Of a DNA stretch of 64,000 nucleotides, positions 1 to 64,000 are shown piece after piece (position 1 is the first letter of the stretch; each line of letters begins with the position of its first letter). This DNA is from Trueperaceae bacterium (GTDB lineage: Bacteria; Deinococcota; Deinococci; Deinococcales; Trueperaceae), in assembly GCA_040905465.1 (NCBI GenBank), contig JBBDRK010000049.1, positions 1 to 64,000 of the forward strand. The letters are read 5' to 3'. The notes beneath the pieces are model-generated. The model worked only from the letters and a program-made list of their open reading frames with translations, had not been told where the DNA came from and did no database searches. A program made the position numbers and the translations under genes.

Positions 1-56
1 CTCGGCTCAAGAACGGGAAAGGAACAACCGGCAACCAACATTCTGACAGAGAGGGA

Positions 57-278
57 TGCGCGTGTACACCGTGTGCCAGGGACCGTACCTTTCCGGAAGG
101 GCACGCCAAGTGCAGCCGTTGACGGCAACATGGAGAATGCCGTTCAGCACCTGCACATTGTTCAGCTTGACGTTGCCCCGCTGCACAGGCAGCAGGTGTT
201 CGATCATCTCAAACTGCTCCTCGGAAAGCTGTATGAGGCATCATAACACGCCGAAACACCTTAGCGTTAACACACCCT
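57..278 (-). mobile_element. Truncated IS5-family insertion sequence (left end plus 5' part of transposase)
   Basis: The minus strand reads IQLSEEQFEMIEHLLPVQRGNVKLNNVQVLNGILHVAVNGCTWRALPERYGPWHTVYTR, typical of the IS5 transposase N-terminus (W-R-x-L-P-x-x-Y-G-x-W-x-T-V-Y). Homology stops at about 57. The element end reads CTAG|GGTGTGTTAAC at about 266-280. Confidence 0.8.
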
Positions 279-588
279 AGAATCCTGGACCACACCGCCT
301 GTGTTTGCCGCAGTCTTCGGGTCGACCGGCCGCCAGGAAGAGAAGTCGGTTAGCGACATAGACGTACTCCTGATACGCCCCACTGGCGCCGACGCCGAAG
401 CCTGGCAGCACTCCATGTCGCACTTCGCCAGCGCCGTCTCAGGAGCAACCGGCAACGACGTCCGCCTCCTGGACCTGACTCACGGTGAGCTGTGGGACAC
501 CAGCAACGAAGCACTTCGAAAGCACCTCATCCGCGACTCGATCGTCCTGCACGGTGACCGGAACGTGCTTCACCGGCGGGCCAAGTGA
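277..588 (+). pseudogene. Minimal nucleotidyltransferase (MNT-like) domain protein, 5'-truncated by the IS
   Basis: LESWTTPPVFAAVFGSTGRQEEKSVSDIDVLLI carries the GS...SDxD polymerase-beta NTase motif. The frame runs back to the CTAG at the IS boundary. Confidence 0.65.
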
Positions 589-669
589 GCGCCTCGGCGG
601 CCAACAGACCTACCGACTAACCGAACTATCGCTACCAGATCACGCTATTTGCCAACCGGTGGCCCGATC

Positions 670-912
670 GTCGGCCAGCAGGTCTGGAAACGCTTCCGTC
701 GCAACCGTCTGGTACTGGTTGGCCTGGCGATCATCGTGCTGCTGGTATTGGTGGCGCTGTTCGTGCCTTATCTGGCGCCCAGGGACCCCTCTGCGCAGAG
801 CCTGCTGAACCGGCGTGCCGAGCCGGATAACGAGTTCGTGCTCGGCGCCGACGAATTCGGCCGCGACATCCTCTCCCGGCTCATCTTCAGCACCAGGATC
901 ACCCTCGCAGTC
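670..912 (+). pseudogene. N-terminal fragment of a DppC/OppC-type ABC permease
   Basis: VWKRFRRNRLVLVGLAII...LGADEFGRDILSRLIFSTRITLAV is the OppC N-terminus. It ends after about 80 aa, with no EAA loop. Confidence 0.75.
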
Positions 913-948
913 AGCGATCGTGACCGAGATAGCGACAGGCGGTGATGG

Positions 949-1905
949 CTAACCGGACCCGTGCGTACTCAACTTCCCGTCATTCAGCAACTTCTCGAAG
1001 TGACTGATCGTCTCCATCACGCCCTGTTCGAGAGGAGTCTCCTTCGTGGCGGGCAGGTACTCCTTCAGCCGCTCCGAAGGGAATTCCTCCGGAAACGGCA
1101 GCGGCTTCTCTACATGGGTGATTTTGCTGTCAGGCTTGACGCGGCGGATGAGTTCGACGACTTCGGCAACACTCACCGCCGGCATGCCGAGATTGAACAC
1201 GTGCGCGCCGTCGCCCGGTGCCGCGGCAGATTCGATGAACTGCAATGCCACATCCGATGCGTAGTGGAACTGCATGCGACCTCCGAAGCCGATCTCGAAA
1301 GGCACGCCGGCCGCGGCCGCCAGCATGGCCTTGGTGGGTTCACTCGTCAGGCCCTGGTCGCGCCCCACCCCATAAACCGTGTAGGGGCGCAGGCCTATGC
1401 TGCTCAGCTCGTGGTCCTGCCAGTAGATTCGCGCGCTGCCCTCGTTCGCCTGCTTGTAGACGCCGTAGAGCGTGTCGGGGTCGTGGTAGCCGCCGCCTGG
1501 CTTCTCTGCCCCGAAAGCCGCAATCGACGAGGCATACGTCACCTGTTTCAGGCCGGCTTGACGCGCCGCCTCGAACACGTTCACCGTGCCCACGACGTTG
1601 ACGTGGGCGCCAGTGACCGGATTCTCCTTGCAGAAGGGGATCTGCAGGGCCGCCAGGTGGACGATGTGGGTAACGCGCTGCTCACGTATCGTGGCCAGCA
1701 CCTTGTCGAAATCGGTGATCGCTCCCTGGACGAAGGTTATCCGCTCCTGTTCGTCCGGGTCCATCAACAGTCCGAGCCGCCTGCGGTCGTCGCTCAGGTC
1801 GAAACTCACGGCACTTACTCCGCGGGTAACCAGGTGACGGAGGACCCAGGAGCCAATGCACCCGAACGAGCCGGTGACCAGATAGGTGGGCCGACGGTCG
1901 CTCAA
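949..1905 (-). CDS. NAD-dependent epimerase/dehydratase (extended SDR)
   Basis: TGSFGCIG Rossmann motif, HLAA and YGVYK catalytic motif. Confidence 0.85.
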
Positions 1906-2813
1906 CTGCTCTCGACCATCCTGTTCAGCAGTCGCCCCAGGCTACCTACCTCGACGACCACTTCGTCACCGGGCTTCATCCACACCTTCTTCTTCATGCC
2001 CAGGATCACCCCTTCGGGAGTACCGGTGGAGATTAGGTCGCCTGGCTCGAGCGTCATGAAGCGGCTGGCGTAGCTCACCACCTGAGCGACCGAGAAGATC
2101 AGGTCAGAGGTGTTGGAGTCCTGGCGCAGCTCACCGTTGAGCCAGCAGCGCACGCTCATATCCTGTGGATCGCCGGCTTCGTCGGCAGTCACCAGGTAAG
2201 GGCCCAGCGGCATGAACTTGTCCAGCGTCTTGCCCACCAGCCACTGCCCGGTGAGCATCTGGAGATCGCGGGCACTAACATCGTTGCCGTTGCAGTACCC
2301 CAGTACGTACTCCAGCGCTTGCGATTCGGCGACGTTCTTCGCCCGCTTGCCGATCACGGCGACGAGTTCGGCTTCGTAGTCGTACTCGACCGCCCCCTTG
2401 GGCAGGGGGACGCCTTCGCCCGGATCGGCAACGCTATTGTTGAACTTCGAGAAGAGCACGGGCGTCTTGGGAGGCGACATGCCCGACTCACGGGCGTGGC
2501 GAAGATAGTTGAGGCCCACGCAGATTATCTTGCCCGGCTGCGGGACGCAGGCGCGCAACTCCAGATCATCCTCCTGGTGAAAGCAGCTTTCTAGCACCGG
2601 CTCTCCTAGTGCTCGTTGCGTAAGCTCGCCTAACCCGGGCAAGGCGTCGACGCCAGTGAGGTAGAAGGCGTCGGGGTCGGTAGAGAGTCTATCAGGCAGA
2701 GTTTCTCCATCGGCAGCCAGGGCGGCCGCCGCCTCCGCTACGTCGAGAACGCCCTTCTCGGTGACGACGCCCAGGCGTGAAGACTGCTTGGGACCAAATA
2801 CGACTATCTTCAT
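1902..2813 (-). CDS. Fumarylacetoacetate hydrolase family protein
   Basis: [22 protein letters not shown] and TGTPEG motifs. Confidence 0.9.
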
Positions 2814-2867
2814 TACTCACTCCTTCTGACGGCTGCTAGGAACACGGCCATGTGGCGCCCGTACGCC

Positions 2868-2983
2868 TCATGCGACTCGGTAACGCTCCAGCACGTCCCA
2901 GTTCAGCCCAATTCCCAAACCGGGGCGTTGGGACGGTGAAATGACTCGCCCGGCGGCACGCTCTCTGTCGACATCCAGTTCAC
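2868..2983 (-). pseudogene. Internally deleted remnant of an enolase-superfamily (MR/MLE) gene
   Basis: C-terminal tail VISPSQRPGLGIGLNWDVLERYRVA* matches the PGLGxxLxxxxLxRY end of MR/MLE proteins. A coupled GTG start overlaps the upstream stop at 2980-2983. Confidence 0.55.
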
Positions 2984-4110
2984 GGCAGGGTCTCCCCACG
3001 CGTGAACCGCCCGAGCGCATCGTGATCCAGTTCGAAGCCCAGGCCGGGGCCGTCGGGTATGGCCAGCATGCCATCTTCGTCCAACTCCCACTTCCTGGCC
3101 GAGATGTCATCTATGTAGTGCGAACCCATGAGGTATTCGACGTAGTCGGTGTCGCTAAACGCCGAGGCGAGTTGGAGATCCGCGGCCAGGCCTACCGCGG
3201 TGTTCCAACCGTGCGGAATCATCCGCACCCCGTTGTCGTTGGCCATCCAGGCGATGCGCCGTTGCTCGCTGATCCCACCGACTTTGGTCACATCCGGCTG
3301 GACGATGTCGAATGCCTGTCGCTGTAGCCAGGGAGTGAACGCCTGCCGCCTGGTGAGAACCTCGCCGCCGGCGATCGGGACGAGCGAGTGCTCCCTGAGC
3401 AGCACGTAGTCTTCCAGCGCGTCCGGCTTGAGCGGCTCCTCGAACCAGGTCACGTCGTACTCTGCCAGCATCTGGGAGGTTCGCAGCGCCCACTTGTAGC
3501 CGTGGGGCCAGAAGGCGTCGCTGCCTCCCGCGTCCACCATGAGCTGCGCAGAGTCTCCTACCGCCTCCCGCGCTGTGGCAATTATCTGCTCGTCCAGCGT
3601 GCTGCTGTGCCTGCCGAACGGGCCCCAGCCCAGCTTGAATGCACGAAAGCCCAGGCCCAGGAGCTCGCCCAGATGGTCGGCCAAAGGCTCCGGTTCGCGC
3701 ATCAGTATCGAGGCGTAGGGCCGGACTCGCTCCCGGTAGCGCCCTCCCAGCAGGCGGCTTATCGGTTGCCCCGTCACCTTGCCCAGCACGTCCCACAAGG
3801 CGATGTCGATCGCCGAGATGGCGTGGGTAAAGGTCCCTCCCCGTCCCAGCCAGAACGTGTTCTGGTGTAGTTTCTCGCTTACTCGTTCTGGCTCGATTGC
3901 CGACTCACCGAGCAGCAACGGCTCCAGCACCCGCACGGCTGCACGCACCAGCTCCACGCCGGTGAACGCACTGCCATAACCGGTTACGCCTTCGCTCATA
4001 GTAATCGCCAACAGGGTGTGGATGTTGTCGTCGGACCTAAGCTCCTGATCCCAGCCGCCTTCGGGAGTGGCGCCGTAGAGGCCCACGGTGTGGATGCCGG
4101 TAATCTTCAC
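2980..4110 (-). CDS. Mandelate racemase/muconate lactonizing enzyme family (probable acid-sugar dehydratase)
   Basis: MKIT start, AISAIDIALWD, MVDAG, WFEEP, GGE, QPD and PHGW motifs. Confidence 0.9.
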   Translation of the reverse strand: MKITGIHTVGLYGATPEGGWDQELRSDDNIHTLLAITMSEGVTGYGSAFTGVELVRAAVRVLEPLLLGESAIEPERVSEKLHQNTFWLGRGGTFTHAISAIDIALWDVLGKVTGQPISRLLGGRYRERVRPYASILMREPEPLADHLGELLGLGFRAFKLGWGPFGRHSSTLDEQIIATAREAVGDSAQLMVDAGGSDAFWPHGYKWALRTSQMLAEYDVTWFEEPLKPDALEDYVLLREHSLVPIAGGEVLTRRQAFTPWLQRQAFDIVQPDVTKVGGISEQRRIAWMANDNGVRMIPHGWNTAVGLAADLQLASAFSDTDYVEYLMGSHYIDDISARKWELDEDGMLAIPDGPGLGFELDHDALGRFTRGETLP

Positions 4111-4120
4111 GTCGTTACGC

Positions 4121-5692
4121 TCACTTGATCAATCCATCAGCTGCAGGCGAATCTGGGCGCCCGCTCCGGGAGCGCCGGAAGACCTGTACCTGCGGTTGGA
4201 ACGAGGTATCCGGCTCGAGCGGGTACATGGGGCGGCGGCAGCGGGTATGGCCCAGGCTCGGGAGATTGGCGCTGGTCGAACCGGGCGCGTCGACGTTCAG
4301 AACGAGCTGCGCCCACTGAGTGAAGAATTGCGGCTGGCAGTGCGGGGATTTGACCACGACGGCGTCGAACGCACGCGGATCCTGGCCGTGCCCCAGGAAC
4401 AGGGAGCGGTCATAGAGACTTACCGGCCGGCTGGTCACCACCAAGGTCATCTTCTGCCACTCCAGAACGGCCGTGGGGCCGCCGTGCCAGGTATCTCCAT
4501 GGGACTCACTCAGCACGTCACCGTCCGAGAGCATGCGCACGCGAGCAGTAATCGGCAGCGGCGTGAAGCGCTTTGGGTCCAATGCTCCGCCAATCGTCAC
4601 ATCCACCTCACCGCCAACACCGGCGGAGAGCGCGGCGCGAACGGCCGGCGGGTCCACGACCGGAGCCAGCACCCTGCCTTCGTAATCGGCTTCGTGCAGG
4701 GCGCGAATGATCGAGTTGCTATCACCGGATGCGCCGGAACTGGTGGCGTCGGCAGCGTCGGTAAGTATCACCGTGCCGGTAGCAGCCTTGGCCTGCTCCA
4801 CCATCTGCTCCAAACCGATCAAAGGCGCCTGGAGTCGCTCACGCACCTCCCAGAACCGTCGCGCCAACTCCAACGCCTCCCTGTGGGCGAGTTCCTCATC
4901 CCCATCAGTGACCACCACGCTGCTGCTCCCCAGCTCGGGTACGTCGGTGAAAGGGTTACCTATGAACATTCCGGCCAAGAGGCCCCGCTCGTCGGCTTCG
5001 ATCCTCTGTGCTTCGCGAATGAATTCGCCCAGCAGCCCGGTCTCGGTGATCAGCTCGTCTCCGCGCACCAGTGCCGGTATCGCCACCCGGGCGGTCACGG
5101 GCCGGGCTTCGCCAAGCAGCACGGCCAGCAGGACGCGAGCGGCACGGGCGCCTGTCTCGTAGAAGTCGACGTGAGGGTAGGTGTGGTAGGGCACCACCGC
5201 GTCGGCGTGTTCCAGCATCCTGTCCGTGAGGACCCCGTGCAGATCCAGAGAGACCACGATCGGAATCTCTTCGCCCAGGATCTTTCGGGTTCGGGCCAAC
5301 AGGTAACCCTCGGGATCCTCCTCGTTGCTGGCCGCCATGGCGCCGTGCAGACAGAAGAGCACGCCGTCCAGTCCGTCGTTTTGGTGATGCTCTAGGGCAG
5401 CCAGGAAGCTTCGCGCCAGTTCATCGAAATCGCCGCCGTTCAGTACTCCGCCCGAGGTTACCGAGCGTGCGCTGAACGCAGGCACGACCTCTACCGATCC
5501 ATCATGCCGAAAGACGTCCAGCGCCCCGGTCACCTCGCTGGCGACCCCTTGGTGGGCAAGCAACAGCTCGGCGTAGTCAGCCAGCCGGAAGTCGGAGAGG
5601 TGGCTGGGAACCGGGTTGAATGTCGAAACCTCCTGCTTGCACTCGGCTACCAGGATCCTGGGCACTCGGGCTCCTCCTCTCGCGCCGTTCAC
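4121..5692 (-). CDS. M81 (MlrC-like) metallopeptidase/deacylase
   Basis: QEVSTF, LHGAM, SLDLHG, YHTYPHVD and VVVKS motifs. Confidence 0.85.
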   Translation of the reverse strand: MNGARGGARVPRILVAECKQEVSTFNPVPSHLSDFRLADYAELLLAHQGVASEVTGALDVFRHDGSVEVVPAFSARSVTSGGVLNGGDFDELARSFLAALEHHQNDGLDGVLFCLHGAMAASNEEDPEGYLLARTRKILGEEIPIVVSLDLHGVLTDRMLEHADAVVPYHTYPHVDFYETGARAARVLLAVLLGEARPVTARVAIPALVRGDELITETGLLGEFIREAQRIEADERGLLAGMFIGNPFTDVPELGSSSVVVTDGDEELAHREALELARRFWEVRERLQAPLIGLEQMVEQAKAATGTVILTDAADATSSGASGDSNSIIRALHEADYEGRVLAPVVDPPAVRAALSAGVGGEVDVTIGGALDPKRFTPLPITARVRMLSDGDVLSESHGDTWHGGPTAVLEWQKMTLVVTSRPVSLYDRSLFLGHGQDPRAFDAVVVKSPHCQPQFFTQWAQLVLNVDAPGSTSANLPSLGHTRCRRPMYPLEPDTSFQPQVQVFRRSRSGRPDSPAADGLIK

Positions 5693-6720
5693 GGCTGCAG
5701 CACGATCTTGAGCACCTCGGGTTGGCCGTCCACCAGCTCCCGGAAGCTCTCGGGTCCCTCATCGAGGCTCCTGAGCGAGAGCCACGATTCACTCGGCGGC
5801 AGGTCGCCCCGGGCGAGGAACGAGCAGGCCGTCTCGAAGTCGTGGGGGGTGTAGGCGAATGACCCCCTGATGACCGTCTCGTTGCGCACAACCTCGTTCG
5901 CGTCGAAAGACACCTCGGGCCCGTGCAGTCCTACGAATACGACAGTCCCGCCACGCCTCACCGACTCGATCGCCTGCTTCCTTGTTGCCGCCAGGCCAAC
6001 GGCGTCTATCGCGGCGTCGAAACCTTCCCCGGGAGCCGAAGCTCGAAGAGCAGCAGGGTCCAACGACGAGGAGCCGCCACTCTGATCCGCTTCGATCGTC
6101 CGCTCCACGCCCCAACGTTTGGCGATGGCAAGGCGCGATGCGTTGGTATCCGTTATCGACACCGCTGCTCCCGCCTCCTGAGCAAGCCGGGCGGAGAGCA
6201 GCCCTATTGGCCCGGCTCCCAGCACCAGCAGCTCGTCGCCCAGACCCACGCGCGCGAGCCTCACTGCCCTGACTGCGCAGGCGACCGGTTCCGCCAGCGA
6301 AGCTATAGCCGGCGCCATTCCGGCAGGTACTGGCTGGCAGGCGACGGCAGGCACGATGACCTTTTCGGCGAAGGCGCCCGGACGATGCGCTCCTACCAGG
6401 GCGCGGTTGCTGCACAGGTTGAACCTGCCCCGGCGACAGGCGCTGCACGTGCCGCAGAAGAGCAGCGGATTCACCACCACTCGCTCACCGACTGCCGGCG
6501 ACTCCACCATCTCGCCTGCCGCTTCGATCGTGCCGCTGAACTCGTGACCCATTACCAGCGGTGGTTTTCGGAGGCTGTTGTGGCCCAGGTAGCCGGAGAG
6601 TTCGGAGCCGCATATGCCAACCGCGTCTACTCTCAGGAGCACCTCGTCGGGCCCGGGCTGGACCACGGGCAGTTCCCGCAGGTTCATTTCGCGGGGTCCC
6701 TCCCACACCAGGGCTCGCAT
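5689..6720 (-). CDS. Zn-dependent alcohol/polyol dehydrogenase (MDR)
   Basis: GICGSE, GHEFSG, CGTCSAC..C and GAGPIG motifs; start moved to MRALVWEG. Confidence 0.9.
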   Translation of the reverse strand: MRALVWEGPREMNLRELPVVQPGPDEVLLRVDAVGICGSELSGYLGHNSLRKPPLVMGHEFSGTIEAAGEMVESPAVGERVVVNPLLFCGTCSACRRGRFNLCSNRALVGAHRPGAFAEKVIVPAVACQPVPAGMAPAIASLAEPVACAVRAVRLARVGLGDELLVLGAGPIGLLSARLAQEAGAAVSITDTNASRLAIAKRWGVERTIEADQSGGSSSLDPAALRASAPGEGFDAAIDAVGLAATRKQAIESVRRGGTVVFVGLHGPEVSFDANEVVRNETVIRGSFAYTPHDFETACSFLARGDLPPSESWLSLRSLDEGPESFRELVDGQPEVLKIVLQP

Positions 6721-6749
6721 GTTGCCGGACTCGCGCTTCATCTCACGTG

Positions 6750-7165
6750 TCATACCGTGAACGCAAACTCCTGCAGCTGCGCCTCGTCGAGTTCGATCCA
6801 CAGGCCGGGCGACTGCGGTACTTTCGCGACGCCGTTTTCGACGGTAACCGGGTTCTTGACCAGGCTGGTGTTGAGCGGGTTGGGACGGATGCAGTATTCG
6901 AGGTAACGGGCCTGGGGCAGCGTAGCCAGCAGGTGGAGTGAGGCGGCTGAAACGATACCGGTACTCCAGGCATGAGGTATGCAGTCGCGGCCAAGCTCCT
7001 GGGCCCGCGCGGCAATCCGGCGCGCCTCGCTAAGCCCACCGCAACAGGAAATGTCGGGCTGTATCACGTCGACCCTGCCGCCCTCCATGAGCTCATCGAA
7101 CTCCCAGCGGGTGGTGTTCTCCTCACCCGTCGCGACAGGCGTGTCGGCGGCATCTGCCAACCGTC
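6750..7165 (-). pseudogene. C-terminal half of an MR/MLE enolase-family gene
   Basis: TPVATGE, DVIQPD, PHAW, LEY and SPGL motifs are present; the N-terminal ~230 aa are absent. Confidence 0.8.
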
Positions 7166-7184
7166 CGCCAAGCGTTGTGCTGTC

Positions 7185-7233
7185 GATTGTCGACAATGTT
7201 TGCTGTTGGACTGAGCGTAGATTGTCGACAATG
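7185..7233. promoter_or_regulatory. Two copies of palindrome GATTGTCGACAATG (GntR/FadR-type operator-like)
   Basis: Identical 14-mers at 7185-7198 and 7220-7233, each with a perfect 12-bp palindrome core ATTGTCGACAAT. Confidence 0.6.
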
Positions 7234-7267
7234 GATGACGTCAAGGCCCCGCTCGCACCCGACGGCA

Positions 7268-8740
7268 TCAGCCGATGTCTATGCTTATCGTCTTCAGGTC
7301 ACTCATCTCGCGCAGCGCATACTTGCCGCCTACCCGTCCTACGCCACTGAGCTTGCCCGAGGCGCCACCGAATGGCACGTGCAGTTCCCAGTAAGTCGAG
7401 GCGTCGTTTACGTTGACAGTCCCGGTCTTGATGCCCTCGGCGAAGTAGTAGGCGCGGCTGATGTCCTGGGTGAAGACGCTCGCCACCAGTCCATAGGTGT
7501 TGCGGTTGGCAATCTCCAGGATCTCTTCGTCGCTGACCACCTTTATCAGGGGTACCACCGGGCCAAATGTCTCCTCGAGGTTGAGCCTGCTGTCCAGGGC
7601 CACGTTGGCGAGGACCGTCGGCTCGAAGAAGAGGTCGCTTCCCAGGTCGTCGCGTGCCCGGCCACCGAACATCACGCTGGCGCCACGCTCGACACTGTCG
7701 GCGAGGTGCTCTGCGACCTTCCTGGCAACACCGGGATTGTTGAGCGGTCCCATGGTGTTCGACCTGTCGAGAGGGTCGCCCAGCCGCACCTGTTTGGCGG
7801 CGTCGACGGCACGCTCGGCGAACTCGTCGTAGACCCCGGCTCCCACCAGCACCCGCTCGGAGGAGGAGCAGACCTGCCCGGCATTTGCGAAGCAGCCGGC
7901 GCAAGTGGCGGCTATCGCCTTCTCCATGTTCGCGTCGTCGAGGACGATCACCGGCCCGTTGCCGCCCATCTCCAACAGGCACGGCTTTCCGGCGGCTCGA
8001 CGGGCGATGTGGACGCCGGTGGCAGCGCTACCGGTGAAGCCGACGGCGTCGGTGTCGTGGTGGCCCACGATCTCGTCGCCAACGACGTCGCCGGGGCCAG
8101 TCAACAGGTTCACGGCTCCTTCCGGCAGTCCCGCCTCGACCAGGCACTCCATCAGTTTCACGGCACAGACCGAGGTAGTGGGGGCAGGAACCCAGACGAT
8201 GGCATTGCCGGCAGCCAATCCCGGCGCCAGGTACTCGACCGGGATGTTCATCGGGAAGTTCCAGGGGGTGACCACCGCGTAGACGCCGCGGGGCTGATAG
8301 ATCGTGAACACCCGCTTGTTCGGATCCTCGACCCTGATCGTCTCGCCTTCGAGCCACTTGACGAGTTCGGAAGCGTTGCGGAAGCCCTCGATGGCCTTGC
8401 TCACCTCGAACATCGCCTCGGACCAGAGCGGCTTGCCCTGATCCTCGCTCAGGGTGCGGGCGAGACTCTCCTGGCGCGCCTCCATGACGTCTGCGATTGA
8501 TGCGAGCAGTTTGGAGCGCTCCCAGATAGACATCGATGCCAGTTTCGGTTGCGCCTTTCGCGCCTCACCAATCGCCAATTGGGCGTCCTCACGAGTGCCC
8601 TCGGGAAGCGTGGCTATAGTGCGGCCCGTCGCCGGGTTAAAGGCCTCGAACACCTCACCGCCGCGACTCTCGACCCAGCGCCCGCCGATCAGCATTCGCA
8701 GATCCTCTGCAGACGTACCCTTTACCGTTCCTGTCGTCAT
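7268..8740 (-). CDS. Aldehyde dehydrogenase
   Basis: PWNFP, FTGS, LEMGGN, AGQVC and EETFGP motifs. Confidence 0.92.
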   Translation of the reverse strand: MTTGTVKGTSAEDLRMLIGGRWVESRGGEVFEAFNPATGRTIATLPEGTREDAQLAIGEARKAQPKLASMSIWERSKLLASIADVMEARQESLARTLSEDQGKPLWSEAMFEVSKAIEGFRNASELVKWLEGETIRVEDPNKRVFTIYQPRGVYAVVTPWNFPMNIPVEYLAPGLAAGNAIVWVPAPTTSVCAVKLMECLVEAGLPEGAVNLLTGPGDVVGDEIVGHHDTDAVGFTGSAATGVHIARRAAGKPCLLEMGGNGPVIVLDDANMEKAIAATCAGCFANAGQVCSSSERVLVGAGVYDEFAERAVDAAKQVRLGDPLDRSNTMGPLNNPGVARKVAEHLADSVERGASVMFGGRARDDLGSDLFFEPTVLANVALDSRLNLEETFGPVVPLIKVVSDEEILEIANRNTYGLVASVFTQDISRAYYFAEGIKTGTVNVNDASTYWELHVPFGGASGKLSGVGRVGGKYALREMSDLKTISIDIG

Positions 8741-9816
8741 GGTGCCTCCCTGTCGCCCAGTAGGACCTTCTGCTCGGAAACGTCCTGCTCGACCCTCACA
8801 CTATTGCCCTCTCGCAACGATAGGTGCGCCGCGGCGCAAAGCTCCACCGCAGCGAGCGAGCTGCGACCGCTCGATACCGGCTCACCGCCGGATCTGAGGC
8901 ACTCGAGGAAGTGAGCCACCTCCTCGCGCAGCGCTCCGGTTATCCGCCCATGGAGCCTGGGCCAGTGCCTGGTTTCCGGCATCCGCCAGCCCTGCGAGTC
9001 GACGCCGATCAGATTCATGGTACGCAGGTCTACCGAAAGCATCCCCTCCTCGCCGAAGACGTCCAGCCTCACGTCACCGAAGGGCGACCACTCGGCCGGC
9101 TGGCGCTGCGGATTCCACGAGGTGGGCAGGGTCCACCCGCTCTCCACCGCCGCGATCGACCCGTCGCCGTACTCCAGGGTAGAGACCACAACATCGGGCG
9201 TTCCGAAACGCTCTTGGATGCTCCTCCTGGCGGCGGTGGCGCTCACCGACACCGGGGTCTCCCCGCGCAGCCAGTTGAGCATGTCGAAGTCGTGGACGGC
9301 GAGATAGTCGAGCACGTGGCCGGCGCTCCCGAAACGCTGCGCTTCGGTCCTGATGCCGTGGCGGCGAGCGAACACCGATACGACTCGCCCCACCACGCCT
9401 TGATGGAGCGCCAGCCGGAGGTTCGCGTAGGCCGTCTCGAAGCGCAGTATGTGCCCGACCATGAGGAGAACGCCCGCTTCCTCGCAGGCGGTGATCATCT
9501 CCTGGGCGTGCCCGACCTCGCTGGCCAGTGGCTTCTCGACCAGAACCCCCAGGCCTGCCTGGGCGGCGGCGAGCACCGGTTCGAGGTGCAGCGCGTCCGG
9601 CGTGGCGACGACCACCCCGTCCAGCTCGTGCTCGCCCAGCAACTGCTCGAGCGAGTGGGCGACCTGCGCTCCCCAGGGCGAAGCAACTCTCTGCGCAGCC
9701 TCCTCATCAGTGTCGTATACCGCCGCCAGCGTCGCTCCCGGCGACTGCGACAGCGTGGCCGCGTGCAGTGAGCCCATGAAGCCGCAGCCAACCAGGCCGA
9801 TCCGAAGCTCCCTCAC
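8737..9816 (-). CDS. Gfo/Idh/MocA family oxidoreductase
   Basis: GLVGCGFMG, EKPLA, GHILRF and AVHDFD motifs; GTG start overlaps the IclR stop. Confidence 0.88.
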   Translation of the reverse strand: MRELRIGLVGCGFMGSLHAATLSQSPGATLAAVYDTDEEAAQRVASPWGAQVAHSLEQLLGEHELDGVVVATPDALHLEPVLAAAQAGLGVLVEKPLASEVGHAQEMITACEEAGVLLMVGHILRFETAYANLRLALHQGVVGRVVSVFARRHGIRTEAQRFGSAGHVLDYLAVHDFDMLNWLRGETPVSVSATAARRSIQERFGTPDVVVSTLEYGDGSIAAVESGWTLPTSWNPQRQPAEWSPFGDVRLDVFGEEGMLSVDLRTMNLIGVDSQGWRMPETRHWPRLHGRITGALREEVAHFLECLRSGGEPVSSGRSSLAAVELCAAAHLSLREGNSVRVEQDVSEQKVLLGDREAP

Positions 9817-10601
9817 GCCGACTCCTGGGCGCCAGTGGTTTCCTGGGGCAGAGGGTCCACGCGCGGCGCTTCTCCGCCCCCCAGATTCCTGGAAATGTTC
9901 CTGGCGCACTCCAGCGCTACCGGCACCAGCTCCATCTGTCTGGCCTCGTCGATGTAGATGCTTGCTCCGCTGATGCTGATGGCGGCGATGATCCTGCCGC
10001 TGGAGTCCCAGAGCGGCGCGGCAACGCAGCGCGTACCCGGCTCGTTCTCCTCGCGGTCCAACGCGTAGCCCTGTCGCCGCACGGCTTCGAGCTCGCGCAG
10101 AAGCTCGTTTCGGTCGGTAATGGATCGCTCGGTGCGCGGCGGCAAGTCGAAGAGGTGTGACTCCCACTCCGCACGAGGACGGTGGGCAATCAACACCTTG
10201 CCCAGTGCCGTGACCTGGGCCGGCGTGCGCAGGCCTACGTGCGATCTCATCTGCAGGCCGCGTTCACCCGGGATTTTTTCCAGATAGATGATGTGGCCCT
10301 CCGCCAATTCACCCAGGTGGATTGTCTCACGAGTCCGGCGAGACACCTCTTCGAGCTGGGGCTTGGCCACCTGGAGGTAACTGAGCTGCCGCTTCGCCTT
10401 CTCGCTCAGTTCAAGGAGCCGGTAGCCCAAGAGGTACCGATGGTCCTGGTAGCGAAGCAGCCCCTGCTCTACCAGCACCGCGGCCAACCGGTGGATGGTG
10501 CTCTTGGGCCAACCGCTTACCTTGGCCAGCTTGGGTAGCGTGTCGTCGCCTTCCGCCACGAAGCCGAGCAACTGCACGCCCTTCTCGAGTGCCTGGCTCA
10601 C
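9813..10601 (-). CDS. IclR family transcriptional regulator
   Basis: N-terminal HTH (PKSTIHRL); TALGK and GYALDREENEPGTRCVAAP. Confidence 0.92.
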   Translation of the reverse strand: MSQALEKGVQLLGFVAEGDDTLPKLAKVSGWPKSTIHRLAAVLVEQGLLRYQDHRYLLGYRLLELSEKAKRQLSYLQVAKPQLEEVSRRTRETIHLGELAEGHIIYLEKIPGERGLQMRSHVGLRTPAQVTALGKVLIAHRPRAEWESHLFDLPPRTERSITDRNELLRELEAVRRQGYALDREENEPGTRCVAAPLWDSSGRIIAAISISGASIYIDEARQMELVPVALECARNISRNLGGGEAPRVDPLPQETTGAQESA

Positions 10602-10652
10602 CGCTGGACCTCACACCCGAACAATTCCGAATCCTCTCACTCGACACCACTC

Positions 10653-10711
10653 GTCCCGCCTGTTGGAACAGCGTCCTTCATGTTGACACGTCCTAGGGCG
10701 CAGTCTATACT
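10653..10711 (+). promoter_or_regulatory. Sigma70-type promoter (TTGACA-N17-TATACT) with adjacent IclR-like imperfect palindrome
   Basis: TTGACA at 10683-10688, TATACT at 10706-10711; GTCCCGCCTGTTGGAAC at 10653-10669. Confidence 0.7.
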
Positions 10712-10893
10712 CGCGCCACGAGTGACGCAACGTGCTTTGGGTCGCCTTTCGCTCGAAAGGCGCGCAGGGGAGATTTCTGGTCGCGGTACGACCCGGAGCC
10801 TGGGCAGAGGGAGGTAGCTCTTTGGATCGTCCTAGCGCATCGGCAGCTCGCTCGGCCGGTTTCGCCGGCCCATTCCCACTCCAGGAGGATCGA

Positions 10894-12171
10894 ATGGCGC
10901 TACACCTTAAGCATCTCGTCCGCGTTGCCGTGGTGCTGGCACTTGCGCTGGCTTCGTTCGGCGTCGCCCAGACCGATATCGACTTCGCCGTCTGGAACTA
11001 CTCGCTCGACATCGTCCAGGACAACATCGAGAAGTTCGAGTCGGAGAATCCCGATGTCGACGTAACCCTCAACGACTACACCTGGCCCGATTACCACGAC
11101 ACGATGGTGTTGCGCTTCCGCGGCAACAACGCTCCCGACACGCTGTACGTAGGACAGGACTGGCTGCCCGCCTGGGCGTCCGCCGGCTGGCTCGCACCCT
11201 TCGACGAGGCCTGCCCCGACCTAACGCAGTATGCCGCGGACGCCGCCAATTACGCCGTCAACGATATGACCTACCAGGACCAGCTCTACGGCCTGCCCTA
11301 CTACGCGGATACCATCAGCTTCCTCTACAACGGGGCCATCCTCGAGGAGCACGGAATAGCCGTACCAGAAACCTGGGACGACGTCCTCCAGGCCAGCCTC
11401 CAGCTCAAGGAAGCCGGCATGGACCACCCCTTCGTGTACGAGTACGGCCAGGAGCTTCCCAACTTCTTCGATGCTTTCGTGGCGCAGGTCTACGGCCGCG
11501 GCGGCGACATGTTCGACGAAGACCTCAATCCGGTCTTCAACGATCCGGAGAACGCGGCCTTCCAGCACCTGCAGTGGCTGCAGGAAGCGGTCACCGAACA
11601 CGACATCATGGAGTTGGTCCCCCACGAGACCGACGTCATTCGCACCATGAACACTGGCCAGCACGCCTTTTCGGTCGTCTACAACTACGTGCTTGCCGCG
11701 ATGAACGAGGAAGCGACCCAGCCGCGCGCCGGCGAATTCGCGCTCGCCCTCATGCCCGGCGAGGCTCACCAGACCCTCGGCTTCGCCAAGTTCTACTCGA
11801 TCTCACAGGCTGCGACCAACGACGCCGACAAGCGGGAGGCGGCCTGCCAGTTCATCGAGTACATGGGCGGCGGCGACTATTCGATTGCCACCCGTTGGGC
11901 GGCCGAGAACGGACTCGGCTTCGCGCAGCTGCCGCTGTTCGAGGACCCGGCGGTGCGTGACGCCTGGAACGACTGGATCGACGTTGACCTGCTCCGCGAG
12001 CAGGTCGCAAGTGCCAGGACGGGCACCTGGACCGAGTGGACGTCGATCTGGAGCGCTTACTTCCGCCCGCTCCTTGCCCAAGCCATGGTCGGCGAGTCGA
12101 CTGTGGAGGAGGCGATGAACTCCGGTGCCGCCAGGTGGATCGAGTACCGCGAGACGGTACGCGGCAACTGA
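10894..12171 (+). CDS. Carbohydrate ABC transporter substrate-binding protein (CUT1)
   Basis: AGGAGG RBS, signal peptide ending VAQ, YGLPY and PETWDD motifs. Confidence 0.88.
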   Translation: MALHLKHLVRVAVVLALALASFGVAQTDIDFAVWNYSLDIVQDNIEKFESENPDVDVTLNDYTWPDYHDTMVLRFRGNNAPDTLYVGQDWLPAWASAGWLAPFDEACPDLTQYAADAANYAVNDMTYQDQLYGLPYYADTISFLYNGAILEEHGIAVPETWDDVLQASLQLKEAGMDHPFVYEYGQELPNFFDAFVAQVYGRGGDMFDEDLNPVFNDPENAAFQHLQWLQEAVTEHDIMELVPHETDVIRTMNTGQHAFSVVYNYVLAAMNEEATQPRAGEFALALMPGEAHQTLGFAKFYSISQAATNDADKREAACQFIEYMGGGDYSIATRWAAENGLGFAQLPLFEDPAVRDAWNDWIDVDLLREQVASARTGTWTEWTSIWSAYFRPLLAQAMVGESTVEEAMNSGAARWIEYRETVRGN

Positions 12172-12184
12172 TACGACTCTAGCT

Positions 12185-12217
12185 AGCGTCCGGAGCCAAA
12201 GCCCGGCTCCGGACGCT
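12185..12217 (+). terminator. Stem-loop after the SBP gene
   Basis: AGCGTCCGGAGCC-N7-GGCTCCGGACGCT, 13-bp inverted repeat with no U-tract. Confidence 0.6.
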
Positions 12218-12257
12218 CGAATCTTCGCAATCGAGCACCCTCCTTGATCGGTATCCC

Positions 12258-13142
12258 ATGACCAGGCGCGCGAACACCGAATATCTCTGGGTCCTGCCGG
12301 TACTGATACCGGTATTTCTCTTCACGCTCTACCCGGTGGCGCATGCACTATGGAAGAGCCTGCACCGCTCGCAGGTTCTGCTGCCCGGTGAACCGTTCGT
12401 CGGGCTTGCAAACTACGCCAGCCTCCTGAACGACAGCACAATCTGGGCATCTCTGCGCAACACCCTGGGCTTCACCCTCGTCGCCGCGCCCATCACGGTC
12501 GTCGTGGGCCTTGGGGTGGCCTATCTGCTGCTTGCCAACTACCCGGGGCGGATCTACGTACGCTCCGTGGTGCTGTTACCCTGGGCGCTCCCAGGGGCGA
12601 TCACCGCCGTCATCTGGATCTGGGTGTTCCACCCTTCCTGGGGACTGCTGAATCACGGCCTTCGGCTGGCCGGGATCATCGACCGCAATCTCCAGTGGCT
12701 CACGCAGCCCGACCTGGCGCGGTTCGCCGTCGCCGTCGCCCACATCTGGGCGCAGTTCCCGTTTGCGGCGGTCCTGATGCTGGCTGCCCTGTCGTCGATC
12801 GACTCCACGCTCTACTCGGCCGCCGCCATCGACGGCGCCAACGCCTGGCAACGCTTCCGGTTCGTGACCCTCCCGCAAATCAGCACCATGATCGCGGTAC
12901 TGACCGTCTACGAAACGCTCGTCGCGGTAACCAGCTACGACGTGACCTATGCGATGACCGGGGGCGGACCGGGCAGCGCCACCACGCTGCTGGCGTTCCA
13001 GATCTGGAAGCAGAGCTTCAGCATGCTCAATTTTGGCAACGGCGCTGCCCTCGCATTCCTGACGGCCCTCCTCTCGCTCATCTTCATAGCGCTGATCCTC
13101 TGGGCGATCCCGGCCGAGCTGTTCAGAACGGATGACGAGTAG
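12258..13142 (+). CDS. Sugar ABC permease (MalF-like)
   Basis: TM helices, AAAIDGA...RFVTLP loop and GGP motif. Confidence 0.9.
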   Translation: MTRRANTEYLWVLPVLIPVFLFTLYPVAHALWKSLHRSQVLLPGEPFVGLANYASLLNDSTIWASLRNTLGFTLVAAPITVVVGLGVAYLLLANYPGRIYVRSVVLLPWALPGAITAVIWIWVFHPSWGLLNHGLRLAGIIDRNLQWLTQPDLARFAVAVAHIWAQFPFAAVLMLAALSSIDSTLYSAAAIDGANAWQRFRFVTLPQISTMIAVLTVYETLVAVTSYDVTYAMTGGGPGSATTLLAFQIWKQSFSMLNFGNGAALAFLTALLSLIFIALILWAIPAELFRTDDE

Positions 13143-14035
13143 TGAGGCGAAACCAGTTGCTGGGCCGCTCACTGCTGCTGTTCGGCGCATTCCTGGTATT
13201 CCTGTTCAGCGCCAGCCCGGTAATTCTCAGCTTCATCGGCAGCATCGTTCCCGATCAGGCGATCTTCTCCTACCCGCCCAACTGGTTCGGCTACGGAGTG
13301 ACGCTGGACAACTACCGCTACATCTTCACCGGTGAGTTGCCAACGGTGTACCAGGCGGAGGGCGCCAACCGGAGCATGATCTCGGACGCTGCCCGACAGG
13401 TACCCAGGGCATTGTTCAACAGCATGATCGTCTCGGGATCCGTCGCCCTGATCAACCTGCTTCTCGGCGGTCCTGCCGCCTACGCCTACGCTCGCATGCG
13501 CTTCCGCGGGCGCAGGGCCACCTTCATTGGGCTGATAATGGCGCCGCTGGTACCCTCGGCGGCGCTCATCGTTCCCTACTACCTGCTGGTGCAGCAGTTC
13601 GGCCTACTGGGCACCAAGCTGTCGATGATCCTGATTCATTCGATAATGACCCTCCCCTTCACGACCCTGATCCTTTCCGTCTTCTTCGGCCGCATACCCG
13701 ACGAGCTGGAGGACGCCGCGCTGGTCGACGGCTGCACCCCTCTCCAGTCGTTCCTGCGAATCTTCGTCCCACTGGTCAGACCCAGCCTGCTCGCCACCGG
13801 CCTGTTCGCCTTCATGCTCTCCTACTCCGAGTTCCTGTTCGCCCACGCCCTGGGCGGCAGTTCGGACAGCCGTCTCCTCCCGGTCGTGATGGCGGCACTG
13901 GCCCGCAATACCGACGTTTCCTGGGGACTGCTCAACGCATCGATTTTCATAGCAGTCGTCCCTTCCCTCCTCCTGGTGATAGTAGTGTGGCGGTTCGTGG
14001 TCGAGGGACTCCTCGCCGGCAGCGTGAAGGGATAG
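13142..14035 (+). CDS. Sugar ABC permease (MalG-like)
   Basis: IPDELEDAALVDG motif; ends GSVKG. Confidence 0.9.
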   Translation: MRRNQLLGRSLLLFGAFLVFLFSASPVILSFIGSIVPDQAIFSYPPNWFGYGVTLDNYRYIFTGELPTVYQAEGANRSMISDAARQVPRALFNSMIVSGSVALINLLLGGPAAYAYARMRFRGRRATFIGLIMAPLVPSAALIVPYYLLVQQFGLLGTKLSMILIHSIMTLPFTTLILSVFFGRIPDELEDAALVDGCTPLQSFLRIFVPLVRPSLLATGLFAFMLSYSEFLFAHALGGSSDSRLLPVVMAALARNTDVSWGLLNASIFIAVVPSLLLVIVVWRFVVEGLLAGSVKG

Positions 14036-14042
14036 TAGCAAC

Positions 14043-14711
14043 GTGACTAGCAGAGAGAGCAGCAGCACAGTGGGCAATCAATCAGCCAATCAGTTCCTCG
14101 AAGCACTCCGAACCACCCGGGTCGTCGCGATAGTCCGAGGTGATTTCAGCGTGGAGCAGTACTCCACCGTGGTGAACTCGTTCGTCCGCGCCGGACTCAA
14201 CACCATCGAGCTCACCATCGAACGGCCCCGCGCGCGCGACGCGATCCGCGAGATCTCGGCTAACGGGCCCGAGGGGCTGTGGCTGGGGGCGGGAACGGTG
14301 AGGAGTGGCGACGACGCGCGGAATGCACTGGAGGCCGGCGCCCGCTACCTGGTCTCCCCCGGCTTCATGCCCCAGGTCGCTCGTGTGGCGCACGATGCCG
14401 GCGTCGTCTACCTGCCCGGCGTCCTCACGCCCAGCGAAGTCGAAACGGCCATGGCTAGCGGCTGCACGACCGTAAAACTCTTCCCTGCCAGGCCACTCGG
14501 GCCCGCCTACCTAAAGGCGATCGCCGCCCCGCTCACCGGTGTGAGCTTCGTCCCCACCGGGGGCGTAGGCGTCGATGACGCGCACGAGTTCCTCGAAGCG
14601 GGTGCCCTGGCTGTTGGTGTAGGCGGGTCGCTGGTGGGCAAGGACATCGACCCGGCGGCATTGGAAGATCGCGCCGGGCGACTGCTCCAGGGCCTAAGGA
14701 GTCACAAGTAA
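14043..14711 (+). CDS. eda: KDPG/KHG aldolase
   Basis: IELT, GAGTV, VSPG, TPSE, KLFPA and PTGGV motifs. Confidence 0.85.
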   Translation: MTSRESSSTVGNQSANQFLEALRTTRVVAIVRGDFSVEQYSTVVNSFVRAGLNTIELTIERPRARDAIREISANGPEGLWLGAGTVRSGDDARNALEAGARYLVSPGFMPQVARVAHDAGVVYLPGVLTPSEVETAMASGCTTVKLFPARPLGPAYLKAIAAPLTGVSFVPTGGVGVDDAHEFLEAGALAVGVGGSLVGKDIDPAALEDRAGRLLQGLRSHK

Positions 14712-14712
14712 A

Positions 14713-15750
14713 GTGAGTGACGGAGACCGGAGCAAAGCAACGGAACACGAATATGACGCGAGCCCGAACGTAGCTTCGGAACGCCGCTACGAGGTAACCA
14801 GCCTGGGTGAAGCGATGCTTCGCCTTTCGGTTGGGGCCGGCAGGAAGCTGGCGACGACAGACAGCCTCGACCTGCACGTGGCCGGCGCAGAGCTGAATGT
14901 CTGCGCCGCCCTTGCTGGCCTGGGCCGCCGAGTAGGCTGGTTCAGCCGCCTTCCCGACAATCCCCTGGGCCAACTGATACTCAGCCGCGCCCGCGGCTGG
15001 GGCGTCGACACGGAGAGGGTCGTTCGAACGGCCGAGGGCCGGGTGGGCACCTACTTCATAGAGTTTTCCTCTCCGCCCATTCCCGCTCGGGTCACGTACG
15101 ATCGTGCCGACAGTACCTTCAGCAAAATGGAAGCCGGAGAAATCGACTGGGCCCGGTTGCTGGATACGCGAGTCCTCCACCTGACGGGGATAACGCCGGC
15201 ACTGGGTTCGAATCTCCAGGAAGTAACACGCCAGGCGGTTGCACGAGCCCGCGAGCGGGGGCTGCTCGTGAGCCTCGACGTGAACTACCGCTCGAAGCTG
15301 TGGCAGCCGGCGGAAGCGGCGGAGTTTTTGCGTCCACTGATGGGTGAAGTAGACCTCCTGATCTGCGGCAGAAACGACGCTCGCCTGCTGTTCGGCATCG
15401 ACACTCTAAACGAGCAGGAGCTTCTCGACGAGTTGCGCTCGCACACCGACGCCCCCCACGTCGTCATCACACTAGGCAAGGAGGGTGCGATTGCATGGAG
15501 CGAAGGCCAGGTGCTGCGCCAACAGGCGATACCGGTCACCGTTATTGACCGCATCGGTGCGGGCGACGCCTTCGCTGCCGGAGTCATCGACGGCCTGCTC
15601 GAGGCGGATCTCGAAGGCGGGCTGTCAATTGGTGCGGCCCTCGCCGCCCTGACGCTCGCCCAACATGGCGACGTCATATCGGTTGGCAGAGAAGAAGTGG
15701 GCGCTGTCGCCCGCCTTGCCGGCGAGCCTGGTACCGGTGTATTGCGCTGA
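14713..15750 (+). CDS. kdgK: PfkB sugar kinase, 2-keto-3-deoxygluconate kinase-like
   Basis: GEAML, AGAELNV, DVNYRSKLW and DRIGAGDAF motifs. Confidence 0.8.
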   Translation: MSDGDRSKATEHEYDASPNVASERRYEVTSLGEAMLRLSVGAGRKLATTDSLDLHVAGAELNVCAALAGLGRRVGWFSRLPDNPLGQLILSRARGWGVDTERVVRTAEGRVGTYFIEFSSPPIPARVTYDRADSTFSKMEAGEIDWARLLDTRVLHLTGITPALGSNLQEVTRQAVARARERGLLVSLDVNYRSKLWQPAEAAEFLRPLMGEVDLLICGRNDARLLFGIDTLNEQELLDELRSHTDAPHVVITLGKEGAIAWSEGQVLRQQAIPVTVIDRIGAGDAFAAGVIDGLLEADLEGGLSIGAALAALTLAQHGDVISVGREEVGAVARLAGEPGTGVLR

Positions 15751-15881
15751 GCCGCTCCCCGATTCCGCTGGCCCAAGGGAAAGATTACCAGGAGCAGTGA
15801 AGGCAGTTTTCTGTAAGCGGTGACGCGCCGCCACGATAGGATGGCGGACGAGCGCCTGGACGAATGCCCAAAGGAGCCGTG

Positions 15882-17060
15882 ATGTCGATCTACCGCCGCT
15901 ATGGTGTAAAGCCCCTCATAAACGCGGCCGGTACGAAAACACGACTCGGTGGTGCCCTCATGTCTCCAGAAGTGCTCCAGGCGATGACTGACGCAGCAGC
16001 AGAGGCAGTGGACATGGCGGAACTGCAGGCCGCTGCGAGCAAGGTGATTGCAGGTATCACCGGGGCACAAGCCGGATGCGTAACAAGCGGTGCTGCTGCC
16101 GGGCTTACGCTCGGCGCAGCGGCCTGCATGACAGGTCTGGACCCTGCCAAAATAGATCGCCTGCCGAACAACCACGACCTGCCCCACGAGATCATCATTT
16201 TCCGATCCCACCGCAACTCCTACGATCACGCGTGGCGAGCAGCAGGCGCAAAACTGATCGAAGTAGGCCTCGACGACCGCGCAGCAGGGAGCGGAGTTCG
16301 TACTCTCGAGACCTGGGAGATCGAGGCGGCCATCAATGAGCGCACGGTCGCAGTCGCGTATGTGGCGAATCGGAGAAATGAACCAAACTTGGCACGACTA
16401 AGCGAGTATTGCCACAGCCGAAACCTTCCCGTACTCGTCGACGCGGCCGGGCAACTGCCACCCGCCGAAAACCTGCAAGCCTTCATCGACTCCGGAGCCG
16501 ACCTGGTAGCGTTCAGCGGCGGCAAGGCGATCGGTGGGCCCCAGGCAACCGGAATACTCTGCGGAAAGAAAGAGCTCATCCAGGCAGCTCTTCTTAATAG
16601 CCTCGACATGGACATGGACCTCGAACTGTGGGATCCACCGCCCAGCCTCCTCCCGCCAGAAAGCATCGAGGCTCTTCCCCGCCACGGCATTGGCCGCGGC
16701 TTCAAGGTAAGCAAGGAAAATATTATCGGCCTTCTCGTTGCCCTGGAGCGTTTTGCCTCGGGCGAGTGGCAACGGGAACTAGAAGCCAGGCGGGAAATCG
16801 CTGGCAGTATCGCGCGCTCCGTTGACGAAACAACCGCGATTAGTGCCGAATACAGCGAAACGAGCGGTCATCCGACTGTCTCCCTGACCTTTTCAACCAC
16901 CACCGAGGCGCGACGGGTCTACCAGGAGTTACTGCGGGGCGAGCCGGGAATAGCACTCGACCCGGCGGATATCTATGACGGTGTCCTCATCGTCAACACA
17001 GCCACACTCTTGCCAGAGCATGCCCGGGTCATCGCGGCGCGACTCGAGGCCGTGACCTAA
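15882..17060 (+). CDS. SelA-like PLP enzyme (DgaE-like amino-sugar-acid ammonia-lyase candidate)
   Basis: INAAGTKTRLGG, VTSGAAAG, VDAA, FSGGKAIGGPQ and GRGFKVSKE motifs. Confidence 0.8.
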   Translation: MSIYRRYGVKPLINAAGTKTRLGGALMSPEVLQAMTDAAAEAVDMAELQAAASKVIAGITGAQAGCVTSGAAAGLTLGAAACMTGLDPAKIDRLPNNHDLPHEIIIFRSHRNSYDHAWRAAGAKLIEVGLDDRAAGSGVRTLETWEIEAAINERTVAVAYVANRRNEPNLARLSEYCHSRNLPVLVDAAGQLPPAENLQAFIDSGADLVAFSGGKAIGGPQATGILCGKKELIQAALLNSLDMDMDLELWDPPPSLLPPESIEALPRHGIGRGFKVSKENIIGLLVALERFASGEWQRELEARREIAGSIARSVDETTAISAEYSETSGHPTVSLTFSTTTEARRVYQELLRGEPGIALDPADIYDGVLIVNTATLLPEHARVIAARLEAVT

Positions 17061-17863
17061 TCGGACCTTACTTGGGACGTCGCCGTGGACCTTGCGCCCC
17101 CCGCTACCCCTTCCACGAGGTATTTCGCCACGGCCTCGACGATCGAGTCGAGAAGCTCTGCCCCCCGCTCTCCGTCTGCGAAGGTGGGGGCTCCGATGGC
17201 CCCGGTACGAGTGAGTTCCGAAAAGGCTGACGCGCTTGCGACCGATCCGCCATGGGTCAGGTCAAAGCCGCGGTACGGGTGAGCATCGGGCATCACGTCC
17301 TCAGCATGTTGCATGCGAACGAGGTCGGGCCGCACGGCCAGCATCAGGGAGGTCTCCATCTCGCAGGCGTGATTGATACCGCCCAGGGGGGAGCGCCGCC
17401 ACGCGGTTATTAGGTCGAGCGCTAGGTCCCAGTAGGAGGCCGCCGAAATCTCCACGCCCTGCTCGAAACGAAGGCTCTGCGTGGCGGCGCGCAGAAGGTT
17501 GGCATTGCCGCCGTGGCCGTTGACCAGCACAATCCTCTTGAATCCGTGCCTGTGCAGGCTCACGGATATGTCGGTGACTACGGCAGTAAAGGTGGCAGAG
17601 GAGACGGTGAGCGAGCCCGGGAAGTCCATGTGGTGAGGAGAGTAGCCGACGCTGATGGCAGGGGCGACGAGGGTGGTTTGGCCGGAGTCTGTGGCTCGCC
17701 TGGCCGCGCGCATTGAAACTTCGGTGCAGAGCGTGGCATCGACCTGAAGGGGTAGATGGTGGCCATGCTGTTCGGTAGCGCCTACCGGCACGACCACCGT
17801 CGGGTCTTGCTCCAGCAGATCCCGGATCTCCGGCCATGAGTACTCATCCAAGCGGACCCTCAT
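17057..17863 (-). CDS. Creatininase family amidohydrolase
   Basis: EQHGHHLP, NGHGGN and HACEMETS motifs. Confidence 0.9.
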   Translation of the reverse strand: MRVRLDEYSWPEIRDLLEQDPTVVVPVGATEQHGHHLPLQVDATLCTEVSMRAARRATDSGQTTLVAPAISVGYSPHHMDFPGSLTVSSATFTAVVTDISVSLHRHGFKRIVLVNGHGGNANLLRAATQSLRFEQGVEISAASYWDLALDLITAWRRSPLGGINHACEMETSLMLAVRPDLVRMQHAEDVMPDAHPYRGFDLTHGGSVASASAFSELTRTGAIGAPTFADGERGAELLDSIVEAVAKYLVEGVAGGARSTATSQVRSD

Positions 17864-17872
17864 CGACAACTC

Positions 17873-18922
17873 CTAAGCATCATCGTTTTCGCCCCAAGGG
17901 TGGCTGCTACCCCCGGGCAGCGGCGTCAGTGTTCCGCTGGGCTCCCGCCCTGCCAACAGGTCCGCGACCTGATCCACGGTCTCGTGCGCATGGTGCAGCA
18001 CGGCTTCGCGCACGAAACCTCCAACGTGGGGAGCCGCCACGACATTGGGAAGCGTGGCCAGGCGAACGCTGGGAAGGTTGTCCGGCTCACGGCCCACGTC
18101 CAAGGCCGCTCCCGCGATTGCTCCAGTTGTCAGCGCCTGGTACAGCGCGTCGTCATCGACCAGGCCACCCCGCCCGATATTCACCAGCACGGCCTCCGGC
18201 CGCATCTGGGCCAGCGCCGAGGCATCAATCAACTTCTCGGTTTCCTTGTTGTGCGGCGCGGTGAGCACGACGACGTCGATGGCGGCGAGGAGCCGGTGCA
18301 GGTCGTCGTTGGGAATGGAGTCGGGGACATCGCTGGCGTACGGGTCCGATACTCGCACGTCCATGTGCAGCGCTTGGCCGAGCTCGGCCATCCGACGCCC
18401 CAGATTGCCGTAACCCACTACGCCCAAGGTGAGCCCCGCCAATTGCCGGCCCATCTCCGGCTCCGGCACCCGCCCCGCGCGGTAGGCAATTGTGGCCGCG
18501 GGGAGGTGGCGAAGGAGGCTGATCGTGAGGCCGAAGGCAAGTTCGCACACAGCGTCAACCCAGCCTGCACTGCCGTGGATCACCATCACCCCGTGCTGGC
18601 GCGCCGCCGGCAGGTCAACTGTCCTTACGTCCATCGCCCCGCGGACGAACGCCCGCAATCGGGGAAGCTGGGCGAACGCTTCTGCGGGTGCGTCGGTAAC
18701 CCTGTCGGCTACGACGATCTCCGCTCCTGTGGTGCTCGCCTCGCCTATCCATGCCAGCGAACCATCGTCACTGTGCGTCGCCGAGAGCTGAACCCTGCCG
18801 AGCAGCCGGAGCCGAGCGAGGGCCTCGTCCGGATAGAGGCGCTCCCGCCGGTCCCGGGGATAGGCCAGGAGGATGGCGGGCCCGGCCCCGGAGCCGCTGT
18901 CGACGGCGTCGCGGCCACTCAT
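17873..18922 (-). CDS. D-2-hydroxyacid dehydrogenase (SerA-like)
   Basis: GVVGYGNLG, NIGRGG, LDV and PHVGG motifs. Confidence 0.85.
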   Translation of the reverse strand: MSGRDAVDSGSGAGPAILLAYPRDRRERLYPDEALARLRLLGRVQLSATHSDDGSLAWIGEASTTGAEIVVADRVTDAPAEAFAQLPRLRAFVRGAMDVRTVDLPAARQHGVMVIHGSAGWVDAVCELAFGLTISLLRHLPAATIAYRAGRVPEPEMGRQLAGLTLGVVGYGNLGRRMAELGQALHMDVRVSDPYASDVPDSIPNDDLHRLLAAIDVVVLTAPHNKETEKLIDASALAQMRPEAVLVNIGRGGLVDDDALYQALTTGAIAGAALDVGREPDNLPSVRLATLPNVVAAPHVGGFVREAVLHHAHETVDQVADLLAGREPSGTLTPLPGGSSHPWGENDDA

Positions 18923-18974
18923 ACAGCTCCCCCGGAGGCCGGACGCTCGAGGGCCATCTGAGCCTTCGGGTCCA

Positions 18975-20105
18975 TCAGGTCCTGCGCCCCCTGGCCTCGA
19001 CAGGGATTTCGCGCTCCACTCGGCCGTCCCGCACTCCGATCAAGGTGTCGTAGAGGTTGACCACCGGACAGACGTGGTTCATGACGATAGCTACCCGATC
19101 GCCAATGGCCAGGTCAGAGCTTGGATCGAGCTCGAGCACGCCGTGCTCCTCGGAGGCACGCACCAGTCGGGCGTCGTTCCGGTCCACGACCAGGCCCGGT
19201 TCGCCGGAGCGATCGACCTTGGCGTCTGCGCCGAACGACTTGGAGCCGGCATCGACTACCGCCCTCTCGGGGACTGGGCGTGAAACCACGGTGGCGATGA
19301 TGTAGGCGGCGCAGTCTTCCGGGGCCGCCTGGAAACGCGCGATGGTGTTGGAGTCGTTGAACACGTAGGTTCCCGGACGGATTTCGGTCACGCCGGGTGT
19401 GTCGGCCTCATAGGGTGCCGCCAGGGTCGATCCTGGCGAGACGACCGGAACCTCGATGCCGTTGCTCCTGATCTCCTCTGCCACCGCCACGAGCGCTTGA
19501 GCCTGCTGCCGCGAGGCGCGCTCGAGCGCTTCCGGCGTGGTTTCTGCTCCCACGTGCCCACCATGGGTCATCACCGCCGCGATCTGCACGCCCTCGAGGT
19601 CGGCAACGGCTTTGGCGAGCTCGAGCGCCGGTCCTCCGGAGGCAACACCTACTCTGCCCAGACCGGTATCGATCTCCAGGTAGACCGGTACCGGCCGACC
19701 GAGTCGCCGCCCGACTTCCGCCAACCCCTCGGCGACGCGGAGGTCGTCGAGCGACACTGCAACCCGGGGGACGCGCTTCATGAGTTGTTCGAGGCGGCGA
19801 AGCTTGGATTCGCCGACGAGGGGGAAGGCTATGAGTATGTCTTCGATGCCGCCACTGGCCATCGCCTCGGCCTCACCCAGCTTGGCCACGGTCACCCCTA
19901 CCGCGCCGGCCTCGATCTGGCGCCGCGCGATCCAGGGCGACTTGTGAGTCTTGATGTGCGGCCGCAGCTGCACTCCGTGAGCGGCGGCCATCTTGGCCAT
20001 CCGCTCTATGTTCGTGTCCATCACATCCAGATCGACGACGAGCGCCGGCGTATCGACGTCCAGTCGTGTTACGAATCTGCGGGTTGCGGTTTGCACCGTT
20101 CTCAA
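18975..20105 (-). CDS. Fold-type III PLP enzyme (D-serine dehydratase/D-threonine aldolase family)
   Basis: TPALVVD, RPHIKTHK, EIRPGTYVFND, SEEHG and NHVC motifs. Confidence 0.88.
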   Translation of the reverse strand: MRTVQTATRRFVTRLDVDTPALVVDLDVMDTNIERMAKMAAAHGVQLRPHIKTHKSPWIARRQIEAGAVGVTVAKLGEAEAMASGGIEDILIAFPLVGESKLRRLEQLMKRVPRVAVSLDDLRVAEGLAEVGRRLGRPVPVYLEIDTGLGRVGVASGGPALELAKAVADLEGVQIAAVMTHGGHVGAETTPEALERASRQQAQALVAVAEEIRSNGIEVPVVSPGSTLAAPYEADTPGVTEIRPGTYVFNDSNTIARFQAAPEDCAAYIIATVVSRPVPERAVVDAGSKSFGADAKVDRSGEPGLVVDRNDARLVRASEEHGVLELDPSSDLAIGDRVAIVMNHVCPVVNLYDTLIGVRDGRVEREIPVEARGRRT

Positions 20106-21361
20106 CTCCCTTTCGTGACGATGCCCTCGATCGCCTCGATCATCTCGTTCAGGTCAGGGGCGATGGAGATCGCCTCGTTCCGCCGTCCCAGGTAGGCGCC
20201 CAGATCCTTGAGTCCGTGACCTGTCACCATGCAGACGACCGACGCGTCGGGTGCGATCTCACCCTGTTCGATCATTCGAATCGCGCCGGCTACCGCCACT
20301 GCTCCGGTGGGCTCCGCGGCCACCCCCTCCTTTATAGCAATGGCGTCGGCGGCGTCCATTATCGCCTGGTCGTCCACCGCGATCACCGCTCCCCGGCTCT
20401 CCCGAACCCGTCTAAGCGTCAGCGTCCCATCATTGGCATAGCCCTGCAGCGGATCGCGTATCCCGCTGGCGACCGTCTTCGGGTCGCCCCACGCTTCCAC
20501 CTCGACGTCACCGGCGTCGAAGGCCCTGGCGATAGGCGCGCAACCGGCAGCCTGAACGGCTACCATGCGCGGCAGCCGATCGATGAGGCCGCACTGGCGC
20601 AGCTCCTCGAACCCCTTGTGGATACCCACCAGAAGCGGCCCGGAACTGACCGGCACGAGTATCCAGTCGGGTACTCGCCCGAGCTCGCTCCATAGCTCCC
20701 AAGCCACGGTTCGGTTCGCCTCGGTTGGGTAAGCGCTCAACAGGGTCGACGTCACGTCGTACCACCCGCTCCGCTGGGCCCAGGCGAGTGCCAGGTCGTA
20801 GGCGCGACTGAAGTGCCCGGTGACCGAAAGCAGCGTCGCCCCGTGCATGGCTATCTGGGCTGCCTTCCCGGTGGGAAGATCGTCCGGTACCAGCACCACT
20901 GCCGGCAGGCCCGCCCGGGCTGCATAGGCTGCGACGGCAGCACCGGCGTTTCCGCTCGAGGCCGTCACCACGCCGCCGACGCCCCACTCACGCGCCTTGG
21001 TCAAGGCCATCGAGACGGGGCGGTCCTTGAACGAGCCGGTAGGGTTGGCGTTCTCGACCTTGAACCACAGGTCCCTTACCCCGCCCCACTCAGTAGGGCG
21101 TTCGGAGCGCACCAGTGGAGTTCCACCCTCACCGAGCGTCACCGGTGAATCGCCAATCGCTGTGGGGAGGAGCTGGCGCCAGCGCCACATCGAGCGCTCG
21201 GCGCTGGCCCGAGCGGTGAGGAAGCTCTGCCTCCATTCCTCGCTATCACCGCGGTAGCGGGCGTCGAGGATGCCGCCGCAGCGCGGGCATTTGGTGCGGT
21301 GCGTGAGCGCCGCTTCCTTGCCGCAGTCGACACACTCGAGCGCCTCGAGTTCAGGAGGCAT
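20102..21361 (-). CDS. Threonine synthase-like PLP enzyme
   Basis: CxxC..CxxC, LGEGGTPL, NPTGSFKDR, ASSGNAG and TGHGLK motifs. Confidence 0.88.
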   Translation of the reverse strand: MPPELEALECVDCGKEAALTHRTKCPRCGGILDARYRGDSEEWRQSFLTARASAERSMWRWRQLLPTAIGDSPVTLGEGGTPLVRSERPTEWGGVRDLWFKVENANPTGSFKDRPVSMALTKAREWGVGGVVTASSGNAGAAVAAYAARAGLPAVVLVPDDLPTGKAAQIAMHGATLLSVTGHFSRAYDLALAWAQRSGWYDVTSTLLSAYPTEANRTVAWELWSELGRVPDWILVPVSSGPLLVGIHKGFEELRQCGLIDRLPRMVAVQAAGCAPIARAFDAGDVEVEAWGDPKTVASGIRDPLQGYANDGTLTLRRVRESRGAVIAVDDQAIMDAADAIAIKEGVAAEPTGAVAVAGAIRMIEQGEIAPDASVVCMVTGHGLKDLGAYLGRRNEAISIAPDLNEMIEAIEGIVTKGS

Positions 21362-21376
21362 GATTCGTAAGCGCGT

Positions 21377-22966
21377 TCATGGAATCGCTCGCCCCGGTCG
21401 GGCCGAGGTCACTCGGCCCTCATCGATGACTGCTTCACCATTCACCCACAGCCCGTCGATGCCGGTCGAAAGCTGGATCGGGTCGTCATAGCTGGCATGG
21501 TCCTCGAGCGCCTGAGGATCGAAGAGCACGAGGTCGGCGAAGGCGCCCTGGCGCAAGATACCGCGATCGGTGAGCCCGAACGTTCGCGCCGGCAGGCTGG
21601 TCATGGCCTCGACGACGCGCTCGAGTGGCAGCTTTCCGGTCTCCCTGGCGAAGCGGACGATGCGGGGGAAGGTTCCGAAGGTGCGCGGATGCGGGAACTG
21701 GGCTACGGGGATGCCGTCGCTTCCCACCATGTAATCGCCGCGCCCCAGCACCTCGAGGACCTGATCCATGTGGGTAGTCAGTACGTCGCGATCGCTGGGC
21801 GGGGCCTCGCGTCCTCCCACCACCAGATCCTCCATGTCGAGGAGGCGCAAAACGGCCTCCCCCACCGGGACACCCCAGTCGGCCGCTATGGCGTCCAAGG
21901 TACGACCCACATAGCGCGGATCAGGTCCGCTTCCCAGGTAGGAGACGGTCGTTCCGAAAGGAGCTATGGTATTGCCCTCGATTTCCCGGACCAGTCGATC
22001 GCGCTCGCGGCCCGACCTGATCAGCTCGAGGATGGCGTCCGGCCCGCCCACGTGAGCCCATGGCGGCAGGTAGATGAGGAGGTAAGTGTTGCCGCTCGGG
22101 TACGGGTAGAGCTCGAGGGTCACCGTGGCACCCTGCTCACGGGCTGCCGCCACCAGCCTCAACATGATATCCGGCGTCGGATAACGCCACGGCTTGGGGC
22201 CAAAGTGGGAGATGTGAACAGGAGCGCCGCTACGCACCCCGATCGTGACCGCTTCCTCCAGCCCCGCCATCAGCCAGTCGTCCACCGGAGATTCGAACAC
22301 CGAACGGACGTGAGTAACGTAGGGCCGGCCCGCCCCTGCGGCTACCTCGCAAAGCGCCACGTGCTCATCGGTGTCGCCATACGTGTTGGGAAAGTAGCTC
22401 AGCCCAGTGGAAAAGGCCACCGCTCCCTCTTCGAACCCCACCTCCAGCAGCCGGCGTGCCCGCTTCAGATCATCGCCCTCGAGCGGCACGTCCTGGAAGC
22501 CGACGGTTTCGAGTCGCGCCGCGGCGTGCGGGAAGCAGTAGGCGGTGTTCATCGTGACGGTCCGGTCGAATGCCGCGCGGTACTGGGCCACGCTCTCCCA
22601 GCTAGCTGGGCTTCGAGCATTGCCGTTGAGTCCGGCCAGGTAGCGCCTGTACATGGCCAGGTTGGCTGGCGCCAGGGGCGCGTAGGAGAGGCCGTCCTGA
22701 CCCTGGATCACGGTCGTTACGCCCTGCCTCAGGAAGCACTCGTGGACTGGCTCGTCGAGGAGGGTCATGTCGGTATGGACGTGCGTGTCGATGAATCCGG
22801 GCGCCAGGACTTTGCCCCCGGCATCGATCTCGCGCCCGGCCGAAGCTCCGCGCAGGTCCCCGACTGCGGTGATGCGGCCACCGTCGACAAGTACGCTCCC
22901 CCGACGCCATTGGCTCCCGCTGCCATCGATGAGCGTTGCGTCTTTTATCAGTAGGTCTCCGGTCAC
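21377..22966 (-). CDS. N-acyl-D-amino-acid deacylase (amidohydrolase)
   Basis: PGFIDTHVH, QGVTT, HISH, GSDG and HPRTFGTFPR motifs. Confidence 0.88.
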   Translation of the reverse strand: MTGDLLIKDATLIDGSGSQWRRGSVLVDGGRITAVGDLRGASAGREIDAGGKVLAPGFIDTHVHTDMTLLDEPVHECFLRQGVTTVIQGQDGLSYAPLAPANLAMYRRYLAGLNGNARSPASWESVAQYRAAFDRTVTMNTAYCFPHAAARLETVGFQDVPLEGDDLKRARRLLEVGFEEGAVAFSTGLSYFPNTYGDTDEHVALCEVAAGAGRPYVTHVRSVFESPVDDWLMAGLEEAVTIGVRSGAPVHISHFGPKPWRYPTPDIMLRLVAAAREQGATVTLELYPYPSGNTYLLIYLPPWAHVGGPDAILELIRSGRERDRLVREIEGNTIAPFGTTVSYLGSGPDPRYVGRTLDAIAADWGVPVGEAVLRLLDMEDLVVGGREAPPSDRDVLTTHMDQVLEVLGRGDYMVGSDGIPVAQFPHPRTFGTFPRIVRFARETGKLPLERVVEAMTSLPARTFGLTDRGILRQGAFADLVLFDPQALEDHASYDDPIQLSTGIDGLWVNGEAVIDEGRVTSARPGRAIP

Positions 22967-23042
22967 TAGCTACTCCGTTCTGGGGGGTGGATAGGAAAGG
23001 CGAGCCGGCACCGCCACGGTTCGCTGAAGCCAAGGGGCATCA

Positions 23043-23918
23043 CTACCCGCTCCCGCGCAGGTGCGGGTCGAGCATGTCGCGGATGCCGTCTCCCAGCAGG
23101 TTGAGCCCAAGTACGGTCCAGAGGATTGCCAGGCCCGGGAGCACGGTGAGCCAGGCTGCGCGCTGGATGTAAACCCTACCTTCGTTGAGGATCGTTCCCC
23201 ACGTCGGAACGTCGGGAGGTACACCCACTCCCAGGAAGCTAAGGCTGGCTTCCCCGAGGATGGCGTAGGCGAAGATGAACGTCCATTGGACGATGATAGG
23301 TGAGATTGCGTTAGGAACGACGTGCCTTCCCAGCAGCCGCCCGTCCCGAGCGCCGAGCGCTCGCGCCGCTTCGACGTAGGAGAGTTCTCGGACCTGCAGT
23401 ACTGCTCCCCTCACCACCCTTGCCATCCTGGGGGCGTAGGTGATCGAGAGGGCGATGATGATGTTCTGAAGGCTTGCCCCCAGCGTGGCCATAAGCAGTA
23501 TCGCCAGGACGATGTTCGGGAACGACATGAAACCGTCCATGATGCGCATCAGTACCCCATCCAGCCGCGGGTAGAAGCCCGACAGCACGCCGAAGACGCC
23601 ACCCAACGCGAGGCAGGCAAGGCTCACCAGGAAGCCCACCGACAACGAGACTCGCGCTCCGTACACGACTCGGCTGAAAATGTCGCGGCCGAGATCGTCG
23701 GTGCCGAACAGCGCCTTCGGGTTGGGCGGCTGCAGGCGGTTCATGACATCGAACTCGTTGGGTGATGCAGGGGCGATATACGGCGCGAAGATCGCGACGA
23801 GCACGATGGAAAGGACCATGAAGGAGCCGATGACGATACCCCTCCGGCGGCTGAGCACTCGCCCGAGGTGGACCCTAAATGGAGTTCGGGCTGCGAGTTC
23901 GCCTACTGAGCTAGTCAT
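23043..23918 (-). CDS. Peptide/nickel ABC permease (DppC-like)
   Basis: FGTDDLGRD, YVEAARALG and EASLSFLG motifs. Confidence 0.92.
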   Translation of the reverse strand: MTSSVGELAARTPFRVHLGRVLSRRRGIVIGSFMVLSIVLVAIFAPYIAPASPNEFDVMNRLQPPNPKALFGTDDLGRDIFSRVVYGARVSLSVGFLVSLACLALGGVFGVLSGFYPRLDGVLMRIMDGFMSFPNIVLAILLMATLGASLQNIIIALSITYAPRMARVVRGAVLQVRELSYVEAARALGARDGRLLGRHVVPNAISPIIVQWTFIFAYAILGEASLSFLGVGVPPDVPTWGTILNEGRVYIQRAAWLTVLPGLAILWTVLGLNLLGDGIRDMLDPHLRGSG

Positions 23919-24858
23919 AACGGATCCTCGGATCGATGAGACCGTAGGTCATGTCCACCAGGAGATTTGCCAGCACATAGGCAAAGGCGATATAGAGCGC
24001 AACGCCTTGAATGACCGGATAGTCGCGGCGCCCGACCGCCTGGATGAGCAGCCGACCGACTCCCGGGATGTTGAACACGATCTCGACGACTATCGCGCCG
24101 CCCAGCGAGAGGGCGAACACCAGGCCGATTACTGTGATGATCGGGATCATGGCGTTGCGCAGCGCGTGCTTGAGAACCAGGGGAAGCCGTGCAAGACCCT
24201 TCGCCTTGGCCGTACGGATGTAGTCGAGGGACATTACTTCGATAATGCTGCTTCGAGTCATGCGCGCGATTAGCGCCGACTGGATAAAGCCCACGGCAAG
24301 AGAGGCAAGCGTCAGGTGCCGAATGGCGGCCCACAGGCCCCCTTCTGCGATAGTGACGTAGCCCGCGACCGGGAACAGGCGCCACTCGACGCCGAACAGG
24401 ATCACGAGGTTGAGCGCCAACCAGAATTCTGGAATCGAGACCCCCAGCAGAGCCAGGAACATAAAGAACTGATCTATCCAGGTACCGCGTCGCAGGCCGG
24501 AGATAAGGCCGGCAGTGACGCCAATTACGATGGCAATGATGACGGCACCGAAGGTGAGGAGGAGCGTTGGCTCCAAGCGCGTCAGGATCGCTTCCGTTAC
24601 CGGCCGGCGCAGGAAGATCGACTCGCCCAGGTCGCCTACCATCGCTCGGGAGAACCACAGTGCGAACTGGACTGGTAGCGGCTGATTCAGGCCAAGTTCC
24701 TGCCTAAACCGCTCCACCTGCTCGAGGCGGGCGTCGGGACCAAGCATGACCCGAATCGGGTCGCCGGGCGCAAGGTGGATGAGCACGAATACGGTCGCGC
24801 CGACCACCAGAATGACCGGTACCGCCGCAAGCAGCCTACGCGCAACGAACGCGAGCAC
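23911..24858 (-). CDS. Peptide/nickel ABC permease (DppB-like)
   Basis: APGDP, YIRTAKAKG, RDYPVIQG and DPRIRY motifs. Confidence 0.92.
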   Translation of the reverse strand: MLAFVARRLLAAVPVILVVGATVFVLIHLAPGDPIRVMLGPDARLEQVERFRQELGLNQPLPVQFALWFSRAMVGDLGESIFLRRPVTEAILTRLEPTLLLTFGAVIIAIVIGVTAGLISGLRRGTWIDQFFMFLALLGVSIPEFWLALNLVILFGVEWRLFPVAGYVTIAEGGLWAAIRHLTLASLAVGFIQSALIARMTRSSIIEVMSLDYIRTAKAKGLARLPLVLKHALRNAMIPIITVIGLVFALSLGGAIVVEIVFNIPGVGRLLIQAVGRRDYPVIQGVALYIAFAYVLANLLVDMTYGLIDPRIRYD

Positions 24859-24897
24859 GCGCCCTCCTCTCCAGCGCAATGCACGAGGATAGTGGTT

Positions 24898-24969
24898 TCC
24901 TTTTCGCCCCGCGCGCTATTGCGCGGGGCGAAAAGGACGAAGGCGAGTGTGCGGCCAGGCCGCACACTC
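24898..24969 (-). terminator. Two tandem stem-loops between the SBP and permease genes
   Basis: 17-bp inverted repeat at 24898-24937 and 12-bp inverted repeat at 24945-24969. Confidence 0.65.
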
Positions 24970-24981
24970 CGCTTGGGGAAC

Positions 24982-26511
24982 TCACTCCCGAGAAACGTTC
25001 CAGAACGGCATCGTGTACCTGGCCTGCAATCCCTCCAGGTCGGGAGATGCCAGCGCCAGACCGTAGAAGTCGCCGATCTTGATGATCGCCACCTCTTCGT
25101 AGATCATCTCCTGGATCCGTTCCCAGACGGCGAACTGCGCGTCATGGCCCACGGCCTCGTTGAACTCGGCGAGGAGCGCATCCTTCTCCTCATCGGCCCA
25201 CCAGCCGGGCCAGAACTCGAACAGCCAGAGCTGGTAGAGGGGCGGGGAGGGCGACATCGAGTTGAAGGTCACGAAGAAGTCGTACATCTCCGGCTGCTGG
25301 CGCCGCTCGACGAGCGTCGCCCACTCCACCACCTGGAGGTCGACGTTGAAGCCCGCCTCCTCGGCCTGTTGCGCAGCGATGAGGCTGATCTTGTAGAGGA
25401 AGTCGTACTGGCGGCTGGTCAGGATGCGCAGAGGGCTTCCGTCGTAGTCGCACTCTTCCAGCATTTGAGCGGCGCGCTCGGGATCGCCCTGGTTGTATGC
25501 CTCCAGGCCGGCCTCGCCGAACCAAGCCGCGATCTCGGGCGGATAGATGCTGCCGTTCACGTCGTAGAGCTCCGGGTCACCGAACCCACCGGCCATCATC
25601 ACGTCCATGTCCAGTGACGCCTGGAGCGCCTGCCGCAGGCACTTGTCGGTGAACAGCCCTTGGGACTTGTTCAACGCGAAGAACGGCCATCCGAATGGGG
25701 AGATCAGTACCGGATCGACACTCGCGTCGTTGGCGAACTGCGCGTGCATATCGGGGTTGAGATCGAGTGCCACGTCGTACTGACCAGCCTGAACGCCGGC
25801 GGCGCGTACCGAAACGTCCGGGACCGGGATGAAGCGCAGGGTCTCGAAAATCGCTTCACGTCGTCCCGCGAAGCCGCTCGGCTCATCTTCGCGAGTTGCG
25901 TAGTCTTCGAAGCGAGTGAGCTCGATATGGCGATCGGGCAGCCACTCGACGAACTGGTAGGGACCCGTCCCGATGTAGTCCTGGATGGGATCCTCACCGT
26001 ACTCTTCTATGATCTCCGAGGGATAGATCGGTGAGCCGTCGGCCGCCAGCATGGTGATGAGGGGAGCCACGGGCTCGCTCAGTTCCAGGCGAACGGTCAG
26101 TTCGTCCGTGGCCTCCAGACTCACCAGGACCGGCTCCACGTTCGATGACGCGGTGGTCTCCACGGTCATCCAGCGTTCGAGTGAGGCGACGACGTCTTCA
26201 GAATCGAGCATCGACCCGTCGTGGAACGGCACGCCCTCGCGAAGGTTGAATGTGTAGACCCTTCCGTCGTCGCTCACTTCGAAGTCGCTCACCAGGTGCG
26301 GTATCGGTTCCCAGTTGGCGTTGAAGGTGAACAGGTTCTCGAACATGTGCTTGCCGATGTGTTGAGTGAGGATACCGAACGGCATCATGGCGTCCAGACC
26401 GGGAGGTTCTCCGACCGTAGCGATCTGGAGTTGGTCTTCTTGCGCGTGTGCGGCTCCTGCGAGCAGGAGCGCCGCCAGGACCGAGGCGGTCCATGTTCTC
26501 CAGTTATGCAT
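24982..26511 (-). CDS. Peptide-family (SBP_5) ABC substrate-binding protein
   Basis: Signal peptide ending AHAQ, LREGVPFHDG and IGTGPY motifs. Confidence 0.92.
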   Translation of the reverse strand: MHNWRTWTASVLAALLLAGAAHAQEDQLQIATVGEPPGLDAMMPFGILTQHIGKHMFENLFTFNANWEPIPHLVSDFEVSDDGRVYTFNLREGVPFHDGSMLDSEDVVASLERWMTVETTASSNVEPVLVSLEATDELTVRLELSEPVAPLITMLAADGSPIYPSEIIEEYGEDPIQDYIGTGPYQFVEWLPDRHIELTRFEDYATREDEPSGFAGRREAIFETLRFIPVPDVSVRAAGVQAGQYDVALDLNPDMHAQFANDASVDPVLISPFGWPFFALNKSQGLFTDKCLRQALQASLDMDVMMAGGFGDPELYDVNGSIYPPEIAAWFGEAGLEAYNQGDPERAAQMLEECDYDGSPLRILTSRQYDFLYKISLIAAQQAEEAGFNVDLQVVEWATLVERRQQPEMYDFFVTFNSMSPSPPLYQLWLFEFWPGWWADEEKDALLAEFNEAVGHDAQFAVWERIQEMIYEEVAIIKIGDFYGLALASPDLEGLQARYTMPFWNVSRE

Positions 26512-26683
26512 CAGTGATCCCTTTCATGTGCTGGTAATCGATTTGACGCTTCCATGCGCTGGGGCATGGACATCGTCCCCGTTAGCCGTACCTCCTCCTC
26601 TCCTCTGAATGCGACTTGATAACTGCAACTCCACGAGGGCTGTGCCCCGGTGGTGGGGGGATCGGTTTGCCCAGGCCTCAACG

Positions 26684-27154
26684 TTAGCCGTGGGCGAGCT
26701 CGAAGGCGACCTCTATCTCGACGGGAATGTCGAACGGCAGCTTGCTGGTGCCGATCGCGCTCCTGGCATGACGACCGACGTCGGGTCCGAAGGCGGTGAT
26801 GAACAGGTCCGAGGCGCCGTTCATCACGAAGGGTTGACGTTCGAAGTCATCGGCGCTCGCAACGAAGCCGAGCAGCTTGACGACCCGGGTCACCCGTGAC
26901 AGGTCCCCGATCGAGCCCTTCAGGGCGGCGATGGTATTCAGGGCTGCGATGCGCGCGGCATCGATCCCCTCCTCCTCGCTCACCTCACGGCCGACACGGC
27001 CCCGATATACCGGTTGCCCGTCTCGGAGAGGGCCCTGGCCCGACACGAAGATCAGCTGGCCGGTCCGTACGGTAGGCACGTAGGAGGCGACGGGAGCGAC
27101 AGGGGTGGGCAATTCGAGACCGGCTTCACGAAGACGGGATACGACGGTGGACAT
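26684..27154 (-). CDS. RidA/YjgF family protein
   Basis: FVSGQGP, VMNGASDL, GRHARSAIG and PVEIE motifs; AAGGAG RBS. Confidence 0.9.
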   Translation of the reverse strand: MSTVVSRLREAGLELPTPVAPVASYVPTVRTGQLIFVSGQGPLRDGQPVYRGRVGREVSEEEGIDAARIAALNTIAALKGSIGDLSRVTRVVKLLGFVASADDFERQPFVMNGASDLFITAFGPDVGRHARSAIGTSKLPFDIPVEIEVAFELAHG

Positions 27155-27480
27155 GGACTCTCCTTTTAAACTTGGAATTAGTGGGACGAAAGCGGGTAGT
27201 CGGCAAGTTTCAGTCTCCATCGCCGCTGCTGCTCACGCTCGGGCCATTCCGGCCGACTCTAACGGGTAGGCGGGGCGGAGACGGAAATGGTACGGGAGCA
27301 AGGTCCGGTCGGCGGGGCAGGGACCGGGCGTTGCGACGGCATGCTGGGCCGTGGCGATCCGATCATCGCTCCGCGAGACCAGCATCGCGAGCAGAGAGAG
27401 CGGGCCGTGCTCGCGAAGCTCCCACAGCGTAGCGAGGTGGGTAGTCGGTCACAGGCAAAAGTCCTCCCCGGAAGACGAGG

Positions 27481-28377
27481 TCATCTGGTCGTTAGCCGGC
27501 TTGCGCTCTTGTGGCGCCCTCGAGCTTCGTCGCCGCCTCCGCTCGCCTCGTCGCGCCATGCTCGACCGGTGGCCAAGAGCGCGTCGACGATCGAGACGCG
27601 TAGCTCATCCGTTAGGCGAGTTCTTGGCACGGCCACGCTTATCGCGGCTATCGGACGATCTTCGTCGAGAAGAGGTACTGCAAGGCAACCTACCCCGTAA
27701 TCGTTGTGTTCGTCATCGAGCGCCCAACCTTCCTTTCGAGCACGGGCGAGGATAGGGCGAAGCTCAGCCACTCCGGTCGCTGTGCCCGCCGTTCGTGCTT
27801 CAAATGGCCCAAATGCCAGAAGCTGCTCCCGCTCCCCCTCCGACAGGTGCGAAACAATTGCTCGGCCGAGAGCGGTGCTGTGAAACGGATCCGAACTTCC
27901 CGGACGCAGAATCCACTTCAACGGCTGACTTGTCGCCAGAGAACAGAGGTAGTAAACGCGATCGCCCTCGAGAACGCCAAGGTTCACGGTTTCGTCGAAG
28001 CGGGAGTGAAGCTTGTCCAAGTACTGCCGTGCACGCTCAAGAAGGCCATCGAAGCGGGTCTTACGACCGAGCTGCGCTAGTCGGATGGTCAGTCGATAGT
28101 CGCCGGAGGGTGAATCCTGACCCACATAGCCGAGGACGTACAAAGTCTGCAGAATCCGGAAGGCGGTCGCCTTTGGTATCCCCGTACGTTCAGCGATTTC
28201 TCGCAAGGGAACCGGCTCTGCGAATTCGTCCAGCGCTTCCAAGACTACGAATGCCTTGTCCAATACAGCAATCCGGCTTGCGCGCGTTACCTGGACATCG
28301 ACTACTTGCCCCTCGGCGTGCGTCACTGAATTCGGATTCTGCGTCACGGATTCCCTAGGATTCCTTGCGCGACTCAC
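27481..28377 (-). CDS. IclR family transcriptional regulator
   Basis: IPKATAFRIL HTH, STALGRA and GWALDDEH motifs; start uncertain. Confidence 0.88.
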   Translation of the reverse strand: MSRARNPRESVTQNPNSVTHAEGQVVDVQVTRASRIAVLDKAFVVLEALDEFAEPVPLREIAERTGIPKATAFRILQTLYVLGYVGQDSPSGDYRLTIRLAQLGRKTRFDGLLERARQYLDKLHSRFDETVNLGVLEGDRVYYLCSLATSQPLKWILRPGSSDPFHSTALGRAIVSHLSEGEREQLLAFGPFEARTAGTATGVAELRPILARARKEGWALDDEHNDYGVGCLAVPLLDEDRPIAAISVAVPRTRLTDELRVSIVDALLATGRAWRDEASGGGDEARGRHKSASRLTTR

Positions 28378-28400
28378 AGCCTGCTCCTAAAAGATGGGTG

Positions 28401-28473
28401 GTTCACGATGCGAACTAAGTGTTTTACATAGTAGAACAGCGGCAGATTTGAATGCAATCCCCTGCATTCAAAT
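28401..28473. promoter_or_regulatory. Cluster of AT-rich palindromes upstream of IclR
   Basis: GTTC-N7-GAAC at 28401-28415; GTTTTAC-ATA-GTAGAAC at 28421-28437; ATTTGAATGCA-N6-TGCATTCAAAT at 28446-28473. Confidence 0.55.
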
Positions 28474-28647
28474 AAACTCGAACCAGGCCACCTAACTGGC
28501 CCGTCAGACATCAGCTAGACCCACGCGACTCACGTCGCACCCTCGACCGACTACCAGGAACGATGAGGCCAGGAGGAGACGACGATGAAGGTCACTGCCT
28601 CGACGCGGCCTACCGCCTGCATGGCCGCCTCGCCTCTTGTTTCCCGG

Positions 28648-28752
28648 CTAACCGAACTCCACGAGGCGAGGATCGAAGTCGAGTGGGACCGGCTCATCCA
28701 CGTCGATCAATGCGAAGTCTCGATGCGCTGGGTTGAGCAGTACGTTTCGGCG
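28648..28752 (-). pseudogene. C-terminal remnant of a RES-domain toxin
   Basis: RRNVLLNPAHRDFALIDVDEPVPLDFDPRL matches the NxLxNPxHxDF...FDxRL end of RES proteins. Confidence 0.65.
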
Positions 28753-28887
28753 AGGCGGTCGAGCTCGACCGTTCCCTCGAGTCGAGTTCTCAACCCTGTG
28801 CCAATGGTTTCGTAGGGAGGCAAAAGGCAACGCACGATGACCGGGCCGTTCTCCAAGCCAGTGCATCTGCTCAATTGACGCCCCCGG

Positions 28888-30480
28888 TCAGTACCCCACC
28901 GCCTGCCCGTCCTTACGGTGATCCGAGGCCGCCAGGTAGGCGTCCTCCAGTTTGAGCACCAGCTGCGCTCCCCCGAAGGCGAAACTATCCTCCGGCGGGG
29001 CAAGGGTGATCTGGTGTCCTCGCGCGCGCAAGTCGTTCACCACCTCGGCGGACACGCCTGCCTCCACCGCCACCTCGAGGCCGCCCGTTACCTGCCAGCG
29101 CGGGGCGTCACTCGCCGCCTGAGGGTTTTGGCCGTAATCGCGCAACCGCGTGACCATCTGTACGTGACCTTGCGGCTGCATCGGCCCGCCCATCACCCCG
29201 AAGCTCATGAGCGGTTGCCCACCGCGGGTGAGGAATCCGGGGATGATGGTGTGAAGGGGGCGCTTGCTGCCAGCCACTTCGTTGGGGTGGCCCCTTTCGA
29301 GCACGAAGCCGGCGCCGCGGTTTTGCAAGGCGATGCCCGTTCCCGGCACCACGATGCCGGAACCGAAGCCGTAGTAGTTCGACTGGATGAAGGAAACCAT
29401 CATGCCGCTCTGATCGGCCGTTGTGAGGTAGACGGTACCGCCGTTCTGCGGCCGGCCCGCTTGCGGATCTCTCGCCTCCTTCATGTCGATGCAGCGAGCA
29501 CGCTCTCGCAGGTACCCTTCGTCCAGCAGGCTTTCCACCGGGATGGTCATCGCTTCGGCTTCCGCCAAGTGACGGTGGACATCGGCGAAGGCCAGCTTCA
29601 TGGCCTCTATCTGCAGGTGCAGGCTGTCGGCGGAGTCTACCGGCAACTCCGCCAGCGGATGGTGCTCGAGGATGCCCAGGGCCATCAAAGCGGCCATCCC
29701 CTGGCCGTTTGGAGGGATCTCGTGCAGCTCGACCTCGTGGTACCGCTGCGACAGCGTCCCGACCCACTCGGACCGGTGGGCGGCCAGGTCGGCCTCCCCC
29801 AGTACCGCTCCGTTACGCTTGGCGTACGCCGCGATCTCCTGCGCCAAGTGCCCGCGATAAAACGACTCGCCGTGCGAGTCGGCGATCGATTCCAGGGTGC
29901 GGGCCTGTTCCGGATGACGGAAACGCTCGCCCGGCCGGGGCGCTCGGCCCTCGGGCAGGAACGCCTTGCCGAACTCGTCGAACCCCTTGAAGGTCGCCTC
30001 CGCCCGTGCCCACATGCGGGCGGTGGAGGGTGAGACCGCGAACCCATCGGTCGCATAGCGGATCGCGGGCTCGAACAGGCGAGCGAACGGCAGGCGTCCG
30101 AAGCGCCGGGAGAGCTCCGCCCACGCCGCTACCGCTCCCGGCACGGTGACGCTGTTCCAGCCTCGCAGCGGTATGGCGTCGAGCGTGCCGAAGCGCTCTC
30201 GAGTGAGGTCGGCAGGAGAGCGGCCGGAGCCGTTCAGTCCATGCATCTCCTGGCCGTCCCATACTATGGCGAACGCGTCCGCCCCGATCCCGTTGCCGGT
30301 CGGCTCTACCACGGTGAGAGCGATGGCGGTGGCCAGCGCGGCGTCCACCGCGTTCCCGCCCTGCTGCATCATCTGCAGTCCCGCCTGGGCGGCCAGAGGT
30401 TGCGACGTGGCGACTACGTTTCCGGCGAGCACGGGGAACCGCTGCGAAGAGTACGGTAGATCGTAACTGACCTTGGTCAT
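28888..30480 (-). CDS. ggt: Gamma-glutamyltransferase family Ntn-hydrolase
   Basis: GGNAVDAA, PPNGQG, nucleophile G-T-VYL, KRPLHTIIPG and GVMGG motifs. Confidence 0.9.
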   Translation of the reverse strand: MTKVSYDLPYSSQRFPVLAGNVVATSQPLAAQAGLQMMQQGGNAVDAALATAIALTVVEPTGNGIGADAFAIVWDGQEMHGLNGSGRSPADLTRERFGTLDAIPLRGWNSVTVPGAVAAWAELSRRFGRLPFARLFEPAIRYATDGFAVSPSTARMWARAEATFKGFDEFGKAFLPEGRAPRPGERFRHPEQARTLESIADSHGESFYRGHLAQEIAAYAKRNGAVLGEADLAAHRSEWVGTLSQRYHEVELHEIPPNGQGMAALMALGILEHHPLAELPVDSADSLHLQIEAMKLAFADVHRHLAEAEAMTIPVESLLDEGYLRERARCIDMKEARDPQAGRPQNGGTVYLTTADQSGMMVSFIQSNYYGFGSGIVVPGTGIALQNRGAGFVLERGHPNEVAGSKRPLHTIIPGFLTRGGQPLMSFGVMGGPMQPQGHVQMVTRLRDYGQNPQAASDAPRWQVTGGLEVAVEAGVSAEVVNDLRARGHQITLAPPEDSFAFGGAQLVLKLEDAYLAASDHRKDGQAVGY

Positions 30481-31589
30481 CCTTGCCCGGACCCCTCCGA
30501 CAGCGAAGGAGGCGAGGGCGGCCGGCCCTGCTCCGCAGCTTCCTGGTCGATGGCGATGAGCGTCTCGAGGTTGTGCCGTCCCAACTCGAGCTCCCCACGC
30601 TCGACGCCCTGCACCAGCCGGACGAGACCGTGCAAACGCGGTACCGGGACGCCCTGCTCTTCAGCCACCCCCATCACCGCGCCCACCAGCCCGTGCACCT
30701 CGGTTGGGCGTTTGTGGATCGACAGGTCGCGCCACACCCCGGTCCGCCGTTGCGAGTGCCGGAGCCAGTACGCTCGTTGCGCCGCCCAGGCCGCGTCCGC
30801 CTCCCGGGATTCCCGCGGCTTCCCGAAACGGAACACCTGCGGATCGAATCCGTCGAAGCTCTCGAGCTCCACGCCGGCCGCCGCGGCCACCGCCACCACC
30901 TCGCCGGCCAGGTTGGCGAAGAGCGACCGGTAGCGTCTGTCCTCCATCTGGTCGGGCACGTCCTCGCTCACCAGGGCGGTGGCGAAGTAGATCGCGCCGA
31001 GCGCCATCTTCGCCCAGAGGAACCCGAAGATGTTGCCGGTCAGCTCTACGTTTTGCAAAGCCGAAAGGTCGTCGCGAAGCCGCTCGATCCTCTCCGTGCG
31101 CTCACCGTCCAACTCGCCTGTCCGGAAGCTGCCGCTGCCGCCGTACACCACTTCGCCCGGTTTGAGGTAGTGCCCGCCGAAGGTCAAGAACGCGCCGATG
31201 GTGCGGCCTTCGCCAACGGCCCGGGCGATCTTGTACTCCTCGAGGCCGTTCTGCAAAGACACCACGTAACCGTTCGGCGCCAGGAGCGGGCCAATCGTCG
31301 CCAACGCCTGTTCGGTGTGACGCGACTTGACGGCCAGCAGCACCCGACCGAGAGGCCCCGAGACCTCGTCGGGCGTCACCGCCCGGGCGCTCACCGTCAG
31401 GTCGCGCGCCCCGCTCACGCGCAGGCCGGAGGAACTGATCGCCTCCACGTGTTCCCGGTTCTCCTCCACGAAGGTGACGTCGCAACCCGCCTCGATCAGG
31501 TGGGCACCCAGGATCCCGCCGATCGCTCCTGCCCCGACGATGGTGTAAGGGAGCGAGACCACCTCTGAAGCGTCGCTGGCCCGGCTCAC
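30477..31589 (-). CDS. Ketopantoate reductase (ApbA/PanE) family oxidoreductase
   Basis: GAGAIGG, LAVKS, SLQNG, WAK and RPTEV motifs. Confidence 0.85.
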   Translation of the reverse strand: MSRASDASEVVSLPYTIVGAGAIGGILGAHLIEAGCDVTFVEENREHVEAISSSGLRVSGARDLTVSARAVTPDEVSGPLGRVLLAVKSRHTEQALATIGPLLAPNGYVVSLQNGLEEYKIARAVGEGRTIGAFLTFGGHYLKPGEVVYGGSGSFRTGELDGERTERIERLRDDLSALQNVELTGNIFGFLWAKMALGAIYFATALVSEDVPDQMEDRRYRSLFANLAGEVVAVAAAAGVELESFDGFDPQVFRFGKPRESREADAAWAAQRAYWLRHSQRRTGVWRDLSIHKRPTEVHGLVGAVMGVAEEQGVPVPRLHGLVRLVQGVERGELELGRHNLETLIAIDQEAAEQGRPPSPPSLSEGSGQG

Positions 31590-31611
31590 GCGAGCCCCCG
31601 GACCTGCCGGC

Positions 31612-32400
31612 TCACGTGAGGTCCCTGGTTAGCGGGACGTGGGGCCTGCCGCAATGTGAGCCGCCGCTCACCTCCAGGACCGATCCGGTCGTCCAGGCGG
31701 AACGCTCCGATGCCAGGAACGCCACGGCTTCTGCGACGTCCGCAGGACTACCGGTGCGCCTGAGTGGAGTGCCGCGCAGCATCAGCTTGACGTACGGATG
31801 GAGATCGGCGGATTCGGAGGTGATCACCTCGTCGAGCACCAGTCCGGGCGCAACGGCGTTCACGCGGATCCCGTGCGGTCCGAGCTCGATCGCCAGCACC
31901 TGGGTGAGCATCTCCACGGCCGCCTTGGAGCCGGTGTAATGTGCACCACCCGCACGAGCGGAGCGGGCGGCCCCGGAGGAGATGTTGACGATGCTCCCCT
32001 TGGTACCTCGCTCGATCCACTTCCTGGCGAGATGCCGGCACGGGAGCATAGTACCGCGGACGTTCACCGCGAAGACCCGGTCCCACTCCCCCACCTCGAC
32101 GTCCACCACCGGGCAGTTGGGGAAGATGCCGTGCGCGCTAACGAGCAGGTCGATGCGACCCAGGGCCGACTCCGCCTGCTCGATCATCCGGGCCACGTCG
32201 GGCTCGGACGACACGTCACCGGCAACGGCCGTCACCGCTGAGCCCTCCCCTTCCAGCTCCCGACAAGCCAGCACCGCCTTGTCCTCGTCGAGGTCGGCGA
32301 GGGCGACTCGCGCCCCTTCGCGTTGCAAGATGGCGGCGATGGTGCGGCCGAGCCGTCCGCCGGCTCCGGTGAGAAGAGCGGTTCTGTCAGTCAACTGCAT
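31612..32400 (-). CDS. Short-chain dehydrogenase/reductase
   Basis: TGAGGRLG, NISS, YTGSK and IRVNAVAPG motifs. Confidence 0.9.
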   Translation of the reverse strand: MQLTDRTALLTGAGGRLGRTIAAILQREGARVALADLDEDKAVLACRELEGEGSAVTAVAGDVSSEPDVARMIEQAESALGRIDLLVSAHGIFPNCPVVDVEVGEWDRVFAVNVRGTMLPCRHLARKWIERGTKGSIVNISSGAARSARAGGAHYTGSKAAVEMLTQVLAIELGPHGIRVNAVAPGLVLDEVITSESADLHPYVKLMLRGTPLRRTGSPADVAEAVAFLASERSAWTTGSVLEVSGGSHCGRPHVPLTRDLT

Positions 32401-34180
32401 GGTCCCCTTGTATCGCCTGGCCGCCACCCTGATCGGCGAGGTACTTCTCGATAGTTTCAGTCGCCAGCCTGATAGCCCAGGCGACCTTGTTGCGGGCCCG
32501 CGTCATCCCGGTAACCAGGAACTTGAACTCCGCGCTGCTCGGTTCGAGGTCGGCGAGCCGTTCGAGCGGCCGCAAGGTTGGGATCGCTTTGAGGCTGAGC
32601 GCCGGGTCGTGGTCGAAACGGTCGACGGCGGTGTAGTCGATCGGCACCAGGGTGCGACTGATGTCCACGAGGCAGCGGTTGAGCCGCTCGGCCCTCTCCC
32701 CGGTCGCCTCGTGACGGTGGCGGTTCAGCAGCTCGGCGCGCTGCACCAGCCGGCCGGCTCGGCGGATCGGCTCCCCCAAGTCGAACAAGTCGCCGACTCG
32801 TTTCTGGAGTCCATCGAGTTCGCTCCGGAGGTAGCGGCCGTGCTCGGCGTAGTCGAGCGGGAGCACCTGGTCGGTGAGCAGCCGCCACACCACGTGCAGG
32901 TAGATCCGCGTGTCTCGCACCAGGATCTGTTCGTCTATCTTGTCGAGCGTGTCGTGTGGAGTGTGCCACCACCAGCCGGTGCCGTGGCCCAGGCGGTTCC
33001 TGCCGCCGAAAACCGCCGCGGATGCGTTCGCCTCACCCGAGGCGGGCTGCTCGCTCATGTTGCCGAATATCGCGGGCACCCCTATGCCCCAGAACGACTG
33101 GTCGCCGGCGCGCCCCATCCTGCGCCCGCTGAACTCCTGCTCCGCCTGAGCCATCAACGCCTCGCGGGCGAGGCCCCGCAATTCGGCAGCGGCGGTGGTG
33201 TCGGCGACTATCGTGTTGCCCTGGCCGCCGGTGGAGTCTACGTTCACGTGCACCAGAGCTCGCGTTTCCAACTCCTCCCAGTTTGAGTCGGCGTACCAAG
33301 TGGAGGAGGAGTAACGGCCCTGCGAGTGGCCCGACCAGAAGATCACCCGAAGGCCCCGCCGCCAGCGGTCACGATGGAGGGCGCAGAGCCTGGCGACCTC
33401 GAGCATGGTGGCGTTGGCTCCGCCGTTGTCCATAACCCCGTAATACCAGGTGTCGTGGTGCCCGGTGAACAGCACGAACGGCTCTTCCTCGTCCCCGCCG
33501 GAGCTGACGAGTTCCGCCACCAGGATGGGGGTCTCACGCCAGCCGGTGTCCACCTCCGCGTGGATGATGAGCTCGAGGCGGCCGGAGCGATCCAGCGCCT
33601 CCTTGATCGCCTCGCCCTCTTCGAACGGCACGGTGACCACCACCGTGGAGGGGAGGTTGCCGGCGGTCTCGTGAGTAGGGCTGCCCCATACCGGCGAGAT
33701 GCACATCTCGTGCAGGTGCTCGTGGGGGCTCACGTGGACCTGTCCGACGGCGCCGGCTCGTGAGGCGCGGAGGGTGGCTGCCGGGTTAGCAATGCCGTCG
33801 ATCAGGGCGATCTTGCCCCGAACTTCGGCCGCCACGAACTCCTCCTCGCTCCCGCTGCCGAGGTACACGACCTCGGCAGCGGTGCCGGCAGGAGCGGTAG
33901 ACCGGGAGAACGAGTGGGCTATGGCGCGGAAGTCGCGGCCGAGGCCTTCCACGCGCGCCTTGCCGGGAAGGCTGATGTACGCGTCGTGCAAGATCAGGCT
34001 GGTTGCGTAGCCGTACTCCTCCATCGTGCCCTGGACGTGCCGCAGGCTTAGCAACTCCTCTTCGCTGCCGGCGTGTTTGGTCCAACGAGCGAATGCCTGC
34101 ATGTGGGCCATCATTTCCGGCCCTGAAACGGTGTCGAGGATTGACCCCAGGTCGTGGGTCGGGCTGTCGGCTCGGTTCAA
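32387..34180 (-). CDS. PA-domain M28 family metallo-amidohydrolase/peptidase
   Basis: VRGKIAL (PA domain), GHHDTW, DNGG, NVDS, GDQSF and WHTPHDT motifs; TTG start coupled to the permease stop. Confidence 0.8.
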   Translation of the reverse strand: MNRADSPTHDLGSILDTVSGPEMMAHMQAFARWTKHAGSEEELLSLRHVQGTMEEYGYATSLILHDAYISLPGKARVEGLGRDFRAIAHSFSRSTAPAGTAAEVVYLGSGSEEEFVAAEVRGKIALIDGIANPAATLRASRAGAVGQVHVSPHEHLHEMCISPVWGSPTHETAGNLPSTVVVTVPFEEGEAIKEALDRSGRLELIIHAEVDTGWRETPILVAELVSSGGDEEEPFVLFTGHHDTWYYGVMDNGGANATMLEVARLCALHRDRWRRGLRVIFWSGHSQGRYSSSTWYADSNWEELETRALVHVNVDSTGGQGNTIVADTTAAAELRGLAREALMAQAEQEFSGRRMGRAGDQSFWGIGVPAIFGNMSEQPASGEANASAAVFGGRNRLGHGTGWWWHTPHDTLDKIDEQILVRDTRIYLHVVWRLLTDQVLPLDYAEHGRYLRSELDGLQKRVGDLFDLGEPIRRAGRLVQRAELLNRHRHEATGERAERLNRCLVDISRTLVPIDYTAVDRFDHDPALSLKAIPTLRPLERLADLEPSSAEFKFLVTGMTRARNKVAWAIRLATETIEKYLADQGGGQAIQGDHAVD

Positions 34181-35028
34181 GACGATTCCTCCTTCTGGGC
34201 GGCCTTCTGGCCGGCGGCGAGGCGGGTGGGCAGGGCGCCCTTGCCGAAGAGAACGGTCAGAATCACCACGAGGACTATCGCGAACCCGATCAGTACGGTC
34301 GAGAGGGCGGCGATGGTGGGGTCCTGCCACTTCTGCAGGTACAGGAACATCTCGATCGGCAAGGTGTTGCTGGAGGGCCGGACCAGGAAGACCGTGGTCT
34401 CGACCTGGTCGAAGGAGATGATGAAAGAGAACACCGCAGCCACGATCATGCTCACCGAGATCTGCGGGAGCACCACCCGGAAAAAGGTGTAGAGCGGGCC
34501 GGCTCCGAGATCCATCGCCGCTTCCTGCAAGGTCCAGTCGAAGCTCACCAACGAGGCGGAGAGGATCGCGATCACGAACGGCAGCGTGACCACCGCGTGG
34601 GTGACCACCAGGCTCCAGTAACTGTTCAGGCTCCCGACCTCCACGAAGAACATGAACAGCGCCACCCCGAGCACGATCTTCGGCATGACTATGGGCGAGA
34701 GCAGGAACGCTTTGACCATGTCGCTTCCGGGTATGCGGTACCTCACCAAGGCGTAGGCGGCCATGGTGCCCACCACCAGCGAGACGGAGGTGGCAACCAG
34801 GGCTAGCACCACGCTGCGGACGGCGGCACCGTAGAAGGCGTCCTGCCCCGCCAGGTTGCGGTACCAGCGCAGCGAGTATCCCTCGGGTGGGAACACGTTG
34901 TAAGCGACACTGCTGAACGAGTTGAGAACCACCACGGCCAGCGGCGAGACGATGAACAGACCCGCCAGAACCGAGAAGAGCGCCAGCAGCAGGTGACGCA
35001 AGGGCGGAATGCGGTTGCGGGTGCGCAT
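34177..35028 (-). CDS. ABC permease (PotC-like)
   Basis: SLRWY, LQEAAMDLGA, ISFDQ and TLP motifs. Confidence 0.9.
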   Translation of the reverse strand: MRTRNRIPPLRHLLLALFSVLAGLFIVSPLAVVVLNSFSSVAYNVFPPEGYSLRWYRNLAGQDAFYGAAVRSVVLALVATSVSLVVGTMAAYALVRYRIPGSDMVKAFLLSPIVMPKIVLGVALFMFFVEVGSLNSYWSLVVTHAVVTLPFVIAILSASLVSFDWTLQEAAMDLGAGPLYTFFRVVLPQISVSMIVAAVFSFIISFDQVETTVFLVRPSSNTLPIEMFLYLQKWQDPTIAALSTVLIGFAIVLVVILTVLFGKGALPTRLAAGQKAAQKEESS

Positions 35029-35927
35029 CAGCGGACCTCGCTGTAGCGAAGCAGGCGGTTGAAGCTGGCTACGGTGAGCAGCGAGAGGACCAGCAGCACC
35101 ATGCCGCCGACGGCGGCTACCGGCCAGTTGATGTCGGCCGTGGCGCGGTAAACGTGGAGCGGTAGCACCAGAACGCGCCCCCCACCCAGAATCGACGGCG
35201 TCACGAACGCGCCGAGGGCCAGGGTGAAGCAGATCTGGGCTCCGGCAACCAACCCTGGCAGCGTGAGGGGCAACGTGACCCGCCGGAAGACGGTCCACCA
35301 GCCGGCGCCGAGGTCTTCGGCGGCCTCCTTGATGGTGGGATCGAGCCGGACCATGGAGGTGTAGATGGGGAATACTACGAACGGCAGGAACACGTGCGCC
35401 AGGCTGATGAGCACGCCGGTGAGGTTGTACACCAGCCGTAGCGGGTCATCGATCATTCCGGCGCGCTGCAATATGTAGTTCACCGGTCCCTGGTCGGCGA
35501 GCAGGACGGTCCAGCCGTAACTGCGCACGACCACGCTGACGATGATGGGGGAGAAGACCAGCACTGCCAGCCACTTCTGCACGGCGGGCCGGCCGATCCG
35601 CCACATGGCGTACGCCAACGGGTAGCCGATGAGGACAGACAGTACGGTGACGATGCCGGCCATGCGCAAGGTGTCGAAGATGATCGCGTGGTAGTACTCA
35701 TCGAACATGAACCTGCGGTAGGTGTCGAGGGAAAACGCCTCCTGGAGCCTGCCGCGCTCGAACTTGTGGAAGCTGAAGCGAAAAAAGGTCAGCAAGGGCA
35801 GGACGAACGCGTACGCCATCAGGCACAGGGTCGGCGCCAGCAGCAGCAGGGGCGGGAGCCACGCCAGCCGGCCGCGCCTGCGCTTGCTCGCCGGGCCGAT
35901 CCTGGGGCCGATCAGATCGGCAGCCAC
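35028..35927 (-). CDS. ABC permease (PotB-like)
   Basis: GYPLAY, VVRSYGW and EAAEDLGA motifs. Confidence 0.9.
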   Translation of the reverse strand: MAADLIGPRIGPASKRRRGRLAWLPPLLLLAPTLCLMAYAFVLPLLTFFRFSFHKFERGRLQEAFSLDTYRRFMFDEYYHAIIFDTLRMAGIVTVLSVLIGYPLAYAMWRIGRPAVQKWLAVLVFSPIIVSVVVRSYGWTVLLADQGPVNYILQRAGMIDDPLRLVYNLTGVLISLAHVFLPFVVFPIYTSMVRLDPTIKEAAEDLGAGWWTVFRRVTLPLTLPGLVAGAQICFTLALGAFVTPSILGGGRVLVLPLHVYRATADINWPVAAVGGMVLLVLSLLTVASFNRLLRYSEVR

Positions 35928-35940
35928 TCGCTCACCCCCT

Positions 35941-37029
35941 TCACGCCGGCACGGACGCCGTGGGGAACAGGCGGGCGGCCTGGTCGCTCCAGCCGGCGGT
36001 AACCACCTGGCCGGCGCTGAGCAGCGGTTGCGAGCCGTCGTAATGCACCTCGGCCAGCACCTCCAACGGGGGGTTGCCGAGCTGGAGCACATACTGGACG
36101 GAGGAACCCGAGAAGATCACGTCGCGGACCCGGGCCTCGAACCGGTTCGGCAGTCCCTCGCTGGCGGCGCCGATCCTTATCAACTCGTAACGGATCGACG
36201 CCTGAGCGGGAGCGAGCGCCACGCCCGGGGTGGTGTTGCCGGCAAAGCGGATCTCGCCGGCTCGCACCACCGCCCGGCCGTCGGCCACCTCCTCCACCTC
36301 CACGTCGAAAAGGTTGGTGTTGCCGATGAAGGCGGCCACAAAGCGGCTGCCGGGCCGGTCGTAGATCTCCTGGGGCGTGCCCATCTGCTCGATCCGGCCC
36401 TCATTCATAATCGCAATCCGGTCGGACATGGTCATGGCCTCGCCTTGGTCGTGAGTCACGTAGATGAAGGTGGTGCCCACGTCCTGTTGAATACGTTTGA
36501 GCTCCAGTTGCATCTGCAGCCTGAGCTTGAGGTCGAGGGCGCCCAGCGGCTCGTCCAGCAGCAGTACCTTGGGCCGCTTCACCAGCGCGCGAGCGAGCGC
36601 CACGCGTTGCATCTGACCTCCGCTGAGTTGACCCGGCTTGCGCTGGGCGAACTCCTGGAGGCCGACGAGCTCCAGCAGCTCCCCTACCCGCCGGCGAATC
36701 TCCTGGCCCGCGAGCCTCTCCACCTTCAGGCCGAACGCGACGTTCTCAAACACGCTCATGTGCGGGAACAGCGCCCAGCGCTGGAACACCATGTTGGTGG
36801 GGCGGCGGTAGGGAGAAACGTTGCGCATGTCCAGGCCGGCGATGCGCAACTCTCCTTGGTCGGGATGCTCGAAGCCGCTCGCCATCCGCAGGGTGGTCGA
36901 CTTCCCGCACCCGCTCGGACCGAGAAGGGAGAAGAAGCTTCCCGAGTCCACCGAGAAGGTGATGTCATCCACCGCCTTGAAATCCCCGAAGTACTTTGTG
37001 ACGTTCACCAGTTCGACGTCGGCGCTCAA
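35941..37029 (-). CDS. ABC ATP-binding protein (PotA-like)
   Basis: GPSGCGKS, LSGGQ, LLLDEP and VTHDQ motifs; C-terminal TOBE domain. Confidence 0.93.
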   Translation of the reverse strand: MSADVELVNVTKYFGDFKAVDDITFSVDSGSFFSLLGPSGCGKSTTLRMASGFEHPDQGELRIAGLDMRNVSPYRRPTNMVFQRWALFPHMSVFENVAFGLKVERLAGQEIRRRVGELLELVGLQEFAQRKPGQLSGGQMQRVALARALVKRPKVLLLDEPLGALDLKLRLQMQLELKRIQQDVGTTFIYVTHDQGEAMTMSDRIAIMNEGRIEQMGTPQEIYDRPGSRFVAAFIGNTNLFDVEVEEVADGRAVVRAGEIRFAGNTTPGVALAPAQASIRYELIRIGAASEGLPNRFEARVRDVIFSGSSVQYVLQLGNPPLEVLAEVHYDGSQPLLSAGQVVTAGWSDQAARLFPTASVPA

Positions 37030-37068
37030 GAAAGGCTCCTCATGAAAATAGGGCGCAGACAAGAGAGC

Positions 37069-37098
37069 GGGGCCGGAACCCCGAAGGTTTCCGGCCCC
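37069..37098 (-). terminator. Stem-loop after the SBP gene
   Basis: GGGGCCGGAA-N10-TTCCGGCCCC. Confidence 0.55.
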
Positions 37099-37108
37099 TG
37101 CTGCTCGG

Positions 37109-38182
37109 TCAGCGCAGCTTGAACTTCACTTCGCGGTCCCAGCGCTCGCGCCACTCCGAGCTCATCTCGGCGATGTGGTCGTAGTCGAGCAGGATCGAGT
37201 TGCGGGCCACGTCGAGGTTCAGATCCGGATTGTTCTGCTGCTCCTCGGTGAGAGCGGCGTTCTTCACTACCGGGATCGCGTAGGTGAGCTCACCGTAGCG
37301 GGCGGCGTTATCCGGCGAGAGCAGAGTGTTGACCAGGTCTTCGCAAACCACTCGTTCCTCGTCGGTCACTCCCTGGGAGATGGTGAGGTAGACGGGGAAG
37401 GCGATTGCGCCCTCCTCAGGGGTGACGTAGCCGAGCGGCGCGCCCTCGGCAACCCAGACATTGGCCAGGGCCGAGAACCAGGGGGCGATCCAGGCATCGC
37501 CGCTGACGAGCAGGTTCTTGAGGGCGTCGTTCGAGTCGACGAGCGCGCGGATGTTCTCGGCGTTCTCCGCCCACACCTCGAAGCCGGGGTCGATGTTGTA
37601 CTCGTCGCCGCCGTTGAGCCTGGCGGCAATCGTCATCATCCGCGTGTCGTAGTCGAACATCACCACGCGGCCGCGGAAGGCCGGATCCCACAGGTCGGTC
37701 CACGAGGTGGGCGGTTCGGAGAGAGCGTCGGTGTTGTAGAGCAGACCGATGCCGGACATCTGGTAGCCGACGCCGCGATCGTCGGGCCGGCGGTACTGGT
37801 CGAACACGTTCTCCATGTTGGGAATGTTGGCGGGGTCGAGCGATTCCCACATGTCGTCGATGTCGCCCTTGGTCATCGAGTCCACGTTGAAGAACCCGCA
37901 GTGGACCAGGGGGTCGTCGGGCGTGGTCCGGCGCGAGGCCACCATCTTGGGGTAGGTGATGGTGTTGTTCGACTCGAGGATTTCGATGTCGACGTTCGGG
38001 TGTTCCTCGCGGTACTGCTCGATCACGTCCATCGGCACAACACCCTGATTGGAGCCGGCCCAGATGAAGAAGGTGAGCTTCGCGTCTTCAACCGGCGCAT
38101 GGTCTGCGATGGCGAGAGACGCCATGGCGAGAGTGGAGGCGATGAGGAGGGTTCTGATCGAGAGCTTCCTGCCTATAATCAC
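37109..38182 (-). CDS. PotD/PotF-like substrate-binding protein
   Basis: Signal peptide; LLYN, PPTSWTDLWDP and PEEG motifs. Confidence 0.88.
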   Translation of the reverse strand: MIIGRKLSIRTLLIASTLAMASLAIADHAPVEDAKLTFFIWAGSNQGVVPMDVIEQYREEHPNVDIEILESNNTITYPKMVASRRTTPDDPLVHCGFFNVDSMTKGDIDDMWESLDPANIPNMENVFDQYRRPDDRGVGYQMSGIGLLYNTDALSEPPTSWTDLWDPAFRGRVVMFDYDTRMMTIAARLNGGDEYNIDPGFEVWAENAENIRALVDSNDALKNLLVSGDAWIAPWFSALANVWVAEGAPLGYVTPEEGAIAFPVYLTISQGVTDEERVVCEDLVNTLLSPDNAARYGELTYAIPVVKNAALTEEQQNNPDLNLDVARNSILLDYDHIAEMSSEWRERWDREVKFKLR

Positions 38183-38308
38183 GGTGTACCAGCCTTTCTT
38201 AACTGGACGGGCCTGCCTTAAACCGACTTTCGACTACCTCCTCAGTGTGCCTGGGCCGAGCGAGCGGCTGACGCAAGATGAGCACGACGGATAGTTTCGT
38301 GTGCGTAC

Positions 38309-38370
38309 AGCTTAGTTCTCTCGCTTGCGCTTTGTCAACAATTGGTTAAGAGCACCTGCGCATTGCGCAG
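38309..38370. promoter_or_regulatory. Divergent control region: minus-strand TTGACA-N18-TAAGCT and palindrome CTGCGCA-T-TGCGCAG
   Basis: -35 at 38338-38333, -10 at 38314-38309, 15-bp palindrome at 38356-38370. Confidence 0.55.
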
Positions 38371-38417
38371 TATGGTATCTTCGTCGGCAATCACCGGACG
38401 ACAGGAGAACCAACAGG

Positions 38418-38939
38418 ATGGGAAAGGCTTTCAGTGAACTAGACGATCTAGACCGCAAGATCATCGTCGCTCTCGAGAAGGACGGCCGCAAGGCGTACCG
38501 GGAGATCGGGCGTCAGCTGGGCGTGCCGGAGGCGACCGTTCGCTCGCGAGTAACCAAACTGCTCGAGAACGGCCACATACGGATCACGGCGGTGGGGAAT
38601 CCGCTCGGGCTGGGAGTCGAGGTCGTCGCCGTCACCCTGATCCGCGTGCGGCCCGGCCACGTAGAGGAGACCGCCGAGGTGCTGTCGCGCTACCCCAACG
38701 TCCGCTTCGTAGGCACCTCATTCGGCTCCGCCGACATCATCATCCAGACGCTGCACCCGAACCTGCGGCGTCTGCACCACTTCATCGCTCAGGAGATCCC
38801 CAGGGCGGCATCCGCCATAACCAGCACCGAAACGTTCCAGCTGGCGAACGTGGTGAAGAGCTCCTGGGCGTGGGGCGAGTGGTTCGAGGAGCTCGAGAGG
38901 CTGGACCGCGAGGTGCTCGAGGTACGGCAGGGGAAGTAG
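38418..38939 (+). CDS. Lrp/AsnC family regulator
   Basis: LDDLDRKII...DGR...EATVRSRV HTH followed by a RAM domain. Confidence 0.92.
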   Translation: MGKAFSELDDLDRKIIVALEKDGRKAYREIGRQLGVPEATVRSRVTKLLENGHIRITAVGNPLGLGVEVVAVTLIRVRPGHVEETAEVLSRYPNVRFVGTSFGSADIIIQTLHPNLRRLHHFIAQEIPRAASAITSTETFQLANVVKSSWAWGEWFEELERLDREVLEVRQGK

Positions 38940-39136
38940 CGCCGCATGAAACAGGGCCCGGAACGTTCGAATGAATGAGCCACGTCCGTCTGACCGATCG
39001 CCTGCAACATCGGCACGCAATCGCCGTAGTCGATCAGGCCGTGCTGCATTCGATGCAGACCGAGGTGAAGCCCTACCGCGCCATCACCTCGGCGACGACC
39101 GAGCTCGGAATGCGGAGTCAGCAGTTGATGGAACTG

Positions 39137-39883
39137 TCATTGAGCGCATTCCTGCCCAGCCTCGTTATCGTCGGGCAAGCGGGTACCGCTTTCGCCTCTA
39201 AGCGCGACACGCCCCCGGGCCGCCACGACCGTCAGGAATGGCTGCACCACGACACGGGGCTCGGTAATAGCGCGTCCGACTACCACGGCGAAGGCGCCAC
39301 GCTCGAAGGCGGCCTCCACCAGGACCGAAGTGTTGTAGCGCCCCTCGGCCACAACCGGAAGCCCGGCCTCGCTCAGAGCAGCCACCAAATCGAGGTCGGC
39401 TCCCTCCTGCTGCGGACTATAGGGGGTGTACCCCGATAGGGTCGTCCCGATCAAATCCGCTCCCGCCTCGGCAGCCGCCACGCCCTCCTCCACCGTCGAG
39501 ATGTCGGCCATCACCCGTGCACCACGCTCGTGCACCGATGCGATCAGCTCGCGGAGTGTGCTTCCGTCGGGACGAGGAGCGTCCGCTCCGTCCAGGGCAA
39601 CGATGTCGGCTCCGGCATCGACGACCTCGCGAGCGGAGGCGATGGTCGGGGTTATGAATACCTGAAACCCCTCGTGGCGCTGCTTGTTTATTCCAATGAT
39701 GGGAGAGCCGATGCGGGTGCGGATCGTGCGCACGCGCTCGGCGCCGTTAGCGCGTATCCCGGCAGCGCCGCTCTCCACCATGACGGCCGCGAGATCGGCA
39801 ACGTACGCCGGGGAATCGAGTGGCGCCTGAGGCTGACACGAGACGATCAAGGAGTGGCGGAGTTGCTCTAATATCCTGTCCAT
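39137..39883 (-). CDS. nanE: N-acetylmannosamine-6-phosphate 2-epimerase
   Basis: LIVSCQ, GIRANG, IIGINK, MADIST, GTTLSGYT, AEGRY and VVVGRAIT motifs. Confidence 0.92.
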   Translation of the reverse strand: MDRILEQLRHSLIVSCQPQAPLDSPAYVADLAAVMVESGAAGIRANGAERVRTIRTRIGSPIIGINKQRHEGFQVFITPTIASAREVVDAGADIVALDGADAPRPDGSTLRELIASVHERGARVMADISTVEEGVAAAEAGADLIGTTLSGYTPYSPQQEGADLDLVAALSEAGLPVVAEGRYNTSVLVEAAFERGAFAVVVGRAITEPRVVVQPFLTVVAARGRVALRGESGTRLPDDNEAGQECAQ

Positions 39884-40006
39884 GGCATTTCCCTTTCCCA
39901 AGCTGCCCTGCCAGACCGCGCTGCGGCCGACATACGCCCTCATCGGCAGCGGACCGGTTTTGAGGGCGGGGGTTGCGACCTGAAGGTTGCGGCGCCAGAT
40001 GAATGG

Positions 40007-40639
40007 CTAGCCTACAAGCTTGCGCACCAGGTAGCGGGCGTTCGCGGGCAGATCAGGGGAGTGTACCGGTGAGAAGCCCAGGTGCCGATAGAATCCTTCC
40101 GCCCGCCGGTTGGCCGGATCCATCTCCAGATGCACGCCTGGTGATCGCATCTCCAAGAGGCTAGCGAGCAAGACTTCGAGCAAGGCACGTCCCTGGCCCC
40201 GGCCCTGCGCACGCGGCAACAGGTCGACATGGAGTTGCGACGCGAACGGCGCCAGGACGTCCGGAAACACGAGCGTAGGGTGGTGAATTCGCCAGCGTAG
40301 TCTATCGCTCGCCGGCAACCTGTCCCACTCCTCGGTGGGCTCGGGAATCCGGCGCTGAAGGGGCGGCAACCACTCTCTCCTGTACTGCTCGAAGAACCTT
40401 TCCGTGTCCAGGGCGGCAAGCACGTAGCCACATATGCCGTCAGCGTCCTCGAGCGCATATGCCAAGTCGGGCTCGAGGCATACGTAAGGGCCGACATATA
40501 AGTGCCCGAGCAAGTTGCCGTCGTCGTAGAGATCGCCCGCGTCCTCGCCGGCTCGGCCCGTTTTCAGGCATACCCTGTAGAGTTGAGGAAGGTCGCGGCG
40601 AACCGCATGGCGAATTCGGAATCCTGAACGAGGTCTCAC
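40007..40639 (-). CDS. GNAT acetyltransferase (resembles the O-GlcNAcase-associated HAT-like domain)
   Basis: CLKTG, YVGPY, LHVDLLPRAQGRGQG and FYRHLGF motifs. Confidence 0.82.
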   Translation of the reverse strand: MRPRSGFRIRHAVRRDLPQLYRVCLKTGRAGEDAGDLYDDGNLLGHLYVGPYVCLEPDLAYALEDADGICGYVLAALDTERFFEQYRREWLPPLQRRIPEPTEEWDRLPASDRLRWRIHHPTLVFPDVLAPFASQLHVDLLPRAQGRGQGRALLEVLLASLLEMRSPGVHLEMDPANRRAEGFYRHLGFSPVHSPDLPANARYLVRKLVG

Positions 40640-41946
40640 TTGGTCGCACTCAGCTCGACCAGGATCTCACGGACGGTGCCCCCGAAAACGTCGCTGGAGG
40701 TTTGGTCGAAGCGGGCAACCATCGTCTCATAGGTGTTAGCGCCTCCCACCGGGAAATATCCCTCGTAGCCGTTGGCGAGCGTGGCCAGCGCCCAAGGTCG
40801 CCACTCCTTCCAACCGCGGCTCCACTCGCGGAAGCTCGTGTCCGGAACCTCGGCGGGGGAAGTCACGAGCACTGCGCCGCCGATCCGCACACCACCCAAT
40901 TCGAACGATACCTGCTCCGGAAAGTCAGCCCCGGAGACCAGCTTCCATTGCTGGCGGGCGCCCTGCAGCCGCGTCCAGGCGACTCTGAGGCGAGGATCGC
41001 ACACCCCATCCTCCCGAGCCCGGGAGTAGGCCGCTTCCGCCTCAGCCAAGGCAGCCTCGGCCTGCTCTGGTGCCGGCAACTCCCGTGTGGGTACGTGGAC
41101 GATGCGCGAAAGCAGAGCCAGTTCCACGCCGTTACCGTCCGGTATCGCCGTCACGCCTGACGCCTCTGTCGCCAATGTGGCCAGCCGACGACCAAGCCGC
41201 AGCGCCTCCCCGTGAGACGATTCCCGCCGAACGAACCGCGTGCTGACGTCCGCGGCGGCCCCCGTGAGGACCGCGCATGAGGCTCCGGTTCGCGCCTCGA
41301 GCTCGCGAGCCACTGCCCCGAACAGGTCACCCGAGTAGGCGAGGTTGGACGCGTCCAACACGGTCGAGTGGCAGCCCACGGAAAGGAGGGTACCGAGGAG
41401 AGATCCATCCTCGGGATTCGTGAGGCGGACGGCGAGGCCGCTACCTGCCGCGCTCGAGTCGGGCTCCAGTCGGTTGCTCGCCACGCCCGTGAGTGGGAAC
41501 CGCCGGACCGAGACGCGCGCTTCACGACGGACATTCCTCGCGGCCGCGGCGGCTTCAGCCACCTTCTCGGCGACGCGTTCAGCGTACTGCATCTCCGCCT
41601 CTACGCTCGTGGGGTATTCCGCGAAACCTTTCGGACCAGCGTGGGTATGTGTGGCGGCTATCAGTGAAAGGGCTCGGCGGTCAGACCGCACTTTCGGCAG
41701 AAGCGCCTTCACGTGCTCCACCCATGGTCGGCTCACGCCGAGGACTTCAAGGACCACCAGCGTAAGCTCGAAATCGCGGTTCCCGAGGTGCCAGACCCTT
41801 CCCATCAGCAGATCGAGACAGTCCCCCGCGGTGCCGGTGCGGTCTGCATAACCGTCCAGTTCCAGTCCCAGCGGCGGGTCGAGTGGAAAGGAAGCGATGC
41901 CGAAGAGCAAATCGCTCCCGCTCACGACGGCTCCAACTCCTCCCAT
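40636..41946 (-). CDS. Neutral/alkaline ceramidase-like metallo-amidohydrolase
   Basis: LDGY..R, ATHTHAGP, CHSTV, GAAADV, PAE and ANGYEGY motifs. Confidence 0.75.
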   Translation of the reverse strand: MGGVGAVVSGSDLLFGIASFPLDPPLGLELDGYADRTGTAGDCLDLLMGRVWHLGNRDFELTLVVLEVLGVSRPWVEHVKALLPKVRSDRRALSLIAATHTHAGPKGFAEYPTSVEAEMQYAERVAEKVAEAAAAARNVRREARVSVRRFPLTGVASNRLEPDSSAAGSGLAVRLTNPEDGSLLGTLLSVGCHSTVLDASNLAYSGDLFGAVARELEARTGASCAVLTGAAADVSTRFVRRESSHGEALRLGRRLATLATEASGVTAIPDGNGVELALLSRIVHVPTRELPAPEQAEAALAEAEAAYSRAREDGVCDPRLRVAWTRLQGARQQWKLVSGADFPEQVSFELGGVRIGGAVLVTSPAEVPDTSFREWSRGWKEWRPWALATLANGYEGYFPVGGANTYETMVARFDQTSSDVFGGTVREILVELSATK

Positions 41947-42941
41947 TTTCGTCTGGTGCGCCTGATGCCGCCGAGGACACGGTCATCGAGTAGTCGGCCG
42001 GAATGTTGGAGGGCCATCAGATACGAGCCCACCACAGGCGGGAATGCCGGCTCGCACACGACTGCTTCAGGCATCTCGACCGCGAGTTCGCTGTCGAAGG
42101 GCTCCCGGAGCCAGGGGCCGGCGCGAAAGACGCCTCCCGCCGGATAGATACGGCCGCCATACAATCCCGGTAAGCGACGGCCTACCGCCTGAGCGAGCTC
42201 TACCAGCCGATGCGCCGCCTCGGCCAGCAACTCTCGGGCGACCGTATCGCCATCGTCGGCCGCCGACCTGACCAGCGGCACCAGGGCAGCTACCCGGGCG
42301 CGGTCCAGAACCTTGTCCAGGTATATGAGCCTTAGCAACGCCCCCGGGTCCACAGCTGCGAAGTGGGCCAGGACCACCTCGCTGAGTTTCGTCTCGGGCC
42401 CACGACCGTCGGACTGCCGGAATACCGCTTCCAGCGCCTCTATGCCTATGCGGAAGCCGCCGCCCCGGTCGTCCACCAGATACCCCCAGCCGCCCGAGCG
42501 GACCTGGTTGCCCCGGTCGTCGACACCGTACGCTATCGAGCCAGTGCCGGAGTACACCAACACTCCCGGCAACCCGCATGAGGCGGCCAGGAAAGCAGGA
42601 GCGGCATCGCCTCGGACGTGAATCCGTGCTCTCGGAAGCAAGTGCCATGCGATATCGCTCGCCTTCCGGCCGTCATCCTGCTCGTCGAACACCCCTGTCA
42701 GGCCGAGAAAGGCAGTGGCAACCCGATCGGCACTCACACCCGCAGACTTCAGCGCTCCTCCGATCGCCGCTCTTAATGCCCCCTCTAACCGGCGCAATCC
42801 CGCCTCGTCTGTGAAGAGGCCGGTTGGTCCCCCGACTCCCACCCCCACGACCTCACCCGTTTGGTTACCCACCAACGCTCGCGTGGAACTGGAGCCACCA
42901 TCTACCGCTACCACAAAGCACTCATCCGGGCTCCGGCTCAT
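41922..42941 (-). CDS. BadF/BadG family N-acetylglucosamine-kinase-like sugar kinase
   Basis: VDGGSSST, SGTGS, GGWGYLVDDRGGG and GGVF motifs. Confidence 0.85.
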   Translation of the reverse strand: MSRSPDECFVVAVDGGSSSTRALVGNQTGEVVGVGVGGPTGLFTDEAGLRRLEGALRAAIGGALKSAGVSADRVATAFLGLTGVFDEQDDGRKASDIAWHLLPRARIHVRGDAAPAFLAASCGLPGVLVYSGTGSIAYGVDDRGNQVRSGGWGYLVDDRGGGFRIGIEALEAVFRQSDGRGPETKLSEVVLAHFAAVDPGALLRLIYLDKVLDRARVAALVPLVRSAADDGDTVARELLAEAAHRLVELAQAVGRRLPGLYGGRIYPAGGVFRAGPWLREPFDSELAVEMPEAVVCEPAFPPVVGSYLMALQHSGRLLDDRVLGGIRRTRRKWEELEPS

Positions 42942-45058
42942 AGGTGGCGAATCCGTGAGCGAAACTGACGCAGAACGTTCCGTGTGCCTTCGTTGCTCTC
43001 GTCGGCGTTGGCGCTTACCATGACCGCGGGCGGCCGCCCACGCCAGCTGAGAATCTCGGTTGCACGCATGGTTACCGAGTGCAGCAGGTAACTTCCGGTG
43101 ATCGTCGACACGGGACCCATCTCGTGCGACATTCCCCGGGGGCGTACCGTTGCGTCACCGTAAGGGGCCTGGTTGTCGAGCACGACGTCGGCTATGTCGA
43201 TGAGCCTCCGGCCGCTGGAGTGGCGCGAAGTCACCCGTCCGGTGTGTTGCACCGATGTAACCGCTACGACCGTGCAGCCCCGCTGGGACGCCTCGAGAGC
43301 CAGTTCGACGGGAAACGCGTTCCGACCTGAATTGGACGCGACGATCACCAGGTCGTTGCTAGTTACGCCGGCATCGTCCAGCACGATCCGCGCGACTCCC
43401 TCTAGCTGTTCGAATTGCGTGCTCCGAAGGGCGCCCTCATGCAGCATCAGCACGCCTACGAGTAATGGGTGCACCGCCAAGAGTCCACCAGCCCGATAGA
43501 ACACCTCCTCGGCCAGAATGTGCGAGTGTCCACTGCCGCCCACGAATACGAGAGCGTCGCGGTAGATTGTGTCGGCGATGAGGTTTGCAACATCCTCCAG
43601 CTCGCGCTCCTGTCGGCTCGCCTTCAGCAGGCAGTCGACGACGCGATCGGCGTAGCGCGCGGTGACACTTTCAGGACCACCGCTCTCCTCGTATTCGTCT
43701 TCGCACCCCCAGTGGCTGGTCTGGCTCTCAGGCCTGCCGAGCAGCATCGCAGCCGTATCGACCAGGCACACCGCCACATCGGAGACGAATGGCTGGCGGT
43801 CGGAGACGGCCGCCCCAAGACGTGTCCCATAGCCGGCAGCCGAAAACTCTCGCTCCGGCGGTAGGTATCCGGAGTAACCGTTCGCGTACCCCACTACCCA
43901 GGTTGATGCGAAAGCGGCGGCGTCGACTATCGCTAGCCCGTGCTCCGCGTATACTTCGGCGGGAATCGCGAGGAGGGCAAGCTCGTCTCCGAGACAGAGC
44001 GCCTGGAGTTCTATTCGTTCCCGCTCGGGAAGCAGGCCCTGTTCCCACCTCCGCAGGAGGTCACGGTGGTATGCCGCCCAGAAGCGCGGCATCTGCACTT
44101 CGGCCGTTACCGCCCCGAAGGGCTCGTCGGGCTGGCCGCGCGCCGCAGCGGCGCGCTCCTGACGCTCGGCCTCCGCTTGGTGAAAGTCTGCATCGAAAGG
44201 CTGGAAAGGCACCTCGAAACATGAGGATCTGACGGTCCAGGCGTCGTGGGCGACTGCTCGGGCCTTACTCATCCCCTGCGTCGCGGCCGCCGCCAGCCCC
44301 TCGCCGAACCGGCGTACATCCTCCGCACTTCCGCTGCCCCACTCCCGGCGATGCGTTACGGGATCGACATCGGCGCAGGCGCCATTGAGGTACGCCACGA
44401 TCGCCCCCGGGTGCTCCTTGCGCAGGCAGGCCCGCATCGACCCGGGATAGTCCGCCGACACGACCCGTGCTGGTCCCAATGTGACGGGATGGCATGCGTG
44501 CTTCACCAGTACGGCGACCACCTCACCGTCGTCGTTGCTGAAGTGCAACGTGGCTACGGCAGCATCGAGTTGACCGCTGCCGGTTCGGTTCCACGCCAGG
44601 TCCCGGTACTCACTGCGTCCCAGCCAGGCTCGAACCGGCTGTGGTCGCGAGGCGGCGCTTTTGACGATCCCGACCAGGTGCCGCTCCACCATTGCGACGT
44701 AGGAGGAATCCAACTTGCCCCACCCGCGTGTATCGACGACGGTCGGCGCGGTATGCGTGTGGGTCGCCGTAACGAGCACGCGATCTGGCTGCAATCCTTC
44801 CTGCTCGAAGAGCCGCCGCCGGATACGGTTCACCAAGTCCCTGGAAACGCCCAATAGATCGCAGGTAACTATCGCTACACGCTCCGCCCCGCTCCCCATC
44901 ACCAAGGCCTGCGCGAACAGGTGATCCGCTACTTCGCTGGCGAGTCGTCCGATGTCGGGACCGTAGCCCGCCAGCTCCAGATCGAGCGGCGGGGTGATCA
45001 CCGTCTCAGCAGCCCCAAGCAGAAGGTAGCCCGAGGGCGCGAGGACGTTGCCAGCCAT
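42938..45058 (-). CDS. Fusion of a ceramidase-like amidohydrolase and an SIS (UPF0309-like) sugar-phosphate domain
   Basis: N-terminal LAGYG, ATHTHTAP, HACHPV, PAE and ANGYSGY; C-terminal GSGHSHILAEEVFYRAGGL, SNSGRN and PYGDA. Confidence 0.8.
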   Translation of the reverse strand: MAGNVLAPSGYLLLGAAETVITPPLDLELAGYGPDIGRLASEVADHLFAQALVMGSGAERVAIVTCDLLGVSRDLVNRIRRRLFEQEGLQPDRVLVTATHTHTAPTVVDTRGWGKLDSSYVAMVERHLVGIVKSAASRPQPVRAWLGRSEYRDLAWNRTGSGQLDAAVATLHFSNDDGEVVAVLVKHACHPVTLGPARVVSADYPGSMRACLRKEHPGAIVAYLNGACADVDPVTHRREWGSGSAEDVRRFGEGLAAAATQGMSKARAVAHDAWTVRSSCFEVPFQPFDADFHQAEAERQERAAAARGQPDEPFGAVTAEVQMPRFWAAYHRDLLRRWEQGLLPERERIELQALCLGDELALLAIPAEVYAEHGLAIVDAAAFASTWVVGYANGYSGYLPPEREFSAAGYGTRLGAAVSDRQPFVSDVAVCLVDTAAMLLGRPESQTSHWGCEDEYEESGGPESVTARYADRVVDCLLKASRQERELEDVANLIADTIYRDALVFVGGSGHSHILAEEVFYRAGGLLAVHPLLVGVLMLHEGALRSTQFEQLEGVARIVLDDAGVTSNDLVIVASNSGRNAFPVELALEASQRGCTVVAVTSVQHTGRVTSRHSSGRRLIDIADVVLDNQAPYGDATVRPRGMSHEMGPVSTITGSYLLHSVTMRATEILSWRGRPPAVMVSANADESNEGTRNVLRQFRSRIRHL

Positions 45059-46348
45059 CTACGGGTGCACCTCCAGGCCTTGATCCCGGGCGCACTCGTG
45101 GTAGATCTCGACTATCGCCTCCACCTCGTCGTCGCTCATCGCAGGCGGAACGGCCAGGAGGCTCGACCGCGCGAAAAGGTCGTCTGCGCGCGGCAATTCC
45201 CCCTTGCGGTAACTGTAGTGTGCGGCAAACGCGTTGGCAGGGTCGGCCCAAGGATAGCCGCGCGAATTGACGCCGCGGCGATGAACGAGGCTGGCATTGT
45301 TGTAGTAAAGGTGAAGGCCCCACTCGTTGAACGTGAGGTTGTTCAGCCCTTTCGGCCCGGGCACGACGCCGGCTGAACGGGTGGCAGCAATCATAGCCGC
45401 GTTGGTGCTGGGATCCGGCCAGCTAAGTATCACGAAGGCGCCATTATCACCACTGGGATCTGGACGGGAACGCGGAGTGACGGCCGAGATCTTGCCCAAC
45501 TCCCGGTACAAGCGGTCATTCAGACTCCTCATCTGCCCGATCAGCCGATCCAGTTTTGACTCCTGCGCCACCAGCATCGCCGCCGATAGCTCGCTCATCC
45601 TGCTGCCCTGCCCCCAGAGTTGGGTTGCCGGGTCCTCCGTGACTAGGCGGCCGCTCTCGTTCCGCGGATAACCGAGATCGTGCGCCGCTACCGCTCGCCG
45701 GTAGAACTCGTCGTCGTCGCATACCAGCAAACCCCCCTCGCCAGCTGTGATTGCCTTGTTGTACTGGAAGCTGAAGATCGCCATCTCGCCGAAGGCACCG
45801 AGTGGTTGGCCGCGGAAGGAAGCACCGTTTGCCTGGGCGACATCCTCGATCACAGGCAGACCATGGTGACGAGCGACCTCGAGAAGTCGGTCCAGGCGTC
45901 CCGTCGCACCGCTCATGTGCACCAGCAGCACGGCCTTGCTGTGCTCCGAGATCTTCCTCGCCAGATCGTCTGGATCCATTACGAAAGTGTCGTCGATCTC
46001 CACCAGTTTCGGAATCGCTCCAGCGCGCACAACGGCCGAGGCGCACGACACCCAGAAGTAACCTGGTACGAGTACTTCGTCGCCCGGTCCGACGTCCAGC
46101 ATCGTCATGGCGATAGATAGTGCCGAGGTGCCGCTGTTCACCGCGAGCGCATGCTTGCGCCCAAGCCTTTGGCGGTAGGCCTCCTCGAGCCGATCAGCGA
46201 AGTGCTGCAGATCGTGCCCGTAGTAACGGAAGGGGCTACGTGCGTCGATGACCTTATTGACGGCGAGGCGCTCCTCCTCGTCAAACAGATAGCTCCCCGG
46301 CCACTCGTAGGGGATGAGTGGGCGCTTGGCGGTCGGACGTTTGGACAT
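45059..46348 (-). CDS. DegT/DnrJ/EryC1/StrS family sugar aminotransferase
   Basis: NSGTSAL, VHMSG, IEDVAQ and FSFQYNK...GEGG motifs. Confidence 0.9.
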   Translation of the reverse strand: MSKRPTAKRPLIPYEWPGSYLFDEEERLAVNKVIDARSPFRYYGHDLQHFADRLEEAYRQRLGRKHALAVNSGTSALSIAMTMLDVGPGDEVLVPGYFWVSCASAVVRAGAIPKLVEIDDTFVMDPDDLARKISEHSKAVLLVHMSGATGRLDRLLEVARHHGLPVIEDVAQANGASFRGQPLGAFGEMAIFSFQYNKAITAGEGGLLVCDDDEFYRRAVAAHDLGYPRNESGRLVTEDPATQLWGQGSRMSELSAAMLVAQESKLDRLIGQMRSLNDRLYRELGKISAVTPRSRPDPSGDNGAFVILSWPDPSTNAAMIAATRSAGVVPGPKGLNNLTFNEWGLHLYYNNASLVHRRGVNSRGYPWADPANAFAAHYSYRKGELPRADDLFARSSLLAVPPAMSDDEVEAIVEIYHECARDQGLEVHP

Positions 46349-46375
46349 TGACTATCCTCTCTCGCGGGCGGGCCG

Positions 46376-47239
46376 TCAGCCCTTGACTGCCGCGGCCGTC
46401 ATGCCCGCGATGAAGTATCGCTGGAAGAAGACGAACAGGACCGCGGCCGGCAGGGTGGCAATCGTCGATACGGCCATGGCGGCGGCCCACATAGGCTGGC
46501 GCTGGTAGGGCTGACTGAAGTTGGTCAAGCCGACGGACAAAACTGTGAGGTCCTGGTCCTGAACGATGATCAGCGGCCAGAGGAAGTTGTTCCAGGCCCA
46601 AATGAAGATGATGATCGACAAGCTAGCGGCCGCCGGAGCCAGCAGCGGGAAGACGACCTTGCGGAAGATAGTGAACTCCCCCGCCCCGTCGATGCGGGCA
46701 GCATCGAGGAGCTCATCGGGGATGCTCAGGGCGAACTGACGCATCATGAACACGCCGAACGCGTTCAGCAGCCCCGGCACTATCAAGCCCAGGTAGGTGT
46801 TGTCCCAACCGAAAGCGGCCATCTGAACGTAGAGCGGTACCACCAGCAGCTGGAACGGCACCATCATGGTGCTGATGACGAAATAGAACAGTATCCGCCG
46901 CCCGGGGAACGAGAACTTGGCGAAGCCGTAGCCGGCCAGGGCCGAGAAAAATACCGTGAAGAGCACGTCTAGGCCGGTAACCAGCGACGAGTTGAAGAAG
47001 TAGGTACCGACAGGGGCGATCTGGAACGCACGGAGGTACTGACTGAAACCCTGGAAGTCGTGCGGAAGCCAGTGGATGGGTGTGGCCAGCACTTCGGTCT
47101 CGGCCTTGAAGCTCGAGACGACCATGAACAGGATCGGAAACCCGAAGGAGAACGCCACGACCAGCGCCGAGGCGAACCAGAGTGCGGGAGGGATCAGCCG
47201 GCGTGGCCGGCGACTGAGCGTGGGAACTAGTGTTGGCAT
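46376..47239 (-). CDS. Sugar ABC permease (MalG-like)
   Basis: IPDELLDAARIDG, WNNFLWP and FQRYF motifs. Confidence 0.92.
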   Translation of the reverse strand: MPTLVPTLSRRPRRLIPPALWFASALVVAFSFGFPILFMVVSSFKAETEVLATPIHWLPHDFQGFSQYLRAFQIAPVGTYFFNSSLVTGLDVLFTVFFSALAGYGFAKFSFPGRRILFYFVISTMMVPFQLLVVPLYVQMAAFGWDNTYLGLIVPGLLNAFGVFMMRQFALSIPDELLDAARIDGAGEFTIFRKVVFPLLAPAAASLSIIIFIWAWNNFLWPLIIVQDQDLTVLSVGLTNFSQPYQRQPMWAAAMAVSTIATLPAAVLFVFFQRYFIAGMTAAAVKG

Positions 47240-47248
47240 GGGGAGCTC

Positions 47249-48199
47249 CTAACGCCCTACCGGGGTATCGGCCCGGCCCAGCACCAACTGCAGGAAGGTG
47301 ACGAGCAGGATGATCAGGAACAGGATCACCGAGATCGCTGCGGCTTCACCCATCCGAAAGTACTGGAACCCGTACTTCCAGATCAGCAAGGCCAGCGTGG
47401 TAGTCGAGTCGGCCGGCCCCCCCTTGTCGGGACTCATCACGTACTGAAGGATGAACCCCTGGAACGCCTGGATAGTGGATACCGCCGCGACCAGCACGGC
47501 CGTGGGGCGCAGCATGGGAAGCTCTACACGGAGAAACGCCTGCAACCTGTTGGCGCCGTCTATCAGCGCCGCCTCGCGCAGTTCGGTGGGGATGCCTGAA
47601 AGGCCGGCCAGCCAGATCAGCATGAAAAATGGGATGGTTGCCCAATTCTGTACGATGATCATCGACCAGGGGGCCAGAACTGCACTGTTCAGCCAATTGA
47701 TCTCACTCATCCCCACGATGGGACCCACCATGCTGGTGAGGATCCCGTCGGGGTGCAGGAGTACCTTCCACACAATGGAGACGACTACCAGCGACGGCAA
47801 GACCGGCAGGAAGAAGAGTGCCTTGAACATGCCGCGCGCTGGGAACCTCTGGAAGAACAGCAGCGCCGCGAGCAGCGAAAGGATCCACACCGGGACGGTC
47901 GTTCCGAGCACGAACCCGATAGTCACGCGAACCGCCTGCTGGAACAGGCCGTCGTGCCAGAGGTTGACGTAGTTGCGTGCGCCCACCCATTCGGGTGAGC
48001 GCAGCAGAGTGAAGTCGGTGAGACTGAGGTAGAAGCCGTAGGCGATCGGGAAGATGCTGAAGGCGCCGAAGAACAGCACGACCGGCAGGACGAACGCGAA
48101 GCCCCACCACTTCCGGCTTCTTAGCAGCGAGGACCGGCGGGGTGCACGGGCTGCCTCCGGCTGGGAGGCGAGACCCTGTGGAAGACTTTGCTGGCTCAT
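47249..48199 (-). CDS. Sugar ABC permease (MalF-like)
   Basis: EAALIDGAN and GGP motifs. Confidence 0.92.
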   Translation of the reverse strand: MSQQSLPQGLASQPEAARAPRRSSLLRSRKWWGFAFVLPVVLFFGAFSIFPIAYGFYLSLTDFTLLRSPEWVGARNYVNLWHDGLFQQAVRVTIGFVLGTTVPVWILSLLAALLFFQRFPARGMFKALFFLPVLPSLVVVSIVWKVLLHPDGILTSMVGPIVGMSEINWLNSAVLAPWSMIIVQNWATIPFFMLIWLAGLSGIPTELREAALIDGANRLQAFLRVELPMLRPTAVLVAAVSTIQAFQGFILQYVMSPDKGGPADSTTTLALLIWKYGFQYFRMGEAAAISVILFLIILLVTFLQLVLGRADTPVGR

Positions 48200-48233
48200 C
48201 GTCGCCCTTCAATACCTGCCCGTGCAACTGGGA

Positions 48234-49511
48234 TTACTGTCGTTCCGCTTCCCTGCGGGCCCGGTCGAGCGTCCCTTGGACGTCACTGTCGGCTCGCTCG
48301 AGAGTTTCCTCGACCGGGGCGCCGCCGAGTACGCGGTCGCGGGCGCGGGCGATCCCGTCAGCCACCTCGTTGAACCCGGGAATCCTCGGCGAAAAGAAAC
48401 TCTTCTCCATCTCCTCGAAGAATACGGGCATTATCTCGTTTTGCTGGAAGGCTTCGGACTCCACGAATTCGACGCGCGGCTGGAACAGGCCTGCCTCTTC
48501 GAAGTACCGGTCCGGATGCTGAGCCAGGAATCCAGCAAGTTTCCAGGCCGCCTCCTGCACGTCCTCATCGGCGTAGGCATTGACGAGGTAGTAGTAGCCG
48601 TACTTGTCGAAGCCGTTGTCGTTGACGGCATCCGACCAGCGGGGGACGGGGTGGATGGAGTAGTCGACGCCGGCATCTTCCATCTGGGGCACTCCCCAAT
48701 TGCCAAAGCTGCAGTCGGTCGCCAGTTCGCCGGCGAGGAATGCGTCGCGCGATCCCGTGTACTGAGGCCCTCCCAGCCGGTGCTCGTTGACCCAGTCAGA
48801 CCAGTACCGCATCACGCGCGCAACCTCCGGCGTGTCGATCGTGGCCTCGAACTCGTCCTCGTCGATCAACTGGCCGCCGAGCTGCGTGACCATGGGATTG
48901 AACTGGAGCCAGACGAATATGGGTGACGTCCAGTTGAAATCGAACCCGCGCTGGACCGGGTTGCCATCGTCGTCTCGCACGGTCAGCGTCTCGGCGACGT
49001 CGATCATCTCCTCCCAGGTCGTCGGAAAGTCCTCGGCCGGGCTCAGGCCGGCTGCCTCCCACAACTCATCGTTGCTGTAACAGGCGTAGATGCTCAGCTC
49101 GGTGGGGATGCCGTACGGTGTGCCGTCGAAAACGGCGCCTTCCGCTCCAGTGCTGTACGCGGCAAGGAAGTCCTCCCTGCTGCCGAAGCCGGCTGCCTCG
49201 ACGTCCAGAGGAGCCAGTGCGCCGGCTGCGCGGAACTGACCGAGAGCAAACGTGGCCTGGTTGAAGAGGTCGGGACCGCGACCGGCGGCCACGGCCGTGT
49301 AGAGGCGCAGGTCGAAATCAGCGACCGGGATCACTTCGTAGTTCACCTGTATGTCGGGGTTTTCTGCCATGAACTCAGCGATGAGTTCCTCGTCTACCGG
49401 GACACGCGGCGGGTGGTCGTGCATCCAAACGGTTAGGGTGGTTTGTGCCGCCGCCAGGCCGAGTACAGCGACGATGACGGCAAGCGTCAGGATACGTTCG
49501 ATGGAGCGCAC
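48234..49511 (-). CDS. Carbohydrate ABC substrate-binding protein
   Basis: Signal peptide ending AAAQ, GPDL, YGIP and PTTWEE motifs. Confidence 0.9.
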   Translation of the reverse strand: MRSIERILTLAVIVAVLGLAAAQTTLTVWMHDHPPRVPVDEELIAEFMAENPDIQVNYEVIPVADFDLRLYTAVAAGRGPDLFNQATFALGQFRAAGALAPLDVEAAGFGSREDFLAAYSTGAEGAVFDGTPYGIPTELSIYACYSNDELWEAAGLSPAEDFPTTWEEMIDVAETLTVRDDDGNPVQRGFDFNWTSPIFVWLQFNPMVTQLGGQLIDEDEFEATIDTPEVARVMRYWSDWVNEHRLGGPQYTGSRDAFLAGELATDCSFGNWGVPQMEDAGVDYSIHPVPRWSDAVNDNGFDKYGYYYLVNAYADEDVQEAAWKLAGFLAQHPDRYFEEAGLFQPRVEFVESEAFQQNEIMPVFFEEMEKSFFSPRIPGFNEVADGIARARDRVLGGAPVEETLERADSDVQGTLDRARREAERQ

Positions 49512-49569
49512 AGTAAACCTCCTGAGAAACGATGGGACGGGGCGAGGGACGGATACTTTCTCTATGCCG

Positions 49570-50802
49570 TCAACCTATGGCCACCTCCGTTCGCTCGAGA
49601 ACCCTGCCCGAGAGCCATCCCAATTCGAGCGCTTGGAGTGCAACGCCAAGAGCTCCAGCGCTCCTGGGCAGGTGGGCATACTCAACCGTGATGTCGCGCA
49701 TGAGCGCCGGGATGACCAGTTGACGAAGCTCTTCACTCACATCGCGCAGGAAGCCGGGACCCGCGGCTCGGAGCTGCCCTCCAATGAGAATACGAGTGGA
49801 ACCGCAGATGCTGACTGCGCTCCCAAGAGCCTTGGCTATGTAACGAGCAAGTCGCTTCAGTACTAGAAAGCTCGCCTTGTCTCCGCGAGCAGCCGCCTCG
49901 CATATGGCCCTCACATCCGAATTCGCGGGCTCCGTGAGCGAGGACGGTACTCCCTGCCTAATCATCTCCACCAACGCGTCCTGGATGGCGCGGTGCGAAG
50001 CAAGCGTCTCGAGACAGCCGCGGTTGCCACACTGGCAGAACGGCCCGTCGTCCTCTACCGCGATGTGCCCGATCTCTCCGCACACCCCGCTGGTGCTCTT
50101 GAGCAGGCGGTCGTCGACGAAAATACCGCCACCCACACTGCCGGAACCGAAGAAGAGGTAGACGGCATCGGGGTAACCTCGAGCGGCGCCGTGGCGATGC
50201 TCAGCCTCGGCAAACGCACGCGAGACGTCTTCCACCACCACTGGACGCGACAATCTCTGTTCCAGCTTCGCCCTGATGGGAAACGGCTCGGACAGCGGCC
50301 GCTGCCATGTAATCCACTCTCCCCTCCCGCTCACCACGTCGTGCAGAGCCACGCCGAGAGAAAGGAGATCGTCGACGTCCGCGCCCACCTGACTCAACGC
50401 CGCCTCCGTCAAGGCGATGACTTCATCCACGGTGTCGTCGGTGGCCACGAACTCACGCTCGCCCTCCGACTGGTCGCTCCACAGCACCTCTCCTGATGCG
50501 TCTGCCAACACGACCGAGAGGAACGATCTGCCGAGCTCGATTCCCACCACCAATCCTGCCGCTGGGCCCAAGGACAGCTCCTCTGAGGGGCGCCCACCGT
50601 TGGAACCCGATGTTGACCGGCTTTCGGCTCTGATGAGGCCGCGCTCCACGAGCTGAGTAACCACGCGGCTGGTTGTCGTTTGATGATAGCCGAGCAGTAT
50701 GGAAAGGTCGGTCCGTGTCCTGGCCTTGCCGTGCAGTAGCGCCTCCAGGACACTCAGCTCGCGCACATGGCGACCTGTGCTGCGACGAGATACGGTTGTC
50801 AT
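49570..50802 (-). CDS. ROK family (NagC/XylR-like) repressor
   Basis: N-terminal HTH, GGRP and GEIGH...CQCGNRGCLE motifs. Confidence 0.92.
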   Translation of the reverse strand: MTTVSRRSTGRHVRELSVLEALLHGKARTRTDLSILLGYHQTTTSRVVTQLVERGLIRAESRSTSGSNGGRPSEELSLGPAAGLVVGIELGRSFLSVVLADASGEVLWSDQSEGEREFVATDDTVDEVIALTEAALSQVGADVDDLLSLGVALHDVVSGRGEWITWQRPLSEPFPIRAKLEQRLSRPVVVEDVSRAFAEAEHRHGAARGYPDAVYLFFGSGSVGGGIFVDDRLLKSTSGVCGEIGHIAVEDDGPFCQCGNRGCLETLASHRAIQDALVEMIRQGVPSSLTEPANSDVRAICEAAARGDKASFLVLKRLARYIAKALGSAVSICGSTRILIGGQLRAAGPGFLRDVSEELRQLVIPALMRDITVEYAHLPRSAGALGVALQALELGWLSGRVLERTEVAIG

Positions 50803-50855
50803 TACGCATGAAACTAGCACGCCAGGGGCGAAAAGGACAAGCCCTTTAATGCAAG

Positions 50856-51275
50856 ATGTCCTCTAACCACCCGTCATCCGGGGAAGCAAAAAGTGATACG
50901 TCAACTAACCCTAAGGTGAGCGTGAAGGACCCCACATTCGCACAGGGAATGCTGGTTGTGGGATACGACGACTGCTATGCATCCGGGCTGACCGAGGTGA
51001 TGTTCGCGCACGACGACTTCCTGAGCGTGGACGACTTCTACCGCGTGGACTACCAGTTCGACGACTGGCAGCCACAGTCCAGCGTGTGGCAGGCGAGCCT
51101 CGACTACGAGTACCTGTTCCTCCCAGACGAGGAGTTGACCTGGTTCCTGGCCGCGCTACGCACCGACTCGCAACTGACCATCCAGGACTGGGACTCCTAC
51201 GGCACGGCACTGCCCTATACGTTCGAACTGCGCGGCGCGCGAAAGGCACTAAGGCAACTGCACTGCGAGGTCTAG
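50856..51275 (+). CDS. Hypothetical protein, probably a C-terminal fragment
   Basis: Protein-like composition from about 50950; no clear RBS or signal peptide. Confidence 0.4.
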   Translation: MSSNHPSSGEAKSDTSTNPKVSVKDPTFAQGMLVVGYDDCYASGLTEVMFAHDDFLSVDDFYRVDYQFDDWQPQSSVWQASLDYEYLFLPDEELTWFLAALRTDSQLTIQDWDSYGTALPYTFELRGARKALRQLHCEV

Positions 51276-51309
51276 AGAGCCGGAGCGTAACGGCCATAGT
51301 CGAGAAGCG

Positions 51310-51507
51310 AGCGAAGCAGCCCGGCTGATGCTCAGGTACGGTTTCGAGGAGCTGGGGTTCAACCGCATATCACTCGAGGTCTTCGACTTCAACAAGCGGG
51401 CGCTACGGGCGTACCGGAAGTTCGTGGCGGAGGGGCGCCTACGCGAGGTCCTGTGACAGGACGGTGAGTGCCACGACTCCATTGTGATGAGTCTGCTGCG
51501 GCCTGAG
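51310..51507 (+). pseudogene. RimJ/RimL GNAT acetyltransferase remnant
   Basis: MLRYGFEELGFNRISLEVFDFNKRALRAYRK-FVAEGRLREVL*QDGECHDSIVMSLL, with an in-frame TGA at 51454 and the N-terminus missing. Confidence 0.8.
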
Positions 51508-51631
51508 TCATGCAGGCTGGGACAGCCCCTTTCCAGCCCTTTCCAATACGCGCCGCAGCAGCGCGGTGCAGCGATTACTTGCGAAACGCAATCATGCGAG
51601 TTCGGTGGTCACGGAAGCAACTTGCCCGCCC

Positions 51632-54600
51632 CTAGGGCCCGACGACCGACGCCTCAAGTCCGTCGCTCCCTACCCCCAACTCGACGGTGGTGCGTTGCCC
51701 TGCTGCCACCGCCACATCGGGCACTTCCAGGGCCGTGCCCGCAGCATGCACGATCGTCCTATAGGTCCCGGCGGGCAGCGCGACTCCTTCGTCGCCGAGA
51801 TGCCCCGAGGCCACCTCGCCCCCCGAGGCATCCAGCACCGTGAACGGCACGGCGAGCGACTGCTTTATCCCGTCCAGCAACTCGCCGGAGTCGGCCGCGT
51901 CGAAGTAGCGCCCGCCGCTGAGCTCGGCGACTTGCTCCATCTCCGCCTTGGCGGCCTCGTCGGCGAGATCGAAGCCGACGATGTTGATTCGCACATCCAG
52001 CCCCTGGTCCAACAGTTCCGTCACGGCCTCCGCCGGGCTGCCGCCGCACTCCTCGATACCGTCGGTAACCAACAGCACCAGCTTCTCGCCGGGCTCGTCC
52101 CCGAAGTCGCCCGCGACCTGCCGCAGGGAAAACGCGATGGGAGTAGTGCCGCGCGGCTGGATCCCCGCGACCAGCTGCAGCAATCGCGTCTTGTCCACGG
52201 GACCGAACGGGAACACCAACTCAGAATCCTGACAGGCGCCGGCCTCGCTGAAATGGACCCGGTGACCGTAGAGACGCATCGCCACTCGCACGTCTTCCGG
52301 CAGGTCGGCGATCACGCCGGCCATTACCTCCTTGGCGATCTCGATGCGCGAGCGGCCCTCGATCTGCGCCCACATCGAGTTCGAGCCGTCCAGGATCAGC
52401 GCTATCCGCGGTGGCGCCCCGAGAACGGCGTCGGCCTCTTCGTCGGCCGCGATCACCCGTAGCCTTCCCGGGCCACGGGCCACTTCACGCGCGCTGACTG
52501 TCAGGTCGTAGAGCACCGGGGACGATCCGGAATCGAGGCGCTCGAAGCGGACTTCGACGCGAAGATAACGTCCGGCCGGCAGGTCCAGACCCTCCCCACT
52601 GGCCACAGTCGCCGGCTCGCTGAAATCGGCGCCGTCGACGCTGCTCGCTGCAGTCACCGTTATCGACCCGCTGTCCTGGGGCTCCGCTTGCCAGCTGATC
52701 TCTTGCCAGCTAGTCCCCGGGGCGCCGCTATCGTGAACGACGGTCCACGTGCCGCTGTCGGGGACGGCGGCCAGGGTGCTGCCGGTCATGTCACTGTAGT
52801 TGTACGGCGTCGCGTCGGGTCCGAGGTCGACGATCAGGTCGACCGCGCCAAGCGGAAAACCGCCACCGGCGAGTGGGCCGGCCCGCGGGTCGATACGCAT
52901 GACATCGTCCGTATTTGCGTTCGTGACCCAGATCTTGTCGTTGGCATCCACCGCTACGCCGGTCGGCCCGCTACCGTCAAGCAGATCGACATTCCCGACG
53001 AAGGTGCCGTCCGTCCTGAGGCGTCCGACCGTTGGCGAGGCGCCGGCCAGATTGCCGTGCGCCACCCACACGTTGCCGTCACGGTCCACCGCTACGCCCT
53101 TGGCGAAAGCGTCTCCGTGCTCGAAGCAGCCGAGGAGCGCGCCGCTCGGAGCCAGCTTGCAGACCCCGTCCTGGACCTCCTTCGTGTGCCAGATCTCTCC
53201 TGTGACAGTGTCGATGCCGAGGCCGTAGTTCCCGACATCCAGACCAAGACACTCGCCGGACATGGTGGTCGTATCGAACCGCAACAACCCACCATAGCGG
53301 GCCGACCAGAGAACGCCGTTACTGTCGATGAGCCCGCCGTAACCACCGCATCCCAGGTTGAACTCGGTACCGACGACAGGCTCACCGGTGCTCCCGTCGA
53401 TCTTTCCATGTGCCCTGTCGTAGCCACCGGTCCAGAGGTCGTTGTTACCATCGACGGCCACCGTGCGCGTCGCGGTGCCCGCCACCCGCGTGTAGAGAAT
53501 GACGCATTCGTCCTCGGCGGTGGATTCGTCAACATCGTCATCGGCATCGGCGCCCTGGGGCCAGGGCAAAATGTCGCCGAGCCCGGTGGAGGTGTCGATC
53601 TCGCCGTTGCCGTTACGGTCCGCACACTGATTGTTCTCCAGCAGGCCGATCTTGACTACCGAGCCCTTGCCGTCCTCGTTCTCACCCCGGTTTCCCGCCC
53701 AGGCGTTGCCGTCGGCGTCCACGGTGGTCCGTGAAGTGTCCCGACCCCGACCGTCAGGCGCGGAGAGATACTCGCCCAGGATCTCGCCCGTCGTCGTATC
53801 GATCTTTATCACGGTGCCCCGCCTCGACGCCGCCACCCAAATGAAATTGAACGGAACCGGCTCGTCGACCAACTTCAGTTCGTCGCCGGCGGACGTGACG
53901 TTCACAGGCGTGCCACCGTCAAACTCTGCGGTAAGGGTGTAGGTTGCGGGTGTGCCGACAAGCGGCTGTGCTCGTATCACCCCAGCTGCAGCCATGCTCA
54001 TATCGACGCTGCTGACCCGTCCCTCGCCGACCTCTACCTCGGCCCAACGCACCTCCTTGGTGTCCTCGCCCCGTGGCAGCACGCTAGCCACGTGATAGGT
54101 CCCCGGTAGCAGAACCGTAAAACCCCAGCGATTCTCGGTCTCGGCCTGCAGCTCACCCTGGTGGTCGAACACGTACCAGACTTCCGGCGGTTCGTGGCCA
54201 GCCAGCGGCACCAGCTCGACGCCGGAGAGGACCTCGACACGGGTCACCTGCCCCTCGGAGACCTCGACCTCGGCCCACTCCACCTCCGCATCACCGGGCG
54301 TCACCGCGACCGTGTAGCGGCCCGGCGGCAAGACCACGAACTTCCACTCCCCCTTCCACTCACGCGCAACACGATCTCCGCTTGCCTCGTAGATGTACCA
54401 CTGGGGCGCCTCGTGGCCAGGCACGCCCACCAACTCGACGCCGGAGAGGACCTCGACACGGATCACCTGCCCCTCGGAGACCTCCACCTCCGCCCACTCC
54501 AGCTCGGTATCACCCGGCTTCACCGCGACCGTGTAGCGGCCGGGCGGCAAGGCCACGAACTTCCACTCCCCCTTCCACTCGCGCGCAACACGATCGCCGG

Positions 54601-55012
54601 CTTCGTCGTAGATGTACCACTCCGGCGCGTCGTGGCCCGGCACGCCGACCAGCTCGACGCCGGAGAGGACCTCGACACGGGTCACCTGCCCCTCGGAGAC
54701 CTCGACCTCCGCCCACTCCACCTCGGTATCACCGGGCTTCACCGCGACCGTGTAGCGGCCGGGCGGCAAGGTCACGAACTTCCACTCCCCCTTCCACTCT
54801 CGGGCTACGCGGTCGCCGGCTTCGTCGTAGATGAACCATTCGGACGCGTCGAAATCGGGAACGCCCACCAGCTCGATGCCGGTGCTGCCCTGCTCGCCGG
54901 CGCCATCTTGAGCAAGGCCCGACAAGCCGATGAAAACGGCGATCAAGAGTATTGATAGGACCCGGAAGCGACCGGTCGTGAAGTGGAGTTCGTTGCGGTT
55001 TCGTCGAAACAT
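51632..55012 (-). CDS. Large secreted protein: four tandem beta-rich repeats, a Vgb/NHL-like beta-propeller and a VWA domain
   Basis: GGAGGG RBS; signal peptide ending GLAQ; repeated VAVDxxGNxW blades; VWA motifs DGSNS, TP and VTDG. Confidence 0.8.
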   Translation of the reverse strand: MFRRNRNELHFTTGRFRVLSILLIAVFIGLSGLAQDGAGEQGSTGIELVGVPDFDASEWFIYDEAGDRVAREWKGEWKFVTLPPGRYTVAVKPGDTEVEWAEVEVSEGQVTRVEVLSGVELVGVPGHDAPEWYIYDEAGDRVAREWKGEWKFVALPPGRYTVAVKPGDTELEWAEVEVSEGQVIRVEVLSGVELVGVPGHEAPQWYIYEASGDRVAREWKGEWKFVVLPPGRYTVAVTPGDAEVEWAEVEVSEGQVTRVEVLSGVELVPLAGHEPPEVWYVFDHQGELQAETENRWGFTVLLPGTYHVASVLPRGEDTKEVRWAEVEVGEGRVSSVDMSMAAAGVIRAQPLVGTPATYTLTAEFDGGTPVNVTSAGDELKLVDEPVPFNFIWVAASRRGTVIKIDTTTGEILGEYLSAPDGRGRDTSRTTVDADGNAWAGNRGENEDGKGSVVKIGLLENNQCADRNGNGEIDTSTGLGDILPWPQGADADDDVDESTAEDECVILYTRVAGTATRTVAVDGNNDLWTGGYDRAHGKIDGSTGEPVVGTEFNLGCGGYGGLIDSNGVLWSARYGGLLRFDTTTMSGECLGLDVGNYGLGIDTVTGEIWHTKEVQDGVCKLAPSGALLGCFEHGDAFAKGVAVDRDGNVWVAHGNLAGASPTVGRLRTDGTFVGNVDLLDGSGPTGVAVDANDKIWVTNANTDDVMRIDPRAGPLAGGGFPLGAVDLIVDLGPDATPYNYSDMTGSTLAAVPDSGTWTVVHDSGAPGTSWQEISWQAEPQDSGSITVTAASSVDGADFSEPATVASGEGLDLPAGRYLRVEVRFERLDSGSSPVLYDLTVSAREVARGPGRLRVIAADEEADAVLGAPPRIALILDGSNSMWAQIEGRSRIEIAKEVMAGVIADLPEDVRVAMRLYGHRVHFSEAGACQDSELVFPFGPVDKTRLLQLVAGIQPRGTTPIAFSLRQVAGDFGDEPGEKLVLLVTDGIEECGGSPAEAVTELLDQGLDVRINIVGFDLADEAAKAEMEQVAELSGGRYFDAADSGELLDGIKQSLAVPFTVLDASGGEVASGHLGDEGVALPAGTYRTIVHAAGTALEVPDVAVAAGQRTTVELGVGSDGLEASVVGP
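54000..54881 (-). repeat. Intragenic tandem repeat, 219-bp (73-aa) unit, three near-identical copies plus one diverged
   Basis: GCCGGAGAGGACCTCGACAC recurs at 54221, 54440 and 54659. Confidence 0.9.
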
Positions 55013-55277
55013 TTTCGTCCCTCCAAGGCGACTGAACCGTGCAGGCCTTACCGTCGCGATCCTCTGGGCACTCTTCCAACTCGACCCCCAGGTGCCTTCC
55101 AGGGTCGGTCCGGAAGCCGTCACCCCTGCGCCTGCCCACTCTCCAGCAGAGCCCGGACGGCGAGGCCGGCGACAACACGGACGAGAGTCCTCACAGCACG
55201 TCAGCTCCTTTCCCATACGCCCCCGCTAGCGCGGACACGCGCAGCGAGGTGAGCGTGAACGAGGCGGCGGTCCCTAG

Positions 55278-57179
55278 CCCATCTCCGGGTCGGGAGTCGG
55301 GCAAGCGCTCGCCGCCGAGGCGTGGGAGCTGGCCATCGAGTGCCTCCGTCGGGGGGCCGACAGGGCGTTCCGCGAGGGCCACGGCGAGCGACTCCGCGAT
55401 TACCTCGCCCGGTTCCCAGCGGCTTATCAGGGGCGTCCGGAGCTGCTGCGCGTCGAGGGTTACCTGTCCTGGGCGGCCGGCGACCTCGAGGTGGCGCAGG
55501 TAAAAGCGTCGCAGGCCGCCGAGGTCGAGGACGCCAACCTGCGTGCCGACGCGCTCGTCCTGCTGGCGGCCGTCCACTACTCCCTGGGGAACTTCGCCAC
55601 TGAGCTGATCGCGCTACGGCAGGCCATCGACCTCGCTCCCAGCGATCACCATGTGCTGGCCAAGGCCTGGTTCGGTCTGGGCTCGCTTCACTACCGGGCA
55701 GGCAGGGTCGCCGAGGCCGAGCAAGCCCTGAAGTGCTCCGCGGCGCTCACGCACGAAGGCGAGCCGGTCCATGCCGCCGTGCTGAGCGTCCTCGCGCTGC
55801 TGCCCTTGGCCCGCGGGACGCCCCGGACCGCCATTGCCGGGCTGGCACGGGCGGTAGCTGGCAACCGCAGGGTCGGCAACCGGCGCGGTGAAGCCCACGC
55901 CTGCTACCACCTGGCGATCGCGCTCGATCAGGCGGGCATGCATCAGCAGGCGCTGGACGCCCTGGCCGAGGCGGAGCAACTGGCGCGCGAGTTGGGCCTC
56001 GCCCACCTGGCGGCCCTGGTGGCTCGCGAGATGGCCGATGCTCACCGCGACATAGGGAGCGGCGAGGCGCCCGAACGGTACCGGCAGGCCATAGCCGAGC
56101 TTGAGGCGATGGGCGCCTCGGCCGGCTTGCTGCATGCTTATCACGGTCTGGCGGTGCAGTTGCGGCGAGAGAACGACAAGGAGGCGGCCCGGCGAGCAGC
56201 CGAGAAGGCGCTCGAGCACTCCGAAAGCGGAGACCCGGCGTTCGTGGCGCTGGTCCGGCTTCACCTGGCGCTGCTCAGCGATGACCAGGCGGCGTTGCGA
56301 GCGTCGCTAGCCCAGGCGCTCAGCCACCCGCACCGGTACTACCGGGCGCTGGCGCTCTGCTACGCCGCTGCCGGCGATCCGGTCGCGGCCCGCCGGCATG
56401 CCAAGGAAGCGATGGCGCTGATCCAGGACGAGGGGTTCGAGCACCTTCTGCGTGAGGAGCAGACGCTGGCAGCGCCGTGGCTCGGCACCCCTTCGCAACG
56501 GCCGCCGCCGGCTCCCGATACTCGCCTGGAACGGCCGCCCCGCTTCAGGCTGTATCTGCTGGGTGACCTCACCCTCGAAGGCCCGGAGGGCAGCCGCTCG
56601 CGTGTCCGTCCCCAGGCGCTCAGGCTGCTGGCCTATCTGGCGATGCGGCGCGGCTCCACGGTGGACCCCGCGCAACTGATCGACGCACTATGGCCCGACC
56701 GCGGCAACGAGATGCGGCCCACCATGCAGACCCTGATCTGGTTGCTACGGCGCAAGCTGCACGAGCGCCTGGTAGTGACCCACACCAGCGGCTACGCGTT
56801 CGATCCTGACGCGCTGGTGTGGGTCGATGTCGAGGAGTTCAGCCGGAGCCTTCGCGGGGAACGGTTCGAGGAGTGCATCTCCCTCTACCGTGGCGAGCTT
56901 CTGCCGGGGATCGAGTGGGCCGATCTCGAGCGCCGACACCTGGAGAACCGGTTCCTGCACGCACTCGAGCGGCTCGCCGACGACCGTTGTGAGGCGGGCA
57001 GGAGCGACGAGGGGATCGAGCTGTACGAGCGCATCGTGGCTATCGACCCCCTGGCCGAGAACGCCAGCAGGAAGCTCGTCGCGTGCCACCAGAAGGCCGG
57101 CCGCCATGACGCCGCTCAGCGGTTTCGGCGCGAGTTCGCCCAGCGGCTCGAGCAGGAGCTGGGGCTCTCCGGCGACTGA
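55278..57179 (+). CDS. TPR + winged-HTH/BTAD transcriptional activator (MalT/SARP-like), start unclear
   Basis: LLAYLA, LIDALWP, WVDVEEF, LYRGELLPG and DPLAE BTAD motifs; frame open from 55278, first GTG at 55491. Confidence 0.75.
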   Translation, partial: PISGSGVGQALAAEAWELAIECLRRGADRAFREGHGERLRDYLARFPAAYQGRPELLRVEGYLSWAAGDLEVAQVKASQAAEVEDANLRADALVLLAAVHYSLGNFATELIALRQAIDLAPSDHHVLAKAWFGLGSLHYRAGRVAEAEQALKCSAALTHEGEPVHAAVLSVLALLPLARGTPRTAIAGLARAVAGNRRVGNRRGEAHACYHLAIALDQAGMHQQALDALAEAEQLARELGLAHLAALVAREMADAHRDIGSGEAPERYRQAIAELEAMGASAGLLHAYHGLAVQLRRENDKEAARRAAEKALEHSESGDPAFVALVRLHLALLSDDQAALRASLAQALSHPHRYYRALALCYAAAGDPVAARRHAKEAMALIQDEGFEHLLREEQTLAAPWLGTPSQRPPPAPDTRLERPPRFRLYLLGDLTLEGPEGSRSRVRPQALRLLAYLAMRRGSTVDPAQLIDALWPDRGNEMRPTMQTLIWLLRRKLHERLVVTHTSGYAFDPDALVWVDVEEFSRSLRGERFEECISLYRGELLPGIEWADLERRHLENRFLHALERLADDRCEAGRSDEGIELYERIVAIDPLAENASRKLVACHQKAGRHDAAQRFRREFAQRLEQELGLSGD

Positions 57180-57255
57180 CGCGACGAAACCCTCATCACC
57201 GAGACTGCGGACCAGCTGTCCGACCGACGAGCTGGACGAGAGCGGCAGCGCCGAA

Positions 57256-57438
57256 ATGCGCCGTGAACGGGAGGTGCTGAGCCTGGCGTCGGAAGGGCTG
57301 ACGGTCTGCCAGATCAGCAAGCGGCTCGGAATCTGCTCGACGACGATAAACAAGCACGTGGCCAACATGCTCGGCAAGTCCGCGCTGCGCAACCGGGTAG
57401 AGATCGCGCGGTGGACATTCGGGCACGGCCAGCATTGA
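57256..57438 (+). pseudogene. Stand-alone or degraded LuxR-type HTH
   Basis: REREVLSLASEGLTVCQISKRLGICSTTINKHVANMLGKSALRNRVEIARW. Confidence 0.65.
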
Positions 57439-57515
57439 TCAGGGCACTCGAAACGGGCCGAATGTGGGTTGACGCTCATTGATTATCGGCCTCAGCCCAA
57501 AGCGAGGGACATCAT

Positions 57516-57545
57516 CGTGCTTCGACGTGCTTCGACGTGCTTCGA
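57516..57545. repeat. Micro tandem repeat (CGTGCTTCGA)x3
   Basis: Read directly from the sequence. Confidence 0.85.
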
Positions 57546-57795
57546 CCGGCGGTTCTAGCCCAGAGACGACGCATCCAGCCTGAACGGCCCCCGACACAAC
57601 TACCCCTCCGCCGCCACGCCCCGCTGTTGATCTCAGCGGAGGTGGCGCGCCTTTGAGCGTAGATTTGTCGGAAACCGTCCAATGGGCACCTCAATCTCGT
57701 CCAACAGCACCTCGCGCGTTTTCGAGACAACCCGGTGCAGGGAAGCCCAACAGTGCTTCGCTGGCCGCCCCATTATGCCTACCACTTGCATCCGC

Positions 57796-57825
57796 TTGTA
57801 AGAATCTCGTGAGAGTGTATATGAT
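57796..57825 (+). promoter_or_regulatory. Candidate promoter TTGTAA-N18-TATGAT for the four-gene surface operon
   Basis: Near-consensus hexamers about 230 nt upstream of the ATG at 58055. Confidence 0.45.
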
Positions 57826-58054
57826 TAGCCCAGTTCGAGTAACCGGCGCATTGACCGACCGCGTAGGAGGCGGCGAAGCCTGCACGTATTTTGGGCCCCC
57901 GTGCAGGTGGAGTCGGTAGCGCAATCGTCCGAGGGAGTACGCATGGCATGCAAGAGCGTCGCTCACCACAAACGGTCGGTTGAAGCAATTCCTCTTTCGC
58001 ACCGGGAGCTCGGCAAAACCTATCGGCCCAGTAGAACAACTTGAAAGGGGAAGT

Positions 58055-58555
58055 ATGAAACGGATTTTCGGACTGTTAGTTGCGCTCACGATGTTAATGG
58101 GAGCGAACGGAGTTCTTGCTCAAACAGGTAGCAGCGACGGACACGCCTTAAGTGTCGAGGTACAGGCCTTCGATTCGATAACTCTCGGTGGCACGCCTCC
58201 GTCATTTGTCATCACGGCCGAGGGAGAGGCTACCGACACTGGCAGCACAATAGCGTGGGCAACGAACGAGACAACCAGGACGATTACTGTTCAGAGTAGT
58301 CTGACTGCTGCCGCTATAGACTACGCTGTCACAGTGGAAGCAACCAACCCAGTGACGTCTGACGGTGCAACGCCGGGTACACCGGCAGGCGCGGTCACTA
58401 TCCCTGGGAGTGACGAATCAGCGGCCGCTTTCATCACGACAATCTCGCAATCGAGTGCTTCGGCGACTCTCGAATACGTAGTTGATATCAGTGTCACCGA
58501 CCCAACCGGTACTGATTCTCACACGATCACCTATACATTTACCGCCGACAGCTAG
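58055..58555 (+). CDS. Secreted Thr/Ala/Ser-rich beta protein, putative major fimbrial subunit
   Basis: Signal peptide ending VLAQ; 166 aa; terminal alternating strand HTITYTFT. Confidence 0.6.
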   Translation: MKRIFGLLVALTMLMGANGVLAQTGSSDGHALSVEVQAFDSITLGGTPPSFVITAEGEATDTGSTIAWATNETTRTITVQSSLTAAAIDYAVTVEATNPVTSDGATPGTPAGAVTIPGSDESAAAFITTISQSSASATLEYVVDISVTDPTGTDSHTITYTFTADS

Positions 58556-58561
58556 TCGGCC

Positions 58562-58599
58562 CATTGTCCGGAGTGATGTTGACATCACTCCGGACAATG
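58562..58599 (+). terminator. Perfect 18-bp stem-loop after the first subunit gene
   Basis: CATTGTCCGGAGTGATGT-TG-ACATCACTCCGGACAATG. Confidence 0.75.
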
Positions 58600-58619
58600 C
58601 CCCTTCCGTGGGGGCATGC

Positions 58620-59105
58620 ATGATTGAGAACGTATTTTGTGTGCTACTGATTTTCCTTCTAACACCCTTGGCCTCCGCGCAAACGCTCACCGCTACTGGC
58701 GACGCGTGGATCTTCGAGATTGGCGCAGACGATCTGGAGTCGCCGGGGGCGGGGCAGCCTCTTCGCAGCACATACGAGAGTTCGTCAACTGCCGTCGAGG
58801 TAGACGTAGAGGATGTAGCTGCAGAAGACTGGACGGTCGACGTTCGCCGCACCGACGACGAACTTACGCCATGGCCACAAGATCTCGAGTTGAGCGTGCG
58901 CTGGACCGATCAGGGGACCGGAACTGTAGCCCTTAGCGGCGGCTCCACCTACGTGGACATTCAGGAAGGCGGTGGCGTCTTCTTTTCGGGCACGGACAAC
59001 CGGACTGGCATTCAACTTCAGTACCAACTCTCGGGCGTGAGCCTGAGTACGCCGCCCGGAACCTACAACACCACCGTCTTGTTTACGGTCACACTTGATA
59101 ATTAG
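58620..59105 (+). CDS. Secreted beta protein, putative minor fimbrial subunit
   Basis: Signal peptide ending ASAQ; ends GTYNTTVLFTVT. Confidence 0.6.
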   Translation: MIENVFCVLLIFLLTPLASAQTLTATGDAWIFEIGADDLESPGAGQPLRSTYESSSTAVEVDVEDVAAEDWTVDVRRTDDELTPWPQDLELSVRWTDQGTGTVALSGGSTYVDIQEGGGVFFSGTDNRTGIQLQYQLSGVSLSTPPGTYNTTVLFTVTLDN

Positions 59106-59127
59106 GAAGGCAGTCGTAAGGACCAAC

Positions 59128-59916
59128 ATGAGGCTAGGCTCGATTCTGATACTGATTGTTGCTACCCTAACGGGGCATGCGCTCGCTGACATCTCCGTTA
59201 CCAGTAGTCTGTCGCAATTCCACGACGTGGTACCAGGCGAGGGCGTGGAAAACAGCATATCGATTCGAAACTCAGGATCGGCTGATGCGGTAATCAGGCT
59301 CTACCAAACCGACTACCTTTTCTTCGCTGACGGAAGATACAGCTACGGTGAGCCGGGCACCGTAAGTCGGTCCAATGCCGCTTGGATAACGCTTTCAACG
59401 CACGGTCTAACGATTCCCGCAGGAGAAACGGTCGCTGTTCCCTATGAAGTAAGGGTTCCAGATGACCAGAACCTGTTCGGATCGTACTGGAGTGCGATAA
59501 TGGTCGAGGAAGTTACCTCACCGACGCCGCAAGGCGAGGGTCCTGTAACAGTGCGTACAGTAGTTCGTTACGCGGTTCAAGTGGCAACTGAGTTCGGAGA
59601 AACCGGTGATAGTCTCCTCAACTTCACAAATCCCTCGTTACTAGACACAGAGGCTGGCGGTCAACTCCTCCAAGTAGATGCAGAAAACGTGGGAGAGCAA
59701 TCGATTCGCGCCTCCTTCTACGCGGAGCTTTACGATGATCAGGGTGCCTTGGTGGCTCGTATCGATGGCCGCCCGAGGAGGACCTATCCGGGTACCTCGA
59801 TCCGGCAACGCTTCGACCTAGGCCCACTGGTGGCGGGGAGGTACACCGCACTCGTTGTGGCAGATGGTGGCGGGGACGAGCTATTCGGGGCGCAATTCAC
59901 CCTGAATATCGAGTAG
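59128..59916 (+). CDS. Secreted two-Ig-domain chaperone-like protein (PapD/DUF916-like)
   Basis: Signal peptide; IRNSG, SNAAWI, TIPAGETVAV, GSYWSAIMVEE, VRYAVQV and ENVGE motifs. Confidence 0.6.
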   Translation: MRLGSILILIVATLTGHALADISVTSSLSQFHDVVPGEGVENSISIRNSGSADAVIRLYQTDYLFFADGRYSYGEPGTVSRSNAAWITLSTHGLTIPAGETVAVPYEVRVPDDQNLFGSYWSAIMVEEVTSPTPQGEGPVTVRTVVRYAVQVATEFGETGDSLLNFTNPSLLDTEAGGQLLQVDAENVGEQSIRASFYAELYDDQGALVARIDGRPRRTYPGTSIRQRFDLGPLVAGRYTALVVADGGGDELFGAQFTLNIE

Positions 59917-59937
59917 CACTAGAAGGATTCAAAGGAG

Positions 59938-62589
59938 ATGATGTCGTCCTTACGCCACCCTTTAGTGTTACTGATGCTTCTCGTTGGGTTGGCGTTTGCT
60001 CAATCGCCACAACTCGTCGCGCACGAGATGGCTTTCGTGACCGAACCCCGACAGACCGTCACTATGGCGTTCCAAGTATCAAACGAGTCGCCGGTTGAGT
60101 GGCGCGGCGCTCCAGAGCTCACTCTCCCTCCCGGTTGGCGGATACTGGTTCCTCCGACTGAACTTACTCTTCAAGCTAACGAGGTCCGAACGGTGCTTCT
60201 TCCCGTGGTCGTCCCAGCTACGGCGGCCGCAGGCAGGCACTCTCTGGAAGTCGCCTACCGGACGTTCGAACCCGATTTGGGGAAAAGCGAGCCCTTGCGG
60301 TTCAGTGTAGAGGTTCTCCAAGTCCACAAGCTCGATGTTCAGCTTTTCAGTGCACCACACTTGGTAGTGGCGGAACCATACACGCTTCACTTTCGGGTCC
60401 ATAACGCCGGGAATGTCGATGAACTGGTAGAGCTCCAGGCGAGCGGCAATCATGGCTTTCCTCTTGAGTTAACGCCGAGCACGCTCACGCTTCCCCCCGG
60501 AACCACCCAGGAAGCAACAGTTCTCGTTCTGCCACCCGCGGATCTGAACCGGCCGGTACGACACCACGTGACACTCGCTGCAGAGACGCAGCAAGCGCGA
60601 GCGACGGCGAGCTCGACTGTAGAGATCCTGGCGCTGCAGCAGGATGCCAGCCAAGGTTTCCACACTTACGAGCTGGAGATTGCAATACGCGGCCGGGTGG
60701 ACACACGTCACCTACCAGCGAGCGCGCTAGACGGCCTTGGCGGCGTCGAAATGGAAGTGCAGGGGCGCGGAGCGCTGTGGGATGGCGATCCAGGAGAGTT
60801 GCTAATTGCGCTCAAGAACTCCGCCGACCTCTCCCAGCGCCGCAACCAGGTCAGTTACCGCCACCCCGACTTCTCACTGAGTGCCGGGGATCAGAGCATC
60901 AAACTCGGCTCGCTTCTGCCGTCGATACGGGGGTTCGGCTTGGCTGGCGCAGTTCATCCCCAGGACTCGATTGTAGGCGTTCGAGGCTTTGGTGCGCTCG
61001 ATGACGGTGAACTTACGTACGGAGCGGGTTTGAATGTCGAGCCGGTACCCGACTTTGTCATCGAAGGTCAAGTTGTATACGCTGATGGTTCCGCTGTCGT
61101 CGCAGTCGAGTCCAACGTTAGTACACGACTTCGCGACGGCGGACTGGGCATCTTGGCGGTGCAGCCCGCCGTCAACTTGGCCACTTTGGCCTCGGGAGTC
61201 TACGCAGCGACGCGTGCCGTGGGAAACGATTACAACTTGCGCGGATACTTCCGCTACGAAGCGCCGGACTTCGAGGAGGGTGACCAGGCGCAAGCCAGCT
61301 ACGGCGTGAGCGGGCGGTTGCGTTCTATGCAACAAGCGGACGTGTGGCTCAGCGGTTCGTATAGTCAGCTTGATATGGCGCCGGCCAAACGAGTCCAGGC
61401 GTACAGCGGTGGACTTGACGGATTAGTTGAAGGCGTGCACTGGTCCGTACGGTACAACCACGCTCGGAAGTGGGACACGGCCGAGAACTCGCACGAGTTT
61501 GGGGTGCGGGCAACTGCCACGGTGCCACTGGCGGAAGATGCGACGCTGCGAACCGTCGGTTGGTGGGAGGAAGAGCAAGATCTTCTCACTGGCATCAACA
61601 GTCGAATCGTTGGAGTCGATGTCACCGGTTACTTCCCGTTGATGTCCGGTCGCTTTAAGGCCGGAGTGGAAGCAGAGTTCGACATGTTTGGTGTCAAAGC
61701 GACACAGCTGGGTGCATTGCTGGGCTGGGATGGAGCCGTAACCGATTACACCCGGCTCGGTATGGACGCCCAGGTGATCGTTGGAGACAAGAATCGAGTG
61801 GATCTGTCAGTTGGCGGTAGCCACGACCTAGCCGATGGCTCCACGTTCGCCGCGACTGTCTCTGGCTCAATACCCTGGAATGGGGCATCTCGTGTAAAAG
61901 GCCAAGTGGGAGTCACGGTGCCTGTGAGCCTCGTGATCGGCCGCAAGAAGGATGTTGCCGAAGTTAGCGGCCGAATCGTAGACGGTAGGGGAGTAGGGGT
62001 CCAAGGAGTCGTCGTCTGGCTGGCGGGCTTCACGGACGTGACTGCCGAGGACGGCACATTCATATTCCCTGCAGCGCCGTTGGGTACGCACGCCATTACG
62101 CTGCGCGGCATGAAACCTGGCTACGTTACGCTTCCCGCACTGCCCCTGAAACTCGAAATCGTGGAAGGAGATAACGCGGAAGTCGAGTTCGAATTGTTCC
62201 GGGCTGGCGTTCTGCAAGGGCGAGTTGAGCTGCAAGTGCCCGAATCGGCCGGTTCGGCACCAGGATCAGGCGTGGTCGTGGGTGCAGGAGGACCTGTCGA
62301 CCCCGGGAGGCTGTTGGGAGGCATTACCCTGGTTGTGACCGGGCCCGGAGTAGACCAAAGGGTAGCGGTAAACGGCGATGGCACCTTCCGACTCACTCAC
62401 CTTTCGCCTGGCGAGTGGCAGGTGCGGGCCATGTCACAGAGCCTGCCTGAGTACTACAGGCTCGAAACCATGAGCCAAACTGTGACCCTTCGCGAGGGCG
62501 GCGAAGCGAGTGTCTCGTTCAGCTTGATTCCGGTTCAGAGGAGGATCAGATTTACCGGGGGCGGCGTACTAGGTAACGGAACTAAATAG
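59938..62589 (+). CDS. Large exported protein with N-terminal Ig-like domains, a predicted beta-barrel and C-terminal carboxypeptidase-regulatory-like domains (usher-like)
   Basis: Signal peptide ending AFAQ; LPPGW and HNAGNVDE repeats; long amphipathic beta region; SGRIVDGRG...DGTFIF and GDGTFRL...PGEW domains. Confidence 0.6.
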   Translation: MMSSLRHPLVLLMLLVGLAFAQSPQLVAHEMAFVTEPRQTVTMAFQVSNESPVEWRGAPELTLPPGWRILVPPTELTLQANEVRTVLLPVVVPATAAAGRHSLEVAYRTFEPDLGKSEPLRFSVEVLQVHKLDVQLFSAPHLVVAEPYTLHFRVHNAGNVDELVELQASGNHGFPLELTPSTLTLPPGTTQEATVLVLPPADLNRPVRHHVTLAAETQQARATASSTVEILALQQDASQGFHTYELEIAIRGRVDTRHLPASALDGLGGVEMEVQGRGALWDGDPGELLIALKNSADLSQRRNQVSYRHPDFSLSAGDQSIKLGSLLPSIRGFGLAGAVHPQDSIVGVRGFGALDDGELTYGAGLNVEPVPDFVIEGQVVYADGSAVVAVESNVSTRLRDGGLGILAVQPAVNLATLASGVYAATRAVGNDYNLRGYFRYEAPDFEEGDQAQASYGVSGRLRSMQQADVWLSGSYSQLDMAPAKRVQAYSGGLDGLVEGVHWSVRYNHARKWDTAENSHEFGVRATATVPLAEDATLRTVGWWEEEQDLLTGINSRIVGVDVTGYFPLMSGRFKAGVEAEFDMFGVKATQLGALLGWDGAVTDYTRLGMDAQVIVGDKNRVDLSVGGSHDLADGSTFAATVSGSIPWNGASRVKGQVGVTVPVSLVIGRKKDVAEVSGRIVDGRGVGVQGVVVWLAGFTDVTAEDGTFIFPAAPLGTHAITLRGMKPGYVTLPALPLKLEIVEGDNAEVEFELFRAGVLQGRVELQVPESAGSAPGSGVVVGAGGPVDPGRLLGGITLVVTGPGVDQRVAVNGDGTFRLTHLSPGEWQVRAMSQSLPEYYRLETMSQTVTLREGGEASVSFSLIPVQRRIRFTGGGVLGNGTK

Positions 62590-62687
62590 CCCAAACTTCC
62601 GGCTAACGCGGTCACGTCGAGCATCTCGTCGCCGCGCTTCATGGCGAGCCGCAGACCATCTTCGTGGCGGAAGGCTAACAAAATCAC
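62590..62687 (-). pseudogene. N-terminal stub of a probable FAH-family gene
   Basis: AAAGGAG RBS then GTG, reading MILLAFRHEDGLRLAMKRGDEMLDVTALAGSLG; resembles the N-terminus of the FAH at 1902-2813. Confidence 0.5.
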
Positions 62688-62966
62688 ATGGCGCTCCTTT
62701 CATCGGGGGCACCGGCCACGGCGAGGGGAACGAGAGGATGGATCGGGCGCCTGATCAAGTGAAGCCAGCGGCTCTCATCGACGAGCTCCATCGTCTCGCT
62801 TGCGAGCTTGCTATTTCACGTCGCTGCTTACCGATGGTGGTCAGTTGGTTGGACTGTACCTTGCTTTCCCGGCCTAATTTGATCGAGAAGAGGGAACTCG
62901 AAGAGGTAAACACGCCGCCGTTGCCGGTGATCGGCCGAACCGTAACCGTGCCGACCCCTCAGCAGC

Positions 62967-63833
62967 TCACATCCTGGCCGCCTTCGGATCGAACTGAGTC
63001 CGCAACCAGTCACCGAGTATATTGATGGACAGGACCGTCAGCATAATGGCGAAGCCGGGGAAGGTCGCTATCCACCATGCAATGGCCAGGTAGCTGCGGC
63101 CGTCGGCAAGCATGTTTCCCCAGGACGGGAGGGAAGGCTCGACGCCGAGGCCGAGGAAGCTGAGGGCCGACTCCATGATGATCATCCGGGCCATCTCGAA
63201 AGTGGCGATCACGATCAGGGGCGCGAGTGTGTTCGGGATAATGTGACGCAGAACGATTCGGTCATCTCGGCCACCGAGCGCGCGAACTGCCTGGATGAAG
63301 TCCCGCTCCCGCAGACTTAACACCTGCGAACGGATTACTCTGGCGTAGGCGACCCAACTGGTGAGACCCAGCACGATGATGATGTTGATCAAACCTGGGC
63401 CCAGGATTGCCACCACTGCCAGGGCGAGCAGCACGAACGGAAACGCCAGGAAAACGTTGATGAGCCAACTGACGACGTCGTCGATCCAGCCGCCGTAGTA
63501 ACCGGCGACTGCGCCGAGCAGGACTCCTACCGTGCCTGCGATCAGGACCGACGCAGCGGCAACGATGAGAGAGACGCGGGCACCATATACGATCCGGCTG
63601 AGAACGTCCCGCCCCAGCTGATCGGTGCCCAGCAAGTGCCCCTGATCCAAAGCCGGGGCACTGAGCCTCAGCGGCAAGGATTGCTGTGCCGGGTCGGGCA
63701 TCGGCAAAATTCCGGCGAACAGGCTGCAACCCACCAGTACCAGCAGCAGCACGACACTGGCAAGGAGTCCGGCGTCCGGCCGGCCTCTCTTGAAAACCGA
63801 CATATCTCTTTGCGGGCCGACTCCGTCGATCAC
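62967..63833 (-). CDS. Peptide ABC permease (DppC-like)
   Basis: LGTDQLGRD, FIQAVRALG and ESALSFLG motifs; start at 63833 or 63803. Confidence 0.9.
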   Translation of the reverse strand: MIDGVGPQRDMSVFKRGRPDAGLLASVVLLLVLVGCSLFAGILPMPDPAQQSLPLRLSAPALDQGHLLGTDQLGRDVLSRIVYGARVSLIVAAASVLIAGTVGVLLGAVAGYYGGWIDDVVSWLINVFLAFPFVLLALAVVAILGPGLINIIIVLGLTSWVAYARVIRSQVLSLRERDFIQAVRALGGRDDRIVLRHIIPNTLAPLIVIATFEMARMIIMESALSFLGLGVEPSLPSWGNMLADGRSYLAIAWWIATFPGFAIMLTVLSINILGDWLRTQFDPKAARM

Positions 63834-63932
63834 GAGTCGTACCTGATCCTCGGATCCAGCCAAGCGTAGAGCACATCCACCAGTAGATTCACAAACACAT
63901 AGATCAGCGCTCCCAGAATCACGGTGGTTTGC
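63830..63932 (-). pseudogene. C-terminal fragment of a DppB-like permease
   Basis: QTTVILGALIYVFVNLLVDVLYAWLDPRIRYDS*; homology is lost upstream at CTAG 63933-63936, and the RDYP motif is absent. Confidence 0.7.
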
Positions 63933-64000
63933 CTAGTTGCCGTTGTTACCTCGTGGGCCCTTGGCGTTCTCGGCGCCGGGTCCGGTCGTGGGCACCCCCG

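Follow-up and report, generated by a model that had tools for sequence, protein, structure and literature searches.

A conserved four-gene cassette in a Deinococcota genome probably encodes a divergent chaperone-usher-type pilus pathway

Within the window, the whole 64,000-nucleotide stretch of DNA that we analysed, four co-oriented genes occupy positions 58055 to 62589 of the plus strand, as the initial annotation had described (Table 1). The genes, here called A to D, are separated by gaps of 64 nt (A-B), 22 nt (B-C) and 21 nt (C-D). Each product begins with a hydrophobic stretch that closes at an AxA-type site, judged by eye, in agreement with the Sec signal peptides earlier assigned to all four. 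Motif and hydropathy scans of the mature proteins detected no Cys, LPxTG, WxL motif or transmembrane helix, and the highest 19-residue hydropathy was 1.5, which bears out the earlier description of Cys-free subunits in a system lacking an LPxTG or transmembrane anchor. The reported motifs TITYTFT, GTYNTTVLFTVT and GSYWSAIMVE are all present in the cassette proteins. One detail was corrected: the length of ~160 aa ascribed to the mature subunits is that of the precursors, and mature A and B have ~144 and ~141 aa. Pfam and NCBIfam scans assigned none of A-D to a fimbrial family, and the family scans that included their homologues gave no strong profile match to a known one, as expected if the system is not an already characterised type. 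Promoter and terminator scans of the locus gave only chance-level results. Atlas feature matches were mostly to unnamed clusters.

Table 1. Genes and predicted features of the cassette (residue numbers of parts refer to mature proteins unless a signal peptide is described)
Feature	Position	Strand	Remarks
Gene A, major pilin-like subunit	58055-58555	+	166 aa ORF
Signal peptide of A	residues about 1-22	+	incomplete Ig-like fold and N-terminal extension follow
Predicted donor strand of A, mature 1-16	58121-58168	+	inward-facing H8, L10, V12, V14
C-terminal strand of A, mature 134-142, acceptor-groove edge	58520-58546	+	C-A model
Gene B, pilin-like, lacking a donor strand	58620-59105	+	161 aa ORF
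Gene C, predicted soluble two-domain periplasmic chaperone	59128-59916	+	262 aa ORF
Predicted chaperone donor (G1-like) strand, mature 118-129	59539-59574	+	R127 99%, Y128 87% conserved
Gene D, predicted usher-like outer-membrane protein	59938-62589	+	883 aa ORF
N-terminal pair of D, duplicated PapD-like Ig domains, mature 1-210	60001-60630	+	profile alignment
Barrel of D, mature 220-648	60658-61944	+	26 consecutive amphipathic strands, no plug insertion
C-terminal pair of D, prealbumin-like (CarboxypepD_reg) domains	61954-62532	+	Pfam PF13620

The order A/B-C-D is widely kept, as the four-gene block of the initial annotation implied. D comes after C in 114 of the 117 loci, spread over many outer-membrane phyla, that have room downstream (GTDB 53 of 54, metagenomes 61 of 63). 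Where there is room upstream, C is preceded by a subunit gene in 44 of 45 GTDB and 63 of 64 metagenome loci. The counted loci share kinship, so these counts are not independent events. Since both adjacencies are kept across GTDB and metagenome loci, the block is not a product of chance, and the four genes form a real, conserved cassette. At an E of up to 1e-10 the C profile has 3,042 matching cluster representatives, and a direct homologue search with D returned at least three proteins. A single homologue of the TPR/BTAD regulator encoded upstream turned up in the related loci searched, and the regulator was for that reason not counted as part of the system.

The genome studied here encodes BamA, and Omp85/BamA was found in four of four cassette-bearing genomes titled 'Clostridia', indicating that cassette hosts are diderm. 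We had considered occurrence in monoderm Clostridia, which the Omp85 matches in all four of these genomes leave unsupported; a fifth, unclassified genome had no match. A cultured host is known in Deinococcus deserti VCD115, where the cassette, including DEIDE_RS15110-15120, is plasmid-borne. GC content is lower in the cassette of the genome studied here (0.55-0.60) than in that genome overall (0.65), and the closest matches to C fall outside Deinococcota, as horizontal acquisition of this copy might produce. In a midpoint-rooted FastTree phylogeny of 94 rows, which left out L056, one duplicate row and matches shorter than 200 aa, C sits between Deinococcota and non-Deinococcota groups, next to a long branch.

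The initial annotation had proposed looking for an incomplete Ig fold and a donor strand in the subunits, and the monomer model of A (pLDDT 91.5) is consistent with both features, with residues 1-17 left without strand pairing. The alternating pattern of the predicted donor strand is kept across the family, and T139 is invariant in 117 rows. Structure searches matched the fold of A to CfaB, the cannula protein CanA, TLP-1 and FimA, and the best matches were mostly subunits of donor-strand filaments. These structural scores were moderate, with VIA Z no higher than 8.4 and Foldseek E no lower than 0.012, and the A profile had no match among the sequences of solved structures. From the model, A is predicted to be a pilin with an incomplete Ig fold and a free N-terminal strand.

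The highest Z scores for A belonged to chaperone-free archaeal cannulae and TLP-1 rather than to chaperone-usher pilins: CanA cannulae scored 8.3-8.4 by VIA, which also matched A to Hyper2 tubes and TLP-1b (Z 8.0, rmsd 3.6). The subunits of TasA and of cannulae self-assemble outside the cell. That CanA cannulae, Hyper2 tubes and TLP-1b are the best VIA matches favours an alternative in which D is only an exit pore, from which subunits leave singly to self-assemble outside into a matrix, tube or lattice, with C merely blocking early assembly. We regard this alternative as quite unlikely on the evidence from C, B and D that follows.

The family profile of C identified EfmWxLIP1 (9i25; E 1.2e-5) as its nearest solved sequence relative and aligned with archaic chaperones (hhalign P 93%), and the sequence of C alone matched no solved structure. 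PapD_N was absent from the Pfam output for C and its homologues. PF06030 matched 19 of 121 homologues and 11 of 31 from Deinococcota, mostly below the cut-off, which two of the 31 passed; C itself had no match. A C-terminal hydrophobic helix was found in none of 120 family members. By sequence profile, C shows kinship with archaic chaperones as well as with WxLIP/DUF916 proteins.

Modelling of the chaperone-subunit pair, which the initial annotation had suggested, placed C on A. The predicted complex scored 0.88 and the best of three controls 0.00, contact agreement among three runs reached 90% or more, and partner pLDDT was 80 or higher. The score mark is passed by 116 of 157 solved pairs and two of 215 mismatched pairs, and the C-A pass may partly come from resemblance to solved chaperone-pilin complexes. 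In the model, C residues 122-129 pair with the C-terminal strand of A in parallel register (C122/A134, C124/A136, C126/A138, C128/A140), the geometry of donor-strand complementation, and A residues 1-14 are not named in the predicted interface. A folded subunit bound to its chaperone through a parallel strand, if the model is right, is the starting state of chaperone-usher assembly and argues against a mere exit pore. The conserved R127 of C contacts A137-140 in the predicted complex. Residues 1-12 of C contain no highly conserved Arg (R occupies position 12 in 40% of rows), the strand consensus GTYWSxxMVE contains none, and Arg89 of EcpB fell opposite Ser102 of C in a weak alignment (E 0.07). 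In domain 2, R174 (72%) and Y200 (79%) are conserved; R174 lies inside the predicted A interface, and Y200 is not named there.

B gave a weak, end-to-end profile match to positions 20-141 of A (E 0.014, P 3%; reversed control E 0.18). The gene directly 5′ of C lacks the donor-strand extension in 104 of 117 loci, while the other subunit genes keep it in 163 of 177 cases. We predict from these patterns that B is a pilin-like tip or initiator subunit without a donor strand. Because such a subunit is conserved, assembly would be ordered and tip-first, which is difficult to reconcile with subunits that leave D singly and assemble outside. The subunit genes also bear on the possibility that, instead of a long pilus, D displays a short oligomer at the surface or in the periplasm. 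This would suit a cassette without an adhesin or terminator gene, and the many loci in which just one or two subunit genes were detected. According to its model, A carries a groove as well as a donor strand, so that chain growth would in principle have no upper limit, and some loci contain 5-14 subunit paralogues; we therefore consider a short oligomer highly improbable.

For D, the initial annotation had proposed looking for an usher-like barrel with a plug. The model (pLDDT 92.6) contains the membrane barrel, whose closure was inferred from the MtrB and FimD alignments, but not the plug: the longest loop has about 14 aa, and hhalign found no match to the archaic plug region. Across 95 rows of the D family the barrel region spans 361-497 aa, with a 60-aa insertion in one row. 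The absence of a classical PapC signature was upheld, as PF00577 had no match in D, matched two of 41 homologues at best E 0.01, and matched none of 18 Deinococcota homologues. Foldseek ranks 1-11 were all FimD or PapC (E 4e-15 to 3e-11), TM-scores against ushers were 0.24-0.33, and a search against the sequences of solved structures returned generic domains only. By VIA, the best match was MtrB, which aligned with the whole barrel (Z 18.2, 393 aligned), and small porins scored level with FimD (Z 15.8-17.0).

The MtrB match raises the possibility that D has no kinship with ushers, being a large porin of MtrB or LptD type that was recruited to a WxL-like chaperone-pilin module and resembles ushers by convergence. 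A strand number unlike that of ushers, the missing plug and the different N-terminus would fit such an origin, and β-hairpin repeats may align non-specifically. Yet D and archaic ushers share a single continuous alignment of 344 columns (P 97%), and the barrel and C-terminal domains align to archaic ushers far above the BamA and reversed-usher controls: the barrel matched Deinococcota archaic usher barrels with P 91% and E 1e-6, versus P 2.6% for BamA and 4.4% for a reversed usher, and the C-terminal domains matched those of archaic ushers with P 90% (hhalign). VIA alignments of D with FimD (9fxs, 3rfz) reach the FimD C-terminus, and the C-terminal pair of D is equivalent to usher CTD1 and CTD2. 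An unrelated porin is thus unlikely, and it would change only the origin of D and not the working of the system. Sequence comparison thus points to remote homology between D and archaic ushers.

The two N-terminal domains of D align with each other (P 97%) and with domain 1 of C (P 90% and 96%). The region did not align with the archaic usher N-domain (hhalign P 0.1%) or match a Pfam usher N-domain. The lack of a plug and of a detectable usher-type N-domain would be compatible with a simple exit pore, but the retained usher-like C-terminal domains speak for an usher.

Together, we consider it probable that the four genes specify a divergent pilus pathway of the chaperone-usher type, of which the mechanism is predicted throughout. 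Signal peptides, amphipathic strands and BamA in the genome suggest that all four proteins would cross the inner membrane via Sec and that D would insert into the outer membrane. C would capture a subunit and complete its Ig fold with strand 118-129, which would run parallel to the final strand of that subunit; the subunit's N-terminal strand would stay free meanwhile, as the model suggests for A only. By analogy with ushers, C-subunit complexes may dock onto the periplasmic Ig domains of D. Since the distinction between donor-strand-bearing subunits and those lacking the strand is conserved, B, with a groove and no donor strand, would enter first and cap the tip, and A subunits would then displace C through donor-strand exchange as the fibre extends through the 26-strand pore. 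As the barrel has no plug, the resting pore needs another closure, speculatively and most likely an N-terminal PapD-like domain or a parked subunit. Because the cassette lacks a two-domain adhesin, it probably produces a thin fibre for attachment or biofilm formation. The fibre-assembly reading of the initial annotation was supported, and none of the outcomes that it had named as refuting turned up in the D and A models, the locus survey or the family scans; of its two suggested products, a fibre is favoured over a surface lattice.

Our literature search found no description of this cassette. Chaperone-usher surveys built on the usher Pfam family overlook the system because they depend on that family: the C profile is positive in 132 of 301 Deinococcota genomes, and PF00577 in 11. 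A plug-less usher would allow tests of how a large pilus pore stays shut and whether a plug is needed for subunit recruitment, and D. deserti provides a cultured host. The ties of C to archaic chaperones and WxLIP are also relevant to where the newly described WxL pilus came from. A broader proposal, which we put forward tentatively and rate somewhat below even, is that the cassette represents a separate, old and very widespread chaperone-usher branch linking Gram-negative chaperone-usher and Gram-positive WxL pili. It would combine a WxLIP-type chaperone, free in the periplasm, with an usher of 26 strands and no plug in which duplicated chaperone-like domains serve for gating and recruitment. 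Deinococcota and many environmental phyla would have it as their main donor-strand pilus, missed by annotation, and orphan fibres like TLP-1 might fall within it.

Among known systems, the archaic/alternate chaperone-usher pili (Csu, CupE, ECP, CFA/I) have the same gene set and order, and share with the cassette a two-domain periplasmic chaperone, the usher barrel and its C-terminal domains. Two features mark the archaic and alternate chaperones (CsuC, EcpB, CfaA): Arg89, which is invariant in strand F of domain 1, and, in domain 2, a pair of Arg and Tyr. C lacks a conserved Arg in strand F, A and B are Cys-free, the cassette encodes no two-domain tip adhesin, and D differs in having no PF00577 match, 26 strands, no plug and tandem PapD-like N-domains. 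The conserved Tyr at the end of the C donor strand and the candidate Arg/Tyr pair of domain 2 nevertheless recall Y116, R174 and Y196 of CsuC (PMC4654587). Identity with the known Deinococcota archaic system was rejected: the PF00577-positive operons, which include those of Deinococcaceae, are separate loci with Cys-bearing pilins, and none occurs in the genome studied here. E. coli ECP was likewise set aside as closest relative after single-sequence comparisons, which are weak tests (A with EcpA, no match; C with EcpB, the alignment above; D with EcpC, 41 columns of the C-domain).

In classical chaperones (PapD, Caf1M), an Arg/Lys pair in domain 1 anchors the subunit C-terminus. The FimD/FimC and PapC/PapD systems resemble the cassette in the top Foldseek matches of D and in the parallel donor-strand complementation of the C-A model. 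In contrast to D, classical ushers have 24 strands and an internal plug (PMC13721041, PMC3960871), and C differs in having no PapD_N match in Pfam.

The chaperone-free or orphan filaments (CanA cannulae, TasA, TLP-1a/b) provide the best structural matches of A (Z 7.8-8.4), but the A family, which comes with a chaperone and a pore of its own, gave no sequence match to them in the searches. TLP-1 subunits have about 236 aa, and their genes are reported as not known (PMC11494351). One larger candidate subunit, considered for a TLP-1 link, had no sequence match among solved structures.

The WxL/Elr pilus of Bacillota (chaperone ElrE/WxLIP, DUF916 + DUF3324), the source of the nearest solved relative of C, follows the same logic of complementation then exchange. 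WxL systems are reported to occur only in Bacillota, as a disjoint family, and 96.7% of their chaperones have a C-terminal membrane anchor (bioRxiv 10.64898/2026.10.17.759780), which the C family lacks. The cassette also has no WxL domain or LPxTG, and no WxL family appeared in the Pfam matches of 117 A rows or 18 further candidate subunits; its hosts have an outer membrane, in which a barrel would replace sortase anchoring. The initial annotation had concluded that the system fits neither the chaperone-usher nor the WxL type. This conclusion stands at the level of families but not of descent, as C resembles WxLIP and archaic chaperones and D resembles archaic ushers.

The initial annotation placed four co-oriented genes at 58055-62589, all encoding proteins with signal peptides. 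The ORF coordinates of A, B, C, and D bear this out, and a signal-peptide-like N-terminal segment is visible by eye in each protein. Cys residues, LPxTG, the WxL motif, and transmembrane helices are all absent from the mature proteins. Pfam and NCBIfam searches with A-D, in which strong matches to a characterized fimbrial family would have spoken against the proposal, returned none: A and B matched no family, C gave only below-threshold Ig matches, and D contained generic Ig and CarboxypepD_reg domains.

Locations of the cassette genes, related loci, and neighboring features
Feature	Location	Strand or orientation	Length or gene order
A, pilin-like subunit	58055-58555	co-oriented with B, C, D	166 aa
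B, pilin-like, without donor strand	58620-59105	co-oriented with A, C, D	161 aa
C, putative chaperone	59128-59916	co-oriented with A, B, D	262 aa
D, usher-like barrel	59938-62589	co-oriented with A, B, C	883 aa
Further complete cassette, host genome	G000:C49:181909-186182	-	subunit-C-D
Further complete cassette, host genome	G000:C32:27875-33559	-	D-C-two subunits
D C-terminal fragment at contig edge, host genome	G000:C50:153-782	+	
Large secreted-looking protein	51632-55009	-	
TPR/BTAD regulator	55491-57179	+	
Short ORF after regulator	~57256-57438	+	
Intergenic tandem repeat	57517-57546		10-base unit, three copies
Multi-subunit locus	L009:1567-13074		
D. deserti VCD115 locus	L239:3908-8295		

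RpoB places the host in Deinococcota: its best-scoring entry is 1iw7, from Thermus, with 1658 bits, and no entry below the top five scores more than 1261. Its genome encodes BamA. GC content across the cassette is 0.55-0.60 (0.55-0.65 at third positions), compared to 0.65 for the genome and 0.85 at third positions of the upstream gene. The low GC hints at recent acquisition; in a 94-row midpoint-rooted FastTree, C fell between sequences from Deinococcota and those from outside it, next to a long branch. Upstream lie a SARP-like regulator, for which a search of related loci turned up a single homologue, a short ORF with a LuxR-type helix-turn-helix look (by eye), and a tandem repeat preceding A. 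The large secreted-looking protein combines ~68-aa tandem repeats with an NHL/Vgb propeller and a vWA domain. It may be an adhesin unlinked to the cassette; we found no evidence connecting the two.

The model of A (pLDDT 91.5, 117 aligned rows) assigns seven strand segments from residue 18 on (mature numbering throughout), while residues 1-17 show no strand pairing. This free segment carries an alternating pattern, x-V-T-(F/V/I)-x-V, conserved in the family. Although structure-match scores were middling, donor-strand filament subunits dominated the top rows. Foldseek first returned CfaB, cannulae, TLP-1a, TasA, and Caf1 (every E at least 0.012), and VIA matched cannula subunits (Z 8.0-8.4), TLP-1b (Z 8.0, rmsd 3.6, 135 aligned), the CFA/I tip complex (Z 7.2), CfaB (6.8), and FimA (6.5).

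B aligns weakly with A, end to end from A position 20 (P 3%, E 0.014; reversed control, E 0.18). Across 136 loci, which are related and not independent, 104 of the 117 subunit genes directly 5′ of C lacked the N-terminal extension (71 B-type and 33 short A-type; of the other 13, 12 were long and one was ambiguous), and 163 of 177 other subunit genes kept it. A subunit able to accept but not to donate a strand has to sit at the distal tip of its chain, which would make B the probable initiator.

The family profile of C matches EfmWxLIP1 (9i25, 9i1y) at E 1e-5 over profile positions 94-260 (next match, 0.16). PF06030 was found in at least 19 of 121 rows of the C alignment (among the matches listed, 25 of 32 families) and in 11 of 31 Deinococcota homologues, two of them above cut-off. 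C also resembles chaperones of the archaic operons, the PF00577-positive chaperone-usher loci of Deinococcota (P 93%, E 3e-7, 173 columns; mature regions, P 75% versus 0.4% for the reversed control). A hydrophobic helix at the C-terminus was found in 0 of 120 family members.

Chaperone-subunit modeling, proposed in the initial annotation, yielded a C-A complex scoring 0.88, in part perhaps through likeness to solved chaperone-pilin complexes, versus 0.00 for the best of three controls. Contact agreement between runs was at least 90% and partner pLDDT at least 80; of solved pairs, 116 of 157 attain the mark for such scores, compared with 2 of 215 mismatched ones. In the predicted complex, C118-129 runs parallel to A134-141 and pairs with it, whereas the named interface residues do not include A1-14. 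A WxL preprint describes the same geometry for ElrE-ElrD and chaperone-usher complexes (10.64898/2026.10.17.759780). The C strand contains R127 (99% conserved) and Y128 (87%), and domain 2 contains R174 (72%) and Y200 (79%), recalling Y116, R174, and Y196 of CsuC; the hallmark Arg89 of non-classical chaperones (PMC4654587), in contrast, is missing from C.

The model of D (pLDDT 92.6, pTM 0.72, 95 rows) agrees with the barrel protein, Ig-like N-domains, and two C-domains first proposed. It comprises two Ig domains (1-210), 26 consecutive strands (220-648), and a prealbumin-like pair of domains (652-844). Throughout the family, each strand has a single apolar face; we infer that the barrel closes. 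In all 95 rows the barrel region is between 361 and 497 aa long, and a single row carries one 60-aa insertion; the shortest members may have fewer strands. Foldseek ranks 1-11 were all FimD or PapC (E 4e-15 to 3e-11, TM 0.24-0.33). The best VIA match was MtrB, which has 26 strands (Z 18.2, rmsd 5.4, 393 aligned across 220-642), and FimD (Z 15.8-17.0) stood level with small porins. Ushers thus do not stand out by fold search alone. These VIA results would suit a D of convergent origin, which is compatible with the same mechanism. However, the D barrel alone matched archaic usher barrels at P 91%, versus 2.6% for BamA and 4.4% for a reversed usher, making convergence unlikely. By sequence profile, ushers are singled out as relatives of D: ten archaic ushers matched at P 97% (E 3e-11, 344 columns), and the C-domains matched usher C-domains at P 90% (reversed, 0.6%).

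The barrels of known ushers are 24-stranded and enclose a plug (PMC13721041, PMC3960871). The plug that had been expected in D was not found, as no loop in the model exceeds ~14 residues. The N-domains are a tandem duplication resembling C domain 1 (P 90% and 96%), which may in part reflect generic PapD-like fold similarity; profile comparison revealed no resemblance to the usher N-domain or plug. D homologues at L068, L085, L096, L104, L109, and L120 carry an extra N-terminal Ig pair (~1,200 aa), and 4 of 41 homologues in alignment A1 carry SPOR domains.

We consider it probable that the fiber would assemble tip first through D by donor-strand assembly, with C delivering B and then A subunits. 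The C-A step is the only one with model support; we infer export, docking on D, assembly order, and gating. That the subunits instead self-assemble outside the cell is quite unlikely, and a short oligomer as the product is less likely still.

C homologues occur at 56 loci in GTDB genomes labeled Desulfobacterales and other Deltaproteobacteria, Gemmatimonadota, Bacteroidota, Ignavibacteria, Zixiibacteriota, Verrucomicrobiota, Elusimicrobia, Deferribacteres, Alpha- and Gammaproteobacteria, and Trueperaceae. The subunit-C-D block is kept across phyla. Among loci with room, D lies directly 3′ of C at 53 of 54 GTDB and 61 of 63 metagenome loci, and a subunit gene lies 5′ of C at 44 of 45 and 63 of 64 (metagenomes: the best 80 of 514 from the C profile search). 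This profile matched 132 of 301 Deinococcota genomes. With a cut-off of E 1e-10 it matched 3,042 cluster representatives, and with 1e-30, 817. Of 40 hand-chosen Deinococcota loci, two from the host genome, 36 carried a D-like ORF, 750 aa or longer. The genomes of four loci labeled Clostridia carry Omp85; a search of a fifth, unclassified genome found no Omp85 match. At one locus (L009), C and D are surrounded by 14 subunit genes, two of which are inverted, and the end of another D gene is also present, possibly reflecting subunit diversification. Divergent Deinococcota loci (L193, L194, L197, L201, and L206) encode larger candidate subunits (245-280 aa, no Pfam match) near TLP-1 in size; one, searched against solved-structure sequences, did not match TLP-1.

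In the cultured D. deserti VCD115, public annotation labels the three genes "hypothetical", "FimB/Mfa2 family fimbrial subunit" (the chaperone, probably labeled from a marginal Pfam match), and "carboxypeptidase regulatory-like domain-containing protein". For the gene that follows D, the reading frame extends beyond the annotated one, and its product looks like a subunit lacking a donor strand. We found no description of this system in the literature searched, most of it open-access.

Archaic pili are reported in Deinococcota (PMC10104325). PF00577 matched 11 of 301 Deinococcota genomes, all one family, and had no match in the host genome. These loci are separate operons with Cys-bearing pilins, whereas the window pilins are Cys-free, ruling out that the cassette is this known system. 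The WxL preprint reports WxL systems in Bacillota only and, at E 1e-20, finds their chaperones to be disjoint from those of chaperone-usher systems, a threshold more stringent than that of the profile links used here (10.64898/2026.10.17.759780); its supplements may bear on distribution claims. The initial view that the cassette fits neither type holds in that it departs from WxL pili, and from chaperone-usher pili in usher family, strand number, plug, and N-domain, but not as to ancestry: as predicted from its genes and models, the system would work like the chaperone-usher pathway, with which it shares ancestry.
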